Sequence record: MT446396.1
Length of the DNA stretch: 64,000 nt
Reading direction: 5' to 3' (one strand)
Source of the DNA: Escherichia virus TH22
Shown here: positions 1-64,000 of the stretch, piece after piece
How the letters are laid out: every line of letters starts with the position of its first letter
Numbering within the stretch: position 1 is the stretch's first letter
Program-made: the position numbers and the translations under genes
Notes under the pieces: model-generated
What the model was told of the DNA's origin: nothing
Seen by the model: the letters and a program-made list of their open reading frames with translations, nothing else
Database searches by the model: none

Positions 1-144
1 GTATGATTTTGATAAATGTGTGGCATCAAAATCATATGAATAAAGGATACCGTGGACGAGTTAAAGAGTGGGAACAAAAATGTGTTTCCCTACAAGAAGA
101 GCACAAAATTAAATGTGCCGAAGAATTTATTAAGGAGGTTCGTA

Positions 145-498
145 ATGGAACGGCCTAGTCTTGCATCACATGTTTATCAATTGGCTGAATATGATATTGG
201 TGCCAATTTATTATTAGGAATTGTCACCGCTATGCTCGGGGGGCTGGTTGGCCTGGTAATGACCACAGTTATGGCTGCAATCGAGGGAGTCATGCCTATT
301 GAGATGGGCTTCTTTATGATAATTGCTCCGGCTGTTGTGGCTTATTTTATCCCGGTTGTGTATGATATCTGTCACACAAATGCCTTGAATGCTCCTAGCC
401 GCAAGAGATACGCTTCGGCAATGGCTGAGTATAATAAGTTCCTAGACAAAACAAAACGCAATGACCTTGAAACCTTTATTAAGGAATGTAAATCATGA
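145..498 (+). CDS. hypothetical membrane protein
   Basis: ATG at 145 preceded by AAGGAGG; hydrophobic segments (LLLGIVTAMLGGLVGLVMTTVMAAI, FFMIIAPAVVAYFIPVV); track ORF 52..498 starts at GTG. Confidence 0.5.
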   Translation: MERPSLASHVYQLAEYDIGANLLLGIVTAMLGGLVGLVMTTVMAAIEGVMPIEMGFFMIIAPAVVAYFIPVVYDICHTNALNAPSRKRYASAMAEYNKFLDKTKRNDLETFIKECKS

Positions 499-785
499 AT
501 AAAATTGAAATTGCTATCCCCAAGTATTATGATGAGAAATCTGCAGAAAAAGCTATCTATTCTCTTCTAAATAAGACCTCTGAAATTGAAAAACACTGTG
601 AAGAAATCGCAGATGAATATGGTATCGAATTCAGCACTGGTGATTACGGCACCGGCCGTACATATCACCCAGTCGGTTATGGATGCTCTGAATGGTTCGC
701 TCACCATATTGAAAACAACGGCGGGCAAGTTGAAAACGGCATTGTTACTGTTGGTGCCTGGGTTTCCTCTTCTGAGGTGTGCTAA
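495..785 (+). CDS. small protein, WVSSS-x-EC C-terminal family, member 1
   Basis: ATGA overlap with upstream gene; C-terminus GAWVSSSEVC shared with next three genes. Confidence 0.55.
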   Translation: MNKIEIAIPKYYDEKSAEKAIYSLLNKTSEIEKHCEEIADEYGIEFSTGDYGTGRTYHPVGYGCSEWFAHHIENNGGQVENGIVTVGAWVSSSEVC

Positions 786-786
786 T

Positions 787-1068
787 ATGATGAATGATTA
801 CCGTAAAAATAAAGAACTGGCTAACGCAGTAAATGACATCCATAAAGCTATTCGTCGTGCCGAGGAAATTGCAAACAAATATGAGACTCATTTTAATATA
901 TACCCTGCTCGCGGTATGGGCGGTGACTATTATTCTCCTGGCGCCTTGAAAACTGACCTTGCTCATTGGGAAGAACATGGTGAAGCTCAATACGCTATTG
1001 TTAACCAACACGACTACACAACAAGCCTAGAGCATGGTGGTTGGGTGTCCTCTTCTTCTGAATGTTAA
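787..1068 (+). CDS. small protein, WVSSS-x-EC C-terminal family, member 2
   Basis: In-frame ATG at 787 directly after stop of member 1; ends GGWVSSSSEC; N-terminal region resembles member 1. Confidence 0.55.
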   Translation: MMNDYRKNKELANAVNDIHKAIRRAEEIANKYETHFNIYPARGMGGDYYSPGALKTDLAHWEEHGEAQYAIVNQHDYTTSLEHGGWVSSSSEC

Positions 1069-1076
1069 GGAATTAT

Positions 1077-1274
1077 ATGTCTCGTGAATTAGATTGTGCA
1101 ATCCGTACTGCTGCGGCAGCTATTGAAAACGTTATCCAGATTTGCAAAGAAGAACGCGAAGAAGCTGATATCTACATTGATGGTGTTCGTGACTTAGAAC
1201 GACATATCACGCTTTATAACGGTTGTATTACTATTAGTGGTACCTCTTGGGTATCATCCTCTTACGAATGCTAA
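1077..1274 (+). CDS. small protein, WVSSS-x-EC C-terminal family, member 3
   Basis: ATG 1077 with AAGGA upstream; ends TSWVSSSYEC. Confidence 0.55.
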   Translation: MSRELDCAIRTAAAAIENVIQICKEEREEADIYIDGVRDLERHITLYNGCITISGTSWVSSSYEC

Positions 1275-1284
1275 GGAAATAAAA

Positions 1285-1509
1285 ATGTCTGATATTAATG
1301 AATTAGAAAAAGCAGCACTTGAACTGGCTGCATTGTATAAGAAAGTAAAAGATATGGCTTCTGCTCAAGATTTTGGTGTCGAGCTCGATGATTATGACGG
1401 CGAAGTCCGACTTGAAGACTGGTTGAACAGCTCTTGTTATGGTGAAGAAGCTGGCCGTACCTTCGTTGCTCGTGCCGATGGTAAAATCTGGTACCCGAGC
1501 AGCTGCTAA
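1285..1509 (+). CDS. small protein, divergent member 4 of C-terminal Cys family
   Basis: ATG 1285 with AAGGAA SD; ends KIWYPSSC (W-x-x-SS-C, terminal Cys). Confidence 0.5.
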   Translation: MSDINELEKAALELAALYKKVKDMASAQDFGVELDDYDGEVRLEDWLNSSCYGEEAGRTFVARADGKIWYPSSC

Positions 1510-1539
1510 AATTATCACAAGGATGTGATAGGAGGACTT

Positions 1540-1869
1540 ATGCACAGAGATTCAGTATTTAAATATCTTTTAAAAACAGATAAAGAATTTTATATGGATG
1601 GACAAGCATTCTTGTTCGTTCGCGGTAAGCGTGAAATGTTTTATAAATGCGACCTCTCCATGCATCATCACATGTACCATACCCATGGCGAGTCCATACT
1701 AGGGTTCTCTGGTGATGAGACTAAACATATAGCTATGTATTATGACCATTTCAAGCTTAATGATTGTGGTGATAATGCTTTGGTCTGGAATCCATCTTGG
1801 TGTCGGTGGGATACAATAGACAACAATAAATTATTTTTAGAATATTGCAGAAGTAGTATACAACTCTAG
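1540..1869 (+). CDS. hypothetical His/Cys-rich protein
   Basis: ATG 1540 after SD ATAGGAGGA; His-rich stretch MHHHMYHTHGE. Confidence 0.45.
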   Translation: MHRDSVFKYLLKTDKEFYMDGQAFLFVRGKREMFYKCDLSMHHHMYHTHGESILGFSGDETKHIAMYYDHFKLNDCGDNALVWNPSWCRWDTIDNNKLFLEYCRSSIQL

Positions 1870-1933
1870 AAAATCGTGTTACTATTCTCTTATCAACTGA
1901 TGACACTCACGTTATCAGAACAGGAGAATAAAA

Positions 1934-2134
1934 ATGTCTATCGCAAACGAATTAATCAAAGTTCTGAACGAAGCCAAAGCCAACCAACTGGAGGTTAATC
2001 TCCAGGAAGTTTCAGATGGCATTAAAGTAACCATCAGCGGCGATGGCGTTCCAGGCACTACAGAGGTTTACGATTCTTTGGAAGAAGTGGTTTCTTGCAT
2101 TAAAAGAGCCGTTTACTTATATGGTATAATTTGA
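1934..2134 (+). CDS. hypothetical protein
   Basis: ORF with SD AGGAGAATAAAA upstream. Confidence 0.45.
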   Translation: MSIANELIKVLNEAKANQLEVNLQEVSDGIKVTISGDGVPGTTEVYDSLEEVVSCIKRAVYLYGII

Positions 2135-2325
2135 GGAAAATATTATGTATAATGTTCTTATTGTTTTTGTCACTCATCCGCAAGGTGGAGTAAGACAGAA
2201 TACTTCTCAAGTGGTTCAATTTTCTTCACTAGAGGCCGCCAATCTTGCTGCCTCACGAATTGAAGCGAAAAAATCGGCACTTGGAAAATATGAAGTAACT
2301 CGTCTTTACTAATGAGGAAAATATT

Positions 2326-3285
2326 ATGATGTTAGTTATTGGCTCTCGCGCATTGCATAACGCCGGTCTGATTGAAAGTAAGAAAATTGAAAACTCTGAT
2401 TGGGACTTTATAGCAGACCAAGGTTCCTGGAACAACTTTAAAACCCAGATGATGGGGCAGCATGTTCCTGTGGATAACCCAGATGTGCAAGCTTTTAAGT
2501 GTATGCACAACGGTAAAGAAACCTATTTTGAAGCATACATCGTCCGAGCCCTGACAAGTGTTCGTGAGCTGACTGATGAGCTACAAGAGGAAGATTTTAC
2601 TTCCAGTTATCGTCTGCTCAAATATGCGAAGGCGAATATTCAGAAAGACCGTCTATCTGGTTTTTACTGGGCGACTCCTGATATTTGTCTGGCAATTAAA
2701 CTGTCTCATCGTTACCTGAAGAACAATCCATTCTTCCTGAAGACCATGAGTCATATTAATTACCTTCGTAATAAGGGTGTTGTTCTTAATGATGAACTGC
2801 AGAAAATCATGCTGCAACGCCAGGCAGAAACATTGTCATATAGCCACCCTAAACTAGACGTGGGCAAGAAAACTTTCTTTAATGATACAATCTATACCCT
2901 TGACCATGACTCCATCCACGAGGCCGTGGCACTTGCTGATAAGCCTGCATATAAGTTCTATATGAAGGATGATTCAGAAGTCATGACCTCACGTGAAAAA
3001 TTTGAAGCACTCCCTGATGTTATTAAACTGGCAGGGGTTTATGAAGAAGCATGTGTGCTTGCTCTGGAACGTTCACAGGTTCCTAATGAGTTCAATATCT
3101 CTCCATCCGTGAGCTTCCATATTGCTCTGGAAAAAGTCTGTACCTCCATTACTTCTGGATGGTTCCGTGAGTATGCCTGGGAACATTACCAGGATGTGGT
3201 TAATATGTACAACACCCTGGGACACGAAGACTATGTTAAACGTTTCAAAGCTAACCAACATTTAATTCGTCCTTTCGAAAAATAA
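2326..3285 (+). CDS. hypothetical protein, possible nucleotidyltransferase fold
   Basis: N-terminal GS-x16-SDWDF pattern reminiscent of Pol-beta NTase motif; SD GAGGAAAAT. Confidence 0.5.
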   Translation: MMLVIGSRALHNAGLIESKKIENSDWDFIADQGSWNNFKTQMMGQHVPVDNPDVQAFKCMHNGKETYFEAYIVRALTSVRELTDELQEEDFTSSYRLLKYAKANIQKDRLSGFYWATPDICLAIKLSHRYLKNNPFFLKTMSHINYLRNKGVVLNDELQKIMLQRQAETLSYSHPKLDVGKKTFFNDTIYTLDHDSIHEAVALADKPAYKFYMKDDSEVMTSREKFEALPDVIKLAGVYEEACVLALERSQVPNEFNISPSVSFHIALEKVCTSITSGWFREYAWEHYQDVVNMYNTLGHEDYVKRFKANQHLIRPFEK

Positions 3286-3286
3286 G

Positions 3287-3344
3287 TGTGTACAACCAAA
3301 TGGGGCTATGACATAATGGTCCCACAATCAATGAGGAAAATATT
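3287..3344 (+). promoter_or_regulatory. early (sigma70-like) promoter plus leader
   Basis: GTGTACAA -35, 17-nt spacer, CATAAT -10, leader CAATGAGGAAAAT. Confidence 0.5.
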
Positions 3345-4031
3345 ATGAACGGTCCTAAAACTTTTAATAGTCAAGCTCGTGCAGTAGGTGGTTTTGCCGG
3401 CGGTATTTCTAATGATAAAATCAAGAACGAGCCTATGTTCTTCAACTGTAGTTTAGAATTTGCTTATAATAACGGCGGTCCTATTACTCGCAGCTTCATC
3501 ATGAACTTGCCAGATGATTGGAACACCGACCAGGTTGTATTTGATTCTCGGGTTCATATGCTGATGCCTGGTTGGTATCCTGCTATCCCAGGTTATCACC
3601 ATGACGATGTACCACGCCCGGATATTCCGGTTGGTCAACACTTTATTACTGCAGGGCAACCTGATTATGATAATCCTCGTTACCATTCTGAACATATTCT
3701 TGGTCTTGTTAACGCTGATGTGTGTCCTACTTATTTTGCAACCGGAACTGCACAATTTAGTCAGATTCCTGAAGGCGAACTTATCTATCGCCAGTGGCAT
3801 AAAGAAGTTCTGGAAAAAATTGAGTCCAATGAATTAACCAAGTGGGATGCTCCTGACCGCACGTTGCTCCAGTTTGATTGGCAGACATGGCATACAGGTT
3901 CTCGCGCAGTAAGTAACGGTTGGCGCTGGTTTGGTCGCGTGTCTCGTAATACCGACCGTGTTAAAAAGATTACAAATGAAATCCGCGTTAATGCTCAAGT
4001 ATATCTGGAATTCCCTATGGAGGGATGGTAA
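3345..4031 (+). CDS. hypothetical protein
   Basis: Early promoter (GTGTACAA -35, CATAAT -10) and SD upstream; 228 aa. Confidence 0.5.
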   Translation: MNGPKTFNSQARAVGGFAGGISNDKIKNEPMFFNCSLEFAYNNGGPITRSFIMNLPDDWNTDQVVFDSRVHMLMPGWYPAIPGYHHDDVPRPDIPVGQHFITAGQPDYDNPRYHSEHILGLVNADVCPTYFATGTAQFSQIPEGELIYRQWHKEVLEKIESNELTKWDAPDRTLLQFDWQTWHTGSRAVSNGWRWFGRVSRNTDRVKKITNEIRVNAQVYLEFPMEGW

Positions 4032-4606
4032 TGATGTATGAACCCGGTTGCATGGGTGATATGAAAGGTCCACAAGGATGTGCAGGTATTCCAGTTCCAA
4101 GAGATGAATTTATGATTACCAAAAGATATTGGGCAGACCTTGATGATGGCGATGAAGGAATCAAGGTGGAAAACGTTGATTGGTCGCGATGCAATCGCCA
4201 TATGAAAGAGCTTTTAATTGAGGAATATAAAATGAAGCACATCGTTAAAGGTTGGCAACCAGAACCACATAAAGAACAAACACCTGACCCATTGATTTGT
4301 TATAGTGAAAAATATGGTTTTCGTACATGGAGCGATGAATATGACAAGTTAGTGTGCTCCAGATTCTATGCCTGGATGGGAATACTATTTTTTCCAATCC
4401 TGTGGTTTTTCCTGACAACGAAAAATGACTTGCCAGTTTGCATATTCGGGGCAGCAGTGACTGCGGCCATTGCAGGTATTATCGCCTCATTTTTATGGAC
4501 TGCGATTATTGAAGTACCTTTTCGTATTTCTAAAGTTAAAAAGGTATATGACAATATCACAAAGAAAAATACATTGAACTCTTTTATTGAGGAATGTCGC
4601 AAATGA
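4025..4606 (+). CDS. hypothetical membrane protein
   Basis: C-terminal hydrophobic segments (WMGILFFPILWFFL, IFGAAVTAAIAGIIASFLW). Confidence 0.45.
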   Translation: MVMMYEPGCMGDMKGPQGCAGIPVPRDEFMITKRYWADLDDGDEGIKVENVDWSRCNRHMKELLIEEYKMKHIVKGWQPEPHKEQTPDPLICYSEKYGFRTWSDEYDKLVCSRFYAWMGILFFPILWFFLTTKNDLPVCIFGAAVTAAIAGIIASFLWTAIIEVPFRISKVKKVYDNITKKNTLNSFIEECRK

Positions 4607-4839
4607 GTATTGCAATTTATATTAAATCCGAGTCATGTGATTCTTACCTGTATTCCTATGATAAAGGTACGCCCGAAGTTGAAATCAAAGATGATTTAGA
4701 AATTGACCTGGACTTGTTCCGCCCAATTTCTGAATACAGAGTTCAAACTTCTAGTAGTGAATCACCTTCAACAGAAACACGCATTGAAATTATTATGGCT
4801 GAAATCTTTAAAAAATCTTGGGAACGTGATGATGAGTAA
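4603..4839 (+). CDS. hypothetical acidic protein
   Basis: ATGA overlap with upstream gene; start could be 4594. Confidence 0.4.
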   Translation: MSIAIYIKSESCDSYLYSYDKGTPEVEIKDDLEIDLDLFRPISEYRVQTSSSESPSTETRIEIIMAEIFKKSWERDDE

Positions 4840-5290
4840 GAAAAACGTGGTGAAAGAATTATCTGCTGGCATTATTTTCATGACTGAAGATAAAGAGTTA
4901 TTCATGGGGCGCGTGACTGGTTCTCGCAAACCGGGTATGCCTGCGCATAAATGGGATATCCCTAAGGGTCATGTTGAAGCCGGTGAATCCCCGATTGAAG
5001 CAGCTATGCGTGAATGTGAAGAAGAAACAGGCTTTACCCAGTATGACCCGGCATTCTTAAAAGACCTAGGCGAGTTCCGTTATTCAGATAACAAAAACCT
5101 TCACCTGTTTTTGTACACGGCCCCGGTCGAGCATGAGCAGTTCAGACATAGTAAATGCTCTGCCTATCATACCTTCCCGGATGGTAGTTCGGCCCCCGAG
5201 TTTGATGCATTTGCTCTGATTAAACCGAGCCAATGGCAATACGTAATGGGTAAATCGATGTACAAGGTTTTGACTCAAATTTTCGGATAA
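4829..5290 (+). CDS. nudE: Nudix hydrolase NudE-like
   Basis: Nudix box GHVEAGESPIEAAMRECEEETG; sits directly upstream of lysozyme e as in T4. Confidence 0.8.
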   Translation: MMSKKNVVKELSAGIIFMTEDKELFMGRVTGSRKPGMPAHKWDIPKGHVEAGESPIEAAMRECEEETGFTQYDPAFLKDLGEFRYSDNKNLHLFLYTAPVEHEQFRHSKCSAYHTFPDGSSAPEFDAFALIKPSQWQYVMGKSMYKVLTQIFG

Positions 5291-5316
5291 TAAATACCCC
5301 TATATAAGGGGGTATT

Positions 5317-5808
5317 ATGAATATATTCGAAATGTTACGCATAGATGAAGGTTGTAAGTTGGATTTGTACCGTGACACCGAAGGCTTTTGGACCATCGGC
5401 ATCGGTCAATTGATAACTAAGAACCCATCGAAAGACGTTGCTCGCGCTGAGCTGGACAAATTAATGGGTCGTGTTTGCAACGGTAGGATTACCCAGATTG
5501 AAGCTGAAACCTTGTTTAACCGTTCAGTGGAAAAAGCTAAAGCCGGAATCTTGAAACATCCTGTCTTAAAACCTGTTTATGATGTACTGGATGAAGTTCG
5601 TCGTTGCGCACTCATTAATATGGTATTCCAAATGGGTGTAGCTGGTGTAGCTGGTTTTCCTAAGGGGCTGCGATTGCTCAAGGCTAAATCATGGGAAGCT
5701 GCTGCTAAGGAACTGGCTGACTCAAGATGGTATAAAGTCCAGACTCCGAACCGGGCCAAACGAGTTATTGAAACTTTCCGTACTGGAACTTTTGACGCAT
5801 ACAAATGA
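5317..5808 (+). CDS. e: lysozyme (endolysin) e
   Basis: 163 aa; [12 protein letters not shown]...GFWTIGIG matches T4 lysozyme nearly residue for residue over the N-terminus. Confidence 0.95.
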
Positions 5809-5864
5809 GTTTACATCTCCAAACGATAGGGTTATAATGACCCTATCAACTACGGAGAACAAAC
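5809..5864 (+). promoter_or_regulatory. early promoter with -10 inside inverted repeat, upstream of denV
   Basis: GTTTACA -35, TATAAT -10 within GATAGGG..CCCTATC, leader ATCAACTACGGAG. Confidence 0.55.
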
Positions 5865-6281
5865 ATGACTCGCATTAATTTAACCCTGGTATCTGAACTT
5901 GCTGACCAACACCTTATGGCTGAATACCGTGAGCTTCCTCGCGTGTTTGGTGCTGTTCGTAAGCATGTGCAAAATGGTAAAAAGGTGTCTGACTTTAAAA
6001 TCCCATCATCTTTTCTTTTAGGAACTGGTCATGTCACCTTCTTTTATGATAAGCTTTTGTTCCTTAAAAACCGTCATCAAGAACTTATTGCTGAATGTTT
6101 AAAGCGAGGGTTTAATATAAAAGATATTTCTACCCAAGATTTAAATGATATTCCTGATGAATGGAAGAATGATTATCAACCATCAATCTGGTCAATTGAA
6201 ATCAGTCAATCCAGACTGAATGAGAAAATTTCTCAAAAGCCTACCTGGTACAAATACTATGGGAAAGCTGTGTACGCTTAA
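5865..6281 (+). CDS. denV: endonuclease V (pyrimidine dimer DNA glycosylase)
   Basis: 138 aa; [35 protein letters not shown] near-identical to T4 endo V. Confidence 0.95.
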
Positions 6282-6329
6282 CTAAAAAGGTTGTATAATG
6301 ATTTTATCAACCAAACAATGGAATATAAA

Positions 6330-6644
6330 ATGAAAACTTATCAAGAATTTATTACTGAATCTACTCAACAACGTGTTGAAGGTGGTTATGTCTGGATTGA
6401 ACAGTTAACCCCACCAAGTGAAACAAGCACTGGTTCGTGGAAAATTACTGTTGATGGTCCTGGTGGAAAACGCAAGACTATTAAAGAAATTAAAGGTTAT
6501 TATGACGAAGCTAAATCATGGGCTGGTAGTCATGTAATGCAGATTAAAATTGCAAACCCAGATAACGTTCATGCGGCAAAAGCGTTCCGTCGCATTGGTA
6601 ATAAACTTTATGATGCGTTTTTGCGCGATTTCCCTAAAGCTTAA
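6330..6644 (+). CDS. internal protein with capsid-targeting sequence
   Basis: N-terminus MKTYQEFITES matches T4 IP capsid-targeting sequence MKTYQEFIAE; track ORF starts 39 nt earlier. Confidence 0.7.
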   Translation: MKTYQEFITESTQQRVEGGYVWIEQLTPPSETSTGSWKITVDGPGGKRKTIKEIKGYYDEAKSWAGSHVMQIKIANPDNVHAAKAFRRIGNKLYDAFLRDFPKA

Positions 6645-6657
6645 CTAAAGAGCCATT

Positions 6658-6921
6658 ATGAAAACTTATCAAGAATTTATTACTGAATCCGCTAAAGCTC
6701 CTGCTGGTTCCTTTAAAGTCCGCGCCTTCGCTGGTGATGCTGAAGACTTTGGTACCATGAAGCGCAATGGTTATTCTTTCTTTGGCGGCGATGGCAAAGA
6801 AATTGTTACCTATGCAAAACGCCGCGAAATCGCATTTGTGGTTGCTGGTAAGAAAGTTGATGTTGACGATATTGAATGGGACTTTGAGACCTTTGGTATT
6901 GTTTCTGGCGGTAAAGCGTAA
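6658..6921 (+). CDS. internal protein with capsid-targeting sequence
   Basis: N-terminus MKTYQEFITESAKA; cargo domain unrelated to the neighbouring IP. Confidence 0.75.
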   Translation: MKTYQEFITESAKAPAGSFKVRAFAGDAEDFGTMKRNGYSFFGGDGKEIVTYAKRREIAFVVAGKKVDVDDIEWDFETFGIVSGGKA

Positions 6922-7063
6922 TAATTAAATGGGAATAACCTGGACCTCAATCCTGAGGGACTCCCGCCAACCTGTAATAAGGTCGAGCCCGCGGCGGTAA
7001 TGGGTAATACAGGAAGGGATGAATTAATGTGCCAAGGAACGGCCCCACAACTAAGAGACAACT

Positions 7064-7591
7064 ATGAAATTTTTAACTCCAATTTATCTAACCTTAATGC
7101 ACGCCTTCGCTGAACGCGCCATTGAACGCTTAGATTCAGACCAATACACCTGGTATGAACCTACTTCAAGAATGCAAGAGTTTGGTACTCTTAGACTTGA
7201 TGGTGGAAGACAAACAGGTAAAACAAGTGCCATTGCACAGTTCGCCGCAGATTGGGTTTCTAAGGGTAATGATGTGATTGTTATGTCGAGTTCTTCGCAT
7301 CGCTCACGAGAAATCTGTGATATAATAAAGCGGGTTTCTAAAGCACAACCACATCTTAATGTTGAACGACCTGGTTTTGTTGTATATGATACCGTTCGTT
7401 CATTTTTAGACGAAGATAATTTCCATAAGTATCGTGGGTTATCTGTTACTCGATTATTGATTATTATCGAAGAGCCTATTCGCCTTCCAGCGATGGATAA
7501 GTTCTATGAAGCTTACCAGGTAATGCTGAATAAATTTATGTGTCAAGGTTCTAAACCTCTGCCGTTATTCTTTGTGATAGGAATGCAATAA
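7064..7591 (+). CDS. hypothetical protein with P-loop-like motif
   Basis: GGRQTGKTS (Walker A-like) and LLIIIEEP (Walker B-like). Confidence 0.45.
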   Translation: MKFLTPIYLTLMHAFAERAIERLDSDQYTWYEPTSRMQEFGTLRLDGGRQTGKTSAIAQFAADWVSKGNDVIVMSSSSHRSREICDIIKRVSKAQPHLNVERPGFVVYDTVRSFLDEDNFHKYRGLSVTRLLIIIEEPIRLPAMDKFYEAYQVMLNKFMCQGSKPLPLFFVIGMQ

Positions 7592-7887
7592 TGACTCATG
7601 AAGAGCTTTTTGACCAAATCTATTTTATTCCAAAGGTTAGGTCTGAAGATTTCGTAAAGAATTTTGAAATCTTTAATAAAGCAAATTTCTTTGAGTACGT
7701 GTTTTTGTCTGGACCTTTTATTGGGTCCAGATTTCGTTGCACTGCTCCGAGTATTCGCTTGATGAAGTTGGTTCCTTACTTTACTCTGGAATTTATTTCT
7801 GGACCATGTAGGGGTATTATAACTCGTAGCCTCCTGACGTATGACCAGGATGTGCGATTAATTAGTGACTGGAAAAAATATGTCTAA
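7591..7887 (+). CDS. hypothetical protein
   Basis: ORF in compact operon, ATGA overlap with upstream gene. Confidence 0.4.
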   Translation: MTHEELFDQIYFIPKVRSEDFVKNFEIFNKANFFEYVFLSGPFIGSRFRCTAPSIRLMKLVPYFTLEFISGPCRGIITRSLLTYDQDVRLISDWKKYV

Positions 7888-8094
7888 ACTGACGATTGAA
7901 GGCTCTGATGCAGCCTTGAAAAGATTCGTTGAATGGTTTAATGGCCCTGGCGAACAAGACTTTCTGGAAGTCTGGGACGGTGGTCAATGGAACGGTAAAG
8001 AACTGGTTTATCCTAGCACTTATATCTCCGTACAAGGTTGGACGGATGGGCTTCGTTTGGTAGAATATGATATCGCAACCGGCGAGGAAGTGAA

Positions 8095-8098
<4 letters not shown>
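7880..8098 (+). CDS. hypothetical protein
   Basis: ATG 7880 (track ORF starts at GTG 7865). Confidence 0.4.
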
Positions 8099-8677
<579 letters not shown>

Positions 8678-8678
<1 letters not shown>

Positions 8679-8734
8679 TGTACAAGCAGGTTGAAATGAG
8701 TTATGATTATCCCATCAAACAAAAGGAGATAATC
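8678..8734 (+). promoter_or_regulatory. early promoter plus leader upstream of regB
   Basis: GTGTACAAG -35, TATGAT -10, leader CCCATCAAACAAAAGGAG. Confidence 0.5.
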
Positions 8735-9193
8735 ATGACTACTATCGATTCAAGTGTTTACATTCGCCGCAATAAACTTCGTCGTATTTTTGAAACGGAG
8801 TTCCTCAAAATTAATAATGCTATCAACAAGGCTTGTAAAGAAGCAGGTCTTGAAGCATTCTTCATTAAGTACAGTCCACACCTGTTGGACCGTGCAATCC
8901 AACGTGAAATTGACGAACAATATGTTTTTGACTTGTTTGGAAAAATCACACCACATGTAAAAGAAATCGTTGAATTCCTGGAGATGAAACCACTCCCGGA
9001 AGTTGAAGCACAAATTGACCCGAGTGTGAACTACCGTCCACTTCGTCTGGAAATCACAGACAAGAACCTATGGTTAGGAATGACAGTTAACCCAGCTCTT
9101 CCTGGGAAGTCTCCAACCATGTGTTGTCGTATGGCGTTTGTTAACTCTAATCGTCTTGAAGGAAAAATTAGCACAAAAGTGATTTATATCTAA
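8735..9193 (+). CDS. regB: RegB site-specific endoribonuclease
   Basis: VYIRRNKLRR...YSPHLLDRAIQREIDEQYVFDLF...LEITDKNLWLG aligns with T4 RegB; early promoter upstream. Confidence 0.9.
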   Translation: MTTIDSSVYIRRNKLRRIFETEFLKINNAINKACKEAGLEAFFIKYSPHLLDRAIQREIDEQYVFDLFGKITPHVKEIVEFLEMKPLPEVEAQIDPSVNYRPLRLEITDKNLWLGMTVNPALPGKSPTMCCRMAFVNSNRLEGKISTKVIYI

Positions 9194-9203
9194 TGGGGAA
9201 TTC

Positions 9204-9746
9204 ATGAAAAAAGTAATCGCCACCTTACTATTGACAGTTAGTATGTCTGCCCATAGCGTAGAGCCTACTTTCAGTAATGAACAGATGGAAAATCTTCAAT
9301 ATGCTTATGCGTTTGGAGAACAGTTCCAGAAAAATGGTAAGTACAAAGAAAATCCGCACCAACATAATGGTTTGGGATATATCATGGCTGGTTTAACCTG
9401 GCAGGAATCATCTGCTGGTGTTAATACAGGATTAAATAAAGATAAGCATCATGCATATGGTATATTCCAAAATTATCTTCCAACCGTGCGCGAGCGCGTA
9501 AAACAGGTTGGGTGGACAATGACAGATAAAGAAATAATCAAGATGATAAGCAAGAGAGAGAACAGTGCACGCTGGGCTTATATTGAGTTTTCATACTGGT
9601 TAAACATTCACAAGGGGGACATAAGAAAAACACTATCATCATATAACGCAGGGTGGAATGTGAAAGCTGGAAATACGTATGCTTCGCAAGTCCTAGAAAA
9701 AGCTAACTACTTAAAATCACGAGGCCTATTAAAAACGGTGGATTAA
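9204..9746 (+). CDS. secreted lytic-transglycosylase-like protein
   Basis: Signal peptide MKKVIATLLLTVSMSAHS; QESS, YGIFQ and SYNAG motifs resemble SLT domain. Confidence 0.55.
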   Translation: MKKVIATLLLTVSMSAHSVEPTFSNEQMENLQYAYAFGEQFQKNGKYKENPHQHNGLGYIMAGLTWQESSAGVNTGLNKDKHHAYGIFQNYLPTVRERVKQVGWTMTDKEIIKMISKRENSARWAYIEFSYWLNIHKGDIRKTLSSYNAGWNVKAGNTYASQVLEKANYLKSRGLLKTVD

Positions 9747-10106
9747 ATGGTAAGAGTCATAACTTTAGCCATAGGGTTAGTATTCAGCACGGGAGGAATA
9801 GCTTCAGTACAGAGCGATGACAATAATAGCATCATAGAATATGCAACGAGGACGGCCAAAGATTATTGCGCATCAAGCAATGTGGATTGTGTAATCCGGT
9901 TCAGTGCCAAGCTCACCGCGGCATATAAAGACGGTCAAAATGATGTTGAACACACTCTTATGAAAAAGAGCACTTTATCCAACAAATATGAAAAGAAACT
10001 ATTTGAAATGGATTGTATTCTGTCGAGTGCCAAATATAAAGCGGCCTGCACCAGTATGGTTGACAGGTTAGTCGATTCCTATAACAGAGGATTGAACTCT
10101 AAATGA
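9747..10106 (+). CDS. hypothetical secreted protein
   Basis: N-terminal signal-like segment MVRVITLAIGLVFSTGGIASV. Confidence 0.45.
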   Translation: MVRVITLAIGLVFSTGGIASVQSDDNNSIIEYATRTAKDYCASSNVDCVIRFSAKLTAAYKDGQNDVEHTLMKKSTLSNKYEKKLFEMDCILSSAKYKAACTSMVDRLVDSYNRGLNSK

Positions 10107-10567
10107 TTGTTAACTATATTAAGGGCGATATTGTCGCCCTTTTTCTCGAAGGAAACATCATAGCTCATGGCTGTAACTGCTTCCATACAATGGGTTCAGG
10201 CGTTGCTGGCCAACTGGCAAAGGCTTACCCAAAAATTTTAGAAATGGATAAGACAACAACTGAATACGGTTCCCGAGAAAAACTCGGTGATATGTCTATT
10301 GTTTTTAAACATAAGCCAACTGGATTTGGTATGTGCTATAACCTTTATACCCAGTATGAACCGGGTCCAAATCTGGATTATGGCGCTTTAGTAAATTGTA
10401 TGATAGAATTAAATCTACAAGCAGAAACCCTTTTGTTTAAACCGGTAATTTATATTCCCAGGATTGGCTGTGGTATTGCAGGTGGTGATTGGGATAAGGT
10501 TTCCCGGTTAATTGATATGTTTACTCCTGATATTGATTTGATAGTGGTGGATTATGAGTCAAACTAG
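10103..10567 (+). CDS. macro-domain protein (putative ADP-ribose binding/hydrolase)
   Basis: GDI...NIIAHGCNCFHTMGSGVAGQL and IPRIGCGIAGG follow the macro-domain motif pattern. Confidence 0.6.
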   Translation: MIVNYIKGDIVALFLEGNIIAHGCNCFHTMGSGVAGQLAKAYPKILEMDKTTTEYGSREKLGDMSIVFKHKPTGFGMCYNLYTQYEPGPNLDYGALVNCMIELNLQAETLLFKPVIYIPRIGCGIAGGDWDKVSRLIDMFTPDIDLIVVDYESN

Positions 10568-10760
10568 TATTCTTAAAAATGCTCACTGTGAAAAGTGTAA
10601 ATGGCCAGTTGTTTTTGCTTTATGCAACGATGAAATGATATGTGATTTTGATTATTGGTGCTATTGTTCTAATAAAGGGTGTGTGAATCATGCAGGCGCC
10701 GGTTTCTATTCCGGGTTTCAACCGTATCCAGACTTTGTAAAACAAGGTGAACCGAAATGA
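10554..10760 (+). CDS. hypothetical Cys-rich protein
   Basis: Multiple Cys pairs (CEKCKW, CYCSNKGC). Confidence 0.4.
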   Translation: MSQTSILKNAHCEKCKWPVVFALCNDEMICDFDYWCYCSNKGCVNHAGAGFYSGFQPYPDFVKQGEPK

Positions 10761-10942
10761 GTTTAAGTATTAGTCAGAAAAGTAGATTGTTTGAGCTTAT
10801 CCATGAGCTTTTGGACGAGCATACGGAAGCGAACGCTTTTTATGATGAATACGGCCCGATAGATGCCGAGCATCAGGAAGAATTTGCTAATCGGTTTGAT
10901 GAGAAAGAAAACGAATTAATTGCTTATGTGAATACTCTTTAA
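10757..10942 (+). CDS. hypothetical protein
   Basis: ATGA overlap with upstream gene. Confidence 0.4.
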   Translation: MSLSISQKSRLFELIHELLDEHTEANAFYDEYGPIDAEHQEEFANRFDEKENELIAYVNTL

Positions 10943-10951
10943 GAAGGTGAT

Positions 10952-11524
10952 ATGGCGAGTTTAATTTATCATTACGCGGCAATGAATGCAGGCAAAACAG
11001 CTTCATTGCTGACTGCAGCTTATTCCTATAAAGAGCGTGGAATGAGTGTGCTTTTGCTAAAACCTGTTATTGATAATCGGGACTCGGAATCTGAAATTAA
11101 ATCACGTATTGGTATTAGCCAGGAAGCAAACCTGGTAACGGCCGACATGAACCTGTTTGAATTCTATAAATGGGCCGAGTCTCAAAAGGATATCCATTGT
11201 GTCCTGGTCGATGAAGCTCAATTTTTGTTACCAGAGCAAATTGACCAGTTAGCACGAGTGGTTGATAATTATAATATCCCCGTTATGTGTTACGGGCTAA
11301 GAACAGATTTTCGGGGTCAGTTATTTCCCGGTTCGGCCAGACTTCTGGCTATTTCGGATAAACTGGTTGAATTAAAGGGCGTCTGCCATTGCGGCCGGAA
11401 AGCAACCATGACCGCTCGAGTAATCGACGGTGCTGCTGTAAAGGTCGGCGAGCAAGTATTGGTCGGTGGGAATGAATCGTACGTATCTTTATGCAGGAAA
11501 CATTGGCTCGAATTGACAAGCTGA
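10952..11524 (+). CDS. tk: thymidine kinase
   Basis: MASLIYHYAAMNAGKTASLL P-loop and C-terminal zinc motif CHCGRKATMTAR match T4 Tk. Confidence 0.95.
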   Translation: MASLIYHYAAMNAGKTASLLTAAYSYKERGMSVLLLKPVIDNRDSESEIKSRIGISQEANLVTADMNLFEFYKWAESQKDIHCVLVDEAQFLLPEQIDQLARVVDNYNIPVMCYGLRTDFRGQLFPGSARLLAISDKLVELKGVCHCGRKATMTARVIDGAAVKVGEQVLVGGNESYVSLCRKHWLELTS

Positions 11525-11531
11525 GGTCCTT

Positions 11532-11807
11532 ATGATATATAAGATTTGGACGTATATCTCTATTTTTGTTATTGCTGGAATTGCATTTATCCCCACACAA
11601 ACAGATAGCGAGAGATATGAAAGGGAAATTGAAATAGTAGCAAGCACGTACCATTCTGTTAATAAAGAATGCCCGAATAAAAATGGAATAAATTTACAAA
11701 AAGCACATTATATGCTGACTGTTACTAGCCCAGTGCAAAGAATATGGGTTGATAGACATTTTTCTGATTTATTTGCAATATATTGTTTCAAGTTTAAAAG
11801 ATTATAA
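11532..11807 (+). CDS. hypothetical membrane protein
   Basis: N-terminal TM segment IWTYISIFVIAGIAFIP. Confidence 0.45.
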   Translation: MIYKIWTYISIFVIAGIAFIPTQTDSERYEREIEIVASTYHSVNKECPNKNGINLQKAHYMLTVTSPVQRIWVDRHFSDLFAIYCFKFKRL

Positions 11808-11810
11808 ATA
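11803..11810 (+). promoter_or_regulatory. late promoter TATAAATA upstream of rI
   Basis: Exact TATAAATA octamer. Confidence 0.5.
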
Positions 11811-11881
11811 CAGTTACTAACTAGTATTCCGCTATGTTAAGGCTGCAAAGCGTAATCATGACCAACAATAAGGAGTCCTTT

Positions 11882-12178
11882 ATGGACCTTATTCGAGGAC
11901 TTTCTCTAAGTCTATTACTAATGGGCTGTTTAGGCCCAAATCTGTCCTCTGCTACAGATGGTAAATTTACCCAGTACGCAGATAGTGCGATGCAAATCTA
12001 TTCGCAATTCAAAGAACCCAGCGTCGAGCAGTCCGAACAATTTTGGGCTTTTATTAAAACCGAATGGAACAATAAGAGTCAATGTGTAAATGAAATCACA
12101 TGTCAAATTGATGGCCGGGCTGCTGCAGTCGAATACGCTAAATTAATGAAGGTAAAATTGGAAGATGAAATTCGATGA
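11882..12178 (+). CDS. rI: lysis inhibition regulator RI (antiholin)
   Basis: VEQSEQFWAFIKTEWNNKSQC...AAAVEYAKLMKVKLE aligns with T4 RI; late promoter TATAAATA at 11803; start could be 11834 or 11858. Confidence 0.8.
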   Translation: MDLIRGLSLSLLLMGCLGPNLSSATDGKFTQYADSAMQIYSQFKEPSVEQSEQFWAFIKTEWNNKSQCVNEITCQIDGRAAAVEYAKLMKVKLEDEIR

Positions 12179-12548
12179 TTTCGTAACAGGTCGTGGGTCT
12201 GAGGTGGATTCATACATTGGGTGGCTATTAGTCTCTTTAGCATATTTTAAGTCCGCCCATCTTGAAACCAAAAGTTACGCCCGCCATAAAGCTTATGATT
12301 TCTACTTCACAGAAATCCAAGGTCCACTCGACCAGTTCAGTGAGCAATGGTTAGGTTACAGCGGGAAACAATACAAAGCTGCATTACCGTCCGCCTCGGA
12401 CTTGCCGAAAGATACAATTTTGTTTTTAGATGAAATGATTAAAAGCTCTGAAAGAGTCTATAAAGTTGTGCCCAAGGCTATTCAATCGACTCTGGACGAT
12501 ATCGTTGGCGTTTTCTTTCAAACCAAGTACCTGTTAACATTAGAGTAA
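12165..12548 (+). CDS. hypothetical protein
   Basis: ORF followed by UUCG-tetraloop terminator. Confidence 0.45.
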   Translation: MKFDDFVTGRGSEVDSYIGWLLVSLAYFKSAHLETKSYARHKAYDFYFTEIQGPLDQFSEQWLGYSGKQYKAALPSASDLPKDTILFLDEMIKSSERVYKVVPKAIQSTLDDIVGVFFQTKYLLTLE

Positions 12549-12552
12549 TTCA

Positions 12553-12586
12553 AAAGGTCTGCCTTCGGGTGGACCTTTTTTCATTT
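12553..12586 (+). terminator. rho-independent terminator (UUCG tetraloop)
   Basis: GGTCTGCC-TTCG-GGTGGACC stem then T-run. Confidence 0.6.
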
Positions 12587-12590
12587 AGGG

Positions 12591-12648
12591 GTTTACATCC
12601 TCATCAAAAGGGTGTACTATTATCCCATCAACTACTGAGGAGAATACA
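12591..12648 (+). promoter_or_regulatory. early promoter plus conserved leader
   Basis: GTTTACA -35, TACTAT -10, leader ATCAACTACTGAGGAG. Confidence 0.55.
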
Positions 12649-12852
12649 ATGAGAATTAAAAATATCAAGATTGATGCAGTTAATACTGGTGATGAGGTTG
12701 TTATCTATCTTAATGATTATGCAATCTTTATGGACAGTGCCACTGATGAAGAAGTGGTTGAACTCTTACAGAAAGCTCCATTTGAACTGTGTGAAGAAGA
12801 TGCTACCCATCTTTCATCAGCAATTTTCTCATTATCATATGTGGTGGAATAA
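12649..12852 (+). CDS. hypothetical protein
   Basis: Early promoter and conserved leader with SD GAGGAG upstream. Confidence 0.45.
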   Translation: MRIKNIKIDAVNTGDEVVIYLNDYAIFMDSATDEEVVELLQKAPFELCEEDATHLSSAIFSLSYVVE

Positions 12853-13088
12853 TGAAACTTACAAATACCATGGTTTCATTGGAATATGAAACCAATAATC
12901 ATATTCTTGAAATTAAGATATTTGATGACGGAAGCATATTTGCTGATTACCGCGGATATAGAATTCGCCTGGAAAAGGAACAGCTTAAAGATGTTGAGCT
13001 TTTTAAAGAAACATTAAAAAGTTGTGGGTGTAAACTGAAAAATACTCAAGTCCAAGAATTAATTTCTACCATCAACAAATACTGGTGA
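12852..13088 (+). CDS. hypothetical protein
   Basis: Start overlaps upstream stop. Confidence 0.4.
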   Translation: MKLTNTMVSLEYETNNHILEIKIFDDGSIFADYRGYRIRLEKEQLKDVELFKETLKSCGCKLKNTQVQELISTINKYW

Positions 13089-13092
13089 TATT

Positions 13093-13275
13093 ATGTTAAC
13101 TACTGAACAAATTGAAAAAATTATTAAACTCGCCTGGCATATTGAAAATGCATCTAATGACCTGGCAGTGGAATTATGTGAAGGCTATTCATATTCTGGA
13201 ATAGAACAGTGTAAGCGTGATTTGAATAGTTCTAAAGCTAATTTGGTTGAATATCTGAATGGGTTGAAAGCATAA
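13093..13275 (+). CDS. hypothetical protein
   Basis: Compact operon ORF. Confidence 0.4.
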   Translation: MLTTEQIEKIIKLAWHIENASNDLAVELCEGYSYSGIEQCKRDLNSSKANLVEYLNGLKA

Positions 13276-13532
13276 TGGCTGTTGGATTTGCAAAAGATGG
13301 CGCTGAACAGTTAGAGATGGAAGCGGTTGTACAAGCCGCTATCACCCATGCGAGAGCACAGGTTGCAGTTGAAAGGGAGTCTGCTGAATTCTGTTTTGAC
13401 TGCGACGAAAAAATTCCTGAAGCGCGGAGACAAGCGATTAAGGGTGTGATATATTGTGTTGGTTGTCAATCAATGCATGATGAAATTTTTAAACGTGAGC
13501 CACGTAACTGTTGGCATAGGAGCATGAGATGA
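13275..13532 (+). CDS. TraR/DksA-like C4 zinc-finger protein
   Basis: C-x2-C-x17-C-x2-C (CFDCDEK...YCVGCQ). Confidence 0.5.
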   Translation: MAVGFAKDGAEQLEMEAVVQAAITHARAQVAVERESAEFCFDCDEKIPEARRQAIKGVIYCVGCQSMHDEIFKREPRNCWHRSMR

Positions 13533-13623
13533 TTTACTATCTTGAACCTTGGGCTTGGTTAATAATGGCTGTAGGGCCTGTTTTAATTGGTTTATTCTTT
13601 TCATGGTTAGCGAGGAAACTGTA

Positions 13624-13839
13624 ATGTTATACGACCCAAGTGGTAATTCTGAAAATGGTGTGATTGTTCTGGAGCCTGAGCATCCGACTGGTGAGGTGTA
13701 CCGTACCGTTGAAGTGTGTGAATGTAATTTCGTTGAAGGAAATACCGGTGGGATTTCCATTGAGCAAGATGATGATGTTATTTACCTGGATGCAAGCCAA
13801 GTAGAAGCTCTTTATAGTATTTTAAAACATAACCGTTAA
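13624..13839 (+). CDS. hypothetical protein
   Basis: ATG 13624 after SD GAGGAAA (track ORF begins 13549). Confidence 0.4.
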   Translation: MLYDPSGNSENGVIVLEPEHPTGEVYRTVEVCECNFVEGNTGGISIEQDDDVIYLDASQVEALYSILKHNR

Positions 13840-13851
13840 GAGGAAATTAAA

Positions 13852-14406
13852 ATGATTATTGAAAAATCTGGGTTGTTTGGTGACCTGACTGCCGATGTAA
13901 TTGATAATGCAATCGTGCTTAAACAAGAAGATGATACAGTCGTTTTGACCATTCAAGATATTCAGAACCTGTACAAGTTGTCTGTTATTGATGCAGAGCA
14001 GTATATTCGAACTCATAATCGTGTCTTTAAAATTAACGATGAAGTTGTGGCTTGGTTGTATCGAGGTGAAAATGGCTTTAATCTGGAAACCGAATGGGCT
14101 TGTTTATCCATTAAAAACCGTTCAGAATTTTTAGAGAAAATTTTTAAACTGTTCCAAGAAGAGTGTGTACCTGAGCTCGAATGGAAAATCCATGGTTGTG
14201 ATGCTATTATGCATTCAAGCGAAACCTTTGAAGGTGATGAAGAAGGTGATTATAATACTGAATTCAGTGTCCACCAACATCAAGGTCGCGATATGTTATC
14301 TATCATCCAGACCCACGATGGTGAAGCTGAAGTAGTATTCACTAAAGACGAATTAAAAGTTCTGGTAAAATACCTGAACACTGTTATCCCAACTATGAAC
14401 GCATAA
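13852..14406 (+). CDS. hypothetical acidic protein
   Basis: 184 aa, rich in D/E. Confidence 0.45.
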   Translation: MIIEKSGLFGDLTADVIDNAIVLKQEDDTVVLTIQDIQNLYKLSVIDAEQYIRTHNRVFKINDEVVAWLYRGENGFNLETEWACLSIKNRSEFLEKIFKLFQEECVPELEWKIHGCDAIMHSSETFEGDEEGDYNTEFSVHQHQGRDMLSIIQTHDGEAEVVFTKDELKVLVKYLNTVIPTMNA

Positions 14407-14415
14407 GGAATTACA

Positions 14416-14868
14416 ATGATTATTAATGAAAACGCCTGGCACGTTAAATTACACGACCGTTTTTATGGCCATTATTCTCGCCCACACTCTTTGTGTGCTT
14501 ACTTCTGGAAAATTGTATGGGTCTGCTTTATTTGTTCTGTGCTTGCAGGTAGTACAATCTTCGCCTTAACTGTTGCAGGTGCTGGTGTATTGGAGCAGTT
14601 CTTTGTATTAAGTACTCCTGTTGGTTTAGGGTTAGGGTTTATTTTAGGACTAGCTACAATGGCTCTTATTTTGGCGGTAGCATTTGGTTTAATATATGGT
14701 CTAATGAATTTATGGGCCTGGTATGATTTACGTAAAGAAGAAAAAGAATGGGAACGAATTAAAGCCAAACGCGAAGGAAAGGAAATTAAAGAAAACGTTT
14801 TCATTCAATATATCAAAGCTCGTAAATCTAAGATGTGTCCGGTAATCCATTTTGAGGCGAAGAAATGA
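14416..14868 (+). CDS. hypothetical membrane protein
   Basis: Several hydrophobic helices (VWVCFICSVLAGSTIFALTVAG; GLGLGFILGLATMALILAVAFGLIYGL). Confidence 0.45.
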   Translation: MIINENAWHVKLHDRFYGHYSRPHSLCAYFWKIVWVCFICSVLAGSTIFALTVAGAGVLEQFFVLSTPVGLGLGFILGLATMALILAVAFGLIYGLMNLWAWYDLRKEEKEWERIKAKREGKEIKENVFIQYIKARKSKMCPVIHFEAKK

Positions 14869-15875
14869 GAACAGTTATGAAGGGATATTTTGGGTCCCAT
14901 CTTTATGGAACAAGTACTCCGGAATCTGATGTCGATTTTAAGGAAATCTTTGTTCCACATCCACGTGATATTCTGTTAGGTACGGCAATGAATCATACAA
15001 ACTTGAACACGAATAACACGGCATCCAAAAACACTAAAGACGATGTTGACCACGAGCTTTATAGCCTGAAATATTTCTTTAAACTGGCGGCTGAAGGTGA
15101 AACTGTTGCTCTGGACATGATTCACACTCCGGCTAACCTGGTAGTCAAATCCGATTTACCAGATGTATGGAAGTTTATCCAAGACAACCGTTCACGGTTC
15201 TATACGACCAACATGAAAGCATATTTGGGGTACGTCCGTAAGCAAGCTTCAAAATATGGTGTTAAAGGTTCTAGACTGGCTGCTTTACGTGGTGTACTGG
15301 CAATTGTTAACCAGATTCCTGAACAGTGGGTTGACTACCAAGAAGATGGTTCGACTAAACAACGTCGCACTAAAGTTGAAGATATTAAGCATCGTCTCCC
15401 AGAGAATGAATTCTGTGAATGGGTATTCCATAACCATGAGAAAACCGGTCCTCAAACGTTTTATACTGTTCTCGGTCGCAAATACCAAACTACTTTGTCA
15501 TTAATCGAGCTTAAGCAATCTCTGAATAAACTTGATGCCGAATATGGTGAACGCGCTCGTAAGGCCGAAGCTAACGAAGGTATTGACTGGAAAGCTCTGA
15601 GCCACGCTTATCGTGCTGGATATCAGTTGAAGGAAATTTATATGACCGGTGACCTTCAATATCCTTTACGAACAGCCCCATTTATCCTTGAAATCAAACA
15701 AGGGCTACATGCTTTTAAAGATGTACAAGCTGAACTTGAAGCAATCGTCGATGAAGTCGAAACCAATGCCATCTGGGCGGCCAAGAACGGCATGCCCGAT
15801 AAGGTAGACATGAAGTTCTGGGACAAGTTTGTTGAAGAGGTATATCTTGACAACCACAATTCCTATTATCGTTAA
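14865..15875 (+). CDS. nucleotidyltransferase-fold protein (Pol-beta superfamily-like)
   Basis: N-terminal GSHLYGTSTPESDVDF fits the GS-x(9-13)-DhDh NTase motif; ATGA overlap with upstream gene. Confidence 0.55.
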   Translation: MRTVMKGYFGSHLYGTSTPESDVDFKEIFVPHPRDILLGTAMNHTNLNTNNTASKNTKDDVDHELYSLKYFFKLAAEGETVALDMIHTPANLVVKSDLPDVWKFIQDNRSRFYTTNMKAYLGYVRKQASKYGVKGSRLAALRGVLAIVNQIPEQWVDYQEDGSTKQRRTKVEDIKHRLPENEFCEWVFHNHEKTGPQTFYTVLGRKYQTTLSLIELKQSLNKLDAEYGERARKAEANEGIDWKALSHAYRAGYQLKEIYMTGDLQYPLRTAPFILEIKQGLHAFKDVQAELEAIVDEVETNAIWAAKNGMPDKVDMKFWDKFVEEVYLDNHNSYYR

Positions 15876-15884
15876 TGAAGAAAT

Positions 15885-16071
15885 GAAGGTCTTCTTATCA
15901 TATGGAAGACCCAATAAAGGTCGGCGCTGGTATCTCGAAGCAGTCTGTCGGAAAACTGGCAGACGAATCAACATTAAGTACACGTGTAAACCAACTTCCA
16001 AACAAACCAGGCGTTTTGTTAACTGGGCTATCAATATTATAAGATTCCATAATTTTTGGAGTGCAATCTAA
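15885..16071 (+). CDS. hypothetical small basic protein
   Basis: Short ORF ending just before terminator at 16071; weak SD. Confidence 0.3.
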
Positions 16072-16096
16072 GGACCCTTCGGGGTCCTTTTTTATT
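16071..16096 (+). terminator. rho-independent terminator (UUCG tetraloop)
   Basis: AGGACCC-TTCG-GGGTCCT then TTTTTATTTT. Confidence 0.7.
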
Positions 16097-16106
16097 TTAA
16101 AAAGTA

Positions 16107-16174
16107 GTGTACAACAAGATGGTCATGAGGCATAATGATTCCATACTGAGTTACCAAATAAACTGGAGAATAAA
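16107..16174 (+). promoter_or_regulatory. early promoter plus CATACTGAGTTACCAAA leader
   Basis: GTGTACAA -35, CATAAT -10. Confidence 0.5.
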
Positions 16175-16381
16175 ATGTTAGAATTAATCAAAGCTGCTGG
16201 TGAAAAAGGTCTGATGGTTAACACTCGTGACCCTGAACAACGTCAAGCATTTGGTGAGTTAAAAGCCAAAGGTCTGGTTAAAGCATCCCTTGGTATTGGT
16301 AATGCTTTGCGTGTGACTTTGACCCCTGCAGGTAAAGCAATGTTCTTCCCTAAACCATTACCAAAACGTCGTCGCAAGTGA
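16175..16381 (+). CDS. hypothetical protein
   Basis: Terminator then early promoter with CATACTGAGTTACCAAA leader upstream. Confidence 0.45.
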   Translation: MLELIKAAGEKGLMVNTRDPEQRQAFGELKAKGLVKASLGIGNALRVTLTPAGKAMFFPKPLPKRRRK

Positions 16382-16387
16382 GGAATT

Positions 16388-16690
16388 ATGAAAAAGTATG
16401 AAATTGACATGATTGATGCATGTCTGAAATCTGCTGACCATTTTAAATTGAAAATGCACAAGTTAAGAGGAATGGTCAAAACTCCAGAAGAGAAGAAACG
16501 TTATGCTCTGAAGGAGAAATGTAAAGCTCTTATCATGATGGATAAGCTGCAAATGGTCGCCGCAGAAGCTCACAGGACAAGAAAAGCAGAGGCTCTTGGT
16601 GTTTATATGGCTGAACAGATTCATCGCGCACAGCAAGCCGTTAAGAGCGCCTGGTTCAGTGGTGAAAATACTGAAAGAACTTTTAATTAA
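16388..16690 (+). CDS. hypothetical protein
   Basis: SD GAGGAATT upstream. Confidence 0.45.
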   Translation: MKKYEIDMIDACLKSADHFKLKMHKLRGMVKTPEEKKRYALKEKCKALIMMDKLQMVAAEAHRTRKAEALGVYMAEQIHRAQQAVKSAWFSGENTERTFN

Positions 16691-16692
16691 AT

Positions 16693-16760
16693 GTGTACAC
16701 AAGTATGGGAGCGTGGCATAATGTTCCTATACTGAGTTACCAAACAAACGGGAGAATAAA
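16693..16760 (+). promoter_or_regulatory. early promoter plus CATACTGAGTTACCAAA-type leader
   Basis: GTGTACAC -35, CATAAT -10, leader TATACTGAGTTACCAAA. Confidence 0.5.
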
Positions 16761-17285
16761 ATGGAAGCCAAATCAATCTTTAATCTGATTAATTACAATA
16801 ATGGTAATTTTAAATCAGAAGCACAAAGCAAGTTCTTTAATGATGTTGCTTGTGCAGGTGAGATTACAGTATCAGGTGGTCAAACTTATAAAAACGCCTG
16901 GAACTGGATTGTGACTGTTGATTCAGTTGGTATTGTTGATGTGTATAAAAACACTAACAAAAACCGCTCTTTGTTCTGGTCAAGAGAGACTAATGCTGAG
17001 TATCAAGCGGCAAGAGCAAAGAAAAATATGCCAACTGAATCTGATATCCAAAACATCAAATCAGATATCCAATATTATGATGGTCTGATTGCTGAACAAC
17101 AAGCAGTGCTTGATAAGTTCAATGAAATCAAAGCATGTAAAGAGATTCCTGAATTCATGCGGGAATCAGTTAATGAACAATACAATCTCACTTCAGAGCG
17201 TATTGAAACCTATACCAAACAAAGAGCAGAGCGCCAGGTACTCCTTCAGAAGTTTGAAGAGCGTTTAAAGACGGTTCTCGCATAA
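16761..17285 (+). CDS. hypothetical protein
   Basis: Early promoter with CATACTGAGTTACCAAA leader upstream. Confidence 0.45.
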   Translation: MEAKSIFNLINYNNGNFKSEAQSKFFNDVACAGEITVSGGQTYKNAWNWIVTVDSVGIVDVYKNTNKNRSLFWSRETNAEYQAARAKKNMPTESDIQNIKSDIQYYDGLIAEQQAVLDKFNEIKACKEIPEFMRESVNEQYNLTSERIETYTKQRAERQVLLQKFEERLKTVLA

Positions 17286-17348
17286 ACGCTTTATACCAAG
17301 GATGGTATAATGGTTCTGACCTTTGATTAATCTATTGAGGAAATTATT

Positions 17349-18197
17349 ATGTCACAAGCAATTAATGAAATTCGTTCTGAAGTTAAAAAAGTTGTTAAAT
17401 TTAACAGTATTCCAAGCACTAAAGATGTGGTTTTAAATGTTCTATATATGATGTGGAATAAGTTCAATGTTTGTACTAATTCTGCTGAATTCACTAAAAT
17501 CTTTAATAAAACAACGGGCTTGCTTACATTAGAAGACCGAGTCATGAAATCTCTTCAACGTTCAGGTATGTTGTCTCGTGCTAATGTCAAAATTTTACTT
17601 AAAAATTATAATAAAGGTTATGACCTTTATGGTCGTGCGATTAGCACCATGACATTTGATGAAGTGGTCAAAGACCTTCATACTAACCAACGACGTTTAT
17701 TAGCTCTTGGTGCTCGTTTAGCAAGCGGTCAAGATAAACAAATGACCTTTAAAACCAATAATTCTTTAGATTATAAACTATTTAATGTTATTAAAGGTCA
17801 AAATGAAGGCGAATACAGTATTTCTTCTTTTAGCGGATGTCAATACGAAAACTGGAAATTCCACCTCCGTTTGGCTTTGTCTGAACTCGAACATCATGGG
17901 GTTCTTACCTTCTATGATGTTAAAACTGGAGGTGTCCAGCGCATTAAACTATGTCAAATTAAAGACCGAGTTGTAGTTGAGAGTCCTTCAGAGCAAGCTC
18001 CTAAAATGGAACCTGTTCCAGTGCGAAGCAATGAAAAATATTCAGAGCAAATTGAGCTTTTCACTAAACAGATTGAAGAACTTAACATCACTATCCAGCA
18101 GCAAGATGATGAAATTTTCCGTCTGTCAGGACTGAACAATGCAGCGAAAGCCGAACGTCAGAAACTGATGAACGTTATTGAATTGCTTAAGGATTAA
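17349..18197 (+). CDS. hypothetical protein with C-terminal coiled coil
   Basis: Extended -10 promoter (AAGGATGGTATAAT) upstream; heptad-like C-terminus. Confidence 0.5.
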   Translation: MSQAINEIRSEVKKVVKFNSIPSTKDVVLNVLYMMWNKFNVCTNSAEFTKIFNKTTGLLTLEDRVMKSLQRSGMLSRANVKILLKNYNKGYDLYGRAISTMTFDEVVKDLHTNQRRLLALGARLASGQDKQMTFKTNNSLDYKLFNVIKGQNEGEYSISSFSGCQYENWKFHLRLALSELEHHGVLTFYDVKTGGVQRIKLCQIKDRVVVESPSEQAPKMEPVPVRSNEKYSEQIELFTKQIEELNITIQQQDDEIFRLSGLNNAAKAERQKLMNVIELLKD

Positions 18198-18198
18198 T

Positions 18199-18414
18199 AT
18201 GACCATTTTGATTATCAGTATTATTTTTGGTTATCTTTTGACGGGATTTATTACTACCCTGTTGCTCCACAAGTTTGATAGTCCCTACGAAAGTGGGGAC
18301 GAGTATGATGCGGTGTTCACAACATTTTGCTGGCCTATATTCTGGGTAGTCGCTGTTATAATGTGTGTGGCCTGGCCTTTTGCTAAACTCTATAAAAAAT
18401 TATTTGGATTATGA
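18199..18414 (+). CDS. hypothetical membrane protein
   Basis: TM segments ILIISIIFGYLLTGFITTLLL and WPIFWVVAVIMCVAWPF. Confidence 0.4.
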   Translation: MTILIISIIFGYLLTGFITTLLLHKFDSPYESGDEYDAVFTTFCWPIFWVVAVIMCVAWPFAKLYKKLFGL

Positions 18415-18415
18415 T

Positions 18416-19297
18416 ATGAACATTAAAACACGTAAAGAATATTCTCGATTTGAACAGCGTGAAGGTCGTGCAACCCGTCTTATCGCGATGAATTCTCTGG
18501 TTAACTTTGGTAAAATCAAATCAGGTTCTGCCACCCAGGGGTATGGGCAACGTATTGTAAGAATTAACTCTCTGAATGATTACTGCCGCCGCCCTGCGTT
18601 TTTGTTTGGTGCCACAGTTCGTAAGAGCATTAAGGAAATCCTGGCTGGCGGGCTTCGTATTCGCAAGGCTCCGGTTAACATCAAGAACTATAATTTTAAC
18701 TCTGACAACTTGATTATCAATATCAAGAATGATGGTATACAGATTAAGTTCAAACCAACCACCAAGGGCGACGTTGCTCTTTGTGATACCTTTAAAGAGG
18801 TTATGGGTATCGCGCTGTTTTATATGCGCCATGCTGTTGAAGCATACACGTTTGAAGAAGATACAAATTATATCCACCAAACGGAAAAATTCCTTAAAAC
18901 TATAGTCATTGATATTAAATTAACTAAAGAATATCTTTTGTCTTATGCACCTTATCAAGAGAAAAAGGAACCAGAAATGGCAGAACATATCCCTACTGCG
19001 ACATATAACCCAGCAGTTACAGGTCAGTTTAAATCTTACGACCAGGCTAAAATTTCACCACTGGAAGTTAAAAATATGTATCAATGGAAAATCCAGCCAA
19101 ACAGCTCTCTTGAAATCTTTAACCCACCAATGAAGCCTATTGAGAGCTATCATGCTGATGCTATCCAGGAATCAGTCAACCGCTTAAACGGTCTGATTGA
19201 AGATGAGAAAAAGGGTATTCAGGATGTTCTGAATCGCATCAAGAATATGGAAACACAACGCAATAAATTGCAGGCGGCGATTTTAGCATTAAAATAA
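18416..19297 (+). CDS. hypothetical protein with C-terminal coiled coil
   Basis: ATG overlapping upstream stop; C-terminal heptad-like segment. Confidence 0.5.
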   Translation: MNIKTRKEYSRFEQREGRATRLIAMNSLVNFGKIKSGSATQGYGQRIVRINSLNDYCRRPAFLFGATVRKSIKEILAGGLRIRKAPVNIKNYNFNSDNLIINIKNDGIQIKFKPTTKGDVALCDTFKEVMGIALFYMRHAVEAYTFEEDTNYIHQTEKFLKTIVIDIKLTKEYLLSYAPYQEKKEPEMAEHIPTATYNPAVTGQFKSYDQAKISPLEVKNMYQWKIQPNSSLEIFNPPMKPIESYHADAIQESVNRLNGLIEDEKKGIQDVLNRIKNMETQRNKLQAAILALK

Positions 19298-19355
19298 TGT
19301 TTACTTCCAAGGATGGAGGGAGTATAATGAATTCCTACTTTATGAGGAGAACACT

Positions 19356-20345
19356 ATGACACGTAACGAATATATCCAGGCCTTTAACACCACTATCGAT
19401 GCAAAAGTAAAACCATTAATAGGTGAATCGGCTATCCTTTTAATTATCAATTACTGGTTAAATCAGATTGACTCGACGATTGTTGCATCCGGGCGCTTCA
19501 AGAAAGACATTGCGACTATTGCGAGCCGTGCCGGTAAAGATGATATCAAGAAAACTTTTAAAGGTTCCCGAGTCCTGGCATACCTGGTTAATAAAGACCT
19601 TCTTAATAAGTTTGGCGTTGAATCCAGACATGGTAAAGGTACAATTGGATATCATTGGTTTGGTGATGTTGAAAAATACTACCTTGATAAACAAGGCTAT
19701 ACTGTTTCTGAATTCGCAAATTGCTGGGCTCGTGAATTCAGAGATAACAAAATGTCTATCATCAAATCAGCGACAAAATTGATGGGTAGCGATTATCGCA
19801 CTATCTCCCATTTGGCTGAGCACATGATAAATGTTAAAGAGTCTGGTGAAAACCAGGTAATTATTACAGTTAAGTATGAATTCTTTACGCCGGTAGCTAC
19901 TCCAGAAAATGTCAAAAAGTATCTTGATGCCGCGAGCACGCTTACTTCACAGATGCAGTGCGCCCTTAACTATATGCGCACTGTTGAAAAAATTAAAGTA
20001 GACCCTATCACCAGTACTCATGGTTGGAAAGGTTGGAAAATTGTGGTGACATTACGCGAAGTTAAATGCGCAAAACAACCAACTGATGCAGAAATTTATA
20101 AAAAGAAAAGTGAGGAAATTATGAATGCTCCGCAAGAAACCACCCTTGAAGACCTGATTGATAATCTGAATAATGAGCCAGTGGAACAAAAAGCGCCTGA
20201 AATTGTTGCTCTGGAAATGGCGTATAATAAAGCTCTTGCTGTTAATAAAAAGGCAACTGAAGACTATACCAAAGCCAAGCGACTTTGGGAAGAATCAACT
20301 AATCGTCTGGATAAACTGGAACAGGCTCTGGAGCTACTGAAATGA
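19356..20345 (+). CDS. hypothetical protein with C-terminal coiled coil
   Basis: Extended -10 promoter (GGAGTATAAT) upstream; C-terminal heptad-like segment. Confidence 0.5.
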   Translation: MTRNEYIQAFNTTIDAKVKPLIGESAILLIINYWLNQIDSTIVASGRFKKDIATIASRAGKDDIKKTFKGSRVLAYLVNKDLLNKFGVESRHGKGTIGYHWFGDVEKYYLDKQGYTVSEFANCWAREFRDNKMSIIKSATKLMGSDYRTISHLAEHMINVKESGENQVIITVKYEFFTPVATPENVKKYLDAASTLTSQMQCALNYMRTVEKIKVDPITSTHGWKGWKIVVTLREVKCAKQPTDAEIYKKKSEEIMNAPQETTLEDLIDNLNNEPVEQKAPEIVALEMAYNKALAVNKKATEDYTKAKRLWEESTNRLDKLEQALELLK

Positions 20346-20635
20346 AACAACGTTTAGCTGAAGATATTGCAGAAACTGCATTTCCAGAATGGACCCCCGC
20401 AGCGGGGTTTAATAAAGGTCTTATAAACTGGACTGATGATTATAGTCAGGTTCCCGATTGGGATATGGTAATGGCTATGGTTCGCCGCCGTGAACGTGCT
20501 TCTAAGAGCGTTCCTAACTGTCCAGAATGTGGAACTGAACAGGTCCAGTTAGTCCATTGGCAGACTAGTACTCTTCGTTACAAATGCAGACATTGTAAAC
20601 ACAAATTTGAGCGAGACGAAAATGGCAAAGCGTAA
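20342..20635 (+). CDS. hypothetical zinc-ribbon protein
   Basis: CPECG...CRHC pattern. Confidence 0.45.
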
Positions 20636-20864
20636 AGAATATCTTGAGACTGCTGATAAGGCGGTCCGTGAATTAACTCTGGCCTATTATAAAGAACACG
20701 GTAAACTTCCGGATAGTTATTCAGTATTGAAATCTGCTTTAACTCGTTCATATAATAATATGCGTTCAGAAGTTTATGGTATTATGGTCAAACATAAAGA
20801 ACAAACCGGTCAATACCCCGATTATACTGAGACCTTCAAACAAGTATTAGGAATTAAGGAATAA
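20607..20864 (+). CDS. hypothetical protein
   Basis: Start may be ATG 20622 instead. Confidence 0.4.
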
Positions 20865-20865
20865 T

Positions 20866-21129
20866 ATGTTTAAAGTATATGGTTATGATTCATCTATTCA
20901 TCGCTGTGTATTCTGCGATAATGCAAAACGTTTTTTGGATGTTAAAAAACAACCTTACGAGTTCATCAACGTTATGCCAGAAAAAGGTGTGTTTGATGAT
21001 GAGAAGATTGCCCAACTCCTGGCTGCACTTGGTCGCGAATCTCAAATTGGTTTGACCATGCCGCAAGTATTTGCTCCTGACGGAAGTCATATTGGCGGCT
21101 TTGACCAACTGCGAGAATATTTTAAATGA
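20866..21129 (+). CDS. nrdC: thioredoxin/glutaredoxin NrdC
   Basis: 87 aa; MFKVYGYDSSIHRCVFCDNAKR...GLTMPQVFAPDGSHIGGFDQLREYFK closely matches T4 NrdC. Confidence 0.9.
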   Translation: MFKVYGYDSSIHRCVFCDNAKRFLDVKKQPYEFINVMPEKGVFDDEKIAQLLAALGRESQIGLTMPQVFAPDGSHIGGFDQLREYFK

Positions 21130-21293
21130 TTGAATTATCGTTGGGTGTTTTGTATCTTATCATCGGTATTGGTTATGCTAAGACCCTAGCTAAATTAGAT
21201 GATTTCGGTGCAGGTGACTTTTGCTGGTGGCTGACGTCTATGATTTGTTGGCCTTTATTTCTGGTTGGTGCTTCATTCTGGAACTTTAAATGA
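21126..21293 (+). CDS. hypothetical small membrane protein
   Basis: 55-aa ORF with ATGA overlap; hydrophobic. Confidence 0.35.
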   Translation: MIELSLGVLYLIIGIGYAKTLAKLDDFGAGDFCWWLTSMICWPLFLVGASFWNFK

Positions 21294-21466
21294 CCGAATT
21301 TGATATGGCTTATAAAACCTGCGCAAGAGAGTTTGATACTCCTGCGCCTAGTAAAGAAACCGTATTGGCAAATCTCCCGGATTGGTTAAAAGAAGAAGCC
21401 AACGAATGGGGTTGGACTGATACTTGTGTACGCGACCAGTTATTTGAATTTATGGTGGAATTATGA
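21290..21466 (+). CDS. hypothetical protein
   Basis: 58-aa ORF, ATGA overlaps both neighbours. Confidence 0.35.
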   Translation: MTEFDMAYKTCAREFDTPAPSKETVLANLPDWLKEEANEWGWTDTCVRDQLFEFMVEL

Positions 21467-21771
21467 GTGAATTAGACGGACAAACAATTTATCTGGGCGA
21501 TGGCAACGAAGACGACCTGGAATATAAACTATACGAATACATGGTCGCCCTGGCAAAGGAAGAAGGTATTGACTTTGCTGTGGCTAACCCGTATGGTGAG
21601 AACACTGTTGTAATTGGTGGCACTGCTTATGAAGTCCAATGGCAATACGTTGGGCTTGAATCTATAGAATATGAAGAAGATAAGCATGGCGATTGGCATC
21701 CGGTGGGTCCCTGGTACTGGGACGACGGCGAGCCTGATTTTGAAGTATCAAGCTATTGGAGTGACCAATGA
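21463..21771 (+). CDS. hypothetical acidic protein
   Basis: ATGA overlap chain. Confidence 0.4.
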   Translation: MSELDGQTIYLGDGNEDDLEYKLYEYMVALAKEEGIDFAVANPYGENTVVIGGTAYEVQWQYVGLESIEYEEDKHGDWHPVGPWYWDDGEPDFEVSSYWSDQ

Positions 21772-22088
21772 CTATTGAAAATGAATTAGATGTTGATGCT
21801 GTTTTAAGCGAAATCATTGAAGACCATGATGCGTTTACTGAATCATACGAGTTTGAATTTTCGGACTACCTGGTTCCGGTTGAATTAGGCGAATGGACAC
21901 AAACCGGCAAATACCAATATCGCCAGGCAATTTATTTCAGCAAAAAACATAATGTGCATGTGGCTGTAAACGAAACTCGTACCGGTTCTTATCATACCGA
22001 CTGGGACCATATGGTCCCGACTGTTGAACTGGTTAAGCTCCAAGAACGTGTCGTAACCCAAACTATCAGAGAATGGATTACGCTATAA
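21768..22088 (+). CDS. hypothetical protein
   Basis: ATGA overlap chain. Confidence 0.4.
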   Translation: MTIENELDVDAVLSEIIEDHDAFTESYEFEFSDYLVPVELGEWTQTGKYQYRQAIYFSKKHNVHVAVNETRTGSYHTDWDHMVPTVELVKLQERVVTQTIREWITL

Positions 22089-22205
22089 AACCATGGTATA
22101 CCGCTCGATGGGAAACCGTCGAGCCAGAGGAACCTGTTTACAACGATTCCGAAATAGATTATAATGAACCTTCAAACAATGATTTAATCGATATGGAGTT
22201 TGGAT

Positions 22206-22379
22206 ATGAGTACCAAAATTGAAATTGGCCGTCATAAAGGCCGCCTGATTGAAAAATCACTTTATGAACTGTCGGATTCCCGTAAGTTACCTGATGAAGA
22301 ATCTGCTTTAATTTTTGCCGCGGCGGATTATATCCATTGGCTTGAAGCTCAACTTCGCTTTGCTGATGAGGCCTTCTGA
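22206..22379 (+). CDS. hypothetical protein
   Basis: 57-aa ORF, stop overlaps next start. Confidence 0.3.
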   Translation: MSTKIEIGRHKGRLIEKSLYELSDSRKLPDEESALIFAAADYIHWLEAQLRFADEAF

Positions 22380-22681
22380 TGAATTTATTTGAATTTGAAG
22401 GTAAAACTGTTCGTATTACTGAAGAAGATGTTGACCATTATGTTGACTGGCCTGAATTAAACGGCAATCGCGGTTTTGAGTCAGGCGAGCTCTGTGAAGG
22501 TGCTGAAGTTAAAATCTTGAAGGTGGAGATTTCTCCATGGGGCAATCCTGAAATCATTGGCGTAACTGCTATCGAATTCAATGGTAAGGTATACGAATAC
22601 ACTAAAGAAATGTTTGAAGATACTAAAGCTTCATTCTGGTGTTTTTGGACTAACGATGATAATGAATTTGAGGTCGCATGA
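22379..22681 (+). CDS. hypothetical protein
   Basis: ATGA overlap chain. Confidence 0.4.
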   Translation: MNLFEFEGKTVRITEEDVDHYVDWPELNGNRGFESGELCEGAEVKILKVEISPWGNPEIIGVTAIEFNGKVYEYTKEMFEDTKASFWCFWTNDDNEFEVA

Positions 22682-22854
22682 AAACTGCATTAGTCTATAC
22701 CGAAAAGTTAAATGGTGTCAAGGTCTGGAAACTTCTTATTAAAGGAAGTCCTACCGACCAGTTTATGGCCACCTGTGTAGGATTGTATACTCGTCCTACT
22801 AAAAAGATGATTCGTCAATTTAAACGGTTACACCGCGCGTTTTATAAGATTTAA
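22678..22854 (+). CDS. hypothetical small basic protein (RPTK-x-IRQ tail family)
   Basis: 58 aa; C-terminus RPTKKMIRQFKRLHR shared with ORFs at 44599 and 45991. Confidence 0.35.
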   Translation: MKTALVYTEKLNGVKVWKLLIKGSPTDQFMATCVGLYTRPTKKMIRQFKRLHRAFYKI

Positions 22855-22889
22855 TAAATACCCTTATCTAATAATGGTAAGGGTTTATT

Positions 22890-23363
22890 ATGTTGTTGAC
22901 TGGCAAATTATACAAAGAAGAAAAACAAAAACTTTATGATGCACAAGCTGGTAAGTGTCCAATTTGCCACCGTGATTTGGACTCCGATGTTCAGGCCAAC
23001 CATCTTGACCATGACCACGAATTGAACGGGCCAAAAGCTGGTAAGGTTCGCGGGTTACTATGCAATCTGTGCAATGGGACAGAAGGACAAATGAAGCATA
23101 AGTTCAGCCGTTCGGGTCTGAAAAGTCGCGATGTTGACTACCTGGAATGGTTAGAGAGTTTGCTTGTCTATCTGAAATCTGATTATACCGAAAACAATAT
23201 TCACCCCAATTTTGTAACAGACAAAGCCAAAGAGTTCGGTCGTCTGGGGAAAGAAGAAATGATTCGGGAAATGCTTTTGAATGGTATGACTTATAATGAA
23301 TCTGACACCAAAACACAATTAATGGCTTCATTTAAGAAGCAGCTTAGAAAGAGTTTAAAATGA
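22890..23363 (+). CDS. 49: endonuclease VII (Holliday junction resolvase)
   Basis: 157 aa; MLLTGKLYKEEKQKLYDAQAGKCPICHRDLDSDVQANHLDHDHELNGPKAGKVRGLLCNLCN near-identical to T4 gp49. Confidence 0.95.
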   Translation: MLLTGKLYKEEKQKLYDAQAGKCPICHRDLDSDVQANHLDHDHELNGPKAGKVRGLLCNLCNGTEGQMKHKFSRSGLKSRDVDYLEWLESLLVYLKSDYTENNIHPNFVTDKAKEFGRLGKEEMIREMLLNGMTYNESDTKTQLMASFKKQLRKSLK

Positions 23364-25177
23364 CAATTGAAAACGAAATTGAAGGATTGATTCATAAAAC
23401 TAATAAAGACCTTTTAAACGAGAATGCTAATAAAGATTCTCGTGTTTTTCCAACTCAACGGGACCTTATGGCTGGTATTGTATCTAAACACATTGCCAAA
23501 AATATGGTCGCGTCTTTTATTATGAAAGCACATGAAAGTGGAATTATTCATTTCCATGATATTGATTATTCCCCTGCTCTTCCATTTACTAATTGCTGTT
23601 TAGTAGATTTAAAAGGAATGCTTGAGAACGGATTTAAGCTTGGTAATGCACAGATTGAAACTCCTAAATCAATCGGTGTTGCTACTGCAATTATGGCACA
23701 AATTACTGCACAGGTTGCTTCTCACCAATATGGCGGAACGACTTTTGCTAATGTAGACAAAGTATTTTCTCCTTATGTTAAACGTACATACGCAAAACAT
23801 ATTGAAGATGCAGAAAAATGGCAAATCACTGATGCATTGAATTATGCCCAATCTAAAACAGAAAAAGACGTATACGATGCATTCCAAGCTTATGAATATG
23901 AAGTAAATACGCTCTTTAGTTCAAATGGGCAAACGCCTTTTGTGACAATTACGTTTGGCACGGGAACTGACTGGACTGAACGAATGATTCAGAAAGCAAT
24001 TCTGAAAAATCGTATCAAAGGTCTTGGTCGCGATGGGATAACTCCTATTTTCCCTAAACTTGTTATGTTCGTTGAAGAAGGTGTTAATCTTTATAAAGAC
24101 GACCCGAACTATGATATTAAGCAGCTTGCTCTAGAGTGTGCAAGCAAAAGAATGTATCCTGATATTATTTCAGCTAAGAACAATAAAGCTATCACTGGTT
24201 CATCTATTCCTGTTTCTCCAATGGGTTGCCGTAGTTTCTTGGGCGTATGGAAAGATTCGACTGGTAATGAAATTCTTGATGGACGTAATAATCTTGGTGT
24301 TGTAACACTGAATCTTCCTCGCATTGCGTTAGATTCTTATATTGGAACACAGTTCAATGAACAGAAATTTATCGAATTGTTCAATGAGCGAATGGATTTG
24401 TGTTTTGAAGCTTTGATGTGTAGAATTAGTTCTTTAAAAGGAGTTAAAGCGACTGTTGCTCCTATTCTTTACCAAGAAGGTGCATTCGGGGTTCGTCTTA
24501 AACCTGATGATGATATAATTGAGTTATTTAAAAACGGTAGAAGTTCAGTGTCTTTGGGATACATTGGTATTCACGAATTGAATATTCTTGCCGGTCGTGA
24601 TATTGGGCAAGAAATTTTAACTAAAATGAATGCTCGTCTTAAGCAGTGGACTGAAAGAACCGGTTTTGCTTTTAGTTTGTATTCTACACCTGCTGAAAAC
24701 CTTTGTTATCGCTTCTGTAAACTTGATACTGAAAAATATGGAAGTGTAAAAGATGTTACCGATAAAGGATGGTACACTAACAGTTTCCACGTTTCAGTAG
24801 AAGAAAATATTACTCCGTTTGAAAAGATTTCTCGCGAAGCCCCATATCATTTCATTGCGACAGGTGGTCACATTTCTTATGTTGAACTTCCTGATATGAA
24901 AAATAACTTAAAAGGTCTTGAGGCTGTATGGGATTATGCCGCGCAACATTTAGATTATTTTGGTGTTAATATGCCAGTAGATAAATGTTTTACGTGTGGA
25001 AGTACCCATGAAATGACTCCTACTGAAAACGGATTTGTTTGTTCTATTTGTGGAGAAACTGACCCTAAAAAGATGAACACAATAAGAAGAACTTGCGGTT
25101 ATTTGGGAAATCCGAACGAACGTGGATTTAATCTCGGCAAAAATAAAGAAATCATGCATAGGGTTAAACACCAATGA
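23360..25177 (+). CDS. nrdD: anaerobic ribonucleoside-triphosphate reductase
   Basis: 605 aa; C-terminal glycyl-radical region RTCGYLGNP; uninterrupted (no intron). Confidence 0.95.
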   Translation: MTIENEIEGLIHKTNKDLLNENANKDSRVFPTQRDLMAGIVSKHIAKNMVASFIMKAHESGIIHFHDIDYSPALPFTNCCLVDLKGMLENGFKLGNAQIETPKSIGVATAIMAQITAQVASHQYGGTTFANVDKVFSPYVKRTYAKHIEDAEKWQITDALNYAQSKTEKDVYDAFQAYEYEVNTLFSSNGQTPFVTITFGTGTDWTERMIQKAILKNRIKGLGRDGITPIFPKLVMFVEEGVNLYKDDPNYDIKQLALECASKRMYPDIISAKNNKAITGSSIPVSPMGCRSFLGVWKDSTGNEILDGRNNLGVVTLNLPRIALDSYIGTQFNEQKFIELFNERMDLCFEALMCRISSLKGVKATVAPILYQEGAFGVRLKPDDDIIELFKNGRSSVSLGYIGIHELNILAGRDIGQEILTKMNARLKQWTERTGFAFSLYSTPAENLCYRFCKLDTEKYGSVKDVTDKGWYTNSFHVSVEENITPFEKISREAPYHFIATGGHISYVELPDMKNNLKGLEAVWDYAAQHLDYFGVNMPVDKCFTCGSTHEMTPTENGFVCSICGETDPKKMNTIRRTCGYLGNPNERGFNLGKNKEIMHRVKHQ

Positions 25178-25644
25178 ATTATGATAGATTTTATCCTTGT
25201 GATTTTGTGAATGGCCCTGGATGCAGGGTCGTTCTTTTCGTTACAGGTTGTTTGCATAAATGTGAAGGGTGTTATAATAAATCAACATGGAATGCTAGAA
25301 ATGGGGTTCCATTCACTGGTGAAACACTAGAACAATTAATTGAATGTTTGAATAATGATTATATAGAAGGATTAACTATAACTGGAGGAGACCCTCTCTA
25401 TCCTGATAACCGAGATGTTATTCACTCTGTGGTTCAAACTGTTAAAAATCTTTATCCAAATAAAAGCATTTGGATGTGGACAGGATATAAGTTTGAAGAT
25501 ATTAAACAACTAGAAATGCTTAAATATGTTGATGTTATTATTGATGGGAAGTATGAGAAAAATCTTCCGACCAAAAAACTGTGGCGAGGGTCAGATAATC
25601 AGCGACTTTGGTCAAATACCGATGGGGTGTGGAAACATGATTAA
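25174..25644 (+). CDS. nrdG: anaerobic RNR activating protein (radical SAM)
   Basis: 156 aa; CxxxCxxC radical-SAM-type cluster (CLHKCEGC); ATGA overlap with nrdD. Confidence 0.95.
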   Translation: MNYDRFYPCDFVNGPGCRVVLFVTGCLHKCEGCYNKSTWNARNGVPFTGETLEQLIECLNNDYIEGLTITGGDPLYPDNRDVIHSVVQTVKNLYPNKSIWMWTGYKFEDIKQLEMLKYVDVIIDGKYEKNLPTKKLWRGSDNQRLWSNTDGVWKHD

Positions 25645-25758
25645 ATTTAATTATATTATGGATACTATAAATGATATGATTTTTCATTTTGGTCCAGAAT
25701 TTTATTCGCAGTATAGTTTAGTGCTTATCAATGCTTGGTTAATCAATTAAGGGTAAAT

Positions 25759-25974
25759 ATGAATAAATTTCGTAATGCTGTTTCTGATATCCTGGCCAAT
25801 ATTACATTTGTCCTGTTTATTGTGTGCCTTTTAATCCTGGTTATCCCATTTGGATTGCTGTTTGTGATGATTGGTGCCCTGAGTACTGAAAAGGGCCTTG
25901 AAGGGTCTGAGTTCGACAAACGAATCCAGGCTGTCCATAGTGTTATTGCTAAAATGATGAAGGTGAAAGAATGA
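25759..25974 (+). CDS. hypothetical membrane protein
   Basis: TM segment ITFVLFIVCLLILVIPFGLLFVMIGAL. Confidence 0.4.
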   Translation: MNKFRNAVSDILANITFVLFIVCLLILVIPFGLLFVMIGALSTEKGLEGSEFDKRIQAVHSVIAKMMKVKE

Positions 25975-26270
25975 AACGTTTCGAAGAATATGTAGCTACT
26001 AATTGGACCGCATGGGACAAGTTCGGTGATGAATGGTACTTCCATGACTGTGACTTGGACCCGAAATTCTTTGCTGATAAAGAAGAAGACCTTAAAGATA
26101 TCTATGCTCTATCTGAGATTCATGGAATCAAACCGACGGTTTATTTCTCTTTCGATGACACAGGTTTCCTTATTCAGGTTTATGTCCCGTATGCAACCGC
26201 CAGCGATGAAGAAGTTATTAAAACCTGGAACTACCAAGGAGTGATTTCCTGTGGGCCAAAACTCGACTAA
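25971..26270 (+). CDS. hypothetical acidic protein
   Basis: ATGA overlap with upstream gene. Confidence 0.4.
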   Translation: MKRFEEYVATNWTAWDKFGDEWYFHDCDLDPKFFADKEEDLKDIYALSEIHGIKPTVYFSFDDTGFLIQVYVPYATASDEEVIKTWNYQGVISCGPKLD

Positions 26271-26568
26271 GATTGAAATCTATGGTATCCCCGAAGAAGT
26301 CGGTCGATGCCCTGGTTGTATGCACGTCAGGAGCCTTCTGGGCTCCTTAAACCTTCCTTATACATTCTATTCAGTCCTTAACAAACAAGGCTCTGAAATC
26401 GCTTATGACAGGCCTTTAATCGTGTCTTTGGCTAAGCGTGGTGGATATCCTACTCTTAACATTCGTTACCCGGTGATTTTTGTCAATGATGAAAAAATGA
26501 CCAATATTCCTGCCTTTAAAACAAAACTGATATCCCTGGGGTACGACCAGGACTTAATTGAAGATTAA
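26251..26568 (+). CDS. nrdH: glutaredoxin-like protein NrdH
   Basis: CPGC redox motif; GTG start with AAGGAG 9 nt upstream; position next to nrdG. Confidence 0.6.
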   Translation: MGQNSTKIEIYGIPEEVGRCPGCMHVRSLLGSLNLPYTFYSVLNKQGSEIAYDRPLIVSLAKRGGYPTLNIRYPVIFVNDEKMTNIPAFKTKLISLGYDQDLIED

Positions 26569-26635
26569 AAAGGGGTGTACAAGCCCCTTTGAACGGTGTA
26601 TCATTATCCCATCAACTACTGATGAGGAAAACAAA
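26567..26635 (+). promoter_or_regulatory. stem-loop carrying early promoter -35, plus conserved leader
   Basis: AAAGGGG-TGTACAAG-CCCCTTT hairpin with -35 in loop; leader ATCAACTACTGATGAGG. Confidence 0.5.
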
Positions 26636-26812
26636 ATGGTTATTGAAGATAAAGAAATTAAAGTCAACCAGTATTATTCAATCAACGGCAAAGCTGTTTT
26701 AGTAACTGAAATATCTAGCCTGGATGTGTGGTATACCATAATTGACCTTGGTATTAAAATGATTTGTGACCGTGGAGTGTTTTGTTCGATAGCTAAGGAA
26801 ATTAAATTATGA
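26636..26812 (+). CDS. hypothetical protein
   Basis: Early promoter and conserved leader upstream. Confidence 0.35.
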   Translation: MVIEDKEIKVNQYYSINGKAVLVTEISSLDVWYTIIDLGIKMICDRGVFCSIAKEIKL

Positions 26813-27063
26813 GCCTGAAATTACACTCAATGAAAAATATCATTACCCTTAATCTGGATGATGAGCGCCTAATTTTTCTCACCGTCACTGATAAGAATAT
26901 TGAAATTGCAAATGGTCCTAAGACTTATTGTTGCCCAGTGAAGAATTGGAAGCATGTAACCTTTTTGACCCTGTGCGACCGTCTGAAAGACCTTAAGTTG
27001 GATTTGGATGTCAAAGATATTCAGTACATTAAAAATCTTATTGGATACAAACTGTTGAGGTAA
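26809..27063 (+). CDS. hypothetical protein
   Basis: ATGA overlap with upstream gene. Confidence 0.4.
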   Translation: MSLKLHSMKNIITLNLDDERLIFLTVTDKNIEIANGPKTYCCPVKNWKHVTFLTLCDRLKDLKLDLDVKDIQYIKNLIGYKLLR

Positions 27064-27065
27064 CT

Positions 27066-27359
27066 ATGGGTAAAACTATTCGTCGTAAAGATTTGTCTTC
27101 TAAAGATTTTAATTGCATAGCTAGACGTAAAGCGCCTGATGGTGTATCAGAAGAAACTTTAAACGAAAATATCTTCCGTTCAGACAAATGGAAGCGTATG
27201 CGTGGCGTTGATTCAGAAGTCAAGAATGAGATGAATCGTCAACTGCGTAAAGAAGTTCGTCAGTTGAAAAAAGATGTATACGTTGAGGATGATTTGGATT
27301 ATAATACTTCTCATCTTGTTGCAAAACGTAAATCAAACGAGTGCTATCGTTACAGCTGA
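27066..27359 (+). CDS. hypothetical basic protein
   Basis: ORF rich in K/R. Confidence 0.4.
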   Translation: MGKTIRRKDLSSKDFNCIARRKAPDGVSEETLNENIFRSDKWKRMRGVDSEVKNEMNRQLRKEVRQLKKDVYVEDDLDYNTSHLVAKRKSNECYRYS

Positions 27360-27366
27360 GGAAAAC

Positions 27367-27498
27367 ATGAATATCAAACGAATGCTTTTTAAACAAGGAT
27401 TATACGCTTTAAATTCTGCTCCAAAAGGCGATACAACTAAGTGGTCAGTAAATGACTGGATTAAATTTATTGATGAAAACGGTAACTGGAAAATTTAA
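27367..27498 (+). CDS. hypothetical small protein
   Basis: 43-aa ORF, ATG 27367 with SD GAGGAAAA. Confidence 0.3.
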   Translation: MNIKRMLFKQGLYALNSAPKGDTTKWSVNDWIKFIDENGNWKI

Positions 27499-27696
27499 AT
27501 GAATCCTGAATCTAAATTATCACAGCGAATTGTTGAATCTCGTCGTCAGTTCTTTGAAAATATGATAGCTCAAGGTATTGATGATGAAGTTTTTCTGAAC
27601 TGGTTTTGGAATCTCTATTATTCAAAATGTGCAGGAACAATATTATTATCGGCCGCATTGATGTACGAAGGCTGGAAAGGCGCTAAAGCGCAGTAA
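27499..27696 (+). CDS. hypothetical protein
   Basis: Start overlaps upstream stop. Confidence 0.4.
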   Translation: MNPESKLSQRIVESRRQFFENMIAQGIDDEVFLNWFWNLYYSKCAGTILLSAALMYEGWKGAKAQ

Positions 27697-27768
27697 AAAC
27701 CAACGGGGTCATGGTATAATGACCCTAGGATAATAAAATTTTAATTTAATGAGACTGAGGAATATATC

Positions 27769-28095
27769 ATGACTGCATCTATCACTAACATCATCGCTAA
27801 TTTCGCATTTGCTAAAGTTAACACTCTGATGAAATCTGGTTTTGTTACTCCTGAGATTCTGGACCAGTGGGAAGGCGATGTACAGAAACTGATTATTGCA
27901 GAAGGTCAGACAATGGGCAAAGCGCGTATTCGTGAAAGCCTTGTCCAGTATATCCTGAATGAATTTGATGTAGTAGCGTTTGGTTTACCGCTTCTGCGTG
28001 AAAACAAAGAAGTTTCTGATAAAGCTATCAAGCGTATGAAGGCCCAGCGCAAGAAGGGGTTTGTTGACCTGAAAATTGTTAAGGGTGCGAAATGA
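27769..28095 (+). CDS. hypothetical protein
   Basis: Early promoter in inverted repeat GGGGTCATGGTATAATGACCC upstream. Confidence 0.45.
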   Translation: MTASITNIIANFAFAKVNTLMKSGFVTPEILDQWEGDVQKLIIAEGQTMGKARIRESLVQYILNEFDVVAFGLPLLRENKEVSDKAIKRMKAQRKKGFVDLKIVKGAK

Positions 28096-28349
28096 TGTGT
28101 CCTGCTATTGAATTACCTGAAGGTGTTGCGGTAATAGTATCTTACAAGTATGCTAATGGAATTCGCCGAGCTCATAAAATTAGTCACGGTTACTATTTAC
28201 AAAGGATTTTAAATTATTTCATTTCAATGGGATATGAATTCAGAATCTATCCTATGTGTACTAAAACCAAGTACACTAAAATCGATGCTTGGGAAGCTTG
28301 GGGGGAAGGTATGACATTAGACGAATTCCTGGACTACTTAAATGATTAA
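28092..28349 (+). CDS. hypothetical protein
   Basis: ATGA overlap with upstream gene. Confidence 0.4.
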   Translation: MMCPAIELPEGVAVIVSYKYANGIRRAHKISHGYYLQRILNYFISMGYEFRIYPMCTKTKYTKIDAWEAWGEGMTLDEFLDYLND

Positions 28350-28608
28350 AATTAAACTCTCTCATTATGAGAAAAACCTGGAAATGATTGCTATGAAAGA
28401 AGAACTCCTGAATGATGTACGTCTGGCAGGTTATGCTGTTTGTGTCAATGATGTTGGTGTCCTCCAGATTGAAGGTGACCACTTTATTATTGAATATGAA
28501 TTTCATCAGTATTGGTTGTATGCTAAAGATGAAGTAGGTGGGATTGATTATGTTGACCAGTTTGATAAGCTTGACGATGTTTTAGAAGCTGCTCAGATGG
28601 TGTACTGA
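28342..28608 (+). CDS. hypothetical protein
   Basis: Overlapping start/stop chain. Confidence 0.4.
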   Translation: MIKIKLSHYEKNLEMIAMKEELLNDVRLAGYAVCVNDVGVLQIEGDHFIIEYEFHQYWLYAKDEVGGIDYVDQFDKLDDVLEAAQMVY

Positions 28609-28874
28609 TGCACATCAATCATACAATGATATCCGTCCAGGACCTGGGAACGTTTTGGGTGGATGAATTTATGAAAATAACATTCTTCCCGCACGCAGAA
28701 GGGTACGGCTCTTGGGAGTCCCATATTAGTATGCTGAATGAAGGGCAATACCGCAACGAACATGACCGCCTGATGGAATTCATTAGCGATGCCGAGGTTA
28801 TCCCTTATATTGACATTCATGAATTTAAGGCAATTATGGAGAAGGTCTTTCAGGCTTACTGTTTACTTCGCTAA
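28608..28874 (+). CDS. hypothetical protein
   Basis: Overlapping start/stop chain. Confidence 0.4.
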   Translation: MHINHTMISVQDLGTFWVDEFMKITFFPHAEGYGSWESHISMLNEGQYRNEHDRLMEFISDAEVIPYIDIHEFKAIMEKVFQAYCLLR

Positions 28875-28922
28875 TGCTTTGTATTAAGGATGATATAATA
28901 TTCATATACTAAGCGAGGCGAT

Positions 28923-29480
28923 ATGAACGAAATTAAATTAACCAAGAATAACTATGTAAATAATAAAGAGCTTCTGAAAGCTATTTCGGAGTGGAAACAG
29001 AAGCTGAATGCGAACACCGACCCGAATAAAATTATTCGCCAGAACGACGTTATTGGTCTGGCAATTATGCTTATAGCCGAAGGTCTTAGCAAACGTTTCA
29101 ACTTCTCCGGATATACCCAATCCTGGAAGCAAGAAATGATTGCAGACGGAATTGAGGCCGCAATAAAAGGTCTTCACAACTTCGACGAAACAAAATACGA
29201 TAATCCACATGCTTACATAACAATGGCTTGCTTCAATGCTTTCGTTCAGCGTATCAAAAAAGAACGTAAAGAAATGGCAAAGAAATATAGCTACTTCGTC
29301 CATAACGTGTATGATTCACGTGATGACGATATGGTGGCTCTGGCTGATGAAACATTTATCCAGGACATCTATGACAAAATGACACAGTACGAATCCTCTT
29401 TAGTTAAAGCGCCAGGGTCTGATAAGAGCGCCAAAGATAAAGAAGGTGATTTGGATTTTTTATATGGAACATCAATTTGA
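28923..29480 (+). CDS. 55: late-transcription sigma factor gp55
   Basis: 185 aa; [12 protein letters not shown]...[36 protein letters not shown]...[16 protein letters not shown] near-identical to T4 gp55. Confidence 0.95.
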
Positions 29481-29697
29481 TATTACCGATTTTTTAGATA
29501 AAATCGAGGAAGACTTTACTGCGCTCCCATATTTCATTAAACTTTATCTGCGAGACATAAAAGGTCTTCCAATTGATATCGACCCTTTAAACGTCCGGAA
29601 TCTGGAATTTACTTCACCGGATAATAACGTTGATTACCGTTATCATGTAGATAATGCTAATCTATATTTTACAATTGAGTTAACTCCCAAGGATTAA
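29464..29697 (+). CDS. hypothetical protein
   Basis: ATG 29464 overlapping end of gene 55 (track ORF starts at GTG 29446). Confidence 0.4.
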
Positions 29698-29698
29698 T

Positions 29699-30010
29699 AT
29701 GCAAGCTCCAGATATTTCTCAACTGACCGATAAGCAGATTGAAGAAGCACAGGAACGTCTCGAAGAAGCGAACGCACTCGAAGCACAGAGTCAAGCGGCA
29801 AAGATTCTGAAAAAGAATGCTCGTGAAATTGCACGACTGAATAAGCATGCTCAAGGGGCAGTGCTGGAAAACAATTTTGAAGCATACAAATATGCTTTAG
29901 TTAAACTGCGTGGAATTTACCGCCAACCAGTTACGGAAGACCTGATTAAGTTGATGTGGGAAACTACTCGCAAACAAATTTGGGAAATCGTAAATGGCAT
30001 TAGTAAATAA
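29699..30010 (+). CDS. hypothetical protein
   Basis: Start immediately after upstream stop. Confidence 0.4.
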   Translation: MQAPDISQLTDKQIEEAQERLEEANALEAQSQAAKILKKNAREIARLNKHAQGAVLENNFEAYKYALVKLRGIYRQPVTEDLIKLMWETTRKQIWEIVNGISK

Positions 30011-30194
30011 ACCTTTTAAACGGCTTCTTGTTGGAGCCGCTTTCAGACTTCGCTCATATGGTAATATCTGTATCAAGCAGACTGAAACCGAATATAAAAT
30101 GGTTGGGCAGTATTCCGATGAAATTTTTCGGATTGAGCCTGTAGCCAAGGTTTGGGTGGATTCACATCAACTTAAGAAGTGGTGGCAACGATGA
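29994..30194 (+). CDS. hypothetical protein
   Basis: ORF overlapping upstream gene end. Confidence 0.3.
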   Translation: MALVNKPFKRLLVGAAFRLRSYGNICIKQTETEYKMVGQYSDEIFRIEPVAKVWVDSHQLKKWWQR

Positions 30195-30511
30195 TAACAT
30201 GGACTGCCGGTTAATGAATGACGAATACGAAAAAGTTTAAGAGGTGTATTATGACTATTGATGATGTAAATATTCTTACTTCCGACGAATTAAAACGATT
30301 GGGTAATATATTTCAAGACGAACATCCTGATTTTTAAGAGGTCATATGAATGACGAATTCGACGGATTTTGATAAGATTAAATCTGATAAAAATGAGATG
30401 ATACTTCAATTTGAAGCCGCTCGTATTAAAGCAGAAAATGAAGGTACTATTACCCATAAGAAAATCAAGTTCAAGTCTAATCGCGAACCTCTGTATGGTG
30501 TATTAATTGGA

Positions 30512-30540
30512 AAGGAAGCCTAGTGCTTCCTTTTTGCTTT
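30512..30540 (+). terminator. rho-independent terminator
   Basis: GGAAGC-CTAGT-GCTTCC then TTTTTGCTTT. Confidence 0.6.
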
Positions 30541-30719
30541 ATATTCGGGATGATAAAATGAACCAACTGAGGAGATTATATGGAATTATTTTTAGGATAT
30601 GTTGTGTTATTCATGGCATTCTACACATTCACACGAGCTTGTTGGATAGGATTCTTTTCTACTCCTGACGGGTTCATTTCAATAATTTTATTTTGCACTG
30701 CGATAACGGCGCTTGGCTT

Positions 30720-31739
30720 ATGAAAATTTTAAATTTAGGTGATTGGCACTTGGGTGTCAAAGCTGACGACCCATGGGCTCAAAACATTCAACGTGATGGT
30801 ATTTTACAGGCGATTGCATATTCCAAAGCAAATGGAATTAAAGTCTGGATTCAATATGGTGATATTTTTGACGTCCGTAAGGCTGTAACGCATAAGACAA
30901 TGGAATTCAGCCGCGAGATTATGGAACTCCTTCGTGAAGCAGGAATTACTATGCACACGATAGTCGGGAACCATGACATGAATCTGAAGAATAAGATTCA
31001 TCCTAATGCTATCACCGAACTCCTGAATAAGTATGACCATGTTAAAATCTACGACAAGCCAACGACTGTTGATTTTGACGGTTGTCAGATTGATATGATT
31101 CCATGGATGTGTGACGAGAACGCGACTGACATTCATCAACACATCAAAACTTCTGGTGCCGAATATTGCATCGGTCACTGGGAATTAACCGGGTTTTATT
31201 TCTATAAAGGATTGAAATCCCACGGGCTTGAGCCTGATTTCCTTAAGAAGTACAAGCAAGTTTGGTCTGGGCACTTCCATACCATTTCGGAAGCTGCGAA
31301 CGTTAAGTACATAGGAACGCCATGGACATTAACAGCAGGTGATGAGAATGACCCGCGCGGATTCTGGGAATTTGATACAGAAACCGAAGAGATGAAATTT
31401 ATTCCGAATGAAACCACTTGGCATCGGAAGATTTTCTATCCAAACGAAACTATTAACTACGACGACTTCAAAGACTTATCAGTCCGTGTTATTGTAGAAA
31501 AAGTCGATAAAGACCTGACCAAGTTCGAATCTGAATTAGAAAAGCGTGTACATGAATTGCGTGTTGTCAATAAGGTTGATAACAGTGTTGATACGACTGA
31601 CTCCGAAGAAGAGTTAGACATAAAACGCTTAACTGATATGATGGCAGAATATATTGATGCATTACCTGACACCAATGAGAAAGAATCAAAAGCTCTTAAA
31701 GCATTGGCCAACAAATTATATCTTGAGGTGCAACCGTGA
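30720..31739 (+). CDS. 47: recombination endonuclease subunit gp47 (Mre11-like)
   Basis: 339 aa; MKILNLGDWHLGVKADD and phosphoesterase motifs GDIFD, GNHD match T4 gp47. Confidence 0.95.
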   Translation: MKILNLGDWHLGVKADDPWAQNIQRDGILQAIAYSKANGIKVWIQYGDIFDVRKAVTHKTMEFSREIMELLREAGITMHTIVGNHDMNLKNKIHPNAITELLNKYDHVKIYDKPTTVDFDGCQIDMIPWMCDENATDIHQHIKTSGAEYCIGHWELTGFYFYKGLKSHGLEPDFLKKYKQVWSGHFHTISEAANVKYIGTPWTLTAGDENDPRGFWEFDTETEEMKFIPNETTWHRKIFYPNETINYDDFKDLSVRVIVEKVDKDLTKFESELEKRVHELRVVNKVDNSVDTTDSEEELDIKRLTDMMAEYIDALPDTNEKESKALKALANKLYLEVQP

Positions 31740-31999
31740 GACTTTATGATTTTAATGAAGCGGGGCTTGAACATATCCGCGAATGTGATGTGGTTGACGA
31801 CGATAATCAACCGAATACTATTAAGTATTGGTTTGAAGCTATCACTGACCGGGAAACCGGTCAACTTATCAAAGTCTATGTAGTCACCGATTGGGCCGTA
31901 GAATTTAGTTTTAATGTAATGGAAGATGATACTCCAGAGACATTAATTCATATGGCTGAATCATGCATCAAGGATGCTTATTACGATGAAGACTTTTGA
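31736..31999 (+). CDS. hypothetical protein
   Basis: ORF between genes 47 and 46. Confidence 0.45.
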   Translation: MRLYDFNEAGLEHIRECDVVDDDNQPNTIKYWFEAITDRETGQLIKVYVVTDWAVEFSFNVMEDDTPETLIHMAESCIKDAYYDEDF

Positions 32000-32192
32000 A
32001 TTTAATCTTGATGATGAATTTGTAGCAAATATTGATTATACCGAAGAAGATTCTAGATATGTCGGAATAATTTATATCACATCAAAAACGGCGCAGGGAG
32101 TGGTTTGCATGGCTGAATTTGATGAATGCTTTTTAGATTATGATGATATGATAGAATGGTCTAAAAGATACATTAAAAGGAATCTTTTGTGA
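31986..32192 (+). CDS. hypothetical protein
   Basis: ORF between genes 47 and 46; start may be 31974. Confidence 0.4.
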   Translation: MKTFEFNLDDEFVANIDYTEEDSRYVGIIYITSKTAQGVVCMAEFDECFLDYDDMIEWSKRYIKRNLL

Positions 32193-33871
32193 AGACTTTT
32201 AAGCTTAAGAAAGTTATCTATAAAAATATTATGTCGGTTGGTGCTCAACCGATTACTGTTGAACTGGATAAAGTCCAGAAAACTCTTGTAACTGGCAAGA
32301 ATGGCGCAGGTAAATCTACGTTCCTTGAAGCGGTTACCTTTGCTATGTTCGGTAAGCCTTTCCGTGATGTAAAGAAAGGTCAGCTGATTAACTCGAGCAA
32401 CAAAAAAGATATGCTCGTTGAATTGTGGATGGAATATGATGGAAAAGAATACTATATCAAACGCGGGCAAAAACCCAATGTTTTTGAAATCTCTTGTGGC
32501 GGTAAACGTCTTGATGAATCTGCCAGCAGTAAAGACTTCCAAGCGGAATTTGAACAGCTTATCGGAATGTCCTACGCAAGCTTCAAACAAATTGTCGTAC
32601 TCGGCACAGCTGGATATACCCCTTTTATGGGCCTATCCACTCCTGCAAGAAGAAAACTCGTCGAAGACCTGTTAGAGGTTTCTGTACTGGCCGATATGGA
32701 TAAGCTGAACAAATCTCTTATCCGCGAAGTCAATAGTCAAATCCAGGTAATGGATGTGCAGCATGATGGTATCGTTCAACAGATTAAAATCTATCAGGAC
32801 AACGAAGACCGTCAAAGAAAATTGTCAGGTGATAATCTGTTGCGGCTGCAAACGATGTATGATGAACTTGCTACAGAAGCACGTGGAATCAAGGCAACTA
32901 TCGAAGAAGCAACAACAAGACTGACCGAGATAATTTTGGGAGAAGACCCCGAGCACGAACTCACAAAGTTAAAGCAGGAATCATTCCTGATTAAATCGAA
33001 GATTGACGATTACCGAAAGGTTGTTGGTCTGTACGAGAAGGGCGGTTGTTGTCAGACTTGTGCCAGTCAGTTGCATCCAGGAGACCCTATTGTCGCCAGG
33101 ATTGAGTCAAAGATTGAAGAATGTAATGCATCAGCTGATAAGCATAAAGCTCGCCAGAATGCTGTTCAAGAGCAATTTGATGCGTATACCAAGGCAAGAC
33201 AAAACCAGCGTACAATAGCTCAAGACATTCAAACTAAGAAACAAACCTTAGTCCAGACTGTCGAAAAAGCTAAAAAGGTTAAAGCATTAATCGAGCAAGC
33301 TAAGTCAGAATTTATTGACCATGCAGCAGACATTAAAATGCTTCAAGACCAGCTTGATAAAATAGTCAAACAGAAATCCGACCTTGTGATGGAAAAATAT
33401 CAACGTGGTATCCTAACGGATATGCTGAAAGATTCTGGTATTAAGGGCGCGATTATTAAGAAATATATTCCTATCTTTAATAAGCAGATAAACGCTTATC
33501 TTAAAGTTATGGAAGCTGATTATAGCTTTACGTTAGATGAAGAGTTCAACGAAACGATTAAATCTCGTGGTCGTGAAGACTTTAGTTATGCATCATTTAG
33601 CCAGGGTGAAAAAGCTCGTATAGATATTGCATTGCTGTTTACATGGCGCGATATTGCTGCGAAAGTATCTGGTGTTAATATTAACACATTGATTCTGGAT
33701 GAAGTTTTTGACTCGGCCACTGACGTAGAGGGTGTTAAAGCAATTGCTACCATCCTGAACAAATTGGAAGACACCAACATCTTTATCATCAGCCACCGAG
33801 ACCATGACCCGGAAGCATACGGGCAACATCTCCAGATGAAAAAAGTTGGTCGATTCACTGTTATGGAATAA
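32189..33871 (+). CDS. 46: recombination endonuclease subunit gp46 (Rad50-like ATPase)
   Basis: 560 aa; Walker A GKNGAGKST, central coiled coil with CxxC hook (GGCCQTC), C-terminal signature and Walker B ILDEVFD. Confidence 0.95.
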   Translation: MKTFKLKKVIYKNIMSVGAQPITVELDKVQKTLVTGKNGAGKSTFLEAVTFAMFGKPFRDVKKGQLINSSNKKDMLVELWMEYDGKEYYIKRGQKPNVFEISCGGKRLDESASSKDFQAEFEQLIGMSYASFKQIVVLGTAGYTPFMGLSTPARRKLVEDLLEVSVLADMDKLNKSLIREVNSQIQVMDVQHDGIVQQIKIYQDNEDRQRKLSGDNLLRLQTMYDELATEARGIKATIEEATTRLTEIILGEDPEHELTKLKQESFLIKSKIDDYRKVVGLYEKGGCCQTCASQLHPGDPIVARIESKIEECNASADKHKARQNAVQEQFDAYTKARQNQRTIAQDIQTKKQTLVQTVEKAKKVKALIEQAKSEFIDHAADIKMLQDQLDKIVKQKSDLVMEKYQRGILTDMLKDSGIKGAIIKKYIPIFNKQINAYLKVMEADYSFTLDEEFNETIKSRGREDFSYASFSQGEKARIDIALLFTWRDIAAKVSGVNINTLILDEVFDSATDVEGVKAIATILNKLEDTNIFIISHRDHDPEAYGQHLQMKKVGRFTVME

Positions 33872-33905
33872 TGCTTTAAACAAGGATGTTATAATAGAGG
33901 CTATT

Positions 33906-34097
33906 ATGGCTGACTTCTTAACCGGGCAGCATTTACTGGCTGTCCCTGAAATTAAACGGTATGTGTTAGTTAATACCTTTTCGAAAGATGAACACCTTGT
34001 CACTGAACGTGACTTGCAAAACGCTTTCGGTGAAGAATATGTTAAAATAATCGCGAACAGACACAATGCCTGGTTCGCATATGAATACTTTGATTAA
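33906..34097 (+). CDS. hypothetical protein
   Basis: ATG 33906 with SD (track ORF starts at 33846). Confidence 0.4.
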   Translation: MADFLTGQHLLAVPEIKRYVLVNTFSKDEHLVTERDLQNAFGEEYVKIIANRHNAWFAYEYFD

Positions 34098-34121
34098 TTG
34101 ATAATGAATAGAGAGAATATT

Positions 34122-34529
34122 ATGAACAACGTAACTGCTAAAGATATCCAAGTTAAAACCATCCGCACCGACGCTAACCCACATAACCAAAACCGTGTGC
34201 GCAAATCCTGGGTTCTGGCCTGTGATGAAGCATCTGCTACCCGTCTGCAGTCTCTGCCGCAAGAAATTAAATTCATGCTGTACGGTGTGATTGATACTGA
34301 TGTATCTGATAAGTGGATTGAACTGATGCGTAATCACTACAACGATTCACTGGCTGCTGGTGCTAAACTGGTTATCGACCGTGACGGTTCCGAACGTCTT
34401 GAAGATGATTATTGTGTTAATTCTGACGACCATCTGGTGCAAGCTGGTTCTATTATTGCTGCGCAACTTCCAGAGTATATTGAATCTCTTCCGGAAGCTA
34501 TCCGCAAACAAATGGCAGTTGTTGCTTAA
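34122..34529 (+). CDS. RpbA-like protein
   Basis: ~135 aa ORF between genes 46 and 45, where T4 has rpbA; called by synteny and size only. Confidence 0.45.
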   Translation: MNNVTAKDIQVKTIRTDANPHNQNRVRKSWVLACDEASATRLQSLPQEIKFMLYGVIDTDVSDKWIELMRNHYNDSLAAGAKLVIDRDGSERLEDDYCVNSDDHLVQAGSIIAAQLPEYIESLPEAIRKQMAVVA

Positions 34530-34559
34530 TTAATTTTGATTTGAATAAAAGGTAATTAA

Positions 34560-35255
34560 ATGAAATTCTCTAAAGACACTATCACAGTTCTGAAAAACTT
34601 CACTTCCATTTACTCTGGCATTATGCTTAAGCCAGGTAATACCATCCTGACTCGTTCCGTAACTGGAGCGTCATACGGCGAAGCCGAAATCAATGATACA
34701 ATTGACTTTGAAGCTGCAATTTATGACTTGAACGGCTTCTTAAGTATTCTTAGCCTGGTAACTGACCAAGCTGAAGTATCTCTGGCTGAAGACGCATCAA
34801 ACATCATTATCAAAGACCAACGTTCAACGATTCACTGGCCTGCAGCAGACCCGAGCACTATCGTGTTCCCTGCTAAGAAGATTCCTTTCCCGGTAGCTAA
34901 GGTTATCTTCGACCTGAAAGGTAGTGACCTGCAGCAGCTTCTGCGTGTGGCTGGTGGTTTGTCTCTGGATACTTTTGCAATCACCAACAAAGACGGTAAG
35001 ATTGTTATCCATGGTTATAATCAGCTCGAAGATAAAGAGTTAGCGCGTCCATTGTATTCCCTGGTGTGCGGCGACTACGAAGGTGATGCAGCGTTTAAAT
35101 TTATCATTAACAAACTGAACATGAAAATGATTCCGGCCGATTACCGTGTTATGCTTTGGGCGAAAGATGATAAATTTGCTACGAAGTTTGAAGGCACACA
35201 AGCAAGCTATGTGATTGCAATGGAACAAGGCTCTAGCCACGAATTCCAAGATTAA
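34560..35255 (+). CDS. 45: sliding clamp gp45
   Basis: MKFSKDTITVLKNFTSIYSGIMLKPG...IHWPAADPSTIVFPAKKIPFPVA...KMIPADYRVMLWAKD aligns with T4 gp45. Confidence 0.95.
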   Translation: MKFSKDTITVLKNFTSIYSGIMLKPGNTILTRSVTGASYGEAEINDTIDFEAAIYDLNGFLSILSLVTDQAEVSLAEDASNIIIKDQRSTIHWPAADPSTIVFPAKKIPFPVAKVIFDLKGSDLQQLLRVAGGLSLDTFAITNKDGKIVIHGYNQLEDKELARPLYSLVCGDYEGDAAFKFIINKLNMKMIPADYRVMLWAKDDKFATKFEGTQASYVIAMEQGSSHEFQD

Positions 35256-35311
35256 TAAATGGGGCTTCGGCCCCATGGAGTACAAAGTAGAAACTAATAT
35301 GAGGAAAATAT

Positions 35312-36271
35312 ATGTTAACGGTTAATGACAAAGAATTCATGTGGGAACAAAAATACCGCCCAGGTACATTATCAGAGTGTATTCTTCCGGCTCATGATAA
35401 AGAAACATTAGAGGCGATTGTTAAAAAAGGTTTGATTCCCAACTTGATTCTGGTCAGTAGTTCCCCTGGTACTGGTAAGACAACAGTTGCGAAAGCTATG
35501 TGTGCGGATACAAATTCCGATATGCTGTTTGTTAACGGCTCCGATTGCCGAATTGACTTTGTGCGTAATGAATTGACTCGCTTTGCATCATCTAAATCAA
35601 TCGAAGGTCGCCGCAAGGTAATCGTTATCGATGAGTTCGACCGCGCGGGTCTGGCTGAATCACAACGACACCTTCGTAGCTTTATGGAAGCTTATTCGAG
35701 CAACTGTTCAATCATTATGACCGCGAACAATATCGATGGCATCATCACTCCGCTGCAGTCTCGTTGTCGCGTAATTAAGTTTGGTGAAGCAACTCCAGCT
35801 GACCAGACCACTATGATGAAAGAGATGATTCATCGTGCAGTCGCGATATGTAAAAACGAAGGCGTTGAAATCGAAGACCTGAAAGTTGTTGCTGCTCTGG
35901 TTAAGCATAATTTCCCGGACCTGCGTAAGACAATTAATGAGCTTGACCGTTACTCCGCAAAGGGTGTTATCGATTCTGGTATTCTAAGCATCGTGACAAA
36001 CAATCGCACACCAATTGATGATGTGATTGATGCCCTTAAAGACCGTAACTTTAAAGTTCTCCGTGGCCTGGCTCCTAAGCATGCAAATGATTATTCAAGC
36101 TTCATTGCAAAGCTGGCTGATGAAATGTATGGCAAACTGACTGGTGCAAGCATCATCCGTATGTATGAGATTGTGGGTGAGAATAATCAGTACCATGGCA
36201 TTGCAGCCAATACCGAAGTTCACTTGACTTATCTGTTTGCTCAACTGGCTGGGGAAATGAAATGGCTGTAA
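35312..36271 (+). CDS. 44: clamp loader large subunit gp44
   Basis: 319 aa; Walker A SSPGTGKTT and Walker B VIVIDEFD; strong match to T4 gp44. Confidence 0.95.
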   Translation: MLTVNDKEFMWEQKYRPGTLSECILPAHDKETLEAIVKKGLIPNLILVSSSPGTGKTTVAKAMCADTNSDMLFVNGSDCRIDFVRNELTRFASSKSIEGRRKVIVIDEFDRAGLAESQRHLRSFMEAYSSNCSIIMTANNIDGIITPLQSRCRVIKFGEATPADQTTMMKEMIHRAVAICKNEGVEIEDLKVVAALVKHNFPDLRKTINELDRYSAKGVIDSGILSIVTNNRTPIDDVIDALKDRNFKVLRGLAPKHANDYSSFIAKLADEMYGKLTGASIIRMYEIVGENNQYHGIAANTEVHLTYLFAQLAGEMKWL

Positions 36272-36840
36272 GTCTCTTTGATGATGACGTTCAATTAAAC
36301 GAACATGAGGTTGCGTGGAAATCACGCGACTTTAACAAAATTCAGGAATTGTCCGATTCATACAAAGAGAAAGCAGAAAATGAATTGTTCGCGATTCTTA
36401 ATGACATAACCGTTAGTAAAAAACCACGAAACCTGATTCAATCGGAAAACTACAATAAATTCTGGTTAGAAAACGCATTGAGCCAACATGTCGATTGCAT
36501 CATGCAGGTGAACGTGATGAACTTAATCGGTTCCGGGTTAACAGACCAACAGCATTATAATTATTTGCTGCATGCGGTTCCACAAGGCAAGCGTTATGGC
36601 AAATGGGCTAAGGCTGAGCCGGATGTAGTCAGCGTCCAGCTTGTGTTAAAGCTTTTAATGAAATATTATACAATTAATGCAGATGATGCTTTGATGTATA
36701 TGGAAACATTGAAAGTCAAAGGTAGTCTTAAAGATGTTTTGAAAAAGACAAAAGGTCTGGTGACGGATGAATTCTTAAAGACCGTTACCAGTAATGTGAA
36801 AGAACAAAAAGAAATTAAAAAACAAATATTGGAATGGTAA
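36262..36840 (+). CDS. 62: clamp loader small subunit gp62
   Basis: NEHEVAWKSRDF...KGLVTDEFLKTVTSNVKEQK resembles T4 gp62; overlaps gene 44 stop. Confidence 0.9.
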   Translation: MAVSLFDDDVQLNEHEVAWKSRDFNKIQELSDSYKEKAENELFAILNDITVSKKPRNLIQSENYNKFWLENALSQHVDCIMQVNVMNLIGSGLTDQQHYNYLLHAVPQGKRYGKWAKAEPDVVSVQLVLKLLMKYYTINADDALMYMETLKVKGSLKDVLKKTKGLVTDEFLKTVTSNVKEQKEIKKQILEW

Positions 36841-36841
36841 A

Positions 36842-37210
36842 ATGATTGAAATTACATTAAAGCAACCTGAAGACTTCCTGAAAGTTAAAGAAACTCTGAC
36901 CCGTATGGGCATCGCAAATAATAAAGACCGTGTACTTTACCAGAGCTGTCACATCCTCCAAAAGCAAGGCCGTTACTATATTGTTCACTTCAAAGAAATG
37001 CTGCGCATGGATGGCCGCCAGGTGGATATTGATGGTGAAGACTATCAGCGCCGTGATTCCATCGCTCAACTGCTCGAAGACTGGGGCTTAATCACTATCA
37101 AAGAAGAAGAGCATAATGAATTGTTTGCAGTAACAAACAACTTCCGTGTTATCTCCTTTAAACAAAAAGACGACTGGAAGCTCGTAGCCAAATACACAAT
37201 TGGCAATTAA
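36842..37210 (+). CDS. regA: translational repressor RegA
   Basis: 122 aa; MIEITLKQPEDFLKVKETLTRMGIANNKD...YIVHFKEMLRMDGRQV near-identical to T4 RegA. Confidence 0.95.
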   Translation: MIEITLKQPEDFLKVKETLTRMGIANNKDRVLYQSCHILQKQGRYYIVHFKEMLRMDGRQVDIDGEDYQRRDSIAQLLEDWGLITIKEEEHNELFAVTNNFRVISFKQKDDWKLVAKYTIGN

Positions 37211-37217
37211 TTTAAAG

Positions 37218-37239
37218 CAAAGGGACTTCGGTCCCTTTT
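37218..37239 (+). terminator. rho-independent terminator (UUCG tetraloop) between regA and gene 43
   Basis: AAGGGAC-TTCG-GTCCCTT then TTTG. Confidence 0.6.
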
Positions 37240-37299
37240 GTAGTATAATAACATCAAGTCATAAACAAAAGTCAATCACTCGACTATAAAGGAAACCAA

Positions 37300-40014
37300 A
37301 TGCAAGAATTTTATTTAACTATCGAACAAATCGGTGACAACCTACTCGAACGATACATTGACAAGAATGGTCATGAACGTGTTCGTGAAATCCCCTATGC
37401 CCCGTGCCTGTTTATGCATGCCCGCGAAGACCAAGCTGCAAAATATACAGACATCTATAATAAAGGTTGCGTGAAAAAAGAATTCGATTCCATGCGTGAT
37501 GCATCCCAGTGGATGAAGCGAATGAATGACATGGGTCTCGAAGCTATGGGTATGGATGACTTTAAACTCGCATACTTGTCCGACCGTTACCCGCACGAAA
37601 TCAAATACGATTCAAGTAAAATCCGTGTGGCTAACTTCGATATCGAGGTGACATCTCCTGATGGGTTCCCTGAGCCGTCTGAAGCACGTCACCCTATTGA
37701 TGCCCTGACGCACTATGATTCGATAGACGATAAATTCTATGTCTTTGACCTTTTGGGCTCACCATACGCCACTGTGGAGCAATGGTCTATCGATATTGCT
37801 GCTAAGCTGCAAGAAGATGGCGGTGATGAAGTCCCTGAAGAAATCCTGGAAAAAATTGTTTATATGGCTTTCGATTCAGAAGAAGAAATGCTCCAACAGT
37901 ATTTGGTATTCTGGAACGAGAAAACTCCGGTTATGTTAACTGGTTGGAACATCGAGAAGTTTGATATTCCATATATCTACAACCGCCTTAAAAATGTATT
38001 TGGTGAAGCTACGGCAAAACGTTTGAGTCCACATCGTCGTACAAAAGTTAAGGTCATTAACAACGGTTTCGGTGAAGAACAAGAAATCGTTCAGATTCTG
38101 GGTATCTCTGTTCTGGATTATCTGGACCTGTATAAAAAGTTCAGCTTCACAAACCAACCGTCTTATTCGTTGGATTATGTTGCGGAATCTGAGCTGGGTG
38201 TTGGTAAACTCCCGTATGATGGCCCGATTTCTAAACTGCGCGAATCAAATCACCAACGGTATATTTCTTATAACATCATCGATGTTTATCGTGTTGTACA
38301 GATTGACCGTAAGCGTCAGTTTATTAACCTTAGCCAGTCAATGGGTTATTATGCAAAAATGCAGATTCAGTCTGTATTCAGCCCAATCAAAACTTGGGAT
38401 GCGATTATCTTTAACAGCCTGAAGACTCAAAATAAAGTCATTCCGGAAACCAAATCACATGTTCGTCAATCGTTCCCAGGTGCATTTGTTAAGGAACCGA
38501 TTCCGAACGCATACAAATACGTTATGAGCTGTGACTTAACATCTCTGTATCCGAGCATCATCCGACAGATTAACATTAGTCCAGAAACGATTGCCGGGTC
38601 ATTTACACCAGCGCCAATGTACGAATACATCGCAGGAACTGCTGACCGTCCATCTGATACATTTAGTTGTGCTCCAAACGGTATGATGTATTTTAAAGAT
38701 GTTGCGGGTATTATTCCAACAGAAGTCACCAAGGTGTTTAATCAGCGTAAAGAGCACAAAGGTTATATGCTTGCGGCTCAACGTAATGGTGAACTGATTA
38801 AGGAAGCCCTGCGTAATCCAGGAACTGGTACAACCGAGCCTGAAGTTGATTATCGTTATGACTTTGATGATAATATGAAAACAACCTTGCATGGTCTGAA
38901 TCAAACAGTTCTGAATGGTATGTTGTACAAAGCGCAGATGGAAGAAGTTGCAGGCATGACCGCACAGATTAACCGTAAACTGCTTATCAACAGTTGTTAT
39001 GGCGCTCTGGGTAATATCTGGTTCCGTTACTTTGACCTGCGAAATGCAACCGCGATTACATCTTTCGGACAACTTACATTGCAGTGGATTGAGCGTAAAG
39101 TTAACGAATATTTTGATAGTGTTTGTGGTACAAGTGGTGAAACATATGTATTCTATGGCGATACTGACTCCATTTATATCCAGTGCGATAACCTGATTAA
39201 AAAGGTTGGTGGCGAATCTAAATTCCGCGATACAAACCACCTGGTTGACTTCATGGACAAGTTTGCGAAAGACCGTCTGGAACCAGCAATCGATAAAGCT
39301 TTCCGTGAGCTGGCTGAATACATGAACAACAAACAGCACCTTATGTTTATGGACCGTGAAGCGATTGCATGTCCTCCGTTGGGTTCTAAAGGTGTTGGTG
39401 GATTCTGGACGGCGAAGAAGCGTTATGCTCTGAACGTGTACGATATGGAAGGCACCCGATATGCTGTTCCGAAACTGAAAATCATGGGTCTGGAAACTCA
39501 AAAGTCGAGTACGCCAAAAGCATGTCAGAAAGCCCTGAAAGAATGTATCCGTCGCATGCTGCAAGAAGGTGAAGAATCTCTGCAGACATACTTCAAGGAA
39601 TTCAATAAGGAATTTAATGAGCTTAACTACATGACAATCGCAGGTGTATCATCGGTTAACAACATCCAGAAATATAATGAGGGTGGTTTCCCTGGATTTA
39701 AGTGTCCGGCTCATATCAAAGGCGTGCTCGCTTACATGCGTGCAACCAAAGGGTTGAAGACTGTTCCACAAATCATGGAAGGGGAAAAGGTGTATGTGCT
39801 TCCTCTTAAAGTTGGTAACCCGTTTGGCGAAACTGTGATTGCATGGCCATCAGGGATTGAACTCCCGATTGAAATTCGTGACCAGGTTCTGCAGTGGATG
39901 GACTACAACACACTGTTCCAGAAGACTTTTGTCAAACCGTTAACGGGGTTCTCTGAAGCAGCAAAGGTTGATTACGAAAAGAAAGCAACTCTTTTTGATA
40001 TGTTTGACTTTTAA
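37300..40014 (+). CDS. 43: DNA polymerase gp43 (family B)
   Basis: 904 aa; exonuclease motifs (FDIEV) and polymerase motifs (SLYPSII, YGDTDS) aligned with T4 gp43. Confidence 0.97.
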   Translation: MQEFYLTIEQIGDNLLERYIDKNGHERVREIPYAPCLFMHAREDQAAKYTDIYNKGCVKKEFDSMRDASQWMKRMNDMGLEAMGMDDFKLAYLSDRYPHEIKYDSSKIRVANFDIEVTSPDGFPEPSEARHPIDALTHYDSIDDKFYVFDLLGSPYATVEQWSIDIAAKLQEDGGDEVPEEILEKIVYMAFDSEEEMLQQYLVFWNEKTPVMLTGWNIEKFDIPYIYNRLKNVFGEATAKRLSPHRRTKVKVINNGFGEEQEIVQILGISVLDYLDLYKKFSFTNQPSYSLDYVAESELGVGKLPYDGPISKLRESNHQRYISYNIIDVYRVVQIDRKRQFINLSQSMGYYAKMQIQSVFSPIKTWDAIIFNSLKTQNKVIPETKSHVRQSFPGAFVKEPIPNAYKYVMSCDLTSLYPSIIRQINISPETIAGSFTPAPMYEYIAGTADRPSDTFSCAPNGMMYFKDVAGIIPTEVTKVFNQRKEHKGYMLAAQRNGELIKEALRNPGTGTTEPEVDYRYDFDDNMKTTLHGLNQTVLNGMLYKAQMEEVAGMTAQINRKLLINSCYGALGNIWFRYFDLRNATAITSFGQLTLQWIERKVNEYFDSVCGTSGETYVFYGDTDSIYIQCDNLIKKVGGESKFRDTNHLVDFMDKFAKDRLEPAIDKAFRELAEYMNNKQHLMFMDREAIACPPLGSKGVGGFWTAKKRYALNVYDMEGTRYAVPKLKIMGLETQKSSTPKACQKALKECIRRMLQEGEESLQTYFKEFNKEFNELNYMTIAGVSSVNNIQKYNEGGFPGFKCPAHIKGVLAYMRATKGLKTVPQIMEGEKVYVLPLKVGNPFGETVIAWPSGIELPIEIRDQVLQWMDYNTLFQKTFVKPLTGFSEAAKVDYEKKATLFDMFDF

Positions 40015-40086
40015 GTGTTTACAACGGCAAAGGATTGCCGTATGATTACTCCATCAACTACTGATGATTAAATTAAGGATATTAAA

Positions 40087-40329
40087 ATGGAAACATTAAT
40101 TGCAGGTACTGTTGTTCTTGGTGCTGGTTCTTTCTTCCTGGCTGCACTGGCATATTTTCTGCCGTGGATTATCGCGCTACTGCGAGGAACCAAAAGTAAT
40201 TGCGGAATCTTCTTTGTTAACCTCCTGTTAGGTTGGACAATGGTCGGGTGGTTTATTGCATTTATCTGGGCACTCGTTGCTGAACGTAAATCAAACGCAC
40301 AAGTAATTATCATCAAGGAAACCAAATGA
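40087..40329 (+). CDS. imm: superinfection immunity protein Imm-like
   Basis: 80-aa two-TM protein with LLGWTMVGWFIAFIWAL segment; directly downstream of gene 43 as in T4. Confidence 0.7.
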   Translation: METLIAGTVVLGAGSFFLAALAYFLPWIIALLRGTKSNCGIFFVNLLLGWTMVGWFIAFIWALVAERKSNAQVIIIKETK

Positions 40330-40469
40330 AGATGATTACAATTATTGTACTGATTGCATTTTTTGGTATGTCAATCTATTGGGCAATAATGACTCCACAT
40401 ATGATTCCAACTTTAATTTTGGGTTGGGTATTTTTGGGGCTCCAAGCCCGCTATGAATGTTTTAATTGA
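40326..40469 (+). CDS. hypothetical small membrane protein
   Basis: 47-aa hydrophobic ORF, ATGA overlap with imm. Confidence 0.4.
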   Translation: MKMITIIVLIAFFGMSIYWAIMTPHMIPTLILGWVFLGLQARYECFN

Positions 40470-40479
40470 GGAAAATACA

Positions 40480-40983
40480 ATGAAAAAGTTAGCTATCGCA
40501 GCTGTTATACTGTTATCTGGTTGTGCTTACCAGGGTGATGTAGTTAATGCCAGTGAGATTGGTAAAGCGCGAATTGCTGCAGACCGTCAGGTGCATAATG
40601 GTTCCTTTGATTTCAAAGGTGGTACTGGACTTATCTACAAACGCGACAACAATCAATGTGGAAATAACTGCGCGAAATATGCTCAACAAGAAATTGAGTA
40701 CAAACGCGAGCAAGCTGCGAAGCATGATGAAGTAATCGCTAAATTAGAAGCAGAAACTAAGCGACAAAATGACTTGGATACTGTTAACCAGATTTCACAG
40801 GTCTGTATGTCATACATCAATATGCAGATAAACATCATGCGCGCGGAAGCTTATCAGGCAGCAGAGGCTGGTTCTCCAAAAGCTAATGAGTATCGCGATA
40901 TGTATCAGCGTTCTGCTCAAAACCGTCTGAGCTATATTAATAAATGTGTAGCTAAAGAGAAAGCACGCCAAGGTATTAACTAA
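40480..40983 (+). CDS. putative lipoprotein
   Basis: Signal peptide with lipobox (MKKLAIAAVILLSGC); SD GAGGAAAAT. Confidence 0.55.
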   Translation: MKKLAIAAVILLSGCAYQGDVVNASEIGKARIAADRQVHNGSFDFKGGTGLIYKRDNNQCGNNCAKYAQQEIEYKREQAAKHDEVIAKLEAETKRQNDLDTVNQISQVCMSYINMQINIMRAEAYQAAEAGSPKANEYRDMYQRSAQNRLSYINKCVAKEKARQGIN

Positions 40984-41068
40984 CATTAATTGCTCTAAAA
41001 ATACAGTGATATAATTATCCTATCTTAAACCTGTGAGAAAAATATAATGGTGCCTATGGAAAAAATGA

Positions 41069-42247
41069 ATGTCTATTGCAGATTTGAAATCCCGTTTGAT
41101 TAAAGCTTCTACATCCAAAATGACTGCGACTCTTACTAAGTCCAAGTTTTTTAATGATAAAGATGTAGTTCGTACAAAAATCCCGATGCTGAACATTGCA
41201 ATCAGCGGTGCACTAGATGGTGGTATGCAGTCAGGTTTGACTATTTTTGCTGGTCCGTCAAAACACTTTAAATCCAATATGGGTTTAACGATGGTCTCTG
41301 CATATATGAACAAATACCCCGATGCAATCTGTTTGTTCTATGATTCAGAATTTGGTATCACAGAAGCATATCTTCGTGCAATGAAAGTTGACCCGGAACG
41401 TGTTATTCACACACCAATCCAGTCGGTTGAACAATTGAAAGTTGATATGGTTAACCAGCTTGAAGCAATTGAGCGTGGTGAAAAAGTCATTATCTTTATT
41501 GACTCAATCGGTAACATGGCGTCTAAAAAAGAAACAGAAGATGCGATGAACGAAAAAGTCGTTGGCGATATGACTCGCGCTAAATCCCTGAAATCTCTAT
41601 TCCGTATTGTTACCCCATATTTTAGTATCAAGGATATCCCTTGTGTCGCGGTTAACCATACAATTGAGACGATTGAGATGTACAGCAAAACCGTTATGAC
41701 CGGTGGTACAGGTGTTATGTATTCTGCAGACACCGTATTCATTATCGGTAAACGTCAGATTAAAGAAACTGGTAAAGAACTTGAAGGTTTCCAATTTGTT
41801 CTGAACGCCGAAAAATCTCGTATGGTCAAAGAGAAAAGTAAATTCTTCATTGATGTAAAATTCGATGGGGGTATTGACCCGTATTCTGGCCTGCTTGATA
41901 TGGCAATGGAAATTGGATTTGTGGTGAAACCGAAAGTTGGTTGGTATAACCGTGAATATCTTGATGTTGAGACCGGTGAAATGGTCCGCGAAGAAAAATC
42001 ATGGCGTGCAAAAGATACTAACTGTACCGAATTCTGGGGTCCATTGTTCAAGCACGAACCTTTCCGTGATGCAATCAAACGACATTACCAGCTGGGTGCA
42101 ATCGATAGCAATGCTGTTGTTGACGCCGAAGTTGATGCGCTTATTGCCTCCAAGGTTGAAAAATACTCTGCCCCTGAAGGTAAGGCAAAACCATCTGCGG
42201 CAGATATCGAAAACGATTTAGATATGATGGAAGACCTTGATGAATGA
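41069..42247 (+). CDS. uvsX: RecA-like recombinase UvsX
   Basis: 392 aa; Walker A GPSKHFKS; strong match to T4 UvsX along full length. Confidence 0.95.
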   Translation: MSIADLKSRLIKASTSKMTATLTKSKFFNDKDVVRTKIPMLNIAISGALDGGMQSGLTIFAGPSKHFKSNMGLTMVSAYMNKYPDAICLFYDSEFGITEAYLRAMKVDPERVIHTPIQSVEQLKVDMVNQLEAIERGEKVIIFIDSIGNMASKKETEDAMNEKVVGDMTRAKSLKSLFRIVTPYFSIKDIPCVAVNHTIETIEMYSKTVMTGGTGVMYSADTVFIIGKRQIKETGKELEGFQFVLNAEKSRMVKEKSKFFIDVKFDGGIDPYSGLLDMAMEIGFVVKPKVGWYNREYLDVETGEMVREEKSWRAKDTNCTEFWGPLFKHEPFRDAIKRHYQLGAIDSNAVVDAEVDALIASKVEKYSAPEGKAKPSAADIENDLDMMEDLDE

Positions 42248-42581
42248 TATCGATTTATCTGATTTAGATAATTTCGAGAAAGATGCGGAGGGAGCTAAGG
42301 CTCCTTCTGTGCCTTACTACGAAAAAAGTTTGGAGATTATCCGGCAATCCATGGGAACCGTACGACAGGAAATTCTGTTATCACTCCCTGATGGGTCCAA
42401 TCACATTGTGTACGTAACCGGAATTAAAATTGAACCATCTGGAAAAGTTTCAGTTGATTTCGGCACCCCTTCTGAAGACCGCAAAGCGGAGCTTGCAGTG
42501 CATGTAGAAAAGTGTGTTACAATGCAAATACAAGATGAAATTGATAAGATTAAAATGAAAAAGAGGTGGTGGAAGTGGTAG
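42237..42581 (+). CDS. hypothetical protein (gene 40 position)
   Basis: ORF between uvsX and gene 41; called by synteny only. Confidence 0.4.
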   Translation: MMNDIDLSDLDNFEKDAEGAKAPSVPYYEKSLEIIRQSMGTVRQEILLSLPDGSNHIVYVTGIKIEPSGKVSVDFGTPSEDRKAELAVHVEKCVTMQIQDEIDKIKMKKRWWKW

Positions 42582-44005
42582 AAACTATTTTATCCCAGCT
42601 ACTCTTTAACAAGGAATATTTTGTTAAAGTCTGGCCATATCTGAATAGCACATATTTTGAAAAGGGTCCCGCGAAGACCCTTTTTAATACGATTAACGAA
42701 CACGTAAAAGAATATCAAGCTGTACCAACTAAGACTGCACTTGATATTGCACTTGACAACTCTGACCTTTCTGAAGTCGAATATGAAGGCACAAAGAAAC
42801 TTTTAGGAGTCCTGGCCGATACTCCAGAAGACCAGGAATGGTTGGTTAGAGAAACCGAAAAGTATGTACAGAAGTCTGCGATGTTCAATGCCACATCCAG
42901 GATTATCGAAATCCAGAGTAATGCCGAACTTCCTAAAGATAAACGTGATAAACGAATCCCGGATATCGGTGCTATCCCTGACATCATGCGTGATGCATTG
43001 TCCATCTGTTTTGATTCTGCCCTTGGTCATGACTGGTTAAACGATTACGAGGCTCGATTCCAGACTTATCTGAACAAATCGAAGAAAGTTCCGTTCCGCA
43101 TTAACATCCTGAATAAAATTACGAAAGGCGGGGTTGAGTACGGTACAGAGAACGTTTTACTAGCCGGGACGAATGTCGGTAAATCTCTGGGGCTTTGTTC
43201 GTTAGCGGCTGACTATCTTCAGACTGGTCATAACGTTCTTTATATAAGCATGGAAATGGCCGAAGAAGTATGTGCCAAACGTATTGATGCCAACTTGCTG
43301 GATGTATCTCTGGATGATATTGATGAAGGTCATATATCATGGGCGGAATATAAAGCTAAGATGGAAAAATGGCGTGCTTCCGGGACTCTCGGGACTCTGA
43401 AGATAAAACAATATCCAACTGGTGGTGCTCATGCGGATACCTTCCGTGCATTACTGAACGAGTACAAACTGAAGCAAGGGTTTGTACCGGATGTGATTAT
43501 TGTTGACTACCTGGCAATCTGTGCAAGCTCAAGACTGAAAACGTTTACCGAAAACAGTTACGGCCTGATTAAGATGGTTGCAGAAGAACTTCGTGGTCTG
43601 GCAGTTGAGAAAAATGTGGTCTTGTGGACTGCAGCGCAGACAACCAGGGGCGCGAACGTTGCAGCCGAGATTGATATGGCTGACATTGCAGAATCCTTTG
43701 GTATTGCTCACACGGCTGACTTTATGCTGGGTGTTGTTGAGACCGAAGAATTCGCTCAAATGGGGCTGCAGTTAATCAAACAGCTTAAGTCTCGTTATGG
43801 TGATAAGAACTACTATAATAAATTCAAGATGGGTGTTAAGAAAGGTAATCAGCGCTGGTATGAGGTTGATGATGATTCGGCTCCTAAACAAGGCCCTACG
43901 GTTAAAGAAGCCACCGGTGAGATGAATCGCCAGGCCGAAATGAATCGACAAACCAGGGTCAACAGGAGCGACCTGGATGACCTTGCTGCTCAAATGAAAT
44001 TTTAA
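42566..44005 (+). CDS. 41: replicative DNA helicase gp41 (DnaB-like)
   Basis: Walker A GTNVGKS; KQLKSRYGDKN; apparent GTG start overlapping upstream gene; matches T4 gp41. Confidence 0.95.
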   Translation: MVEVVETILSQLLFNKEYFVKVWPYLNSTYFEKGPAKTLFNTINEHVKEYQAVPTKTALDIALDNSDLSEVEYEGTKKLLGVLADTPEDQEWLVRETEKYVQKSAMFNATSRIIEIQSNAELPKDKRDKRIPDIGAIPDIMRDALSICFDSALGHDWLNDYEARFQTYLNKSKKVPFRINILNKITKGGVEYGTENVLLAGTNVGKSLGLCSLAADYLQTGHNVLYISMEMAEEVCAKRIDANLLDVSLDDIDEGHISWAEYKAKMEKWRASGTLGTLKIKQYPTGGAHADTFRALLNEYKLKQGFVPDVIIVDYLAICASSRLKTFTENSYGLIKMVAEELRGLAVEKNVVLWTAAQTTRGANVAAEIDMADIAESFGIAHTADFMLGVVETEEFAQMGLQLIKQLKSRYGDKNYYNKFKMGVKKGNQRWYEVDDDSAPKQGPTVKEATGEMNRQAEMNRQTRVNRSDLDDLAAQMKF

Positions 44006-44014
44006 AATATTTTA

Positions 44015-44038
44015 AAAGGGGCTTACGGCCCCTTTTTC
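44015..44038 (+). terminator. rho-independent terminator after gene 41
   Basis: AAAGGGGC-TTAC-GGCCCCTTT then TTCTT. Confidence 0.65.
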
Positions 44039-44076
44039 TTATGTTATAATGACCCTATCAACTACTGGAGAATAAA

Positions 44077-44394
44077 ATGAAAACTATTGATTGCAAGGCG
44101 GAATACAAAGTTTATTATCATGGCTCAAGCTCTAATGCTGGAATCCAAAATATGCTTTGCCCTCCTGATGCAACTGGTGTTCTGTCAGAAGTTGGGCGTA
44201 AGAAAAATTTAGGGCGTGTGTTTTTTACTGAAGATATTGGTTTGGCGCGTATCTATGCAGGAAGAGCAGCTCGCTCATATGGAGGAGAACCCCGTCTTTA
44301 TCGTGTGATTGCACCTGTTGACGTGGTTTGTTTAAATGATACTAAAGGCGCAACCGTTTATCACGCCGCCTGGGCCTTCTGTGAGGAAATCTAA
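44077..44394 (+). CDS. hypothetical protein
   Basis: Terminator, promoter and conserved leader upstream. Confidence 0.45.
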   Translation: MKTIDCKAEYKVYYHGSSSNAGIQNMLCPPDATGVLSEVGRKKNLGRVFFTEDIGLARIYAGRAARSYGGEPRLYRVIAPVDVVCLNDTKGATVYHAAWAFCEEI

Positions 44395-44598
44395 ATGTAT
44401 AAATTAGAGAACGTAGTGTTTATTGGTTGGTTTGAAAATGGTAATATGTTTACCAAAGAAACCGCGCTGGATGTTAGTGACCAAAATATGATTGAATGGG
44501 TTACAGTGCAGTATGCAGAAGTGAATAATGCGCTGGTTAAAGCCTTTGTTAATGACAATAAAGTTTTTGAATATGATGCCCGCATTGAGGAAATTTAA
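44395..44598 (+). CDS. dmd: Dmd antitoxin (discriminator of mRNA degradation)
   Basis: VVFIGWFENGNMFTKE...VQYAEVNNALVKAFVNDNKVFEYD aligns with T4 Dmd. Confidence 0.85.
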   Translation: MYKLENVVFIGWFENGNMFTKETALDVSDQNMIEWVTVQYAEVNNALVKAFVNDNKVFEYDARIEEI

Positions 44599-44838
44599 AT
44601 GAATATCACATTAATGAAACCTACCCCTAGTTCTTTTTGGAATAAATCTTTTGGTAAGCATAATATGTTTATCCAACGCACCGTAAGCAGCTGGGAACTA
44701 GTTCTTTCGGAAGACCATGGCGGTTATGAACAAGAATACGTAGAGTTCTTCGAATTTCCTGTGAAACCTACCAAGCGTCAGATTCGTCAGACAAAACGCA
44801 AATTCCGTAAAATTTATCTGGAAGATGCATTAAAATAG
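44599..44838 (+). CDS. hypothetical protein (RPTK-x-IRQ tail family)
   Basis: C-terminal KPTKRQIRQTKRKFRK. Confidence 0.45.
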   Translation: MNITLMKPTPSSFWNKSFGKHNMFIQRTVSSWELVLSEDHGGYEQEYVEFFEFPVKPTKRQIRQTKRKFRKIYLEDALK

Positions 44839-44895
44839 TGTACAACAAAGGGATAATGCTGTATATTATCCATATCAACTACTGAGGAGATTGAA
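44838..44895 (+). promoter_or_regulatory. early promoter plus conserved leader upstream of sp
   Basis: GTGTACAAC -35, TATATT -10, leader ATCAACTACTGAGGAG. Confidence 0.5.
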
Positions 44896-45189
44896 ATGAA
44901 AAAGTTATTAATCGCGGCAATTCTTACCGTAGCATCATGTGGTACAGCTCCAGTTACTGCTGGACTTGATAAAAACCTTTGTGAGTGGTCTATGACTGCG
45001 GACCAAACTGATGTTGAAACTCAAATTCGCGCTGACATCATGAATATTACTAAACGTGACCGCCCTGATATGGTTAAAGAAGTATCTGACCAATTGACTT
45101 CTGGTGACGTTATGCAGTATAACTATGTTCTGTATTGCGATGCTTCATTTGACAATAGCAAAATTGTTCAATGGGTTACAGGTGAATAA
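44896..45189 (+). CDS. sp: Spackle periplasmic protein
   Basis: 97 aa with signal peptide; DKNLCEWSMTADQTDVETQIRADIMNITKRDRP...VMQYNYVLYCD matches T4 Sp. Confidence 0.85.
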   Translation: MKKLLIAAILTVASCGTAPVTAGLDKNLCEWSMTADQTDVETQIRADIMNITKRDRPDMVKEVSDQLTSGDVMQYNYVLYCDASFDNSKIVQWVTGE

Positions 45190-45190
45190 A

Positions 45191-45628
45191 ATGATTAACA
45201 GAAATTTGGTTATCAAAAAACTTCGTTGTAAAAATCCAAATGCGCAGGCATACAGGGTGTTTTGGAGCGACGAAATTCAATATCTGGGTTATTTTCTTGT
45301 TGATAGTGATGATAGAATTACGTTTGCTCATAAACTTCTTAACAAAGAATTAAACCATTGGAAAGAACTTATTGCAGTCAAGTCTAAATTATTTTCGCGC
45401 AATACAATGCACCAATTGGTTTATTTTTTCGCTGATGGTATTCCTGACAAGGTTGAGTTTGAAGGGTTTGAATTTAAAGACATCAACCCTGACAATGAAT
45501 TGAATGACAGTATTGTTAATATGGGTATCCCTGGCAAGTACATCAAAAACAGTCTTTTGAAAATTCTGGAAAATCCTGTTTATTCAGTTGACGACCAGAT
45601 TTTTAATGCCTTCATGAAGCGAGATTAG
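45191..45628 (+). CDS. hypothetical protein
   Basis: ATG 45191; C-terminal 11 aa DDQIFNAFMKR identical to next gene. Confidence 0.45.
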   Translation: MINRNLVIKKLRCKNPNAQAYRVFWSDEIQYLGYFLVDSDDRITFAHKLLNKELNHWKELIAVKSKLFSRNTMHQLVYFFADGIPDKVEFEGFEFKDINPDNELNDSIVNMGIPGKYIKNSLLKILENPVYSVDDQIFNAFMKRD

Positions 45629-45629
45629 T

Positions 45630-45989
45630 ATGAGTTATTATAATTTTCTGAATTTTGAACTGGTGAGCAATAATAATGGTAATGCTCACTATGAATTTCG
45701 TGAGCCCCGTTATAATCAGGCGATTGGTTATATCATCGTTAAAGATGGTGTTATCATAAAGGCTCGTTCGTTTATGACAATGAATGGGCCTTGTGAAGAT
45801 AATCGTGGTTATCCATTTGATAAAAAGAACGTACGCGATTGTGCAGTATGGATAACCGGAAACCCTGAAATTGGGGTCATGATATCTACTGAAGCAAATG
45901 ACATTCTGGAAGGGGCTTGGGTTAAAGCTCAAGAACCGCCTACTGATATTGATGACCAGATTTTTAATGCCTTCATGAAGCGAGGTTAA
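45630..45989 (+). CDS. hypothetical protein
   Basis: C-terminal DDQIFNAFMKRG, identical tail to upstream gene. Confidence 0.45.
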   Translation: MSYYNFLNFELVSNNNGNAHYEFREPRYNQAIGYIIVKDGVIIKARSFMTMNGPCEDNRGYPFDKKNVRDCAVWITGNPEIGVMISTEANDILEGAWVKAQEPPTDIDDQIFNAFMKRG

Positions 45990-45990
45990 T

Positions 45991-46212
45991 ATGTTTGTTT
46001 TGACCCAATTCTCTAAAGCAATATATAGTTACTCTTGTCAGTGGGAAGTCTTTATTGATACTCCGTCTCCCAAGTATGGAGTTTTTGGACGAGTAACTAC
46101 TCAAGCTTATGTTGCACGACCGACCAAACGTCAGATTCGTAAACTTAAAAAGGCACATCGTCAATTGATTAAAAGAAGGGAACAATATGAGTGCAATGTG
46201 TACGGGCTCTAA
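45991..46212 (+). CDS. hypothetical protein (RPTK-x-IRQ tail family)
   Basis: C-terminal RPTKRQIRKLKKAHRQLIKRR. Confidence 0.4.
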   Translation: MFVLTQFSKAIYSYSCQWEVFIDTPSPKYGVFGRVTTQAYVARPTKRQIRKLKKAHRQLIKRREQYECNVYGL

Positions 46213-46378
46213 GATTTCGGTCTTCCAGATTTTTGAAGAATATGAAATCGTGTCGCAAGACCAAGAAGCAATCCATGTTATCGCTGATGATGGTGTTACC
46301 TGGATTATTCCGTTGTATCATGAAGACACTTATGAAGTGACTGATGCAAATGGTGATAAAGCTATCTTCGTTGTATAA
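46187..46378 (+). CDS. hypothetical acidic protein
   Basis: 63-aa ORF overlapping upstream stop. Confidence 0.35.
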   Translation: MSAMCTGSKISVFQIFEEYEIVSQDQEAIHVIADDGVTWIIPLYHEDTYEVTDANGDKAIFVV

Positions 46379-46397
46379 ATAGCGGAAAGGGGGTGTT

Positions 46398-46565
46398 ATG
46401 AAAACATTCAAAGATTTTATCAACGAAGATATGGCTGCCGGTGATGCAGGTGGAAACCCAACTAATATCGCAACAGGTACCACTTCCGGGGCAGTTGTCA
46501 ATAAAGGCCCTGAACAAATCCCATCAAAAAAGCGTAAGAATAAAGACGATAAACCTACAGTATAA
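46398..46565 (+). CDS. hypothetical small protein with CTS-like N-terminus
   Basis: 55 aa; N-terminus MKTFKDFINED resembles internal-protein capsid-targeting sequence; SD GGAAAGGGGG. Confidence 0.4.
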   Translation: MKTFKDFINEDMAAGDAGGNPTNIATGTTSGAVVNKGPEQIPSKKRKNKDDKPTV

Positions 46566-46597
46566 TGGTCCTTCGGGGCCATTGAAATGAGGAAACT

Positions 46598-47626
46598 ATG
46601 TCATATATTGATAGAGAATTTGCAGTCAGAGCTTTATCGTATCAACCACGTTATAGAGAAGTCACCGGGAGCACATTTAAGGCAAACTGTCGTTGCAAGG
46701 TTTGTGGTGACTCCCAGAAAGATTCGCACAAGGCTCGATTCTGGGCGTATACCAATCCGTCTGATGGTGCGGTTTACGTGAAATGTTTTAACTGTGACTA
46801 CTCCACGCATATAAGCAAATACATAAAAGAGTTTGAGCCGGATTTGCACCGGGAATATATGGTTGAGAAGTACAAGGAAAACGCCTTCGGTCGACAACGT
46901 AATGAAGTTGCAGAAGCTCCGAAAGAACAAGAAAAAACTCCGGTTATTGAAGAGCTTGCTTTTTGCGAAAGAATCGATACTTTACCAGAAGCGCATCCGA
47001 TAGTTAAGTATGTGAAAAGTCGGTGTATTCCGAGCAATGTTTGGAACCGGTTATGGTTTACAAACAAATGGCCTGCATTAGTTAACTCCGTTAATCCTGG
47101 GACGTATAAGAATGAAACGAATGAACCACGCTTGGTTATTCCTATCTTCAACGGCAAAAAAGAAATCGAATCTTTCCAAGGACGAGCTCTTCGCAAAGAT
47201 GCACCACAAAAATATATCACAATCAAAGCTCACCCAGAAGCTTCCAAAGTCTATGGCGTAGACAAGATTGATGAGCGCAAGCGCGTGTGGGTAATGGAAG
47301 GTCCGATTGATAGTTTGTTTATCCCTAACAGCATTGCGATAACCGGTGGAACATTAGCATTGGAAGCCGTTCCTTATGCTGAAACCCGAGTATGGGTAAT
47401 GGACAACGAGCCAAGACATCCGGATACGATTAAACGTATGAAGAAGCTCGTTGAAGCGGGTGAAGCCGTTATGTTCTGGGACAATGCACCATGGCATACG
47501 AAAGACATAAATGAGATGGTTAAATCGGAGGGCGCAACCCCTGAACAAATCGAATCATATATGGCCGATAACATTGCTCAAGGGTTGATGGCGAGAATGC
47601 GACTTTCGAAGTACGCAAAAGTTTAG
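46598..47626 (+). CDS. 61: DNA primase gp61
   Basis: 342 aa; N-terminal zinc-binding region CRCKVCGDS...CFNC and Toprim-like core; matches T4 gp61. Confidence 0.95.
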   Translation: MSYIDREFAVRALSYQPRYREVTGSTFKANCRCKVCGDSQKDSHKARFWAYTNPSDGAVYVKCFNCDYSTHISKYIKEFEPDLHREYMVEKYKENAFGRQRNEVAEAPKEQEKTPVIEELAFCERIDTLPEAHPIVKYVKSRCIPSNVWNRLWFTNKWPALVNSVNPGTYKNETNEPRLVIPIFNGKKEIESFQGRALRKDAPQKYITIKAHPEASKVYGVDKIDERKRVWVMEGPIDSLFIPNSIAITGGTLALEAVPYAETRVWVMDNEPRHPDTIKRMKKLVEAGEAVMFWDNAPWHTKDINEMVKSEGATPEQIESYMADNIAQGLMARMRLSKYAKV

Positions 47627-47747
47627 GAAGGGATTCCGGTAAGTTCCACAGAAAAACATCAAGAGCTAAAAAGCCCATGATGTTTCTTGTCTTTCTTACT
47701 GGTTAATTTCCAAATCCGATGGAATAATATTCACATTATTCCATCTA

Positions 47748-47942
47748 TATAAGGCCGATTAATGCCAGTAAAATATCTACAACTGATTCGAGTGCAATGA
47801 CTGGTAATATAACACCATGTGTCAATGCAACAGGGGCAACAACGAAGTTCCAGAGTAGAACTAAACAGAGTATCGAAAGGACCAGAATCGTTCGCTTACG
47901 ACTGCCTTTGATGGCTTGAATTAGACTAGATAGTTTGAGCAT
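47748..47942 (-). CDS. hypothetical small hydrophobic protein
   Basis: Only non-overlapped minus-strand ORF; ATG preceded by AAGGAGG; two hydrophobic segments. Confidence 0.45.
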
Positions 47943-47961
47943 ATATCCTCCTTCCGTGTAT

Positions 47962-47990
47962 TTATGCTTCAAACCAATATGATATAATTA
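47962..47990 (+). promoter_or_regulatory. middle promoter (MotA box) upstream of gene 56
   Basis: TATGCTTCA MotA-box-like about 12 bp upstream of TATAAT. Confidence 0.5.
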
Positions 47991-48027
47991 ACATACAAAA
48001 TAACATGAATTGATAAGGAAAAATATA

Positions 48028-48546
48028 ATGGCTCATTTTAATGAATGTTCACAACTGATTGCCGGTGTTGATAAAGCTGAAGAAGCTTATGACAATGCAA
48101 TTACAAAAGGTACTGACCCGCTGCAGATTATGCTTGATATGCAGAAATCATTGCAAGTTCGTCTGGCTACTGAAAAACCAGAATATAACTCACATCCAGA
48201 TGAATTGGCTACTGCAGGTGATGTTGTTGCATGGCTTCGTAACCAGAAAGATTATGTCGACGACGAATTCCGTGAACTTCTGACTTCTCTCGGTGGTATG
48301 TCTAATGGCGAGAAAGCTGCATCTAGTGTATGGAAACCATGGAAAGTCCAACATGCTGAATTCCGTAATCGTCGTATTGATGAGTTGTCTCCCGAAGACC
48401 AGCTCGAAATTAAATTTGAGATGATTGATATCCTGCACTTTGTTCTGAACATGTTCCATGGCCTTGGACTGACTGCAGAAGAAATCTTTAAATTGTATTA
48501 CCTGAAAAACGCTGAGAACTTTGCTCGTCAGGACCGGGGTTATTAA
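48028..48546 (+). CDS. 56: dCTPase/dUTPase gp56-like (all-alpha NTP pyrophosphatase)
   Basis: MAHFNEC...DPLQIMLDMQ...ETAGDVVAWLRNQKD...IDILHFVLNMF...IFKLYYLKNAENFARQDRGY closely matches T4 gp56. Confidence 0.9.
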   Translation: MAHFNECSQLIAGVDKAEEAYDNAITKGTDPLQIMLDMQKSLQVRLATEKPEYNSHPDELATAGDVVAWLRNQKDYVDDEFRELLTSLGGMSNGEKAASSVWKPWKVQHAEFRNRRIDELSPEDQLEIKFEMIDILHFVLNMFHGLGLTAEEIFKLYYLKNAENFARQDRGY

Positions 48547-48548
48547 GT

Positions 48549-48556
48549 TATAAATA
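48549..48556 (+). promoter_or_regulatory. late promoter TATAAATA upstream of soc
   Basis: Exact TATAAATA about 30 nt upstream of soc ATG. Confidence 0.6.
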
Positions 48557-48587
48557 CACCCGTAATTAAACAACAAAGGAGTTAATT

Positions 48588-48821
48588 ATGGGTGGTTTCG
48601 TTAATATCAAAACCTTTACGCATCCAGCTGGTGAAGGTAAAGAAGTTAAAGGTGTTGAAGTATCTGTTCCGTTTGAAATCTATTCAAATGAGCATCGTAT
48701 TGCAAATGCACACTATCAGACTTTTCCTTCCGAAAAGGCCGCTTATGTCACCGTAGCGTCTAGTGCAGCTGATTGGCGAACTAAGAACGCGGCGATGTTT
48801 ACGCCTACCCCAGTAGTTTAA
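48588..48821 (+). CDS. soc: small outer capsid protein Soc
   Basis: GFVNIKTF...AHYQTFPSEKAAY matches T4 Soc; late promoter TATAAATA 30 nt upstream. Confidence 0.85.
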   Translation: MGGFVNIKTFTHPAGEGKEVKGVEVSVPFEIYSNEHRIANAHYQTFPSEKAAYVTVASSAADWRTKNAAMFTPTPVV

Positions 48822-48825
48822 TTAT

Positions 48826-48852
48826 AGGGACTCTTCGGAGTCCCTTTTTGCT
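48826..48852 (+). terminator. rho-independent terminator after soc
   Basis: GGGACTC-TTCG-GAGTCCC then TTTTTGC. Confidence 0.7.
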
Positions 48853-48897
48853 TTTAATAGAAGCGGTATAATTATTTCAATTACAGAGGAGAATACT

Positions 48898-49095
48898 ATG
48901 TTAAACCGTTGGATTAAACCAAACAAAGCTTTAGATGAAATTATTGCGCATGATGTCCATTTTAAGTATGGTCTGGGTGTGTTTGATGAAGTTATCGTAC
49001 ATTCATTCATGATGCATGACGATGACTCTTTAGAATTCAATATTGAAATCAGTTATGATGATGGTCAAGTTGAATTTAAACGAGGTTTCCTATGA
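48898..49095 (+). CDS. hypothetical protein
   Basis: Follows terminator at 48826; SD GAGGAGAATA. Confidence 0.4.
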   Translation: MLNRWIKPNKALDEIIAHDVHFKYGLGVFDEVIVHSFMMHDDDSLEFNIEISYDDGQVEFKRGFL

Positions 49096-49433
49096 TTAGT
49101 TGGCTCAAGAATTTATTCAAGACTAAACCAAACGAGGGCGTGGTTCCAGTTAGCCCGCCAGATGTTAAGCTAAGAGAATATGCTTACATGGGTGATGGTA
49201 TGATGGAAGAAGTGGTCAAATCGAAATCAAAAGACCTATATTCTACAATGTCAGAAGAAGACTTACAAAAACGTTTAACTCGACTGCAAGAACAAAGAGC
49301 CCAAGCGCAAAGCAGTATCGATACTACTTCGATTGTGGTCACCGCTGCCGCAGTTAGTTCGTGGACCGGTGATTCGTCTTATTCCTCCTATGATTCGGGA
49401 AGCTGTGATTCGTCTTCCAGCTCGTGTGATTAA
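49092..49433 (+). CDS. hypothetical protein with Ser/Cys-rich C-terminus
   Basis: C-terminal SSWTGDSSYSSYDSGSCDSSSSSCD. Confidence 0.4.
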   Translation: MISWLKNLFKTKPNEGVVPVSPPDVKLREYAYMGDGMMEEVVKSKSKDLYSTMSEEDLQKRLTRLQEQRAQAQSSIDTTSIVVTAAAVSSWTGDSSYSSYDSGSCDSSSSSCD

Positions 49434-49628
49434 ATGAGAATTACAAGTTGGCTTAAAGATTGGTTGGTTACTCCAGGGATTGATGATTCCTGGGTGGCCA
49501 GAGCCGAGGAAGAAATGCAGCGCGAAGCCGAAGAATGGGCCGTTAACGGGCTTAAAGCCATGCAGGAAAAGAAGACCGAACGAGCAGCGCTTAAACTGAT
49601 GCGTGATATCTACGGAGATAAATCATGA
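49434..49628 (+). CDS. hypothetical protein
   Basis: Start immediately after upstream stop. Confidence 0.4.
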
Positions 49629-49774
49629 CACAAGAAGATGCTGAACGCCGAGCAAAAGAAGCACTGGATTTGCTTTTGAAAATTGGCAGTAAAATGATGG
49701 AAGAAAACGAAAAGTACATCAAGGAAAATAAAGTTCCTGATGGTCCATTAGTCGGTAAGAGGAAAACATTATGA
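49625..49774 (+). CDS. hypothetical small protein
   Basis: 49-aa ORF with ATGA overlaps both sides. Confidence 0.3.
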
Positions 49775-50253
49775 AAGTATATGAATTAGAATTCTATGTC
49801 CGTGATTCGGCAGGTCAAACACGACCTTACGATGCTACCGCATGCCTTATCATGGTTTACAATGGCATGGATTCGGTCACTGCATTGGAAACAAAATTAA
49901 TGAACTTGACGATGCCAGAAAACGTTATGCTGAAGGTATTTCATAGAAAAAACGTTGATGTTGCCGAAGGGTGTCCGTTTACTGTTTCTGAAGCTCTGCA
50001 CATCAAAGGCTATCGTCACCCAGACCTTTATGGCGAAGATACCATTTTCTATAAAGATAGAGATAAAATGGCCACTGAACGTCTTCAAGGTCGCACATAT
50101 CTGATTTCCACTACCGACGACCTTGCTGAAGTCGAACGTCAGATTTGGAAACACTTTGATATTGGTCTGCGCTTTACTTTAACAGAAGAAGCTCTGCACG
50201 ATACTAAAGTCCGAGCTCGTATGTATGGTTACGGCCCTATCGGTGGTTACTAA
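49771..50253 (+). CDS. hypothetical protein
   Basis: 160-aa ORF; in the T4 mrh/srh region by synteny, no sequence assignment. Confidence 0.45.
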
Positions 50254-50432
50254 TGGATTTATTTGAACTTTTTGAAGAGCCTAAAGCTCCTACGGAAGCC
50301 CGTGTGGACCTAGTTGACGAACTTGATGCGATTATACAGAAGCACGGTTTTAGCCTCCCAATGGAAGTTCTACGCGACCTGGCCTCATATTACGATGACC
50401 CACCTCCATGGGCACCATGGGTGAAACAATGA
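50253..50432 (+). CDS. hypothetical small protein
   Basis: 59-aa ORF with overlapping start/stop. Confidence 0.3.
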   Translation: MDLFELFEEPKAPTEARVDLVDELDAIIQKHGFSLPMEVLRDLASYYDDPPPWAPWVKQ

Positions 50433-50677
50433 ACTGGTTAACAAATATTCCCACATCGGCGCTGGATATCGACCGTAAACATGCTCATAAGGAAATCGAG
50501 CAACAAAAAATTAATCGTTTACAAAGGCTTAAGACTGAATCCGAGACAATTAAAGTCGAAACCCCGATAAAATCGAAAAGTTCTTACTCATCATATCAAT
50601 CTCCATCATACCAATCTCCGATTGGTATGGCCGTAGACATTGCAGTCTTTGGCGTTCCACTTGGAGTGTTTAAGTAG
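50429..50677 (+). CDS. hypothetical protein with Ser/Tyr-rich segment
   Basis: KSSYSSYQSPSYQSP followed by hydrophobic C-terminus. Confidence 0.4.
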   Translation: MNWLTNIPTSALDIDRKHAHKEIEQQKINRLQRLKTESETIKVETPIKSKSSYSSYQSPSYQSPIGMAVDIAVFGVPLGVFK

Positions 50678-50733
50678 TTTACTTACTCCCCTCCTAATGA
50701 CATAATGGTCTTTCTTACAACAGAGAGACCATT

Positions 50734-51294
50734 ATGAACATCATCAAATCTGATACCGAACCCAACCAGTTAAAATTTAGTGAAATGGAGATAGCTTCAT
50801 TATTTGAATGCCGTACATCAAAGGTTGATAAGACCTTGCATTCAAATGTCAACTCAATCATCAAGTCAAGGTTGTCTATACCCGATACAGTCTTGTGGCG
50901 CGGGGTAACCCAGCAAGAGATTGATTTGTTAGATGAAGCAAAAGAATCAATGCAACCTTTTGAATTTGGACGGATAACCTCCTTTACAGAAGACTATGGT
51001 ATTGCCAGGGATTTTGCTGCAATGGAATATGTGACTAGGACTATCGTCAGATTGAATCAGACCAAAGCTTTTTGTTACCATGATGCGATGCGCAAAATCG
51101 CACTTGATGTTCCACTTGAATTCTTCAATACAGCTTCTGGTTCCGCACGGGCAGCTACATTAAGGCGTGAAGAATACATGGACATGATTGATTCCGAGCT
51201 TGAATGGTTTGTTCCAGTTGACCAGAAATTCGTGGTAGTTGATGCTGGATTTATTGATGATTATTATGTTCTTGACTGTGTACAAGAGCAATAA
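50734..51294 (+). CDS. ADP-ribosyltransferase, ModA/ModB family
   Basis: R-S-E signature: LWRG, SFTEDYGIARDFA (STS-like), ELEWFVP (ExE-like). Confidence 0.55.
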   Translation: MNIIKSDTEPNQLKFSEMEIASLFECRTSKVDKTLHSNVNSIIKSRLSIPDTVLWRGVTQQEIDLLDEAKESMQPFEFGRITSFTEDYGIARDFAAMEYVTRTIVRLNQTKAFCYHDAMRKIALDVPLEFFNTASGSARAATLRREEYMDMIDSELEWFVPVDQKFVVVDAGFIDDYYVLDCVQEQ

Positions 51295-51338
51295 GACACG
51301 TTAAGATGTTCCTATCAACTACTGATGAGGATAATAAA

Positions 51339-51953
51339 ATGCTGTACACTGATGACGTTTTGAATGGAATTATTGACACTGCCGCTTCTAGTGAGTCTTT
51401 TCGTAACCAATGCCAAGCGGAGATTGATGCTCTTTATACAGATAATGAGCAATCAGTACTCTGGCAGTGTATGGAAAATAAACCTGACCTGATTCAAGAA
51501 GACTTGTCCAGGATTATCCGCAACAATCTGAATACTGCACCACCCCCGGCGTTGTTCCGTGGTATATCAAAGAAAACTATGGAATACCTGGAAGATTTAA
51601 GATATGTTGGTGCAACGATTGAATTCAATCGTGTAATGAGTTTTTCCAGGGACTGGCAGGTTGCAAGAAATTTCGCATCATACAGTTTCTATGGAACAAG
51701 GAATATTTTCTGCATAAACAATGCACCATATGCGTATAACTATCAGGAAGCAATCTTCAAAATGATTTGTGGTGCTCCTCCTGAAGAGTTCAATGGTGCA
51801 TATCCAGAAGCAACCAGGAAGTCAAACTTGCACCTGGTTAATGATGAAGATGAGTTTATGTTTCCCGCTGGGACTACGCTCCGCGTAGACTTGATTGAAA
51901 CACACCCATTGAATAACCTGTATACTGTTTGGCATTTGACTGTTTTGAACTAA
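51339..51953 (+). CDS. ADP-ribosyltransferase, ModA/ModB family
   Basis: LFRG, SFSRDWQVARNFA, EDEFMFP; paralog of upstream gene. Confidence 0.55.
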   Translation: MLYTDDVLNGIIDTAASSESFRNQCQAEIDALYTDNEQSVLWQCMENKPDLIQEDLSRIIRNNLNTAPPPALFRGISKKTMEYLEDLRYVGATIEFNRVMSFSRDWQVARNFASYSFYGTRNIFCINNAPYAYNYQEAIFKMICGAPPEEFNGAYPEATRKSNLHLVNDEDEFMFPAGTTLRVDLIETHPLNNLYTVWHLTVLN

Positions 51954-52088
51954 CCAAAGACCTTAGAACCATTATACACAGTAAAAATAAAAGCGTTAAA
52001 GGCGAAAAAGTGGTGTACATGAAAGATGAACGGTGTATAATAATTTCATACTGAGTTACCAAATCGTCCGTAAGATGAGAAAAATATC

Positions 52089-52835
52089 ATGACTTTATCA
52101 AAAACCAAAACGCTGAAAGTTAAACGTCGCCTGGAACACACTCAAGCTTCTGCTAAACGTCGTGGCAAGGACTTTAACCTGGATTTCAATTACCTGGTTA
52201 ACATTCTTGACCAAAAAGTTTGTGCTTATTCTGGTGAAACATTTAATAACTCTATTGAAGGTGAGAAGTTATCATTAGAGCGTTTTAACAATGACATTGG
52301 TTATATCAAAGGTAATGTTATTCCTGTTAAAAAGAAATACAACACCATGCGTTCTGATTGGTCCCTGGATGAGCTTAAACAACGTCGTGATGATGTTGCT
52401 GTAAAAATTGCTCGTCCATCTGTCAAGAAGATTGAAAAGTTAAATCTGACTGCAGAGAAATGGGAACAGATTAAAAAGTCATATACCCATATCAAGAACA
52501 TCCAACACAAACGTGAGAATCGCGTTAAGCATTATGCTCAAATGAGTAAATCAGAGCAGTCCAAAGAAAACCAATTAAAAATGGTTGCTCTGAAGGCTCG
52601 CATTGATGGTTCCCGTATTGCGGAAGGTCATGAGCTTACTAAATTGAACGTCTTGCTCAAAGGTAATGACTGGAAAGTTACCAAGAAATTAACTAATGCT
52701 GAAACGCTTTTTGATTGCTATGATAAAATCATTCAAGGTCTTGAGCGTTTTGAGAAGATTGGTTTTATTGGTAAATTAAAACTGAAACGTGGTCTGCCTT
52801 TGAACGCGTCAATTTTTAAACTGATTAGAGGTTAA
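52089..52835 (+). CDS. hypothetical protein with degenerate HNH-like motif (Srd position)
   Basis: CAYSGETF...LSLERFNNDIGYIKGNVIPVKKKYNTMRSD resembles an HNH pattern with Cys/His replaced. Confidence 0.45.
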   Translation: MTLSKTKTLKVKRRLEHTQASAKRRGKDFNLDFNYLVNILDQKVCAYSGETFNNSIEGEKLSLERFNNDIGYIKGNVIPVKKKYNTMRSDWSLDELKQRRDDVAVKIARPSVKKIEKLNLTAEKWEQIKKSYTHIKNIQHKRENRVKHYAQMSKSEQSKENQLKMVALKARIDGSRIAEGHELTKLNVLLKGNDWKVTKKLTNAETLFDCYDKIIQGLERFEKIGFIGKLKLKRGLPLNASIFKLIRG

Positions 52836-52839
52836 TGTG

Positions 52840-53136
52840 ATGTACTACGCATATGTGCTGGTCCACAAAGATAAAGATGGTTTTGAACACCCATTGGAGT
52901 ATGATGGAAAGGTTACCTTATACACCACAAAAGTGGGCGCAGAATATGAACTTGCCAACTATTCATATACTACAAGCCGCTATTTACGCATGGGACGTAT
53001 TGAAACAGTATGCACACCTAGAAAATGGTGGTTTGATAAGTGGGAAACAAAAACTGTTTTTCCTACTGAAGAACACGCACGAGAATTGAAATTAATTTTA
53101 GATACTTTATATGTTAAGCGAGTAAAATTGGCATGA
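52840..53136 (+). CDS. hypothetical protein
   Basis: ATG 52840 (track start GTG 52837); directly upstream of dda. Confidence 0.4.
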   Translation: MYYAYVLVHKDKDGFEHPLEYDGKVTLYTTKVGAEYELANYSYTTSRYLRMGRIETVCTPRKWWFDKWETKTVFPTEEHARELKLILDTLYVKRVKLA

Positions 53137-54461
53137 TTAAATTTGAAGACTTGAACACAGGACAAAAAGAAGCTTTTGATTATATTACTGAAGCTATTCA
53201 GCGACGTTCAGGGGAATGTATCACTCTGAATGGTCCAGCTGGCACAGGTAAGACCACTCTGACAAAATTTGTCATTGACCACTTAGTGCGTAATGGAGTT
53301 ATGGGAATTGTGCTTGCTGCACCAACTCACCAGGCGAAAAAAGTTTTATCTAAATTGTCTGGTCAAACAGCGAATACAATCCATAGTATCTTGAAGATTA
53401 ACCCAACGACATATGAAGACCAAAACGTTTTTGAACAGCGCGAAATGCCTGACATGTCAAAATGCAATGTTCTGGTTTGTGATGAAGCAAGTATGTATGA
53501 CGGGTCTCTGTTTAAGATTATTCTTAACTCTGTTCCTGAATGGTGCACTATTCTTGGAATTGGTGATATGCACCAGCTGCAGCCAGTTGACCCGGGAAGC
53601 ACACAGCAAAAGATAAGCCCGTTCTTTACGCATCCTAAGTTCAAACAGATTCATCTGACTGAGGTCATGCGAAGCAATGCTCCTATCATTGAAGTGGCGA
53701 CAGAAATTCGCAATGGCGGCTGGTTCCGTGACTGTATGTATGAAGGTCATGGCGTGCAAGGTTTCACCTCACAAACCGCTTTAAAGGATTTCATGGTAAA
53801 CTATTTCAGTATTGTAAAAGATGCTGATATGTTGATGGAAAACAGGATGTATGCATACACGAATAAATCAGTTGAAAAACTGAACAATATTATTCGTCGC
53901 AAGCTCTATGAAACGGATAAAGCATTTTTACCGTATGAAGTCCTGGTTATGCAAGAGCCGCACATGAAAGAGCTGGAATTTGAAGGTAAGAAATTCAGCG
54001 AAACCATTTTTAATAATGGTCAGTTGGTTCGCATCAAGGATTGCAAATACACTTCCACTATTCTCCGCTGTAAAGGCGAATCGCACCAGTTAGTGATTAA
54101 TTACTGGGACCTGGAAGTTGAGTCAATTGATGAAGATGAAGAATATCAGGTTGACCGCATCAAAGTTTTACCAGAAGACCAGCAACCAAAATTCCAGGCA
54201 TATCTGGCGAAAGTTGCTGACACATACAAACAGATGAAAGCCGCTGGTAAACGTCCAGAGTGGAAAGACTTCTGGAAAGCGCGCAGGACCTTCTTGAAAG
54301 TCCGTGCTCTTCCGGTCAGTACAATCCACAAGGCCCAAGGCGTTTCAGTGGACAAAGCATTCATCTATACTCCATGCATCCATATGGCCGAAGCTTCATT
54401 AGCGAGCCAGTTGGCTTATGTTGGAATCACACGAGCGAGGTACGACGCATATTATGTATAA
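53133..54461 (+). CDS. dda: DNA helicase Dda (SF1B)
   Basis: Walker A GPAGTGKTT, LAAPTHQAKKVLSKLSG, C-terminal YVGITRARYD; matches T4 Dda. Confidence 0.95.
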   Translation: MIKFEDLNTGQKEAFDYITEAIQRRSGECITLNGPAGTGKTTLTKFVIDHLVRNGVMGIVLAAPTHQAKKVLSKLSGQTANTIHSILKINPTTYEDQNVFEQREMPDMSKCNVLVCDEASMYDGSLFKIILNSVPEWCTILGIGDMHQLQPVDPGSTQQKISPFFTHPKFKQIHLTEVMRSNAPIIEVATEIRNGGWFRDCMYEGHGVQGFTSQTALKDFMVNYFSIVKDADMLMENRMYAYTNKSVEKLNNIIRRKLYETDKAFLPYEVLVMQEPHMKELEFEGKKFSETIFNNGQLVRIKDCKYTSTILRCKGESHQLVINYWDLEVESIDEDEEYQVDRIKVLPEDQQPKFQAYLAKVADTYKQMKAAGKRPEWKDFWKARRTFLKVRALPVSTIHKAQGVSVDKAFIYTPCIHMAEASLASQLAYVGITRARYDAYYV

Positions 54462-54699
54462 AGTACATAAAGAAGATTTAGATAATCTTATCTATGGTAT
54501 TCAGGACGCGGTTGAATTTTTCGAAGATAATCCGACTATCGTCGTGCAGGGTAATTACGTTTTGCTGGAACTGAATCTTATTCGGAAACGTATGGCCGCG
54601 ATTGAATATTTTAACAATGAAGAGCCAGGGATTTTTATCTCCGACTATGTTGCTGGTGAAATTCAGAAATTAAAAGAGATGTGCGATGGTTGCTGGTGA
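54454..54699 (+). CDS. hypothetical protein
   Basis: C-terminus altered by 40-bp tandem duplication at 54649-54728. Confidence 0.4.
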   Translation: MYKVHKEDLDNLIYGIQDAVEFFEDNPTIVVQGNYVLLELNLIRKRMAAIEYFNNEEPGIFISDYVAGEIQKLKEMCDGCW

Positions 54700-54728
54700 A
54701 ATTCAAAAATTAAAAGAGATGTGCGATG
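54649..54728 (+). repeat. 40-bp tandem direct duplication (2 copies, 1 mismatch)
   Basis: GTTGCTGGTGAAATTCA(G/A)AAATTAAAAGAGATGTGCGATG twice in tandem; second copy ends in dexA ATG. Confidence 0.85.
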
Positions 54729-55409
54729 ATTGATGCTATTATTGACTTTGAAACTCTGGGAAACGGCTCGAAGGGAGCCGTTATTGACCTGGCTCTGATT
54801 ACATTCGAATCTGACCCTGCTATTGTGGAATCATTCGAAACCCTGGTTAATCGCGGCAAACGTATCAAGTTTAGCCTTGAATACCAAAAAGGTAAGCGTC
54901 TGTTCGATACAACAACCATGGGTTGGTGGAAAAAGCAATCAGCAGAAGCCCGTGTTAACTTGGCTCCTTCTGCGCAAGATGTTGATACTCTGACCGGTAT
55001 CCAACAGGCAATTGATTATCTGAATGGTAATGGAATTAACAAATACGAAAGCCTTATGTGGTGTCGTGGAATGTCTTTTGACTTCCCGTTGTTTGTTGAC
55101 CTTATCCGTGACCTACAGCGCAATGAGGGTATTCCCGAGCGTGAATTGAATACCTATGGCCTGGAGCCGGTTGTATTCTGGAACCAGCGAGATATCAGGA
55201 CAGCAATCGAAGCCCTATCACTCGTCCGTAAGATGTGTGAAACTCCATTACCAAAGGGGACTTTAGATGGATTTGTGGCGCATGATTCGGTGCATGACTG
55301 CGCGAAAGATATTTTGATGCTTAAGTACGCCCAGCGCTATGCTCTTGGTTTAGATGAAGTTCCTTCCGAAGAAGATGCAGACCCGTTATCTTTACCGAAA
55401 AAACGATAA
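54726..55409 (+). CDS. dexA: exonuclease A (DexA)
   Basis: 227 aa; DEDDh-like N-terminus MIDAIIDFETLG; position after dda as in T4. Confidence 0.9.
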   Translation: MIDAIIDFETLGNGSKGAVIDLALITFESDPAIVESFETLVNRGKRIKFSLEYQKGKRLFDTTTMGWWKKQSAEARVNLAPSAQDVDTLTGIQQAIDYLNGNGINKYESLMWCRGMSFDFPLFVDLIRDLQRNEGIPERELNTYGLEPVVFWNQRDIRTAIEALSLVRKMCETPLPKGTLDGFVAHDSVHDCAKDILMLKYAQRYALGLDEVPSEEDADPLSLPKKR

Positions 55410-55415
55410 AAAGTA

Positions 55416-55476
55416 GTGTACAAGGCCAATGGAAAGAGACATAATCATCTCATCAACTACTGATGAGGATAACAAA
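55416..55476 (+). promoter_or_regulatory. early promoter plus conserved leader
   Basis: GTGTACAAG -35, CATAAT -10, leader ATCAACTACTGATGAGG. Confidence 0.5.
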
Positions 55477-55734
55477 ATGATTACTTCTTTTGAAATTGGC
55501 CAACAATATGAAATGTCTGCTCTTCAAGCTGCTGAAGCAGGTCTGACTGAAGCGTTTGAATGTGCATTTACAAATATTCGTGGTAAAATCTTTACTGTCA
55601 ATAAAATTGCGGTATATGATAAAGAAACAGACATGAACAAAGGCATCTACCTGAACGTGTCAAACGCCAAAGGTCGTCGTGAAATTATGGTTGTACAACC
55701 TAATCAACTGGCGATGTTCAATAAGGTTGCATAA
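55477..55734 (+). CDS. hypothetical protein
   Basis: Early promoter and conserved leader upstream. Confidence 0.4.
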   Translation: MITSFEIGQQYEMSALQAAEAGLTEAFECAFTNIRGKIFTVNKIAVYDKETDMNKGIYLNVSNAKGRREIMVVQPNQLAMFNKVA

Positions 55735-56486
55735 TGAAACCAGAATTTATTGACTTTGATGTTGTAAGTATGTATGTTCGCCCAATTAAACCATTAAAAC
55801 TTGAGAAACAAAATATGACTATTGAAATTAACAAAACTTATCATCTGGTTAAACCTATTACTCAAAACGCAGCTATGATTTCTGGGTATAATACTCTGGC
55901 TGATGCTTTAGGTGAAGGTGAATTTATTGTTGAAACTTTTGTAAAAAGTAACTGGTTTTATAACGCATATATTCTGCATGCACGTCGCCTTGATACTAAT
56001 GAAGTAGAAAAAATTATTGTTTATGAAGCTGAGATTGAGCTCTTCAAGGAAGTTGAAGAAACTCCTATCAAAGTTGGCAAAATCTATCAACTTGTTGGAT
56101 ATGGTGATTTTGATAATACTAATGCATTGAATGCCGGTTGGCGCGTACTGAAAGGTATTTTTGGATTTGCTCCATTTACCGTTAAAACAGTTAAGTACCA
56201 CAATCACCAAAGCATCTTTGAATTTACTGCGGTCAATGAATCAGGTGACAATCTTGAAGCTATCCTTTATCCGCGTGAATCTGTACTGCTGGAAGAAGTT
56301 AGCGAACTGGGTGACCCTATTGACTTGTTATGTAAACCAGTTCAAATCAAACGCCCATTTAACAGTTCCATTTGTGGTTGGGTAACAGACCAGTGGATTG
56401 AAGATGGCGTTGAACTCCTGAACGTTGTTCATGCTGGTGAATTTACTGTTGTTCCACGTTCCATGGTTGTTGAAATTTTTAATTAA
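55734..56486 (+). CDS. hypothetical protein (paralog of 56565..57056)
   Basis: C-terminal GWVTDQWIEDGVELLNVVHAGEFTVVP shared with next gene. Confidence 0.45.
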   Translation: MKPEFIDFDVVSMYVRPIKPLKLEKQNMTIEINKTYHLVKPITQNAAMISGYNTLADALGEGEFIVETFVKSNWFYNAYILHARRLDTNEVEKIIVYEAEIELFKEVEETPIKVGKIYQLVGYGDFDNTNALNAGWRVLKGIFGFAPFTVKTVKYHNHQSIFEFTAVNESGDNLEAILYPRESVLLEEVSELGDPIDLLCKPVQIKRPFNSSICGWVTDQWIEDGVELLNVVHAGEFTVVPRSMVVEIFN

Positions 56487-56492
56487 ATTTAA

Positions 56493-56564
56493 GTGTACAA
56501 ACTCTTGGGGTCAGAGTATAATGACCCCACTGGAGAATAAACTTATTAACCAAGAGAGAAAATT
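56493..56564 (+). promoter_or_regulatory. early promoter with -10 inside perfect inverted repeat
   Basis: GTGTACAA -35; GGGGTCA-GAGTATAA-TGACCCC. Confidence 0.5.
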
Positions 56565-57056
56565 ATGAAAGTTGAAGCTGGTGATATTGTACGTGTTTCT
56601 AAAGAATCTCGTTCTAAAGCTGCTGGTCGTTTTGTTGAGGTTGTGGGTCTTCGCACTAATTTAGTAGGTGGAATTAAAGAAGTTAAAGTGCGTATTATTC
56701 CTAAAAATGGTCAGACTGAAACTCAATTGGCTTATGTGCATCCTAAATTCCTGGAATCAACCGAATTTACTGGGTACATCGCTCCTGTGACCGAAGAAGT
56801 TGAAACCATTGACCAGTCTCATGTTGGGGTTGATTTTAAATGGAAATTGGGCAAAGGTGTCTTTTTTGTTTCACCTAAACCGTTTGAATATGTTGACGAA
56901 CCTTTTGGTACTTATGAAACCACTAGCATGTCTGGTTACATCACAGACCAGTGGGTTGAAGAAGGCGTTAAGCTCTATAACATTGTGTTCCTTGGAACCT
57001 TTAAGGTGGTTCCTGAAAGCTTTATCGTTGAGTATGCTGATATTCATCGTGCCTAA
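56565..57056 (+). CDS. hypothetical protein (paralog of 55734..56486)
   Basis: C-terminal GYITDQWVEEGVKLYNIVFLGTFKVVP. Confidence 0.45.
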   Translation: MKVEAGDIVRVSKESRSKAAGRFVEVVGLRTNLVGGIKEVKVRIIPKNGQTETQLAYVHPKFLESTEFTGYIAPVTEEVETIDQSHVGVDFKWKLGKGVFFVSPKPFEYVDEPFGTYETTSMSGYITDQWVEEGVKLYNIVFLGTFKVVPESFIVEYADIHRA

Positions 57057-57104
57057 ATTATAAAAATGATAGGGTAATTTTGCCCTATCAATGAGGAGAA
57101 TATT

Positions 57105-57329
57105 ATGTTTAATGAAGATTGTGTGACCACTTCCCTGACCGCTGAAGAGTTTTGGGACACTGCTGAAAGTGATAAAGTGATTGTGAAGAAAAACATCAAT
57201 GAATTTCTTTGCACCACTGATATCATTTATGTGTATGCAGACAAAGACGCAGAATTACCTAGCTATGCGCTGTTCCGCGAAGAATCAGAAGATGGTACAG
57301 ATTTTTGGAAGGAGATTTATAATGTCTAA
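57105..57329 (+). CDS. hypothetical acidic protein
   Basis: Promoter in inverted repeat and leader upstream. Confidence 0.4.
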   Translation: MFNEDCVTTSLTAEEFWDTAESDKVIVKKNINEFLCTTDIIYVYADKDAELPSYALFREESEDGTDFWKEIYNV

Positions 57330-57693
57330 ATTTGAAACTGATAAGTGGTATTATTTTAAAGATAATGTTGCTGAAAGCAGATTCCGTTTGTTATGCACAG
57401 ATAATGATAATATAGCCAATGCTATAATCAATGGCGAGGGATTTAGACCAGTCAGAATTGAAGATGGTGATGTGTATAAAATGGAATTATCAACTGGTGA
57501 ATTTGTGAGTCTATTCATAAAGGAAGACGAATTCCGTTTCTTTGAAGAAGAAAAAGATGACGATACTGAAGATGAATGCGAAGACGCAGCTACATCTGAA
57601 CCAAGCGAATTCCCTTTGACTAAAATCACCATTTCTAATAACTCTGAAGCCTGGACCGTTTACCAGATGTTGAAAGCACACTTTAAGGAATAA
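57322..57693 (+). CDS. hypothetical acidic protein
   Basis: ATG 57322 with SD AAGGAGA. Confidence 0.4.
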   Translation: MSKFETDKWYYFKDNVAESRFRLLCTDNDNIANAIINGEGFRPVRIEDGDVYKMELSTGEFVSLFIKEDEFRFFEEEKDDDTEDECEDAATSEPSEFPLTKITISNNSEAWTVYQMLKAHFKE

Positions 57694-57694
57694 C

Positions 57695-57871
57695 ATGCCA
57701 CTTTATGATTACAAATGCCAATCTGATGACTGCGCGAAAGAATACGAAAAAATCAAGAAAATCTCTGAAAGAGATAATGATGTTTGTCCTGATTGTCATC
57801 GGCTGGCTGTTCGGTTAGTCTCGGCTCCCAAACATGTTAATGGCGGTTTTTACGACCTGCTGACTAAGTGA
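57695..57871 (+). CDS. FmdB-like zinc-ribbon protein
   Basis: 58 aa; MPLYDYKCQSDDC...CPDCH zinc-ribbon pattern. Confidence 0.45.
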   Translation: MPLYDYKCQSDDCAKEYEKIKKISERDNDVCPDCHRLAVRLVSAPKHVNGGFYDLLTK

Positions 57872-57877
57872 GAAATT

Positions 57878-58138
57878 ATGAAATACATTAATCGTTCTAT
57901 TGCTGCGCTGGTTCTGGCAGTTTCATTAGCTGGTTGTACTGATGCAGATAACGCCATTCGTGTATTAGATGCAAACGGCTATGAGCAAATCCAAATCACC
58001 GGATATAATTGGTTCTCTTGTGGTAAAGATGATTTCCAACACACAGGCTTTACGGCCGTGGGTCCAACTGGTAAGAAAGTTGAAGGAACTGTTTGTTCTG
58101 GTTTGTTGTTCAAGAATTCAACCATCCGATTTGAATGA
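57878..58138 (+). CDS. putative lipoprotein
   Basis: Signal peptide with lipobox LAGC. Confidence 0.45.
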   Translation: MKYINRSIAALVLAVSLAGCTDADNAIRVLDANGYEQIQITGYNWFSCGKDDFQHTGFTAVGPTGKKVEGTVCSGLLFKNSTIRFE

Positions 58139-58145
58139 GGATATT

Positions 58146-58550
58146 ATGTTTAAAATTGGAAAGAGTTATTGCATTAAAGATTTAGATGGCTTCCTTAAAC
58201 ATGTCGGTATGCCCGGTTGCATTTTGAACCAGCAAGGAACCTCTATTATTGATTTGATTACTACCAAAGAGTTTTCAGTCACCAAGATGGAAGCAAATGT
58301 TGTGACGGAATTTAGTACTATCGATGGAACTGGATTTTCTTTCCATAGTCGTAATGGAACCGGTCTTATTTTTGGTGATGAATTTAAATATTTTGAAGAA
58401 GCTCCGGTAAAGGAATGTGATTCTGAAATAACCGAACAGGAATCAAAAGAGGATATCGTTGTTACCGGTGGCGATGTTATTATTACGGTTAAAACTGAAG
58501 CCGGTCGCCTACAAGCTATTAAAATGTTAGAGCAGCTTCGATTCAAATAA
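58146..58550 (+). CDS. hypothetical protein
   Basis: ORF followed by UUCG terminator. Confidence 0.45.
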   Translation: MFKIGKSYCIKDLDGFLKHVGMPGCILNQQGTSIIDLITTKEFSVTKMEANVVTEFSTIDGTGFSFHSRNGTGLIFGDEFKYFEEAPVKECDSEITEQESKEDIVVTGGDVIITVKTEAGRLQAIKMLEQLRFK

Positions 58551-58572
58551 AAGGCCTTCGGGCCTTTTTGCT
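58550..58572 (+). terminator. rho-independent terminator upstream of gene 39
   Basis: AAGGCC-TTCG-GGCCTT then TTTGC. Confidence 0.65.
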
Positions 58573-58615
58573 TTAAAATATGTGACTTATAATACCTCCA
58601 TACACAAGAGGAAAG

Positions 58616-60448
58616 ATGATGATTAATAATGAAATTAAAGTACTCTCGGACGTCGAGCATATCAAAAAACGTTCCGGGATGTATATTGGTTCCAGTTCAA
58701 ATGAAGCGCATGAGCGATTCTTGTTTGGTGAATATAAGTCCGTAAGCTATGTTCCTGGTATTGTAAAACTGATTGATGAAATTATTGATAACTCTGTTGA
58801 TGAAGCAATTCGCACCAGTTTTAAATTTGCCAATAAAATTGATGTTCAAATTAAAGACAATCAGATTTCGGTTTCTGATAATGGCCGTGGTATTCCACAA
58901 GCAATGGTTACAGACCAAAACGGTGAACAAATCCCTGGCCCTGTTGCAGCATGGACTATTCCAAAAGCAGGTGGCAACTTCGGTGATGATGCTGAACGTA
59001 AAACTGGCGGGATGAATGGCGTCGGGTCTTCTCTGACCAATATTTTCTCTGTATTGTTCACCGGGATTACCGCTGATGGTGCAAATGAAATCACCGTTAA
59101 CTGCTCCAATGGTATGGAAAACAAAGGTTGGTCTACCAAGAAATCTAAGGGTAAAGGTACAACTGTTATTTTTGTTCCGGACTTCAGTCACTTTGAAGAA
59201 AATAGTCTGTCCCAGATTTATCTGGATATTACATTGGACCGTCTGCAGACTCTTGCGGTTGTTTATCCGGATATTCAGTTTACCTTTAATGGTAAAAAGG
59301 TTGATGGCAATTTCAAGAAGTTCGCCAAGCAATTCGGAACCGAAGTTGTTATCCAGGAAACTGATACAGTATCGATGGCCTTTACGACTAGCCCGGATGG
59401 TTTCCGCCAGTTGACTTATGTCAACAACATTCATACAAAGAATGGTGGGCACCACGTTGAATGTGTTATGGATGATATCTGTGAACATCTTCAGCCAGCC
59501 ATTAAACGCAAATATAAAGGCATTGAGGTGACAAAGGCACGAGTTAAAGAATGCCTCACCATGCTTATGTTCATCCGCGATATGAGCAACATGCGATTTG
59601 ATTCCCAGACTAAGGAGCGATTGACTTCTCCGGCTGGTGAAATTCGAAATCACATTAAGATTGATGCCAAGAAAATCGCACAAGCTATTCTGAAAAATGA
59701 ACCGCTGATTATGCCGATTGTTGAAGCTGCATTAGCCCGTAAATTGGCTGCAGAGAAAGCAGCAGAGACCAAGGCGAATAAGAAAGCTTCAAAGGCCAAG
59801 GTGCAAAAGCATATCAAGGCTAACGAATGGGGCAATGATAAGCTGGAAACGACTCTGTTCCTGACCGAAGGTGATTCTGCAACCGGTCCATTTATCAAGG
59901 TCCGCGACCGTGAATTACAAGGTGCTTATCCGTTACGTGGTAAGTTCAAAAACACATGGGGTCTGAAAGCTGTTGACGTTATGAAGAACGCCGAAGCCTT
60001 TGATGTTTGTGCGATTACTGGTTTAACGATTGGACAACCGGCCGAGAATATGAATTACCGAAACATTGCTATCATGACAGATGCGGATGTGGATGGTGTT
60101 GGTAGTATCTATCCATCGTTATTGGCGTTTTTCAGTAACTGGCCGGAGCTGTTCCATGAAGGGCGAATTCGCTTTGTGAAAACTCCTGTTATTATTGCGC
60201 AGCTCAAAGATAAACAAGAATGGTTTTATTCTCTTCCTGATTATGAAGAAGCTAAGGATAAACTTCCGAAGCATACTATCAGATATATAAAGGGACTTGG
60301 TTCTCTGGAAGATGCCGAGTACAAACGCGTATTGCTCGAACCGGTATTCGAAGTTGTTCAATTGCCCGACAACTGGAAAGAACTGTTCGAAATGCTCTTC
60401 GGTAAAGATTCCCAGCAGCGTAAAGATTGGATGAATGCAACACTATAA
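58616..60448 (+). CDS. 39: DNA topoisomerase II large subunit, fused gp39+gp60 form
   Basis: 610 aa; GHKL ATPase N-terminus and Toprim region in one uninterrupted ORF. Confidence 0.95.
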   Translation: MMINNEIKVLSDVEHIKKRSGMYIGSSSNEAHERFLFGEYKSVSYVPGIVKLIDEIIDNSVDEAIRTSFKFANKIDVQIKDNQISVSDNGRGIPQAMVTDQNGEQIPGPVAAWTIPKAGGNFGDDAERKTGGMNGVGSSLTNIFSVLFTGITADGANEITVNCSNGMENKGWSTKKSKGKGTTVIFVPDFSHFEENSLSQIYLDITLDRLQTLAVVYPDIQFTFNGKKVDGNFKKFAKQFGTEVVIQETDTVSMAFTTSPDGFRQLTYVNNIHTKNGGHHVECVMDDICEHLQPAIKRKYKGIEVTKARVKECLTMLMFIRDMSNMRFDSQTKERLTSPAGEIRNHIKIDAKKIAQAILKNEPLIMPIVEAALARKLAAEKAAETKANKKASKAKVQKHIKANEWGNDKLETTLFLTEGDSATGPFIKVRDRELQGAYPLRGKFKNTWGLKAVDVMKNAEAFDVCAITGLTIGQPAENMNYRNIAIMTDADVDGVGSIYPSLLAFFSNWPELFHEGRIRFVKTPVIIAQLKDKQEWFYSLPDYEEAKDKLPKHTIRYIKGLGSLEDAEYKRVLLEPVFEVVQLPDNWKELFEMLFGKDSQQRKDWMNATL

Positions 60449-60451
60449 ATA
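60444..60451 (+). promoter_or_regulatory. late promoter TATAAATA overlapping stop of gene 39
   Basis: Exact TATAAATA, followed by 16-bp palindrome. Confidence 0.45.
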
Positions 60452-60490
60452 GATGTGGGAGAATATTCTCCCGTCTTATAGGAGAAGTCC

Positions 60491-60643
60491 ATGAAAAAGT
60501 GGTGGGTTACGTTGTCAAATGGCGAATACGGTTATCTGTGGGCCGAGACTAAACCTCTGTTTGCATCCTTTGTCACCATTATGTGCGAGACCTGGGATGG
60601 TGAATACTATACCGCATATGGGCAAGTCTATAAAGTTGAGTAG
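60491..60643 (+). CDS. hypothetical small protein
   Basis: 50-aa ORF; TATAAATA at 60444, palindrome GGGAGAATATTCTCCC, SD and terminator. Confidence 0.35.
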   Translation: MKKWWVTLSNGEYGYLWAETKPLFASFVTIMCETWDGEYYTAYGQVYKVE

Positions 60644-60645
60644 CC

Positions 60646-60670
60646 AAAAGGACCTTCGGGTCCTTTTTTA
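60646..60670 (+). terminator. rho-independent terminator
   Basis: AAAGGACC-TTCG-GGTCCTTT then TTTATT. Confidence 0.7.
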
Positions 60671-60719
60671 TTATGTACAAGCCACAAAAATTGTGTTAAG
60701 ATATCCTTGAGGTGAACAT

Positions 60720-61004
60720 ATGATTATGTCTGACGGAAGTTTAGTTAATCTGCAGAATGTTGCACGTTGTATTATGGAAGCTGGTCTGAGGAAGGTACAG
60801 GAACTCCCAGATAGCGACAGGAAGCGAAGTTACTTGTTGGCTGTAAGAACAGCAGCCATGAGCATTAAGGCTGGTCAGAAGGTCCCTGAGGAGCGAATTG
60901 AAGCACTCCTTGCATTGATATACCATGGCCAAGAACATAAAGCTACCATGCGTAGTATGAGAAAAATATTGCAGGAGATTGGAAATGACAAACTTCAAAG
61001 TTAA
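60720..61004 (+). CDS. hypothetical protein
   Basis: Promoter-like sequence and SD upstream. Confidence 0.4.
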   Translation: MIMSDGSLVNLQNVARCIMEAGLRKVQELPDSDRKRSYLLAVRTAAMSIKAGQKVPEERIEALLALIYHGQEHKATMRSMRKILQEIGNDKLQS

Positions 61005-61188
61005 TATGGAACTGTTTGATAAAGCTGTCCATAAAGAATACCGTGTTATCCAACGATTTTTTGATATAAGAGAAGCTGAAGAGTTTAAAGAACGCTTCAA
61101 AGAAATCCGTATTAAAATAGCTTCAGACACCGCAACAAAGGATGAACTTCTTGAAGTTGCAGAATTAATCAAACGTAACATAAAGTGA
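60985..61188 (+). CDS. hypothetical protein
   Basis: ATG 60985 with SD AGGAGA. Confidence 0.4.
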   Translation: MTNFKVNMELFDKAVHKEYRVIQRFFDIREAEEFKERFKEIRIKIASDTATKDELLEVAELIKRNIK

Positions 61189-61195
61189 GAAAAAC

Positions 61196-63430
61196 ATGAT
61201 TTTAGAAACTGAAAAGGAAACAATCCTTGGTAATGGTGCCAAGGCATCAGCATTCACAATCCAGGCATCTCCAAAGGTGTTTAAGATTCTGACCAGTGAC
61301 CTTTATACAAATAAGGTGCGCGCGGTTGTTCGTGAGCTGATTACCAATATGATTGATGCTCATATGCTCAATGGTTGTCAGGATAAATTCATTGTTCAAG
61401 CTCCTGGTGAACTGGACCCACGCTTTGTGTGTCGTGACTTTGGTCCAGGTATGAGTGATTTCCAGATTCGTGGTGATGAAAACACTCCAGGTCTGTATAA
61501 CAGTTTCTTTGCATCATCCAAGGCCGAATCTAATGATTTTATTGGTGGCTTTGGTTTGGGCTCTAAATCTCCGTTCAGTTATACAGAGACGTTTAGCCTG
61601 ATTTCGTATCATGATGGTCAAGTTAATGGTTATGTCGCTTATATGGACGGCGATGGTCCACAGATTAAGCCAACCTTTAGCGAACCAATGAAACCTGGCG
61701 ACCGCACAGGGATTGAAGTTGTTGTCCCGGTTGATAGTAATGATTTTGGTAAGTTCCGCCACGAGATTGCATATATCATGCGCCCATTTGCTGGACTGGC
61801 TGAAGTACAAGGCGTAGGCGAAATTAATTATTTCCCGGAATTTGATGATTATTATGCTCCAGAGCGTATTAATTATAGCAGTCCAGAACGTTATGGGCTT
61901 TATGCAATTTACGGTGGAATTGTTTATCCAATTGCTGACGGTTATACAAAGAAAACCTGGATGACTGCCAAAAATGATGTTGTCTTTATTAAGTTCCCGA
62001 TGGGTTCGTTGGATATTGCACCTTCTCGCGAAGCATTATCACTGGACAAACGTACTGTAGCAAATATCGTTGAACGTATTGAATCGCTTGATAAGAAGGT
62101 CATGGAAGATGATTGTAAGAAATGGCAGGAAACAGAATGTATCCGCCATACGTATCGCGAATTGCAGAGTCTGAGTTATGAAGCTCGTAATTTTCTGAAA
62201 GCTCGTAATGCTGAAACGAAATTTACGAAATCGCAATTGACCTTTAACCAGATGTACGAAATGTTCGAGCTGGATAAAGACCTTATTAATGCCGGGGTTG
62301 TCTATGATATCTATAGCACTACCCGTCTGAAACGTCTGCGCAACTCAAGCTCGAACACGAATACTGCAAGTCTGACGAGCATGTTTGGTATTCAGAATAA
62401 TACCTTGAACATTGTTATTGACGATGCTAAAGGGCGAATTGCGATGATTCGTGGTATCAGTTCAATGCTATATGACACCAGCGCGAAAGCCAAAAAGCTC
62501 AAAGCATCTGGTAAAGTCCCGACTGTACAAGGTAGTAGTCTATTGTTCGTTGACCCAACCAGCGAAATTCAAACATGTCTGATGGTTCAACTTCAAGAAC
62601 GATTTAAAGGCGATACAGTTAATATCTATCGTACGTCTGAACTGACCGCCCTTGTAAAAGACTGGATTCCGGTTGCTGACCCGAAAGCGCGCGTTAAGTC
62701 AAAGACTCCATCATTGATTCGTTGGACTAAAACTAATGGCAAATGGCAGTCTGTTGAAGAATTTACATGTGCAGCTGATGCAGAGGAAATCGATGGTTAT
62801 GCTGTATTCATTAACCGCAGTAGCATTTCCCCGTTGAATCAAGAATATGGCACCACGACCTTCGGGACCCAGACATTGTGTAAACTGGCAAACCTGTTGG
62901 AAATCAATGAATTCTGTGTTATTCGTCCACAGCTTCAGAAAAAGATTACCAAGCTGGCGCAGTGTGATTGTCTGATTGAAGCTGCAGTCAATCGTTATGT
63001 GGAATTGATTGATGCGGTTGATGCGGACCAGTACATTGCCGCTTCAAGCCGTTCACGTTATTATATTCCTATCCTGTCTGAATATGCAGAACTGAATTTT
63101 ATGTTCAAGTATTTTTATGCAAAAGATGTTCAGAAAGATGTGAATACTGACTATGCCGAACTAATGCAGTTCAATAAGTTCTTTGCTTATAACGCATATA
63201 ACAGTGGAACAGTTGATAAGACCATGCAGGAAACTCTGGTCCTTTGTAATAAGATTTATGACGACCTGACCAAAAACGCTTCGGTAACAAGCGATAAAAT
63301 GGTTTTTGAATTTGAAAAGAATCACCCGATTGTTTCACACTTTTTATATAACCGTAACGCCATGTCAACTGAACAAGTACAGAACGTTGCTCAAATCATG
63401 AAGGCCGTGGAAGCGGCCAATAAGGAATAA
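61196..63430 (+). CDS. rIIA: rIIA protein (membrane-associated, GHKL ATPase-like)
   Basis: 744 aa; TEKETILGNG...FKILTSDLYTN...RAVVRELITNMIDAH...DFIGGFGLGSKSPFSYT...YVAYMDGDGPQIKPTF matches T4 rIIA. Confidence 0.95.
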   Translation: MILETEKETILGNGAKASAFTIQASPKVFKILTSDLYTNKVRAVVRELITNMIDAHMLNGCQDKFIVQAPGELDPRFVCRDFGPGMSDFQIRGDENTPGLYNSFFASSKAESNDFIGGFGLGSKSPFSYTETFSLISYHDGQVNGYVAYMDGDGPQIKPTFSEPMKPGDRTGIEVVVPVDSNDFGKFRHEIAYIMRPFAGLAEVQGVGEINYFPEFDDYYAPERINYSSPERYGLYAIYGGIVYPIADGYTKKTWMTAKNDVVFIKFPMGSLDIAPSREALSLDKRTVANIVERIESLDKKVMEDDCKKWQETECIRHTYRELQSLSYEARNFLKARNAETKFTKSQLTFNQMYEMFELDKDLINAGVVYDIYSTTRLKRLRNSSSNTNTASLTSMFGIQNNTLNIVIDDAKGRIAMIRGISSMLYDTSAKAKKLKASGKVPTVQGSSLLFVDPTSEIQTCLMVQLQERFKGDTVNIYRTSELTALVKDWIPVADPKARVKSKTPSLIRWTKTNGKWQSVEEFTCAADAEEIDGYAVFINRSSISPLNQEYGTTTFGTQTLCKLANLLEINEFCVIRPQLQKKITKLAQCDCLIEAAVNRYVELIDAVDADQYIAASSRSRYYIPILSEYAELNFMFKYFYAKDVQKDVNTDYAELMQFNKFFAYNAYNSGTVDKTMQETLVLCNKIYDDLTKNASVTSDKMVFEFEKNHPIVSHFLYNRNAMSTEQVQNVAQIMKAVEAANKE

Positions 63431-63431
63431 T

Positions 63432-64000
63432 ATGTTTAATATCAAATGTATGTCTAAAGCCGAACAAGCTGATGTGGTCCAGATGTATTCAACGGGCAAT
63501 TATACCCAGCCTGAATTGGCAGAATATTTTGCTGTGTCCGTTGACACCATTCGCCGCGTTTTGAAAAATGATAAAGAATCAAAATTAGCTAAAACCATTT
63601 CTGCATCACTGAAAGCAGCTGTTGGTGTGGCGATTAATGCTCCGGTGACAGTAACGGTTGAAGTCCCGGTTACTGATACAATCGGCGGAAGCCGACCGGA
63701 AATCGTATGGAATGCATCAAGCAAATTCGTTTCCATCACTGAAGGCCGTACAGTCTGGAACGCAACAAAAGACCATAAACACTTTGATGATATTATTCAG
63801 GCACTCAAAGAATCTCGTTTTGACGATGCTATCGAGTTTATCTCAATCAAAGCTGCAGTACAAAAATATGTGAAAGGCGATGTGCGTATTGAAGGCGGTA
63901 GTCTGTTCTATCAGGGAATTGAACTGCGCTCTGGTCTGGTTACTCGTATCATCGATTCAATGCAAAATGGCGAAGACTTTGAATTCTATCTGCCGTTCCT
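63432..64000 (+). CDS. rIIB: rIIB protein (5' partial, runs off window end)
   Basis: NIKC..K.EQA.VV..YS.GNYTQ.ELA and RIEGGSLFYQGIELRSGLV match T4 rIIB. Confidence 0.9.
   Translation, partial: MFNIKCMSKAEQADVVQMYSTGNYTQPELAEYFAVSVDTIRRVLKNDKESKLAKTISASLKAAVGVAINAPVTVTVEVPVTDTIGGSRPEIVWNASSKFVSITEGRTVWNATKDHKHFDDIIQALKESRFDDAIEFISIKAAVQKYVKGDVRIEGGSLFYQGIELRSGLVTRIIDSMQNGEDFEFYLPF

Follow-up and report, generated by a model that had tools for sequence, protein, structure and literature searches.

NrdC.11 of Escherichia virus TH22, a long-form RlaP-family nucleotidyltransferase and candidate RNA 3'-end repair enzyme

The nrdC.11 gene of Escherichia virus TH22 encodes a Pol-beta-type nucleotidyltransferase (NTase) of the RlaP family, which carries an insertion of about 100 amino acids between the two domains of the canonical enzyme. 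Overall, the protein is best explained as an RlaP-type RNA 3'-end repair enzyme cooperating with Pnk and Rnl1, a reading that we consider somewhat better than an even bet. The analysis covered a stretch of 64,000 nucleotides (sequence record MT446396.1, hereafter the window) and establishes for NrdC.11 the open reading frame, the family, the conservation of the catalytic residues, the fold, the domain homology and the insertion. That the protein belongs to the RlaP family is already on record in the literature, which explicitly assigns T4 NrdC.11 to it.

The nrdC.11 gene, its surroundings and its orthologues

The first-pass annotation had placed the NTase-fold protein within the tk-nrdC region, and this was borne out. 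The frame lies on the plus strand, is ATG-initiated, encodes 336 amino acids and has exactly the coordinates given before, and the placement follows from the positions of tk (10952-11524, PF00265 with 193 bits) and nrdC (20866-21129, glutaredoxin fold) together with the synteny to phage JS10. The JS10-like gene order runs from tk over rI and mobD.1 to nrdC.11 and then continues with nrdC.8, nrdC and gene 49. The elements around the gene are as follows:

14416-14868, plus strand: ORF for a predicted membrane protein of 150 amino acids, upstream of nrdC.11
14854..14857, plus strand: GAGG, a Shine-Dalgarno-like element read from the sequence, 7 nt upstream of the nrdC.11 ATG
14865..15875, plus strand: nrdC.11 coding sequence, ATG start, 336 amino acids plus stop; RlaP-family Pol-beta nucleotidyltransferase
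15883-16071, plus strand: ORF for a very basic protein of 62 amino acids, first base 8 nt past the nrdC.11 stop
16070-16089: strong terminator-like hairpin with an 8-bp stem, five GC pairs and a T-run after it, which closes the 62-amino-acid ORF

The upstream ORF ends with a TGA at 14866-14868 that overlaps the ATG of nrdC.11 within an ATGA (14865-14868), and this stop/start overlap, which is also seen in JS10 and VR7, suggests translational coupling of both genes. All Pfam matches of the 150-amino-acid protein (Oleosin, holin) are below threshold. Scans around nrdC.11 revealed no excess of promoters (15 found versus 13.1 expected from shuffled sequences) or of terminators (3 found versus 3.2 expected). 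The small basic protein behind the gene matches Pfam DUF7279 with 32.5 bits (cut-off 24.5), and its counterpart in VR7 is annotated as VR7ORF100c.

Accessory genes further upstream encode the macro-domain protein Tk.4 (10103-10567; PF01661, 33.5 bits) and an 85-amino-acid zinc-finger protein of the DksA/TraR type (13275-13532; PF01258, 36.3 bits). The region downstream of nrdC.11 is a local indel hotspot. A nrdC.10 gene of 981 bp follows nrdC.11 in JS10 (L001, 13012-14820), only small ORFs (68 amino acids; 100 amino acids, DUF7203/NrdC.9) precede nrdC.8 in TH22 (15876-16760) and VR7, and a mobD homing endonuclease gene is inserted near nrdC.11 in VR26. T4 NrdC.11 (PHROG 388; PHA02603) also has 336 amino acids and an equivalent tk-nrdC position and is materially the same gene, but its neighbours differ, as the TH22 window contains neither nrdC.10 nor mobD.

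The closest phages by megablast are the T4-like VR26, VR25, VR7 and TH15 with 95-96% identity over 3 kb, and GenBank proteins that are 98-100% identical exist from VR7, VR25 and TH15, the TH15 orthologue being 100% identical across residues 1-335. The identity to the TH22 protein amounts to 97% for JS10 NrdC.11, 83% for the T-even orthologues of RB27 and T2 and 85% over the N-terminal 135 residues for T4 itself. A tblastn search revealed homologues in 1,547 phage records, and in 1,443 of these the match is nearly full-length. PHROG 388 ('nucleotidyltransferase') covers the whole protein with an E-value of 2.7e-132. The exhaustive HMMER search yielded 3,054 clusters (50% identity) at E<=1e-3 and 787 at E<=1e-30; of the 150 best clusters, almost all have 300-350 amino acids and are matched over the full length. 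These matches go far beyond chance. NrdC.11 is under strong purifying selection, judging from the sequence identity of 83% to the T-even orthologues versus about 52% for Rnl1. In the same phages, Rnl1 is about 52% identical to the T4-type protein, compared with about 83% for NrdC.11 and about 87-88% for Pnk (L012 for VR7, 17316-18452 and 14014-14922). The existing RefSeq label of the protein is 'nucleotidyltransferase'. Among the orthologues in GenBank and UniRef, many are labelled 'thioredoxin', one 'HNH homing endonuclease' and one 'ArsR family regulator'. These labels are annotation errors, and the first was likely propagated from the gene label nrdC.11.

RlaP membership, catalytic residues and the insertion

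The Pfam family PF10127 (RlaP, 'RNA repair pathway DNA polymerase beta family') matches amino acids 8-134 of the TH22 protein with 41.9 bits at a gathering score of 23, whereby only positions 25-142 of the 249 profile positions are covered. All ten diverse subfamily members tested pass the gathering score as well, and all match only at profile positions of about 19-150 of 249, because the insertion of about 100 amino acids interrupts the domain architecture. Short phage RlaPs cover PF10127 from end to end, for instance gp95 of Gordonia phage Syleon (247 amino acids, 97 bits, positions 25-244) and gp145 of Bacillus phage JBP901 (253 amino acids). A comparison of Syleon gp95 with the profile of alignment A1, which consists of 126 sequences with 24-93% identity to the query, spanned both domains (hhalign, prob 99.15, E 3.9e-19) and aligned query residues 8-131 to Syleon 4 to about 127 and query residues 239-329 to Syleon 145-234.

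The first-pass annotation had left the placement among CCA-adding, MNT-type and CD-NTase-like enzymes for comparison, and the sequence profiles point to RlaP instead. NTP_transf_2 (Pfam) reached 13.8 bits (cut-off 21) and the NCBIfam model MntA for NTases of MNT-type toxin-antitoxin systems 13.2 bits (cut-off 60), no family of the PADLOC defence-protein models matched at E<=1, and the PolyA_pol head domain of CCA-adding enzymes was absent from the Pfam matches at E<=1. A separate observation concerns Mycobacterium phage Roots515 (L015, 473-2344), where a 623-amino-acid 'nucleotidyltransferase' contains two PF10127 stretches (168 bits) and is thus a duplicated or fused RlaP.

The same annotation had read a Pol-beta signature in the N-terminus, namely GS, ten residues and D-V-D. 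This signature is exact, and the residues in question are conserved in A1:

14892..14897, plus strand: G10-S11 of the hG[GS] motif; G in 126/126 and S in 125/126 sequences
14928..14936, plus strand: D22-V23-D24, containing the predicted first two metal-binding carboxylates; D22 in 126/126 and D24 in 125/126 sequences
15048..15050, plus strand: D62, the third catalytic carboxylate, within DDVDHE; 126/126 sequences

It is the conservation in all sequences of A1 that identifies D62 as the third carboxylate, and D62, like the whole triad, is also invariant in the alignment with canonical RlaPs. G15 and S21 are likewise invariant or nearly so in A1, and position 84 carries an acidic residue (D or E) in 124/126 sequences. 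An AlphaFold2 (AF2) model with A1 as input (pLDDT 91.4, pTM 0.77, no segment below 50) contains an NTase core, a helical C-terminal domain and a terminal helix (316-335). D22 and D24 are located at the start of strand 23-30 and D62 on strand 61-67, a placement that in the model corresponds to the expected Pol-beta geometry. Taken together, the match to PF10127, the conserved triad and the NTase core of the predicted fold uphold the Pol-beta reading. Searches of the PDB by sequence, whether started from the protein alone or from the profile of 126 sequences, gave nothing meaningful in a copy without the PfRlaP entry. The fold search against BFVD led to phage and giant-virus NTases that form a continuum from 230 to 345 amino acids, and fold matches include HalB, 3c18, KNTase/ANT(4'), LinB, AAD(9), DrrA and GlnE.

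The protein can be divided into three parts:

14865..15257, plus strand: N-terminal Pol-beta NTase domain plus linker helices, amino acids 1-131
15258..15578, plus strand: subfamily-specific insertion, amino acids ~132-238, absent from Phi1, Syleon gp95 and JBP901 gp145
15579..15872, plus strand: C-terminal RlaP helical domain, amino acids 239-336, by hhalign versus Syleon gp95

The earlier description of an unassigned C-terminal part of about 300 amino acids has to be corrected: about 200 amino acids lie beyond the NTase domain, and they are assignable. Profile comparison shows that the C-terminal third is the RlaP helical domain, and a MAFFT alignment of seven sequences agrees with hhalign on this homology. 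The domain contains the motif D241-W242-K243...H247-A248-x-R250...T261-G262, with K243, H247 and R250 each in 126/126 sequences of A1, and shares G-x-D-x-K...H-A-x-R...Q..E...T-G....P with Syleon gp95.

In the seven-sequence alignment, Syleon gp95, JBP901 gp145 and Phi1 NrdC.11 all lack one identical block (~132-238). The Phi1 or RB49-type NrdC.11 (Krischvirus) is from a T4-like phage, is 43% identical and has the same catalytic and C-domain motifs, but it has only 232 amino acids, and its gene (L022, 2501-3199) lies between vs.6 and regB instead of beside mobD.1; as it is missing exactly this block, it represents a natural short form. [quoted passage not shown] The insertion is present in the Tevenvirinae, in phiM12 and in many marine and bacterial long forms. 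According to the AF2 model it is composed of a beta-rich subdomain (154-208) flanked by a helix at 135-149 and a long helix at 213-236, and its own conserved positions in A1 include G135, R137, Y227, G228 and R230; the 11-residue stretch 154-164 is limited to a minority of A1, with a gap frequency of about 0.8. A search of Pfam with the insertion alone retrieved only a DUF1409 fragment, which was taken as noise because it is sub-threshold.

Situated between the two domains whose predicted cleft holds the active site, the insertion could change the substrate, and we infer that it tunes RNA recognition. It might even be a substrate-selecting module with a task other than general RNA-end repair, either for a tRNA- or sequence-specific restoration of the wobble nucleotide or for a role outside of repair on specific host or phage RNA, but we regard this as rather unlikely. 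If true, wobble-nucleotide restoration would make NrdC.11 the third specialized enzyme in the Pnk/Rnl1 pathway of T4.

Genomic context and links to RNA repair genes

No RNA-repair domain was found by a Pfam scan of the ten neighbouring ORFs (10.1-20.3 kb), and in the whole window the tRNA scan detected no tRNA genes and Rfam gave no match at gathering thresholds. The lineage has the partner enzymes, as seen from pseT and rnlA of VR7, but they are unlinked to nrdC.11 and lie about 85-90 kb away from it in this phage. Hence a linkage to RNA ligase genes is not a feature of the NrdC.11 subfamily in T4-like genomes, where nrdC.11 adjoins neither an RNA ligase gene nor one for RtcB.

Outside of the Tevenvirinae, an RNA ligase gene within 5 kb was present in only two of the nine long-form neighbourhoods inspected. 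In phiM12 the long form is flanked by two RNA ligases at distances of 3.3 and 4.5 kb, and in a first marine set of contigs (L004-L007) the long-form gene follows a PF09414 ligase gene located 0.6 kb upstream. No ligase was present in the inspected stretches of L003 (a partly annotated Erythrobacter phage), L008-L011 (the second marine set), L016 (T4-like), L017 (from a large phage) and L018 (bacterial). In a further bacterial contig (L019, 9471-10993) a gene for an HD-domain phosphohydrolase overlaps the start of the long-form RlaP gene, and this enzyme may be an end-healing partner; another one (L020, 10001-11760) carries a long (327 amino acids) and a short (259 amino acids) RlaP gene as an overlapping tandem. 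The textbook arrangement of the short form is found in Gordonia phage Syleon (L014, 1-8806) in the order pnk, ligase, RlaP and tRNA cluster: this stretch contains a polynucleotide kinase, an RNA ligase, two NAD-salvage genes, the short RlaP and six tRNA genes. The ligase neighbourhood is therefore to be understood as a statistical property of the RlaP family and not as a requirement for each member.

Counting the records per host genus of T4-like phages gave near-identical numbers for the three proteins, which agrees with the repair model:

Escherichia: NrdC.11 608, Rnl1 636, Pnk 632
Klebsiella: NrdC.11 286, Rnl1 287, Pnk 286
Shigella: NrdC.11 83, Rnl1 83, Pnk 83
Aeromonas: NrdC.11 75, Rnl1 77, Pnk 77
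Acinetobacter: NrdC.11 69, Rnl1 69, Pnk 70

As independent evidence this co-occurrence was rejected, because NrdC.11, Rnl1 and Pnk are inherited jointly in the Straboviridae and the signal is confounded by their common descent.

Proposed mechanism and alternative functions

Pnk and Rnl1 of T4 constitute the original example of counter-defence by RNA repair, and anticodon nucleases that excise a nucleotide (RloC) have been proposed to defeat this repair. T4 Rnl1 ligates 3'-OH ends with 5'-phosphate ends, which is also stated in the annotation of rnlA in VR7. The idea that a missing nucleotide is restored is already in print, namely in the work of Burroughs and Aravind (2016) as referred to in PMC12776372, in PMC7824862 and in PMC12776372 itself. 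Iyer et al. (2021) presented RlaP as the repair NTase with the highest prevalence in jumbo phages and with a distribution that mirrors that of RNA ligases, and predicted that it refills nucleotides lost to RloC-type nucleases prior to ligation (PMC7824862). Two RlaPs from Pseudomonas fluorescens and P. aeruginosa have been characterized by Carruthers, Fatma and Huang in a non-peer-reviewed preprint (bioRxiv, December 2025; PMC12776372). These enzymes extend the 3'-OH of RNA by one or two NMPs but modify neither DNA nor protein, show little NTP specificity and accept even dATP, prefer Mn2+ and favour the 3' end at the anticodon-loop break of a nicked-tRNA mimic; in addition, they partially rescued the aminoacylation of a tRNA minus one nucleotide before ligation (PMC12776372). 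In the crystal structure of PfRlaP, the NTase and the helical domain form a cleft and the last helix packs on the NTase domain (PMC12776372). The assayed enzymes belong to cluster 1a of the PF10127 similarity network and their biological role is termed 'proposed' by the authors, while T4 NrdC.11 is found in cluster 5, labelled 'of unknown function' (PMC12776372).

By analogy with the Pseudomonas RlaPs, we infer the activity of NrdC.11, tRNA as its substrate and its cooperation with Pnk and Rnl1. In the proposed mechanism, D22, D24 and D62 would hold two metal ions, probably Mn2+, for the activation of the 3'-OH at the end of a broken RNA, onto which one or two NMPs would be transferred from NTP without a template. 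Pnk (PseT) would act first and convert the 2',3'-cyclic or 3'-phosphate to a 3'-OH, with phosphorylation of the 5' end, NrdC.11 would then replace the nucleotide lost to an RloC-type nucleotide-excising anticodon nuclease, and finally Rnl1 would seal the break. The product of an RlaP suits Rnl1, because this ligase requires a 3'-OH and a 5'-phosphate, the ends that such a product offers, and it is unsuited to RtcB, which needs a 3'-phosphate (PMC12776372). Moreover, T4 survives a deletion from nrdC.11 to mobD.3 (PMC9825161), which makes the gene accessory, as expected for counter-defence. Further points in favour are the presence of pseT and rnlA in the lineage, the strong purifying selection and the linkage to repair genes in relatives (phiM12, L004-L007, Syleon and, by the HD-phosphohydrolase gene, L019). 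Against the repair role speaks that the assayed Pseudomonas enzymes are, by proxy, only roughly 25% identical, and given the little NTP specificity the restoration of the correct nucleotide would be inefficient. The insertion next to the predicted cleft, the distance of nrdC.11 from pseT and rnlA, the ligase-free neighbourhoods of most long forms and the viability of the T4 deletion count against it as well. Considered separately, RlaP-type nucleotide addition is, by analogy, the probable activity of NrdC.11, and the specific role in tRNA restoration between Pnk and Rnl1 may apply with a chance that falls slightly short of even.

The same chemistry could serve other ends. NrdC.11 might repair or complete the 3' acceptor end (CCA) of phage or host tRNAs, for example after the action of toxins that target this end, and it is true that RlaP labels full-length tRNA and the 3'-OH of single-stranded RNA in vitro with any NTP (PMC12776372) and that some RlaP genes, like that of Syleon, adjoin phage tRNA clusters. 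However, PfRlaP favours the 3' end at the anticodon break over the acceptor end when given both (PMC12776372), the absent NTP specificity is poorly suited to the synthesis of C-C-A, the CCA-adding family is unmatched in Pfam and the window is devoid of tRNA genes, so that we consider this function unlikely. An offensive use in host takeover, in which 3' ends of host tRNA, mRNA or rRNA are tailed or blocked as by NTase toxins of the MenT type, appears still less probable. It would require identical chemistry, the untemplated addition of NMPs to 3' ends, and would fit the position of nrdC.11 among non-essential accessory genes of the early region and the unlinked repair genes in T4-like phages; on the other hand, the similarity to toxin NTases is insignificant (MntA 13 bits versus 60, none in PADLOC), long-form homologues are found in bacteria as solitary chromosomal genes that lack an antitoxin-like partner, and toxicity has not been reported.

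Even more remote is a role like that of CD-NTases or HalB, in which NrdC.11 would make a nucleotide or oligonucleotide as a signal or decoy against a signalling defence of the host. The likeness to HalB is restricted to a generic NTase core of 129 residues with 12% identity, no PADLOC defence family is matched and the profile evidence assigns the whole protein including the C-domain to RlaP. The lowest probability of all, marginally below the preceding one, is given to the nucleotidylylation of small molecules (as by aminoglycoside or lincosamide NTases) or of proteins (AMPylation, DrrA/GlnE-like), although in the fold matches KNTase/ANT(4'), LinB, AAD(9), DrrA and GlnE, too, a helical C-domain comes after the NTase domain. 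HalB, 3c18, KNTase/ANT(4') and LinB share no sequence family with NrdC.11 and are only 9-13% identical over about 110-175 aligned residues, and the substrates of HalB and the antibiotic NTases (dATP oligomerisation, antibiotics) are unlike the RNA ends used by RlaP. At the family level, none of these four alternatives receives positive support.

No new concept arises from the TH22 window, as identical proteins are annotated, the family is named and a representative is characterized, and the benefit of NrdC.11 for the phage is a question already posed in the literature. What is added here is the numerical confirmation of the triad with D62, the identification of the C-terminal third as RlaP helical domain, the delimitation of an insertion of about 100 amino acids that sets the long NrdC.11 apart from canonical RlaPs and from Phi1, and the absence of RNA-ligase linkage as a feature of the NrdC.11 subfamily in T4-like genomes. 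If NrdC.11 indeed restores a missing nucleotide, it would be the third component of the T4 repair pathway, and one more step in the arms race between phages and nucleases would be documented.

What the first reader, a model, noticed from the sequence alone, without database searches (positions are those of the whole stretch)
16107..16174. Second leader family CATACTGAGTTACCAAA before three dispersed genes
A distinct leader (C/T)ATACTGAGTTACCAAA, about 18 nt upstream of the SD, follows early promoters before the genes at 16175, 16761 and 52089 (leaders near 16143, 16727, 52047). This suggests a separate post-transcriptional regulon or a second mobile cassette type.
Basis: seen in the sequence. 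Interest (0 to 1): 0.4.

Follow-up and report, generated by a model that had tools for sequence, protein, structure and literature searches.

The report
Shared start of phage early transcripts
The repeated 16-base "leader" is the invariant first stretch of the transcripts made from one family of early-promoter cassettes in a T4-like coliphage, a known kind of repeated regulatory module (PeSL) at which these phages swap small genes, so it is real but largely explained.

Summary
(C/T)ATACTGAGTTACCAAA occurs exactly three times in the window (16142, 16728, 52047, + strand). No other copy has 3 mismatches or fewer; 0.43 are expected by chance.

The window is a T4-like coliphage of the genus Gaprivervirus (VR7/UPEC07 group). 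Each copy starts 6 nt after the -10 box of a T4-type early promoter (GTGTACA-16/17 nt-[C/T]ATAAT). The motif is therefore the inferred +1 to +16 of the mRNAs for a VR7ORF098c-like gene, nrdC.8 and srd.

The core ATACTGAGTTA is repeated 10-12 times per Gaprivervirus genome. It also occurs in Morganella phage MP1 and two Dhakavirus phages. It always sits at the same offset from the promoter, in front of at least 16 unrelated small genes. Its distance to the start codon varies (29-45 nt).

Differences between related genomes have their junctions inside or at the edge of this block. About half of the cassettes also form a hairpin across the -10 box whose 3' arm includes +1 to +8.

This matches the published PeSL "promoter-early stem-loop" cassettes. 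The "second mobile cassette type" reading is supported. The "post-transcriptional regulon" reading is not: the RNA is unstructured, has no partner sequence, and precedes genes with no shared function. Why the 11-mer is invariant across phage subfamilies remains unresolved.

The parts
16070..16099 (+). Intrinsic terminator-like hairpin (AAGGACCC-TTCG-GGGTCCTT) plus a T-run, directly upstream of the site-1 promoter. This is the stem-loop part of the cassette.
   Evidence: 8 pairs, of which 5 are G-C, then a T-run. (the segment 16060-16142 that contains it folds to -20.2 kcal/mol). The same hairpin + A/T tract + -35 block precedes other family-2 cassettes in VR7, VR20 and VR25.
16107..16142 (+). 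Site-1 early promoter: -35 GTGTACA (16107-16113), 17-nt spacer, -10 CATAAT (16131-16136), discriminator GATTCC (16137-16142).
   Evidence: The same architecture is seen in 16 cassette classes.
16143..16158 (+). Site-1 leader motif ATACTGAGTTACCAAA, the inferred +1 to +16 of the transcript. The invariant core ATACTGAGTTA is 16143-16153.
   Evidence: The +1 is inferred from its position as the 7th base after the -10 hexamer; no transcription start site data exist.
16165..16177 (+). Shine-Dalgarno / RegB-S1 consensus GGAGAATAAAA overlapping the ATG (16175) of a 68-aa VR7ORF098c-like gene. nrdC.9 follows at 16388.
   Evidence: The consensus GGAGAAUAAAA is from PMC1702504. Family assignments are phrog_6001 and DUF7203.
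16693..16728 (+). Site-2 early promoter: -35 GTGTACA (16693-16699), 17-nt spacer, -10 CATAAT (16717-16722), discriminator GTTCCT (16723-16728).
16702..16733 (+). Hairpin spanning the -10 box. The 5' arm AGTATGGGAGCGT lies in the spacer. The 3' arm ATGTTCCTATACT runs from the last two bases of the -10 box through the discriminator to leader +1 to +5.
   Evidence: -18.1 kcal/mol; z -4.4 and -4.2 against spacer shuffles. The orthologues in VR7, VR20, VR25 and VR26 keep a hairpin with a different inner sequence.
16729..16744 (+). Site-2 leader motif ATACTGAGTTACCAAA (core 16729-16739).
16751..16763 (+). GGAGAATAAAA (RegB/S1 consensus and Shine-Dalgarno) overlapping the ATG (16761) of nrdC.8.
52013..52047 (+). 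Site-3 early promoter: -35 GTGTACA (52013-52019), 16-nt spacer, -10 TATAAT (52036-52041), discriminator AATTTC (52042-52047).
   Evidence: No significant hairpin across the -10 box.
52048..52063 (+). Site-3 leader motif ATACTGAGTTACCAAA (core 52048-52058). A 41-nt 5'UTR without GGAG leads to the ATG at 52089 of srd (then dda.1 and dda).
   Evidence: The VR7, VR25 and VR26 orthologues read ATACTGAGTTATTTAA.

Best explanation
**What it is.** The motif is the invariant initially transcribed segment (+1 to +11, extending to +16) of one sequence family of T4-type early-promoter cassettes of the PeSL kind. A full cassette has these parts in order:
- an upstream A/T tract, often with a terminator hairpin;
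- a sigma70 -35 box, GTGTACA;
- a variable 16-17-nt spacer;
- a -10 box, (C/T)ATAAT;
- a pyrimidine-rich discriminator;
- the leader;
- an A-rich linker;
- a Shine-Dalgarno sequence and ATG.

**How it works.**
- Inferred: host sigma70 RNA polymerase starts at the A of ATACTGAG, so every mRNA from these cassettes begins AUACUGAGUUA.
- Computed: the short leader is unstructured, which would keep the ribosome-binding site open. That site is a perfect RegB/S1 cleavage site at sites 1 and 2.
- Computed: on DNA, or in read-through RNA from upstream, the discriminator plus +1 to +8 form the 3' arm of a hairpin that encloses the -10 box in about half of the cassettes.
- Shown by comparison: the near-identical block of about 50 bp, from the -10 box through the leader to the Shine-Dalgarno sequence, is a patch of homology. 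Recombination there deletes, inserts or re-promotes single small genes.
- Inferred: the strict invariance of the 11-mer across phage subfamilies reflects purifying selection on a promoter-anchored function. The likeliest is the effect of the initially transcribed sequence on initiation and escape by host RNA polymerase.

It is not a stand-alone RNA regulatory element.
For: **Identity of the phage and genes.** Searches identify a Gaprivervirus. The genes downstream of the three sites are a VR7ORF098c-like gene (with nrdC.9), nrdC.8, and srd.

**The element is tied to the promoter.**
- All 10 VR7 copies, and all copies in VR20, VR25, VR26, MP1, 04086 and IME341, lie exactly 6 nt after the -10 box.
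- The distance from +1 to the ATG is 29-45 nt.
- In VR7, no promoter-less copy of the exact core was found among the hits with 4 mismatches or fewer to the 16-mer, on either strand.

**It is repeated.**
- Promoter-linked exact cores number 12, 11 and 12 in VR20, VR25 and VR26.
- There are 10 in 149 kb of VR7, against about 0.08 expected per genome.
- BLAST finds 10-13 places per Gaprivervirus genome.
- In an unbiased list of 37 VR7 early-promoter candidates, 10 carry this leader and about 14 carry ATCAAC....

**Conservation points to selection rather than recent copying.**
- The spacer (-29 to -14) carries almost no information.
- The discriminator and the Shine-Dalgarno context are genus-specific: GATTCC ... 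CTGGAGAATAAAATG in Gaprivervirus, GATCCC or TATCCC ... ACGGAGTCAAAAATG in MP1.
- Positions +1 to +11 are nevertheless identical in all 16 classes across three genera.

**Recombination junctions fall at the block.**
- VR26 lacks exactly VR7 ORF146c. The two alignment pieces overlap by 50 nt, and the overlap is the repeated block from -10 through the leader to the Shine-Dalgarno sequence.
- In VR26, the ORF098c gene carries the nrdC.8-type promoter, joined at the leader.
- One promoter + leader is followed by different genes in L088 compared with L112 and L032.
- A whole family-2 cassette with ORF045c is present in VR7 and absent from the window at 44005-44146.
- The promoter at window 3288, spacer included, occurs in VR20, IME341 and 04086 with the family-2 leader and another gene.

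**Hairpins.** 14 of 30 unique cassettes have a hairpin across the -10 box that is significant against spacer shuffles. So do 5 of 13 early-promoter candidates in the window.

**Literature.**
- PeSLs are defined as an AT-rich tract + sigma70-like promoter + stem-loop (commonly between -35 and -10 or overlapping -10) + Shine-Dalgarno sequence/ATG.
- Mini-circle crossovers were mapped between the -10 box and the Shine-Dalgarno sequence or ATG (PMC2839356; PMC4122927).
- The sequence from +2 to +10 can change promoter output by about three orders of magnitude (PMC5961368).
Against: - No transcription start site, promoter-activity or recombination experiment exists for this phage. The +1 is inferred from spacing alone.
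- Site 3 (srd) has no stem-loop and no GGAG, so it meets the PeSL description only in part.
- The published PeSL papers do not describe an invariant initially transcribed sequence. PeSL membership therefore does not explain why 11 bases are frozen across subfamilies.
- The motif has T5-G6. Published randomised-sequence data associate TG at +5/+6 with slower escape and initiation pausing, so 'optimised for fast escape' is not evident.
- Concerted evolution by the same recombination could contribute to the invariance within a genome.
Confidence: 0.7

Rival explanations
1. The 11-16-nt leader is a sequence-specific regulatory target that defines a sub-regulon of early genes. It would be recognised as RNA at the 5' end, or as DNA at +1 to +16, by a phage or host factor. 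One candidate is the still unidentified mechanism that shuts off T4-type early transcription. Another is a factor controlling mRNA stability or translation.
For: - The core is identical across three genera while its flanks differ.
- There are two discrete leader families in one genome.
- The literature states that early shut-off is explained by neither ModA nor AsiA, and that early promoters carry extra conserved information (PMC2988021).
- In MP1 one promoter carries the reverse complement of the leader, giving a 13-bp palindrome around the -10 box. That would suit a dimeric DNA binder.
Against: - The RNA has no structure, no Rfam match, no antisense partner in the window and no 16S complementarity above chance.
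- The downstream genes have no shared function.
- Its distance to the ribosome-binding site varies.
- RegB needs no information upstream of GGAG (PMC1702504).
- The palindrome is present in only some copies.
- No candidate binding protein was identified.
Confidence: 0.12
2. The block is a programmed pause element for RNA polymerase. Either CATACT at -1 to +5 acts as a -10-like hexamer that gives a sigma70-dependent promoter-proximal pause, or T5-G6 gives an initiation pause. The pause would tune or gate early transcription.
For: - CATACT matches TATAAT at 4 of 6 positions, including the critical A2 and T6.
- Lambda pR' uses AACGAT at +1 to +6 for its +16 pause (PMC4005639).
- TG at +5/+6 is the strongest slow-escape and pause signal in randomised initially transcribed sequences (PMC5961368).
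- The element is strictly anchored to the promoter.
Against: - This rests on sequence resemblance alone.
- No GGG discriminator-like run follows the hexamer.
- No Q-type antiterminator is known in T4-like phages (own knowledge, not tested here).
- The family-1 leader (ATCAAC...) lacks both features, yet sits on equivalent promoters.
Confidence: 0.1
3. The leader has no function of its own. It is hitch-hiking sequence copied with a recently amplified promoter cassette, and is kept uniform only by frequent recombination and gene conversion among copies.
For: - Recombination junctions lie in the block.
- The variants at +12 to +16 are genus-specific or lineage-specific. Three of the five MP1 copies read A at +12. 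The srd copy reads TTTAA in VR7, VR25 and VR26 but CCAAA in the window. This pattern looks like patchy conversion.
Against: - The spacer 10-30 nt upstream of the leader has diverged to near-randomness, and the Shine-Dalgarno context differs between genera. The 11-mer is nevertheless identical in Gaprivervirus, Dhakavirus and Gualtarvirus.
- No copy with 1-2 substitutions in the core was found next to a promoter in VR7.
- Conversion cannot act between genomes of different genera without co-infection and horizontal transfer.
Confidence: 0.08

Closest known systems
PeSLs (promoter-early stem-loops) of T4-like phages: RB49/phi1, T4/PST, KVP40/nt-1 (Arbiol et al. 2010, PMC2839356; Comeau et al. 2014, PMC4122927)
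   Same: - A composite repeated cassette: AT-rich tract, sigma70-type early promoter, stem-loop upstream of or overlapping the -10 box, then a Shine-Dalgarno sequence and ATG.
- Concentrated in the hyperplastic regions in front of small genes of unknown function.
- Indels and replacements between close relatives have their junctions in the cassette. The published mini-circle crossovers map between the -10 box and the Shine-Dalgarno sequence or ATG, which is exactly where this leader lies.
   Different: - The published descriptions do not report an invariant initially transcribed sequence or discrete leader families.
- Here the most conserved part of the cassette is +1 to +11, identical across three genera.
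- The -35 box is GTGTACA, rather than TTGACA (RB49) or TTTACW (T4/PST).
- Site 3 lacks a stem-loop.
- Promoter, terminator and mini-circle activity have not been tested in this phage.
T4 early promoters ('uber' UP/-35/TGn/-10 promoters; Hinton 2010, PMC2988021)
   Same: An A-rich tract like an UP element at about -44 to -40, a G(T/G)TTACA-type -35 box, a 16-17-nt spacer and a near-consensus -10 box. They sit in front of early genes such as srd, and carry extra conserved positions beyond the canonical elements.
   Different: Tequatrovirus records matched only the Shine-Dalgarno half of the query. The one T4-like promoter read here (cef, phage ACG-C40) carries the other leader, ATCAACTACTGAT, with a 13-bp inverted repeat across the -10 box.
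Effects of the initially transcribed sequence (ITS) on strong phage promoters (T5 N25 and its ITS variants, PMC12464699; randomised ITS libraries, PMC5961368)
   Same: A sequence in the first 10-20 transcribed bases that belongs functionally to the promoter and can change its output by orders of magnitude. The element here is anchored to the promoter in just this way.
   Different: No measurement exists for this sequence. It contains T5-G6, which the library data associate with slower rather than faster escape. The resemblance to the T5 N25 start (GATTC-ATA...TGAG) is recalled from memory and was not tested.
RegB/S1 target site GGAGAAUAAAA (GGAGRAYARAA) in T4 early mRNAs (Durand et al. 2006, PMC1702504)
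   Same: The leaders at sites 1 and 2 carry the exact 11-nt T4 consensus as their Shine-Dalgarno sequence. The leader is predicted single-stranded, and VR7 annotates a regB gene in the stretch that aligns to this window.
   Different: The RegB site is a separate element 6 nt downstream of the motif. It is absent at site 3 and occurs equally with the other leader family. RegB needs no specific sequence upstream of GGAG.

Membership tests
PeSL (promoter-early stem-loop cassette) | sigma70-type early promoter (-35 and -10 boxes at 16-18 nt spacing) | tested here: met
   GTGTACA, 17, 17 or 16 nt, then CATAAT, CATAAT or TATAAT at the three sites. Activity is not tested.
PeSL (promoter-early stem-loop cassette) | AT-rich tract upstream of the -35 box | tested here: met
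   The A-run at -44 to -40 and the T-rich tract at -52 to -46 are conserved across 16 cassette classes.
PeSL (promoter-early stem-loop cassette) | Stem-loop just upstream of the promoter, between -35 and -10, or overlapping the -10 box | tested here: inconclusive
   - Site 1: a strong upstream terminator hairpin and a weak hairpin across the -10 box (z -1.0).
- Site 2: a strong hairpin across the -10 box (-18.1 kcal/mol, z -4.4).
- Site 3: none.
- Family-wide: 14 of 30 unique cassettes are significant.
PeSL (promoter-early stem-loop cassette) | Shine-Dalgarno sequence and start codon of the downstream gene at the 3' end | tested here: met
   GGAG at 16165 and 16751, with ATG at 16175 and 16761. 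A weak GAG at 52077, with ATG at 52089.
PeSL (promoter-early stem-loop cassette) | Repeated in the genome, mainly in hyperplastic regions next to variable small genes | tested here: met
   10-12 promoter-linked copies per genome. Locations are the nrdC.x, e.x/tRNA, ndd, motA-upstream, 30.x and srd regions.
PeSL (promoter-early stem-loop cassette) | Indels and replacements between close relatives with junctions in the cassette | tested here: met
   - The ORF146c deletion in VR26, with a 50-nt overlap equal to the repeated block.
- The promoter swap at ORF098c in VR26, and different genes behind one promoter + leader.
- The ORF045c cassette, present in VR7 and absent from the window.
PeSL (promoter-early stem-loop cassette) | Demonstrated promoter and terminator/attenuator activity, and formation of mini-circles | not testable with these tools
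   Needs reporter assays and inverse PCR on phage DNA.
RegB/S1 cleavage site | Single-stranded 11-nt GGAGRAYARAA (T4 consensus GGAGAAUAAAA) | tested here: met
Sites 1 and 2 carry exact GGAGAATAAAA (16165-16175 and 16751-16761) in leaders predicted to be unstructured. Site 3 does not meet it (no GGAG).
sigma70-dependent promoter-proximal pause element (lambda pR' type) | [quoted passage not shown] | tested here: inconclusive
   CATACT at -1 to +5 matches TATAAT at 4 of 6 positions, including A2 and T6. Lambda uses AACGAT. Pausing itself cannot be tested here.
Structured cis-regulatory RNA leader (riboswitch, thermosensor or protein-binding hairpin) | A conserved secondary structure in the 5'UTR | tested here: not met
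   The minimum free energies of the three leaders are weaker than those of shuffled sequences (z +1.37, +1.00, +0.52). There is no relevant Rfam match in 15900-17000: the single match at E 0.13 lies upstream of the leader, over the terminator hairpin region.

The most novel reading that the evidence does not exclude
The invariant +1 to +11 block ATACTGAGTTA, identical in Gaprivervirus, Dhakavirus and Gualtarvirus while all its flanks diverge, could be a specific recognition element that splits T4-type early promoters into separately controlled classes (family 2, as against the ATCAAC family). Candidates are a programmed initiation or sigma70-dependent pause, or the target of the still unidentified factor that shuts off early transcription.
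Probability: 0.15. Interest if true: 0.6.

Novelty: new member of a known kind. Interest (0 to 1): 0.3.

Why it matters
The finding shows that VR7-like coliphages organise much of their early transcription through PeSL-type cassettes that fall into a few discrete leader families. It also gives base-level examples of single-gene deletion, insertion and promoter swapping at these cassettes.

In practice this helps to annotate early transcription units and to predict where accessory genes are gained and lost in a phage group used for therapy and biocontrol.

One open point could matter more widely: why an 11-base transcribed sequence is frozen across phage subfamilies. If it controls initiation, pausing or early shut-off by the host RNA polymerase, it would add a defined and easily testable element to the T4 early-promoter model.

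Tried and rejected
- **RNA structure.** The three leaders fold more weakly than shuffled sequences. A structured RNA element is rejected.
- **Rfam.** A scan of 15900-17000 gave only a sub-threshold sRNA match over the terminator hairpin region.
- **Pairing with E. coli 16S rRNA.** The best match is 6 nt of Watson-Crick pairing, or 9 nt with wobble, and -12.2 kcal/mol. All are within the shuffle distribution.
- **Antisense or complementary copy in the window.** None within 1 mismatch of the core. VR7 has no convincing copy either.
- **Mimicry of a host sequence.** No match in 5,426 E. coli genomes.
- **Literature search for the motif string.** Only unrelated primers. No paper in the library combined VR7 with early promoters. 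The T4 genome review PMC150520 is not held.
- **Metagenomic spread.** The 96 exact 16-mer hits without a promoter-like -10 box, almost all in unrelated viral contigs, and the 20 core hits in metagenomic contigs that lack a GTGTACA -35 box, are chance. The family is confined to isolate genomes of a few enterobacterial T4-like genera.
- **Common function of the downstream genes.** They are Srd, nrdC.8, DUF7203 and families of unknown function. Rejected.
- **One shared hairpin register for a covariation count.** The stems use different registers in different cassettes, so I used spacer-shuffle tests instead.

Full report
**1. Observation**

The pattern YATACTGAGTTACCAAA occurs at 16142-16158, 16728-16744 and 52047-52063, all on the + strand and all exact. 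No other site has 3 mismatches or fewer. The shuffled expectation is 0.43, and none of 100 shuffles reached three copies. The 11-nt core ATACTGAGTTA, allowing 1 mismatch, is also found only at these three places on either strand.

Each copy follows a T4-type early promoter: GTGTACA, a spacer of 17, 17 or 16 nt, then CATAAT, CATAAT or TATAAT, then a 6-nt pyrimidine-rich discriminator.

The A of ATACTGAG is the seventh base after the -10 hexamer. The motif is therefore the inferred +1 to +16 of the transcript. This rests on spacing only; no transcription start site data exist.

**2. Context**

The window is a T4-like coliphage of the genus Gaprivervirus. It is 92-96% identical to VR7, VR25 and VR26. 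The segment 51000-53500 is 100.0% identical to UPEC07 and TH55. It aligns collinearly with VR7 positions 64333 to 1.

- Site 1 precedes a 68-aa VR7ORF098c-like gene and nrdC.9.
- Site 2 precedes nrdC.8.
- Site 3 precedes srd, dda.1 and dda.

The products are families of unknown function (phrog_6001, DUF7203, phrog_2274) and the Srd anti-sigma factor. They share no function.

**3. The motif elsewhere**

- Exact 16-mers in IMG/VR that follow a promoter are confined to VR20, VR25, VR26 and Morganella phage MP1. The 96 other hits have no promoter-like -10 box upstream and are chance.
- A scan for ATAAT-N6-ATACTGAGTTA gives 12, 11 and 12 promoter-linked copies in VR20, VR25 and VR26. It gives 4 in MP1 (a fifth has ATTAT as its -10 box) and 1 in IME341. 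The hits in metagenomic contigs lack a GTGTACA -35 box.
- VR7 has 10 copies in the 149 kb I read, all exactly 6 nt after a -10 box. None of the hits with 4 mismatches or fewer to the 16-mer keeps the exact core without a promoter.
- BLAST of a 47-nt query finds 10-13 places per Gaprivervirus genome, 5 in MP1 (Gualtarvirus, outside Tevenvirinae) and 3 each in two Dhakavirus phages. Tequatrovirus records match only the Shine-Dalgarno half of the query.

**4. Anatomy of the family**

I grouped the copies by downstream gene, which gave 16 paralogous cassette classes in three genera.

- Information is high at the A-tract (-44 to -40), the -35 box, the -10 box and the discriminator.
- It is close to zero in the spacer (-29 to -14).
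- It falls again after about +20.
- The core +1 to +11 was the search key, so its invariance within this set is by construction. The independent evidence is the scan allowing 4 mismatches and the promoter-only list of 37 VR7 candidates.

In that promoter-only list, every family-2 copy has an exact core. There are no intermediates with 1-2 core substitutions. The other promoters carry unrelated starts: about 14 begin ATCAAC(T)A..., and a few begin ACACCAAC or ACTGGAG.

Positions +12 to +16 vary (CCAAA, ACAAA, CACAA, CACAC, TTTAA). The distance from +1 to the ATG varies from 29 to 45 nt. The element is therefore positioned by the promoter and not by the ribosome-binding site.

Between genera, the discriminator and the Shine-Dalgarno context differ:
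- Gaprivervirus: GATTCC ... CTGGAGAATAAAATG.
- MP1: GATCCC or TATCCC ... ACGGAGTCAAAAATG.

The 11-mer is nevertheless identical. That pattern argues for purifying selection on the 11-mer rather than recent copying of whole cassettes.

**5. Hairpins**

In many copies the 5' half of the 'variable' spacer is complementary to the discriminator plus the first 5-13 leader bases. The result is a hairpin with the -10 box in its loop. Examples:

- VR7 nrdC.8: TCAGTATGGGA-N14-TCCCATACTGA.
- VR7 ORF287c: a 13-bp stem.
- MP1: GGTAACTCAGTAT-N9-ATACTGAGTTACC.
- Window site 2: 16702-16733.

Against shuffles of the spacer alone, 14 of 30 unique cassettes are significant. Site 2 scores -18.1 kcal/mol (z -4.4), site 1 scores -6.9 (z -1.0), and site 3 has no hairpin. 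Among the 13 early-promoter candidates of the window, 5 have such a hairpin regardless of leader family. A T4-like cef promoter has a 13-bp version built on the ATCAACTACTGAT leader. Site 1 also has a strong terminator hairpin at 16070-16089.

**6. Recombination at the block**

- (a) VR26 lacks exactly ORF146c of VR7. The two alignment pieces overlap by 50 nt, and the overlap is the repeated block from the -10 box through the leader to the Shine-Dalgarno sequence. This is the signature of homologous deletion between two direct repeats.
- (b) In VR26, the ORF098c gene sits behind the nrdC.8-type promoter, joined at the leader.
- (c) One promoter + leader is followed by different genes in L088 compared with L112 and L032.
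- (d) VR7 carries a complete family-2 cassette (hairpin, promoter, leader, ORF045c) downstream of gene 41. The window lacks it at 44005-44146, where only the next cassette, of leader family 1, remains.
- (e) The promoter at window 3288, including its spacer, occurs in VR20, IME341 and 04086 joined at +1 to the family-2 leader and a different gene.
- (f) The srd leader reads CCAAA at +12 to +16 in the window but TTTAA in VR7, VR25 and VR26. Three adjacent bases (+12 to +14) differ, which looks like a short conversion patch.

**7. What was excluded**

- The leader RNAs are less structured than shuffled sequences (z +0.5 to +1.4).
- There is no relevant Rfam match.
- Complementarity to 16S rRNA is not above chance.
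- There is no antisense copy, no host homologue and no mention of the motif in the searchable literature.

The leaders at sites 1 and 2 contain the exact T4 RegB/S1 consensus GGAGAAUAAAA as their Shine-Dalgarno sequence. That element is separate from the motif, is absent at srd, occurs with the other leader family too, and needs no upstream information according to Durand et al. (PMC1702504).

**8. Comparison with what is known**

The published PeSL cassettes of RB49/phi1, T4/PST and KVP40/nt-1 are defined by four parts:
- an AT-rich tract;
- a sigma70-like early promoter;
- a stem-loop, most often between -35 and -10 or overlapping the -10 box;
- a Shine-Dalgarno sequence with the ATG.

They cluster in hyperplastic regions next to indels. 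Their mini-circle crossovers were mapped between the -10 box and the Shine-Dalgarno sequence or ATG (PMC2839356; PMC4122927).

All sequence-level features are met by the family here. Sites 1 and 2 meet them, and site 3 meets all but the stem-loop. The activity tests cannot be done with these tools.

What the PeSL papers do not describe is a frozen initially transcribed sequence with discrete families. Hinton's review notes that T4 early promoters carry extra, unexplained consensus, and that early shut-off remains unexplained (PMC2988021). Libraries of randomised initially transcribed sequences show that +2 to +10 can change promoter output by about three orders of magnitude, and that TG at +5/+6 marks initiation pausing (PMC5961368). 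The motif has T5-G6. Its CATACT at -1 to +5 is also a better -10-like hexamer than lambda pR' AACGAT (PMC4005639). These are leads, not tests.

**9. Verdict**

The 'post-transcriptional regulon' half is not.

The best explanation (confidence about 0.7) is that the motif is the promoter-anchored transcribed segment of a PeSL-type early-promoter cassette family. It supplies a standard unstructured 5' end. In many copies it forms the 3' arm of the hairpin across the -10 box. It also serves as the homology patch at which small genes are shuffled.

Why its first 11 bases are invariant across subfamilies is unresolved. A role in initiation or pausing by host RNA polymerase is the most economical guess. 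A specific regulatory target remains possible at about 0.15.

Novelty: a new member of a known kind. Interest: about 0.3.

Noticed in passing
window 5809-5860, 6270-6320, 12591-12640, 44045-44079, 55416-55470; also L114 365-435: A second leader family, ATCAAC(T/C)A..., starts the transcripts of other early promoters in the window and of about 14 of 37 VR7 early-promoter candidates. It also occurs at the cef promoter of a T4-like Tequatrovirus, where it is the 3' arm of a 13-bp inverted repeat across the -10 box.
   Followed up: partly
window 44014-44079: A cassette downstream of gene 41 has a G4C/GC4 hairpin (AAAAGGGGC-TTAC-GGCCCCTTTT) enclosing the -35 position. TATAAT follows, and then the leader ATCAACTACTGGAGAATAAAATG. 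VR7 has an extra family-2 cassette with ORF045c inserted just upstream of the equivalent element.
   Followed up: partly
window 3288-3345: The promoter GTGTACA-accaaatggggctatga-CATAAT-ggtccc, spacer included, is the same promoter that drives a family-2 leader and an MKLQRES... gene in VR20, IME341 and 04086. Here it is joined at +1 to a different leader (ACAATCAATGAGG) and a different gene.
   Followed up: partly
window 56493-56570: This early promoter has a perfect 6-bp inverted repeat around the -10 box (GGGGTC...GACCCC). Its transcript would begin ACTGGAGAATAAAC, so a near-consensus RegB/S1-like site sits 3 nt from the 5' end and about 25 nt from the real Shine-Dalgarno sequence and ATG.
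   Followed up: no
window 16070 (junction); L110 47012-47376: VR7 carries a 363-nt insertion (ORF099c, a secreted-looking small protein) that the window lacks. The junction is exactly at the start of the terminator hairpin. The ORF099c leader reads ACTCAATGTTGAGTTAATAAA, a small palindrome that may be a degenerate relative of the motif.
   Followed up: no
window 51970-51979 and 52033-52041: A 9-bp inverted repeat (ATTATACAC / GTGTATAAT) places a TATAAT with a TTTAACG -35-like box on the minus strand at the end of modA, facing away from srd. It is a possible divergent or antisense promoter, or it may be chance.
   Followed up: no
L113 430-2545 (Morganella phage MP1): Five consecutive small genes each have their own promoter followed by ATACTGAGTTA(A/C)CAAA. 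The MP1 annotators' 50-nt MEME promoter motif ends at +3, so the conserved leader was cut off in their annotation.
   Followed up: yes

Follow-up and report, generated by a model that had tools for sequence, protein, structure and literature searches.

The nrdC.6, nrdC.5 and nrdC.4 homologs of Escherichia virus TH22 (sequence record MT446396.1) encode proteins, probably paralogous, of one anatomy, in which a rapidly diverging N-terminal head is followed by a linker and by a C-terminal helical tail that is better conserved than the head. Proteins of this type are confined to T4-like phages. We regard it as fairly likely that the three are diverged tandem paralogs, accessory to infection, with variable heads and tail-mediated oligomerization. 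As accessory proteins that oligomerize through the tail and vary in the head, NrdC.4, NrdC.5 and NrdC.6 probably serve in counter-defense. The three families are already known and their function is mostly unproven. T4-like phages carry many early genes without assigned function, and nrdC.5, a member of the present cluster, decides whether T4 infects Dsr1-carrying E. coli.

Identity and arrangement of the genes

The window, meaning the whole 64,000-nucleotide stretch of DNA analyzed here, shares 97.8% nucleotide identity with UPEC07/TH55 and derives from a T4-like, VR7-like coliphage of the genus Gaprivervirus. Its gene order, nrdC.8, nrdC.6, a small ORF, nrdC.5, nrdC.4 and nrdC.2, is syntenic with Gaprivervirus phages. 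An earlier note, made from the sequence alone, had delimited three adjacent ORFs and quoted their C-terminal sequences; both coordinates and sequences are exact, and the ORFs are real genes, all on the plus strand. The nrdC.6 homolog (positions 17349-18197, 282 aa) matches the phrog_2257 profile over its full length (E 3.6e-122), its product is 99% identical to VR7 NrdC.6, and homologs of that product carry PF26899. The nrdC.5 homolog (18416-19297, 293 aa, ATG start) encodes a DUF7235 protein of phrog_2351 that scores 388 bits against Pfam PF23882 (cutoff 30), with residues 1-293 aligned to profile positions 9-307 of 307. The nrdC.4 homolog (19356-20345, 329 aa) matches phrog_1435 over residues 1-329 (E 6.6e-138), and all homologs of its product carry PF26897 (precomputed assignments); it sits upstream of nrdC.2, whose start its stop codon overlaps (ATGA). 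Wedged between nrdC.6 and nrdC.5, with a gap of 1 nt on either side, is a plus-strand ORF for a hydrophobic 71-aa protein (18199-18414; phrog_7899, E 2.2e-27) that is also a CDS in UPEC07 and VR7. The number of paralogs differs between genera: the window phage and Dhakavirus have three and Tequatrovirus has four, the fourth in T4 being NrdC.3, a copy absent from the window phage.

Promoter-like sites and putative transcription units

Each gene had been credited with its own early promoter, a claim that is not borne out. Promoter-like sites precede two of the three genes, nrdC.4 and nrdC.6. With an early promoter defined as a GTTTAC- or TTGACA-like -35 element and a -10 TATAAT, spaced by 16-18 nt within the upstream intergenic region, only nrdC.4 has one. 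In front of nrdC.5, the ORF at 18199-18414 ends one base before the ATG and leaves no intergenic room. The nrdC.4 site (19300-19328, plus strand) consists of TTTACT, 17 nt and TATAAT, agrees with consensus at 10/12 positions, and holds CCAAGGATGG in its spacer; a homologous T4 element precedes both nrdC.4 and nrdC.3. The nrdC.6 site (17287-17311, plus strand) consists of the MotA-box-like CGCTTTA, a 12-nt spacer with the same CCAAGGATGG, and TATAAT. Its -35 hexamer matches the sigma-70 consensus at 3/6 positions, and a near-identical T4 counterpart lies upstream of nrdC.7. Set against the known T4 MotA-box consensus, it looks more like a MotA-dependent middle promoter than an early one. Promoter-like sites are not enriched in the region (18 found versus 15.3 expected in shuffled sequence). 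Two DNA repeats link the genes, one of 34 nt at the nrdC.5 and nrdC.4 start codons and one of 21 nt in the promoter regions of nrdC.6 and nrdC.4. By this layout, nrdC.6, the small ORF and nrdC.5 would be transcribed together, and nrdC.4 with nrdC.2 from the promoter of nrdC.4; nrdC.4-6 would be non-essential accessory genes expressed from early or middle promoters.

Head, linker and terminal helix

The predicted plan of these proteins starts with a fast-evolving alpha/beta head, organized around a beta-beta-alpha-beta-beta core; a linker of 20-60 disordered residues then leads to an amphipathic helix of 50 residues that stops right at the C-terminus. In the AF2 model of window NrdC.6 (pLDDT 79), a helical and beta-beta-alpha-beta-beta head (residues 1-206) and a disordered linker (207-228) lead to a terminal helix (232-281) that is kinked at 261-263, giving helices 232-260 and 264-281. 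NrdC.5 has its head at residues 17-177, its disordered linker at 178-240 and its terminal helix at 242-292 (AF2 pLDDT 65 overall).

The heptad-like tails described earlier are present in each protein, with 6-7 unbroken heptads and hydrophobic residues at 0.75-0.86 of a/d positions, versus 0.15-0.17 elsewhere. We took at least five uninterrupted heptads, hydrophobic a/d positions and a predicted helix to define a coiled coil, and the tails have these properties, the AF2 helix being available for NrdC.5 and NrdC.6. The heptad register, counted from the C-terminus, is identical in all three, each of which ends in a 50-residue helix with a final L-K at d-e (3/3). The NrdC.6 tail (residues 229-282; positions 18033-18194, plus strand), recognized from heptad analysis and AF2 helices, has IIIINRI at a and FLQLALL at d. 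The NrdC.5 tail (residues 241-293; 19136-19294, plus strand; helix 242-292 at pLDDT 77-86) has AVIIIRI at a and ILEVMLL at d; it also matches an SMC coiled coil (E 0.016). The NrdC.4 tail (residues 281-329; 20196-20342, plus strand), with a heptad occupancy of 0.86, has the bulky residues Tyr/Tyr/Trp in a positions and Ala/Ala/Ala/Ser in d positions.

Probable remote homology of the heads

The N-terminal regions had been described as unrelated. We find instead that the heads are probably remote paralogs, as judged from collinear profile alignments, reversed controls and common fold-search matches. Pairwise BLASTP among the three window proteins gave nothing significant, and hhalign on the first, shallow full-length alignments gave weak matches that became stronger once T4-type sequences were added. 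NrdC.3 and NrdC.4 then aligned over 224 columns (probability 98.3%, E 2e-14), and an HMMER profile of NrdC.4 recovered NrdC.3 with an E-value of 2.5e-7 in 1.84 billion proteins and 1.7e-20 locally. Combined NrdC.3 and NrdC.4 profiles matched NrdC.5 over 232 collinear columns reaching the last residue (probability 62%, E 7e-5), and NrdC.6 over 195 collinear columns (probability 21%, E 1e-3). Seven cross-family comparisons, NrdC.3 versus NrdC.4 excluded, scored 24-41, whereas all 16 reversed-profile controls scored 10.9-20.0. These profiles are shallow (Neff about 2), probabilities for links to NrdC.5 and NrdC.6 span 2-62%, and Foldseek TM-scores are low (0.2-0.5). The AF2 models of NrdC.5 and NrdC.6 share the order beta-beta-alpha-beta-beta, linker, helix, and in BFVD both match the uncharacterized T4-like phage proteins A0A7G3KGN9, A0A0A0PZG4 and A0A1V0DXL6; the NrdC.5 model additionally matches A0A2K9VMF6, a protein of the NrdC.6 family (E 2e-3). 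Homology of the heads is thus firm between NrdC.3 and NrdC.4, probable for NrdC.5 and weak for NrdC.6. T4 NrdC.3, NrdC.4, NrdC.5 and NrdC.6 would on this evidence form one superfamily that arose by old tandem duplications.

NrdC.8 was considered as a fifth member, having a terminal helix and the sequence AERQ, and was rejected with all scores at background. That a helix-ending neighbor scores at background indicates that the profile tests do discriminate. An exhaustive representative search of 1.84 billion proteins with the NrdC.4 profile returned 7 matches and no bacterial homolog, and two scans of viral contigs found close T4-like relatives and nothing else.

Conservation and divergence of the tails

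In every family conservation peaks in the tail, and the heads have drifted far apart. Many columns of the NrdC.6 tail are invariant (30 homologs), the NrdC.5 tail is close to invariant (21 homologs), and the tail is the most conserved block of NrdC.4 (0.88 in the last block). The NrdC.4 variants P0110 and P0215 are 25% identical to the window protein in the body and 73-80% identical in the tail. Invariant residues are numerous at surface positions outside a and d, where a plain homodimerization helix would not need them.

Such conservation, surface positions included and maintained as NrdC.4 heads fall to 25% identity, is what would be expected if unrelated effector domains had acquired the same oligomerization or targeting module, docking on one partner or at one place, as the earlier note proposed. 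All tails also end in the same register with a terminal K-L-x3-[AILV]-x2-L-K motif, and phage Manna encodes a natural in-frame chimera of an NrdC.6 head and an NrdC.4 tail. The similarity between families, however, is of a limited kind. C-terminus-anchored profile scores over 42 columns exceed free column permutation for all NrdC.3/4/5/6 pairs (p at most 0.0014), as do those of the last 16 tail columns (z 2.6-4.8), so that the claimed likeness of the tails stands above a composition-only null. It is weak against in-register coiled coils, since register-preserving permutation gives z of just 0.5-2.2 (p 0.02-0.31), and a tail HMM of one family misses the tails of the others (E at least 0.18 among 201 window ORFs). 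Register, termination point and terminal motif are common to the tails; judged by their sequences, they share little else beyond the a/d pattern and their final ~10 residues, an argument against a single partner bound by them all. The Manna chimera is unique (1/527 records), making it an anecdote rather than evidence of selection, and it may be a mere tolerated deletion. Moreover, the collinear alignments and remote homology of the heads indicate that the common tail was probably inherited and not grafted. The idea of a modular architecture survives, and that of one module placed on unrelated proteins is not supported, the whole proteins being probable tandem paralogs; as an explanation of the set we consider the acquired module unlikely.

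Tails of equal length, register and termination point, encoded by adjacent and partly co-transcribed genes, could alternatively let the paralogs co-assemble and so display several heads on one complex. The bulky a and small d residues of NrdC.4 would pack well on a different helix. Against such co-assembly, the number of paralogs is three in some genera and four in another, the NrdC.6 tail is frameshifted in the T4 reference, Manna is without NrdC.5, and a plasmid carrying T4 nrdC.5 by itself suffices to rescue a deletion mutant. Counts of g-e' charge pairs, compared for homo- and hetero-pairing of the tails, were uninformative and showed no preference for hetero-pairs. We think co-assembly of this sort improbable.

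Convergence, in which three unrelated small phage proteins each gained a generic terminal coiled coil without common origin or function, would account for the BLASTP result, for tail similarity near that of register-matched coiled coils, and for the SMC match of the NrdC.5 tail. It does not account for collinear profile alignments that cover 127-232 columns outside the tails and score above reversed controls, for fold-search targets common to NrdC.5 and NrdC.6, for the DNA repeats at start codons and promoters, or for helix-ended NrdC.8 remaining at background in the same tests, and we give it still less weight. Many GenBank records label these genes, which adjoin nrdC, as thioredoxin, but no thioredoxin fold or family match was found for the window proteins, and the notion that they encode thioredoxin-like or nucleotide-metabolism proteins deserves hardly any credence; our analysis corrects this mis-annotation, which is widespread for genes of the nrdC.3-6 type.

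Proposed function and relation to known systems

Under the favored account of diverged tandem paralogs, the tails of each family would associate in a coiled coil of their own. For NrdC.5 and NrdC.6, given Ile/Val in the a positions and Leu in the d positions, the Harbury rules point to parallel dimers. Two or more heads would thereby be held together on flexible linkers and would bind proteins of the host, with oligomeric immune effectors the likeliest targets; T4 NrdC.5 does so, in genetic terms, with the SIR2-domain defense protein Dsr1. Duplication and divergence of the heads may in this way have produced a small panel of counter-defense proteins. If NrdC.3-6 constitute one family of stalks with variable heads, the other three paralogs become candidate inhibitors of other defenses. 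A bolder version is that NrdC.3-6 act as a duplicating counter-defense platform in which each paralog neutralizes a different oligomeric effector, Dsr1 being the first known, and in which the stalk confers the multivalency, or even the hetero-assembly of several heads in one complex, required for jamming such effectors; this we view as speculative and rather unlikely.

That T4 NrdC.5 counters the Dsr1 defense (PMC9391042) lends plausibility to the term effector, which the earlier note applied to these proteins. The T4 region around nrdC.5 is dispensable on MG1655, and nrdC.5 supplied on a plasmid restores plating of the deletion mutant on dsr1-carrying cells (PMC9391042). DSAD1 of SPbeta-like phages is likewise a phage inhibitor of a SIR2-domain NADase defense protein (PMC10973363, PMC11087589). 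Its target is DSR2 and not Dsr1, it belongs to another phage group, and it is not known to have a C-terminal coiled-coil architecture; the resemblance of DSAD1 to NrdC.5 would be an analogy in function alone.

The closest comparisons are with T4 itself. T4 NrdC.4 (phrog_1435; PF26897) is the ortholog of the ORF at 19356-20345 (48% identity, E 1e-108), and T4 NrdC.3 is a clear paralog of NrdC.4 with a tail of the same type. T4 NrdC.6 (phrog_2257; PF26899) is the ortholog of the ORF at 17349-18197, with 48% identity over the head. A frameshift deprives the T4 reference NrdC.6 of its tail, whose coding sequence persists downstream; the window copy is intact. Identity between the T4 and window NrdC.5 proteins is only 27.5% (E 1e-25; 30% in the tail), such that anti-Dsr1 activity may not carry over to the window protein, which is also without ~45 residues that T4 NrdC.5 has after a conserved N-terminal MKTR motif. 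The two NrdC.5 proteins have in common their Pfam and PHROG family, a gene slot between nrdC.6 and nrdC.4, and a head-linker-helix layout that ends in ...KL..A...AL[KN].

Results

The three ORFs lie at exactly the positions given in the earlier note: 17349-18197 (282 aa), 18416-19297 (293 aa) and 19356-20345 (329 aa), all on the plus strand. The 4-kb stretch around them shares 97.8% nucleotide identity with Escherichia phages UPEC07 and TH55 and 92% with vB_EcoM_VR7 (Straboviridae, Tevenvirinae, Gaprivervirus), where the ORFs are annotated NrdC.6, NrdC.5 and NrdC.4 and are flanked by nrdC.8 upstream and nrdC.2, nrdC.1 and nrdC downstream. T4 has the identical gene order, plus nrdC.3 and nrdC.7. 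Full-length family matches (E 1e-100 to 1e-138) assigned the proteins to phrog_2257 (NrdC.6), DUF7235/phrog_2351 (NrdC.5) and phrog_1435 (NrdC.4). The proteins are restricted to phages: the NrdC.4 profile found only seven representatives among 1.84 billion proteins, none obviously bacterial, and all 553 phage records that tblastn matched with NrdC.4 were from enterobacterial T4-like phages. Homologs of nrdC.1 to nrdC.9 (window 17349-20864) are widely mis-annotated as thioredoxins in many GenBank records, a label backed by no profile or fold search here that appears to have propagated from the gene names; only nrdC itself (20866-21129) looks thioredoxin/glutaredoxin-like.

The proteins consist of an N-terminal head, a disordered linker and a C-terminal helical tail. 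In AlphaFold2 models, NrdC.6 (pLDDT 79) has a head at residues 1-206, disorder at 207-228 and a helix at 232-281, and NrdC.5 (pLDDT 65 overall, 77-86 within the helix) has a head at 17-177, disorder at 178-240 and a single helix at 242-292. Searches of solved structures returned no entry resembling the fold. All three tails run through 6-7 heptads without a break, with 0.75-0.86 of the a/d positions hydrophobic, and the best register in each places the final Leu-Lys at d-e, followed by one residue more in NrdC.6. In NrdC.5 and NrdC.6, Leu at d and Ile/Val, along with Asn or Arg, at a suggest parallel dimers under Harbury rules. NrdC.4 has an unusual core in which a positions carry Tyr/Tyr/Trp and d positions Ala.

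The heads, first read as unrelated, appear remotely related by profile comparison, shared model order and fold-search targets. T4 NrdC.3, a fourth paralog, and NrdC.4 are clear paralogs (hhalign probability 98.3%, E 2e-14, 224 columns); both belong to phrog_1435 (PHROGs), and the NrdC.4 search of representative proteins recovered NrdC.3 at E 2.5e-7. A merged NrdC.3+4 profile aligned with NrdC.5 over 232 collinear columns reaching the last residue (probability 62%, E 7e-5) and with NrdC.6 over 195 collinear columns (E 1e-3). Seven real cross-family comparisons, NrdC.3 versus NrdC.4 left out, scored 24-41; reversed-profile controls for the same pairs scored 10.9-20.0 (16/16). Both models follow the order beta-beta-alpha-beta-beta, linker, helix. 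In BFVD they matched the same uncharacterised 300-335-aa proteins (E 1e-3 to 2e-8) from T4-like phages of Enterobacter, Pectobacterium and Yersinia, and the NrdC.5 model also matched an NrdC.6-family protein (E 2e-3). The TM-scores of 0.2-0.5 are low, as would be anticipated with a floppy linker between two rigid units, and this fold-search evidence is supportive, not decisive. At the DNA level, a 34-nt direct repeat (79% identity; 18409-18442 and 19340-19373) covers the RBS and start/first codons of nrdC.5 and nrdC.4, encoding M-[NIK]-T-R-K-E-Y and M-T-R-N-E-Y, respectively, and a 21-nt repeat is common to the promoter regions of nrdC.6 and nrdC.4. Collectively, profile, fold-search and DNA-repeat results indicate an ancient tandem duplication of whole transcription units. 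The ancestral ATG of nrdC.5 has been lost, and its start now lies 9 nt further upstream, within the former RBS region.

The tails resemble one another only slightly more than random coiled coils do. C-terminus-anchored ungapped profile scores for all NrdC.3/4/5/6 pairs were higher than after free permutation of columns (p <= 0.0014 for 42 columns; z 2.6-4.8 for the last 16); z dropped to 0.5-2.2 (p 0.02-0.31) when permutation was restricted to within heptad positions. No family's tail HMM significantly detected the other families' tails, and the NrdC.5 tail also weakly matched an SMC coiled coil. The specific likeness lies in the register, in the point where the tails end and in a terminal K-L-x3-[AILV]-x2-L-K motif; in addition, one of the a positions is Arg in both NrdC.5 and NrdC.6 ([EQ]-R-x-K-L). 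Among the ORFs >150 aa in a 17-locus set (299 ORFs, each at least 90 aa), a looser form of this ending, [LIVMA]-x2-[LIVMA][LIVMA][KN] at most one residue from the C-terminus, occurred only in NrdC.3/4/5/6 proteins. NrdC.8, also with a terminal helix, scored at background in the same tail tests, which thus do discriminate.

The nrdC.8 homolog of the window (16761-17285, 174 aa, 68% identity to T4) has a helical, AERQ-containing terminal tail and was related to the NrdC.3-6 group in no test. T4 nrdC.8 is listed as down-regulated in DRT1-expressing cells (2026 DRT1 paper, PMC13275509).

Conservation within each of the three families peaks in the tail, most strikingly in NrdC.4. Its variants P0110 and P0215, both mosaic relatives from metagenomes, share 73-80% identity with the window protein over the last 49 residues and only 25% over the body, which points either to replacement of the head or to very strong purifying selection on the tail. 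Some of the invariant residues of the tails lie on the surface, so the tail probably has a role beyond pairing two helices; these surface residues differ across paralogs, which argues against a single partner common to all.

Manna_094 of Salmonella phage Manna (PP987310.1; locus positions 2703-3740; 345 aa) is an in-frame natural chimera of an NrdC.6 head (residues 1-270, HMM E 8e-116) and an NrdC.4 linker/tail (263-345, E 6e-45), fused at a 'DEI' common to both parents; NrdC.5 and most of NrdC.4 are deleted. Such a chimera occurred in 1/527 records. NrdC.6 of Shigella phage Sf25 (378 aa) carries an internal tandem duplication of ~82 residues that runs from the last beta-hairpin through the linker into the beginning of the tail. 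The T4 reference NrdC.6 (NC_000866, 275 aa) is frameshifted close to its end, whereas other Tequatroviruses have it intact at 295-296 aa; the 70-nt 'intergenic' nrdC.6-nrdC.5 stretch of T4 (locus positions 5997-6066) still encodes the normal tail, ending SSKAKSEREKLIKIVDLLKS and a stop.

The suggestion that each ORF has its own early promoter held for nrdC.4 alone, which is preceded by TTTACT-17-TATAAT (10/12 consensus match). Upstream of nrdC.6, CGCTTTA-12-TATAAT is almost the same as the element preceding T4 nrdC.7 and, judged by the known consensus, would fit T4 MotA-box geometry. There is no promoter space for nrdC.5 because a conserved 71-aa hydrophobic ORF (phrog_7899, 18199-18414), probably a membrane protein, fills the nrdC.6-nrdC.5 gap with 1-nt junctions on both sides; in T4 a membrane protein, NrdC.7, is encoded upstream of nrdC.6 instead. 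The stop codon of nrdC.4 and the start of nrdC.2 overlap. Promoter-like matches were not enriched in the region (18 observed, 15.3 expected from shuffled sequence), and the assignments therefore rest on position and conservation with T4. Both promoter spacers (17296-17305 and 19307-19316) contain CCAAGGATGG. The T4 variants upstream of nrdC.7, nrdC.4 and nrdC.3, CCACAAGGATGTGG and GCCAAGGATGGC, differ from it by stem changes that are compensatory around an AGGA loop. The element may be a small conserved hairpin, perhaps acting in RNA processing or stability in read-through transcripts.

Discussion

In place of the shared module on unrelated effectors proposed in the earlier note, the three genes are best read as diverged tandem paralogs whose coiled-coil stalk is conserved. 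A T4 clone with deletions including nrdC.5 plates on ECOR17 only after removal of dsr1, which by itself is enough to protect MG1655 from this clone; plasmid-borne nrdC.5 restores infection, and T4 does not need the missing genes on MG1655 (Srikant et al., eLife 2022, PMC9391042). Our literature search found no paper on the function of NrdC.3, NrdC.4 or NrdC.6. NrdC.4, NrdC.5 and NrdC.6 are probably a small panel of accessory counter-defence proteins in which variable heads would bind host targets and tails would oligomerise the proteins; bivalent binding is predicted, as are counter-defence roles of NrdC.4 and NrdC.6. Linking the families into a superfamily is modestly new, as is the finding that tails are conserved where heads vary, and clear experiments follow from both. 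The genes themselves belong to already known T4-type hypothetical families, one with a published counter-defence role, and the observation, while real, is ordinary in kind.
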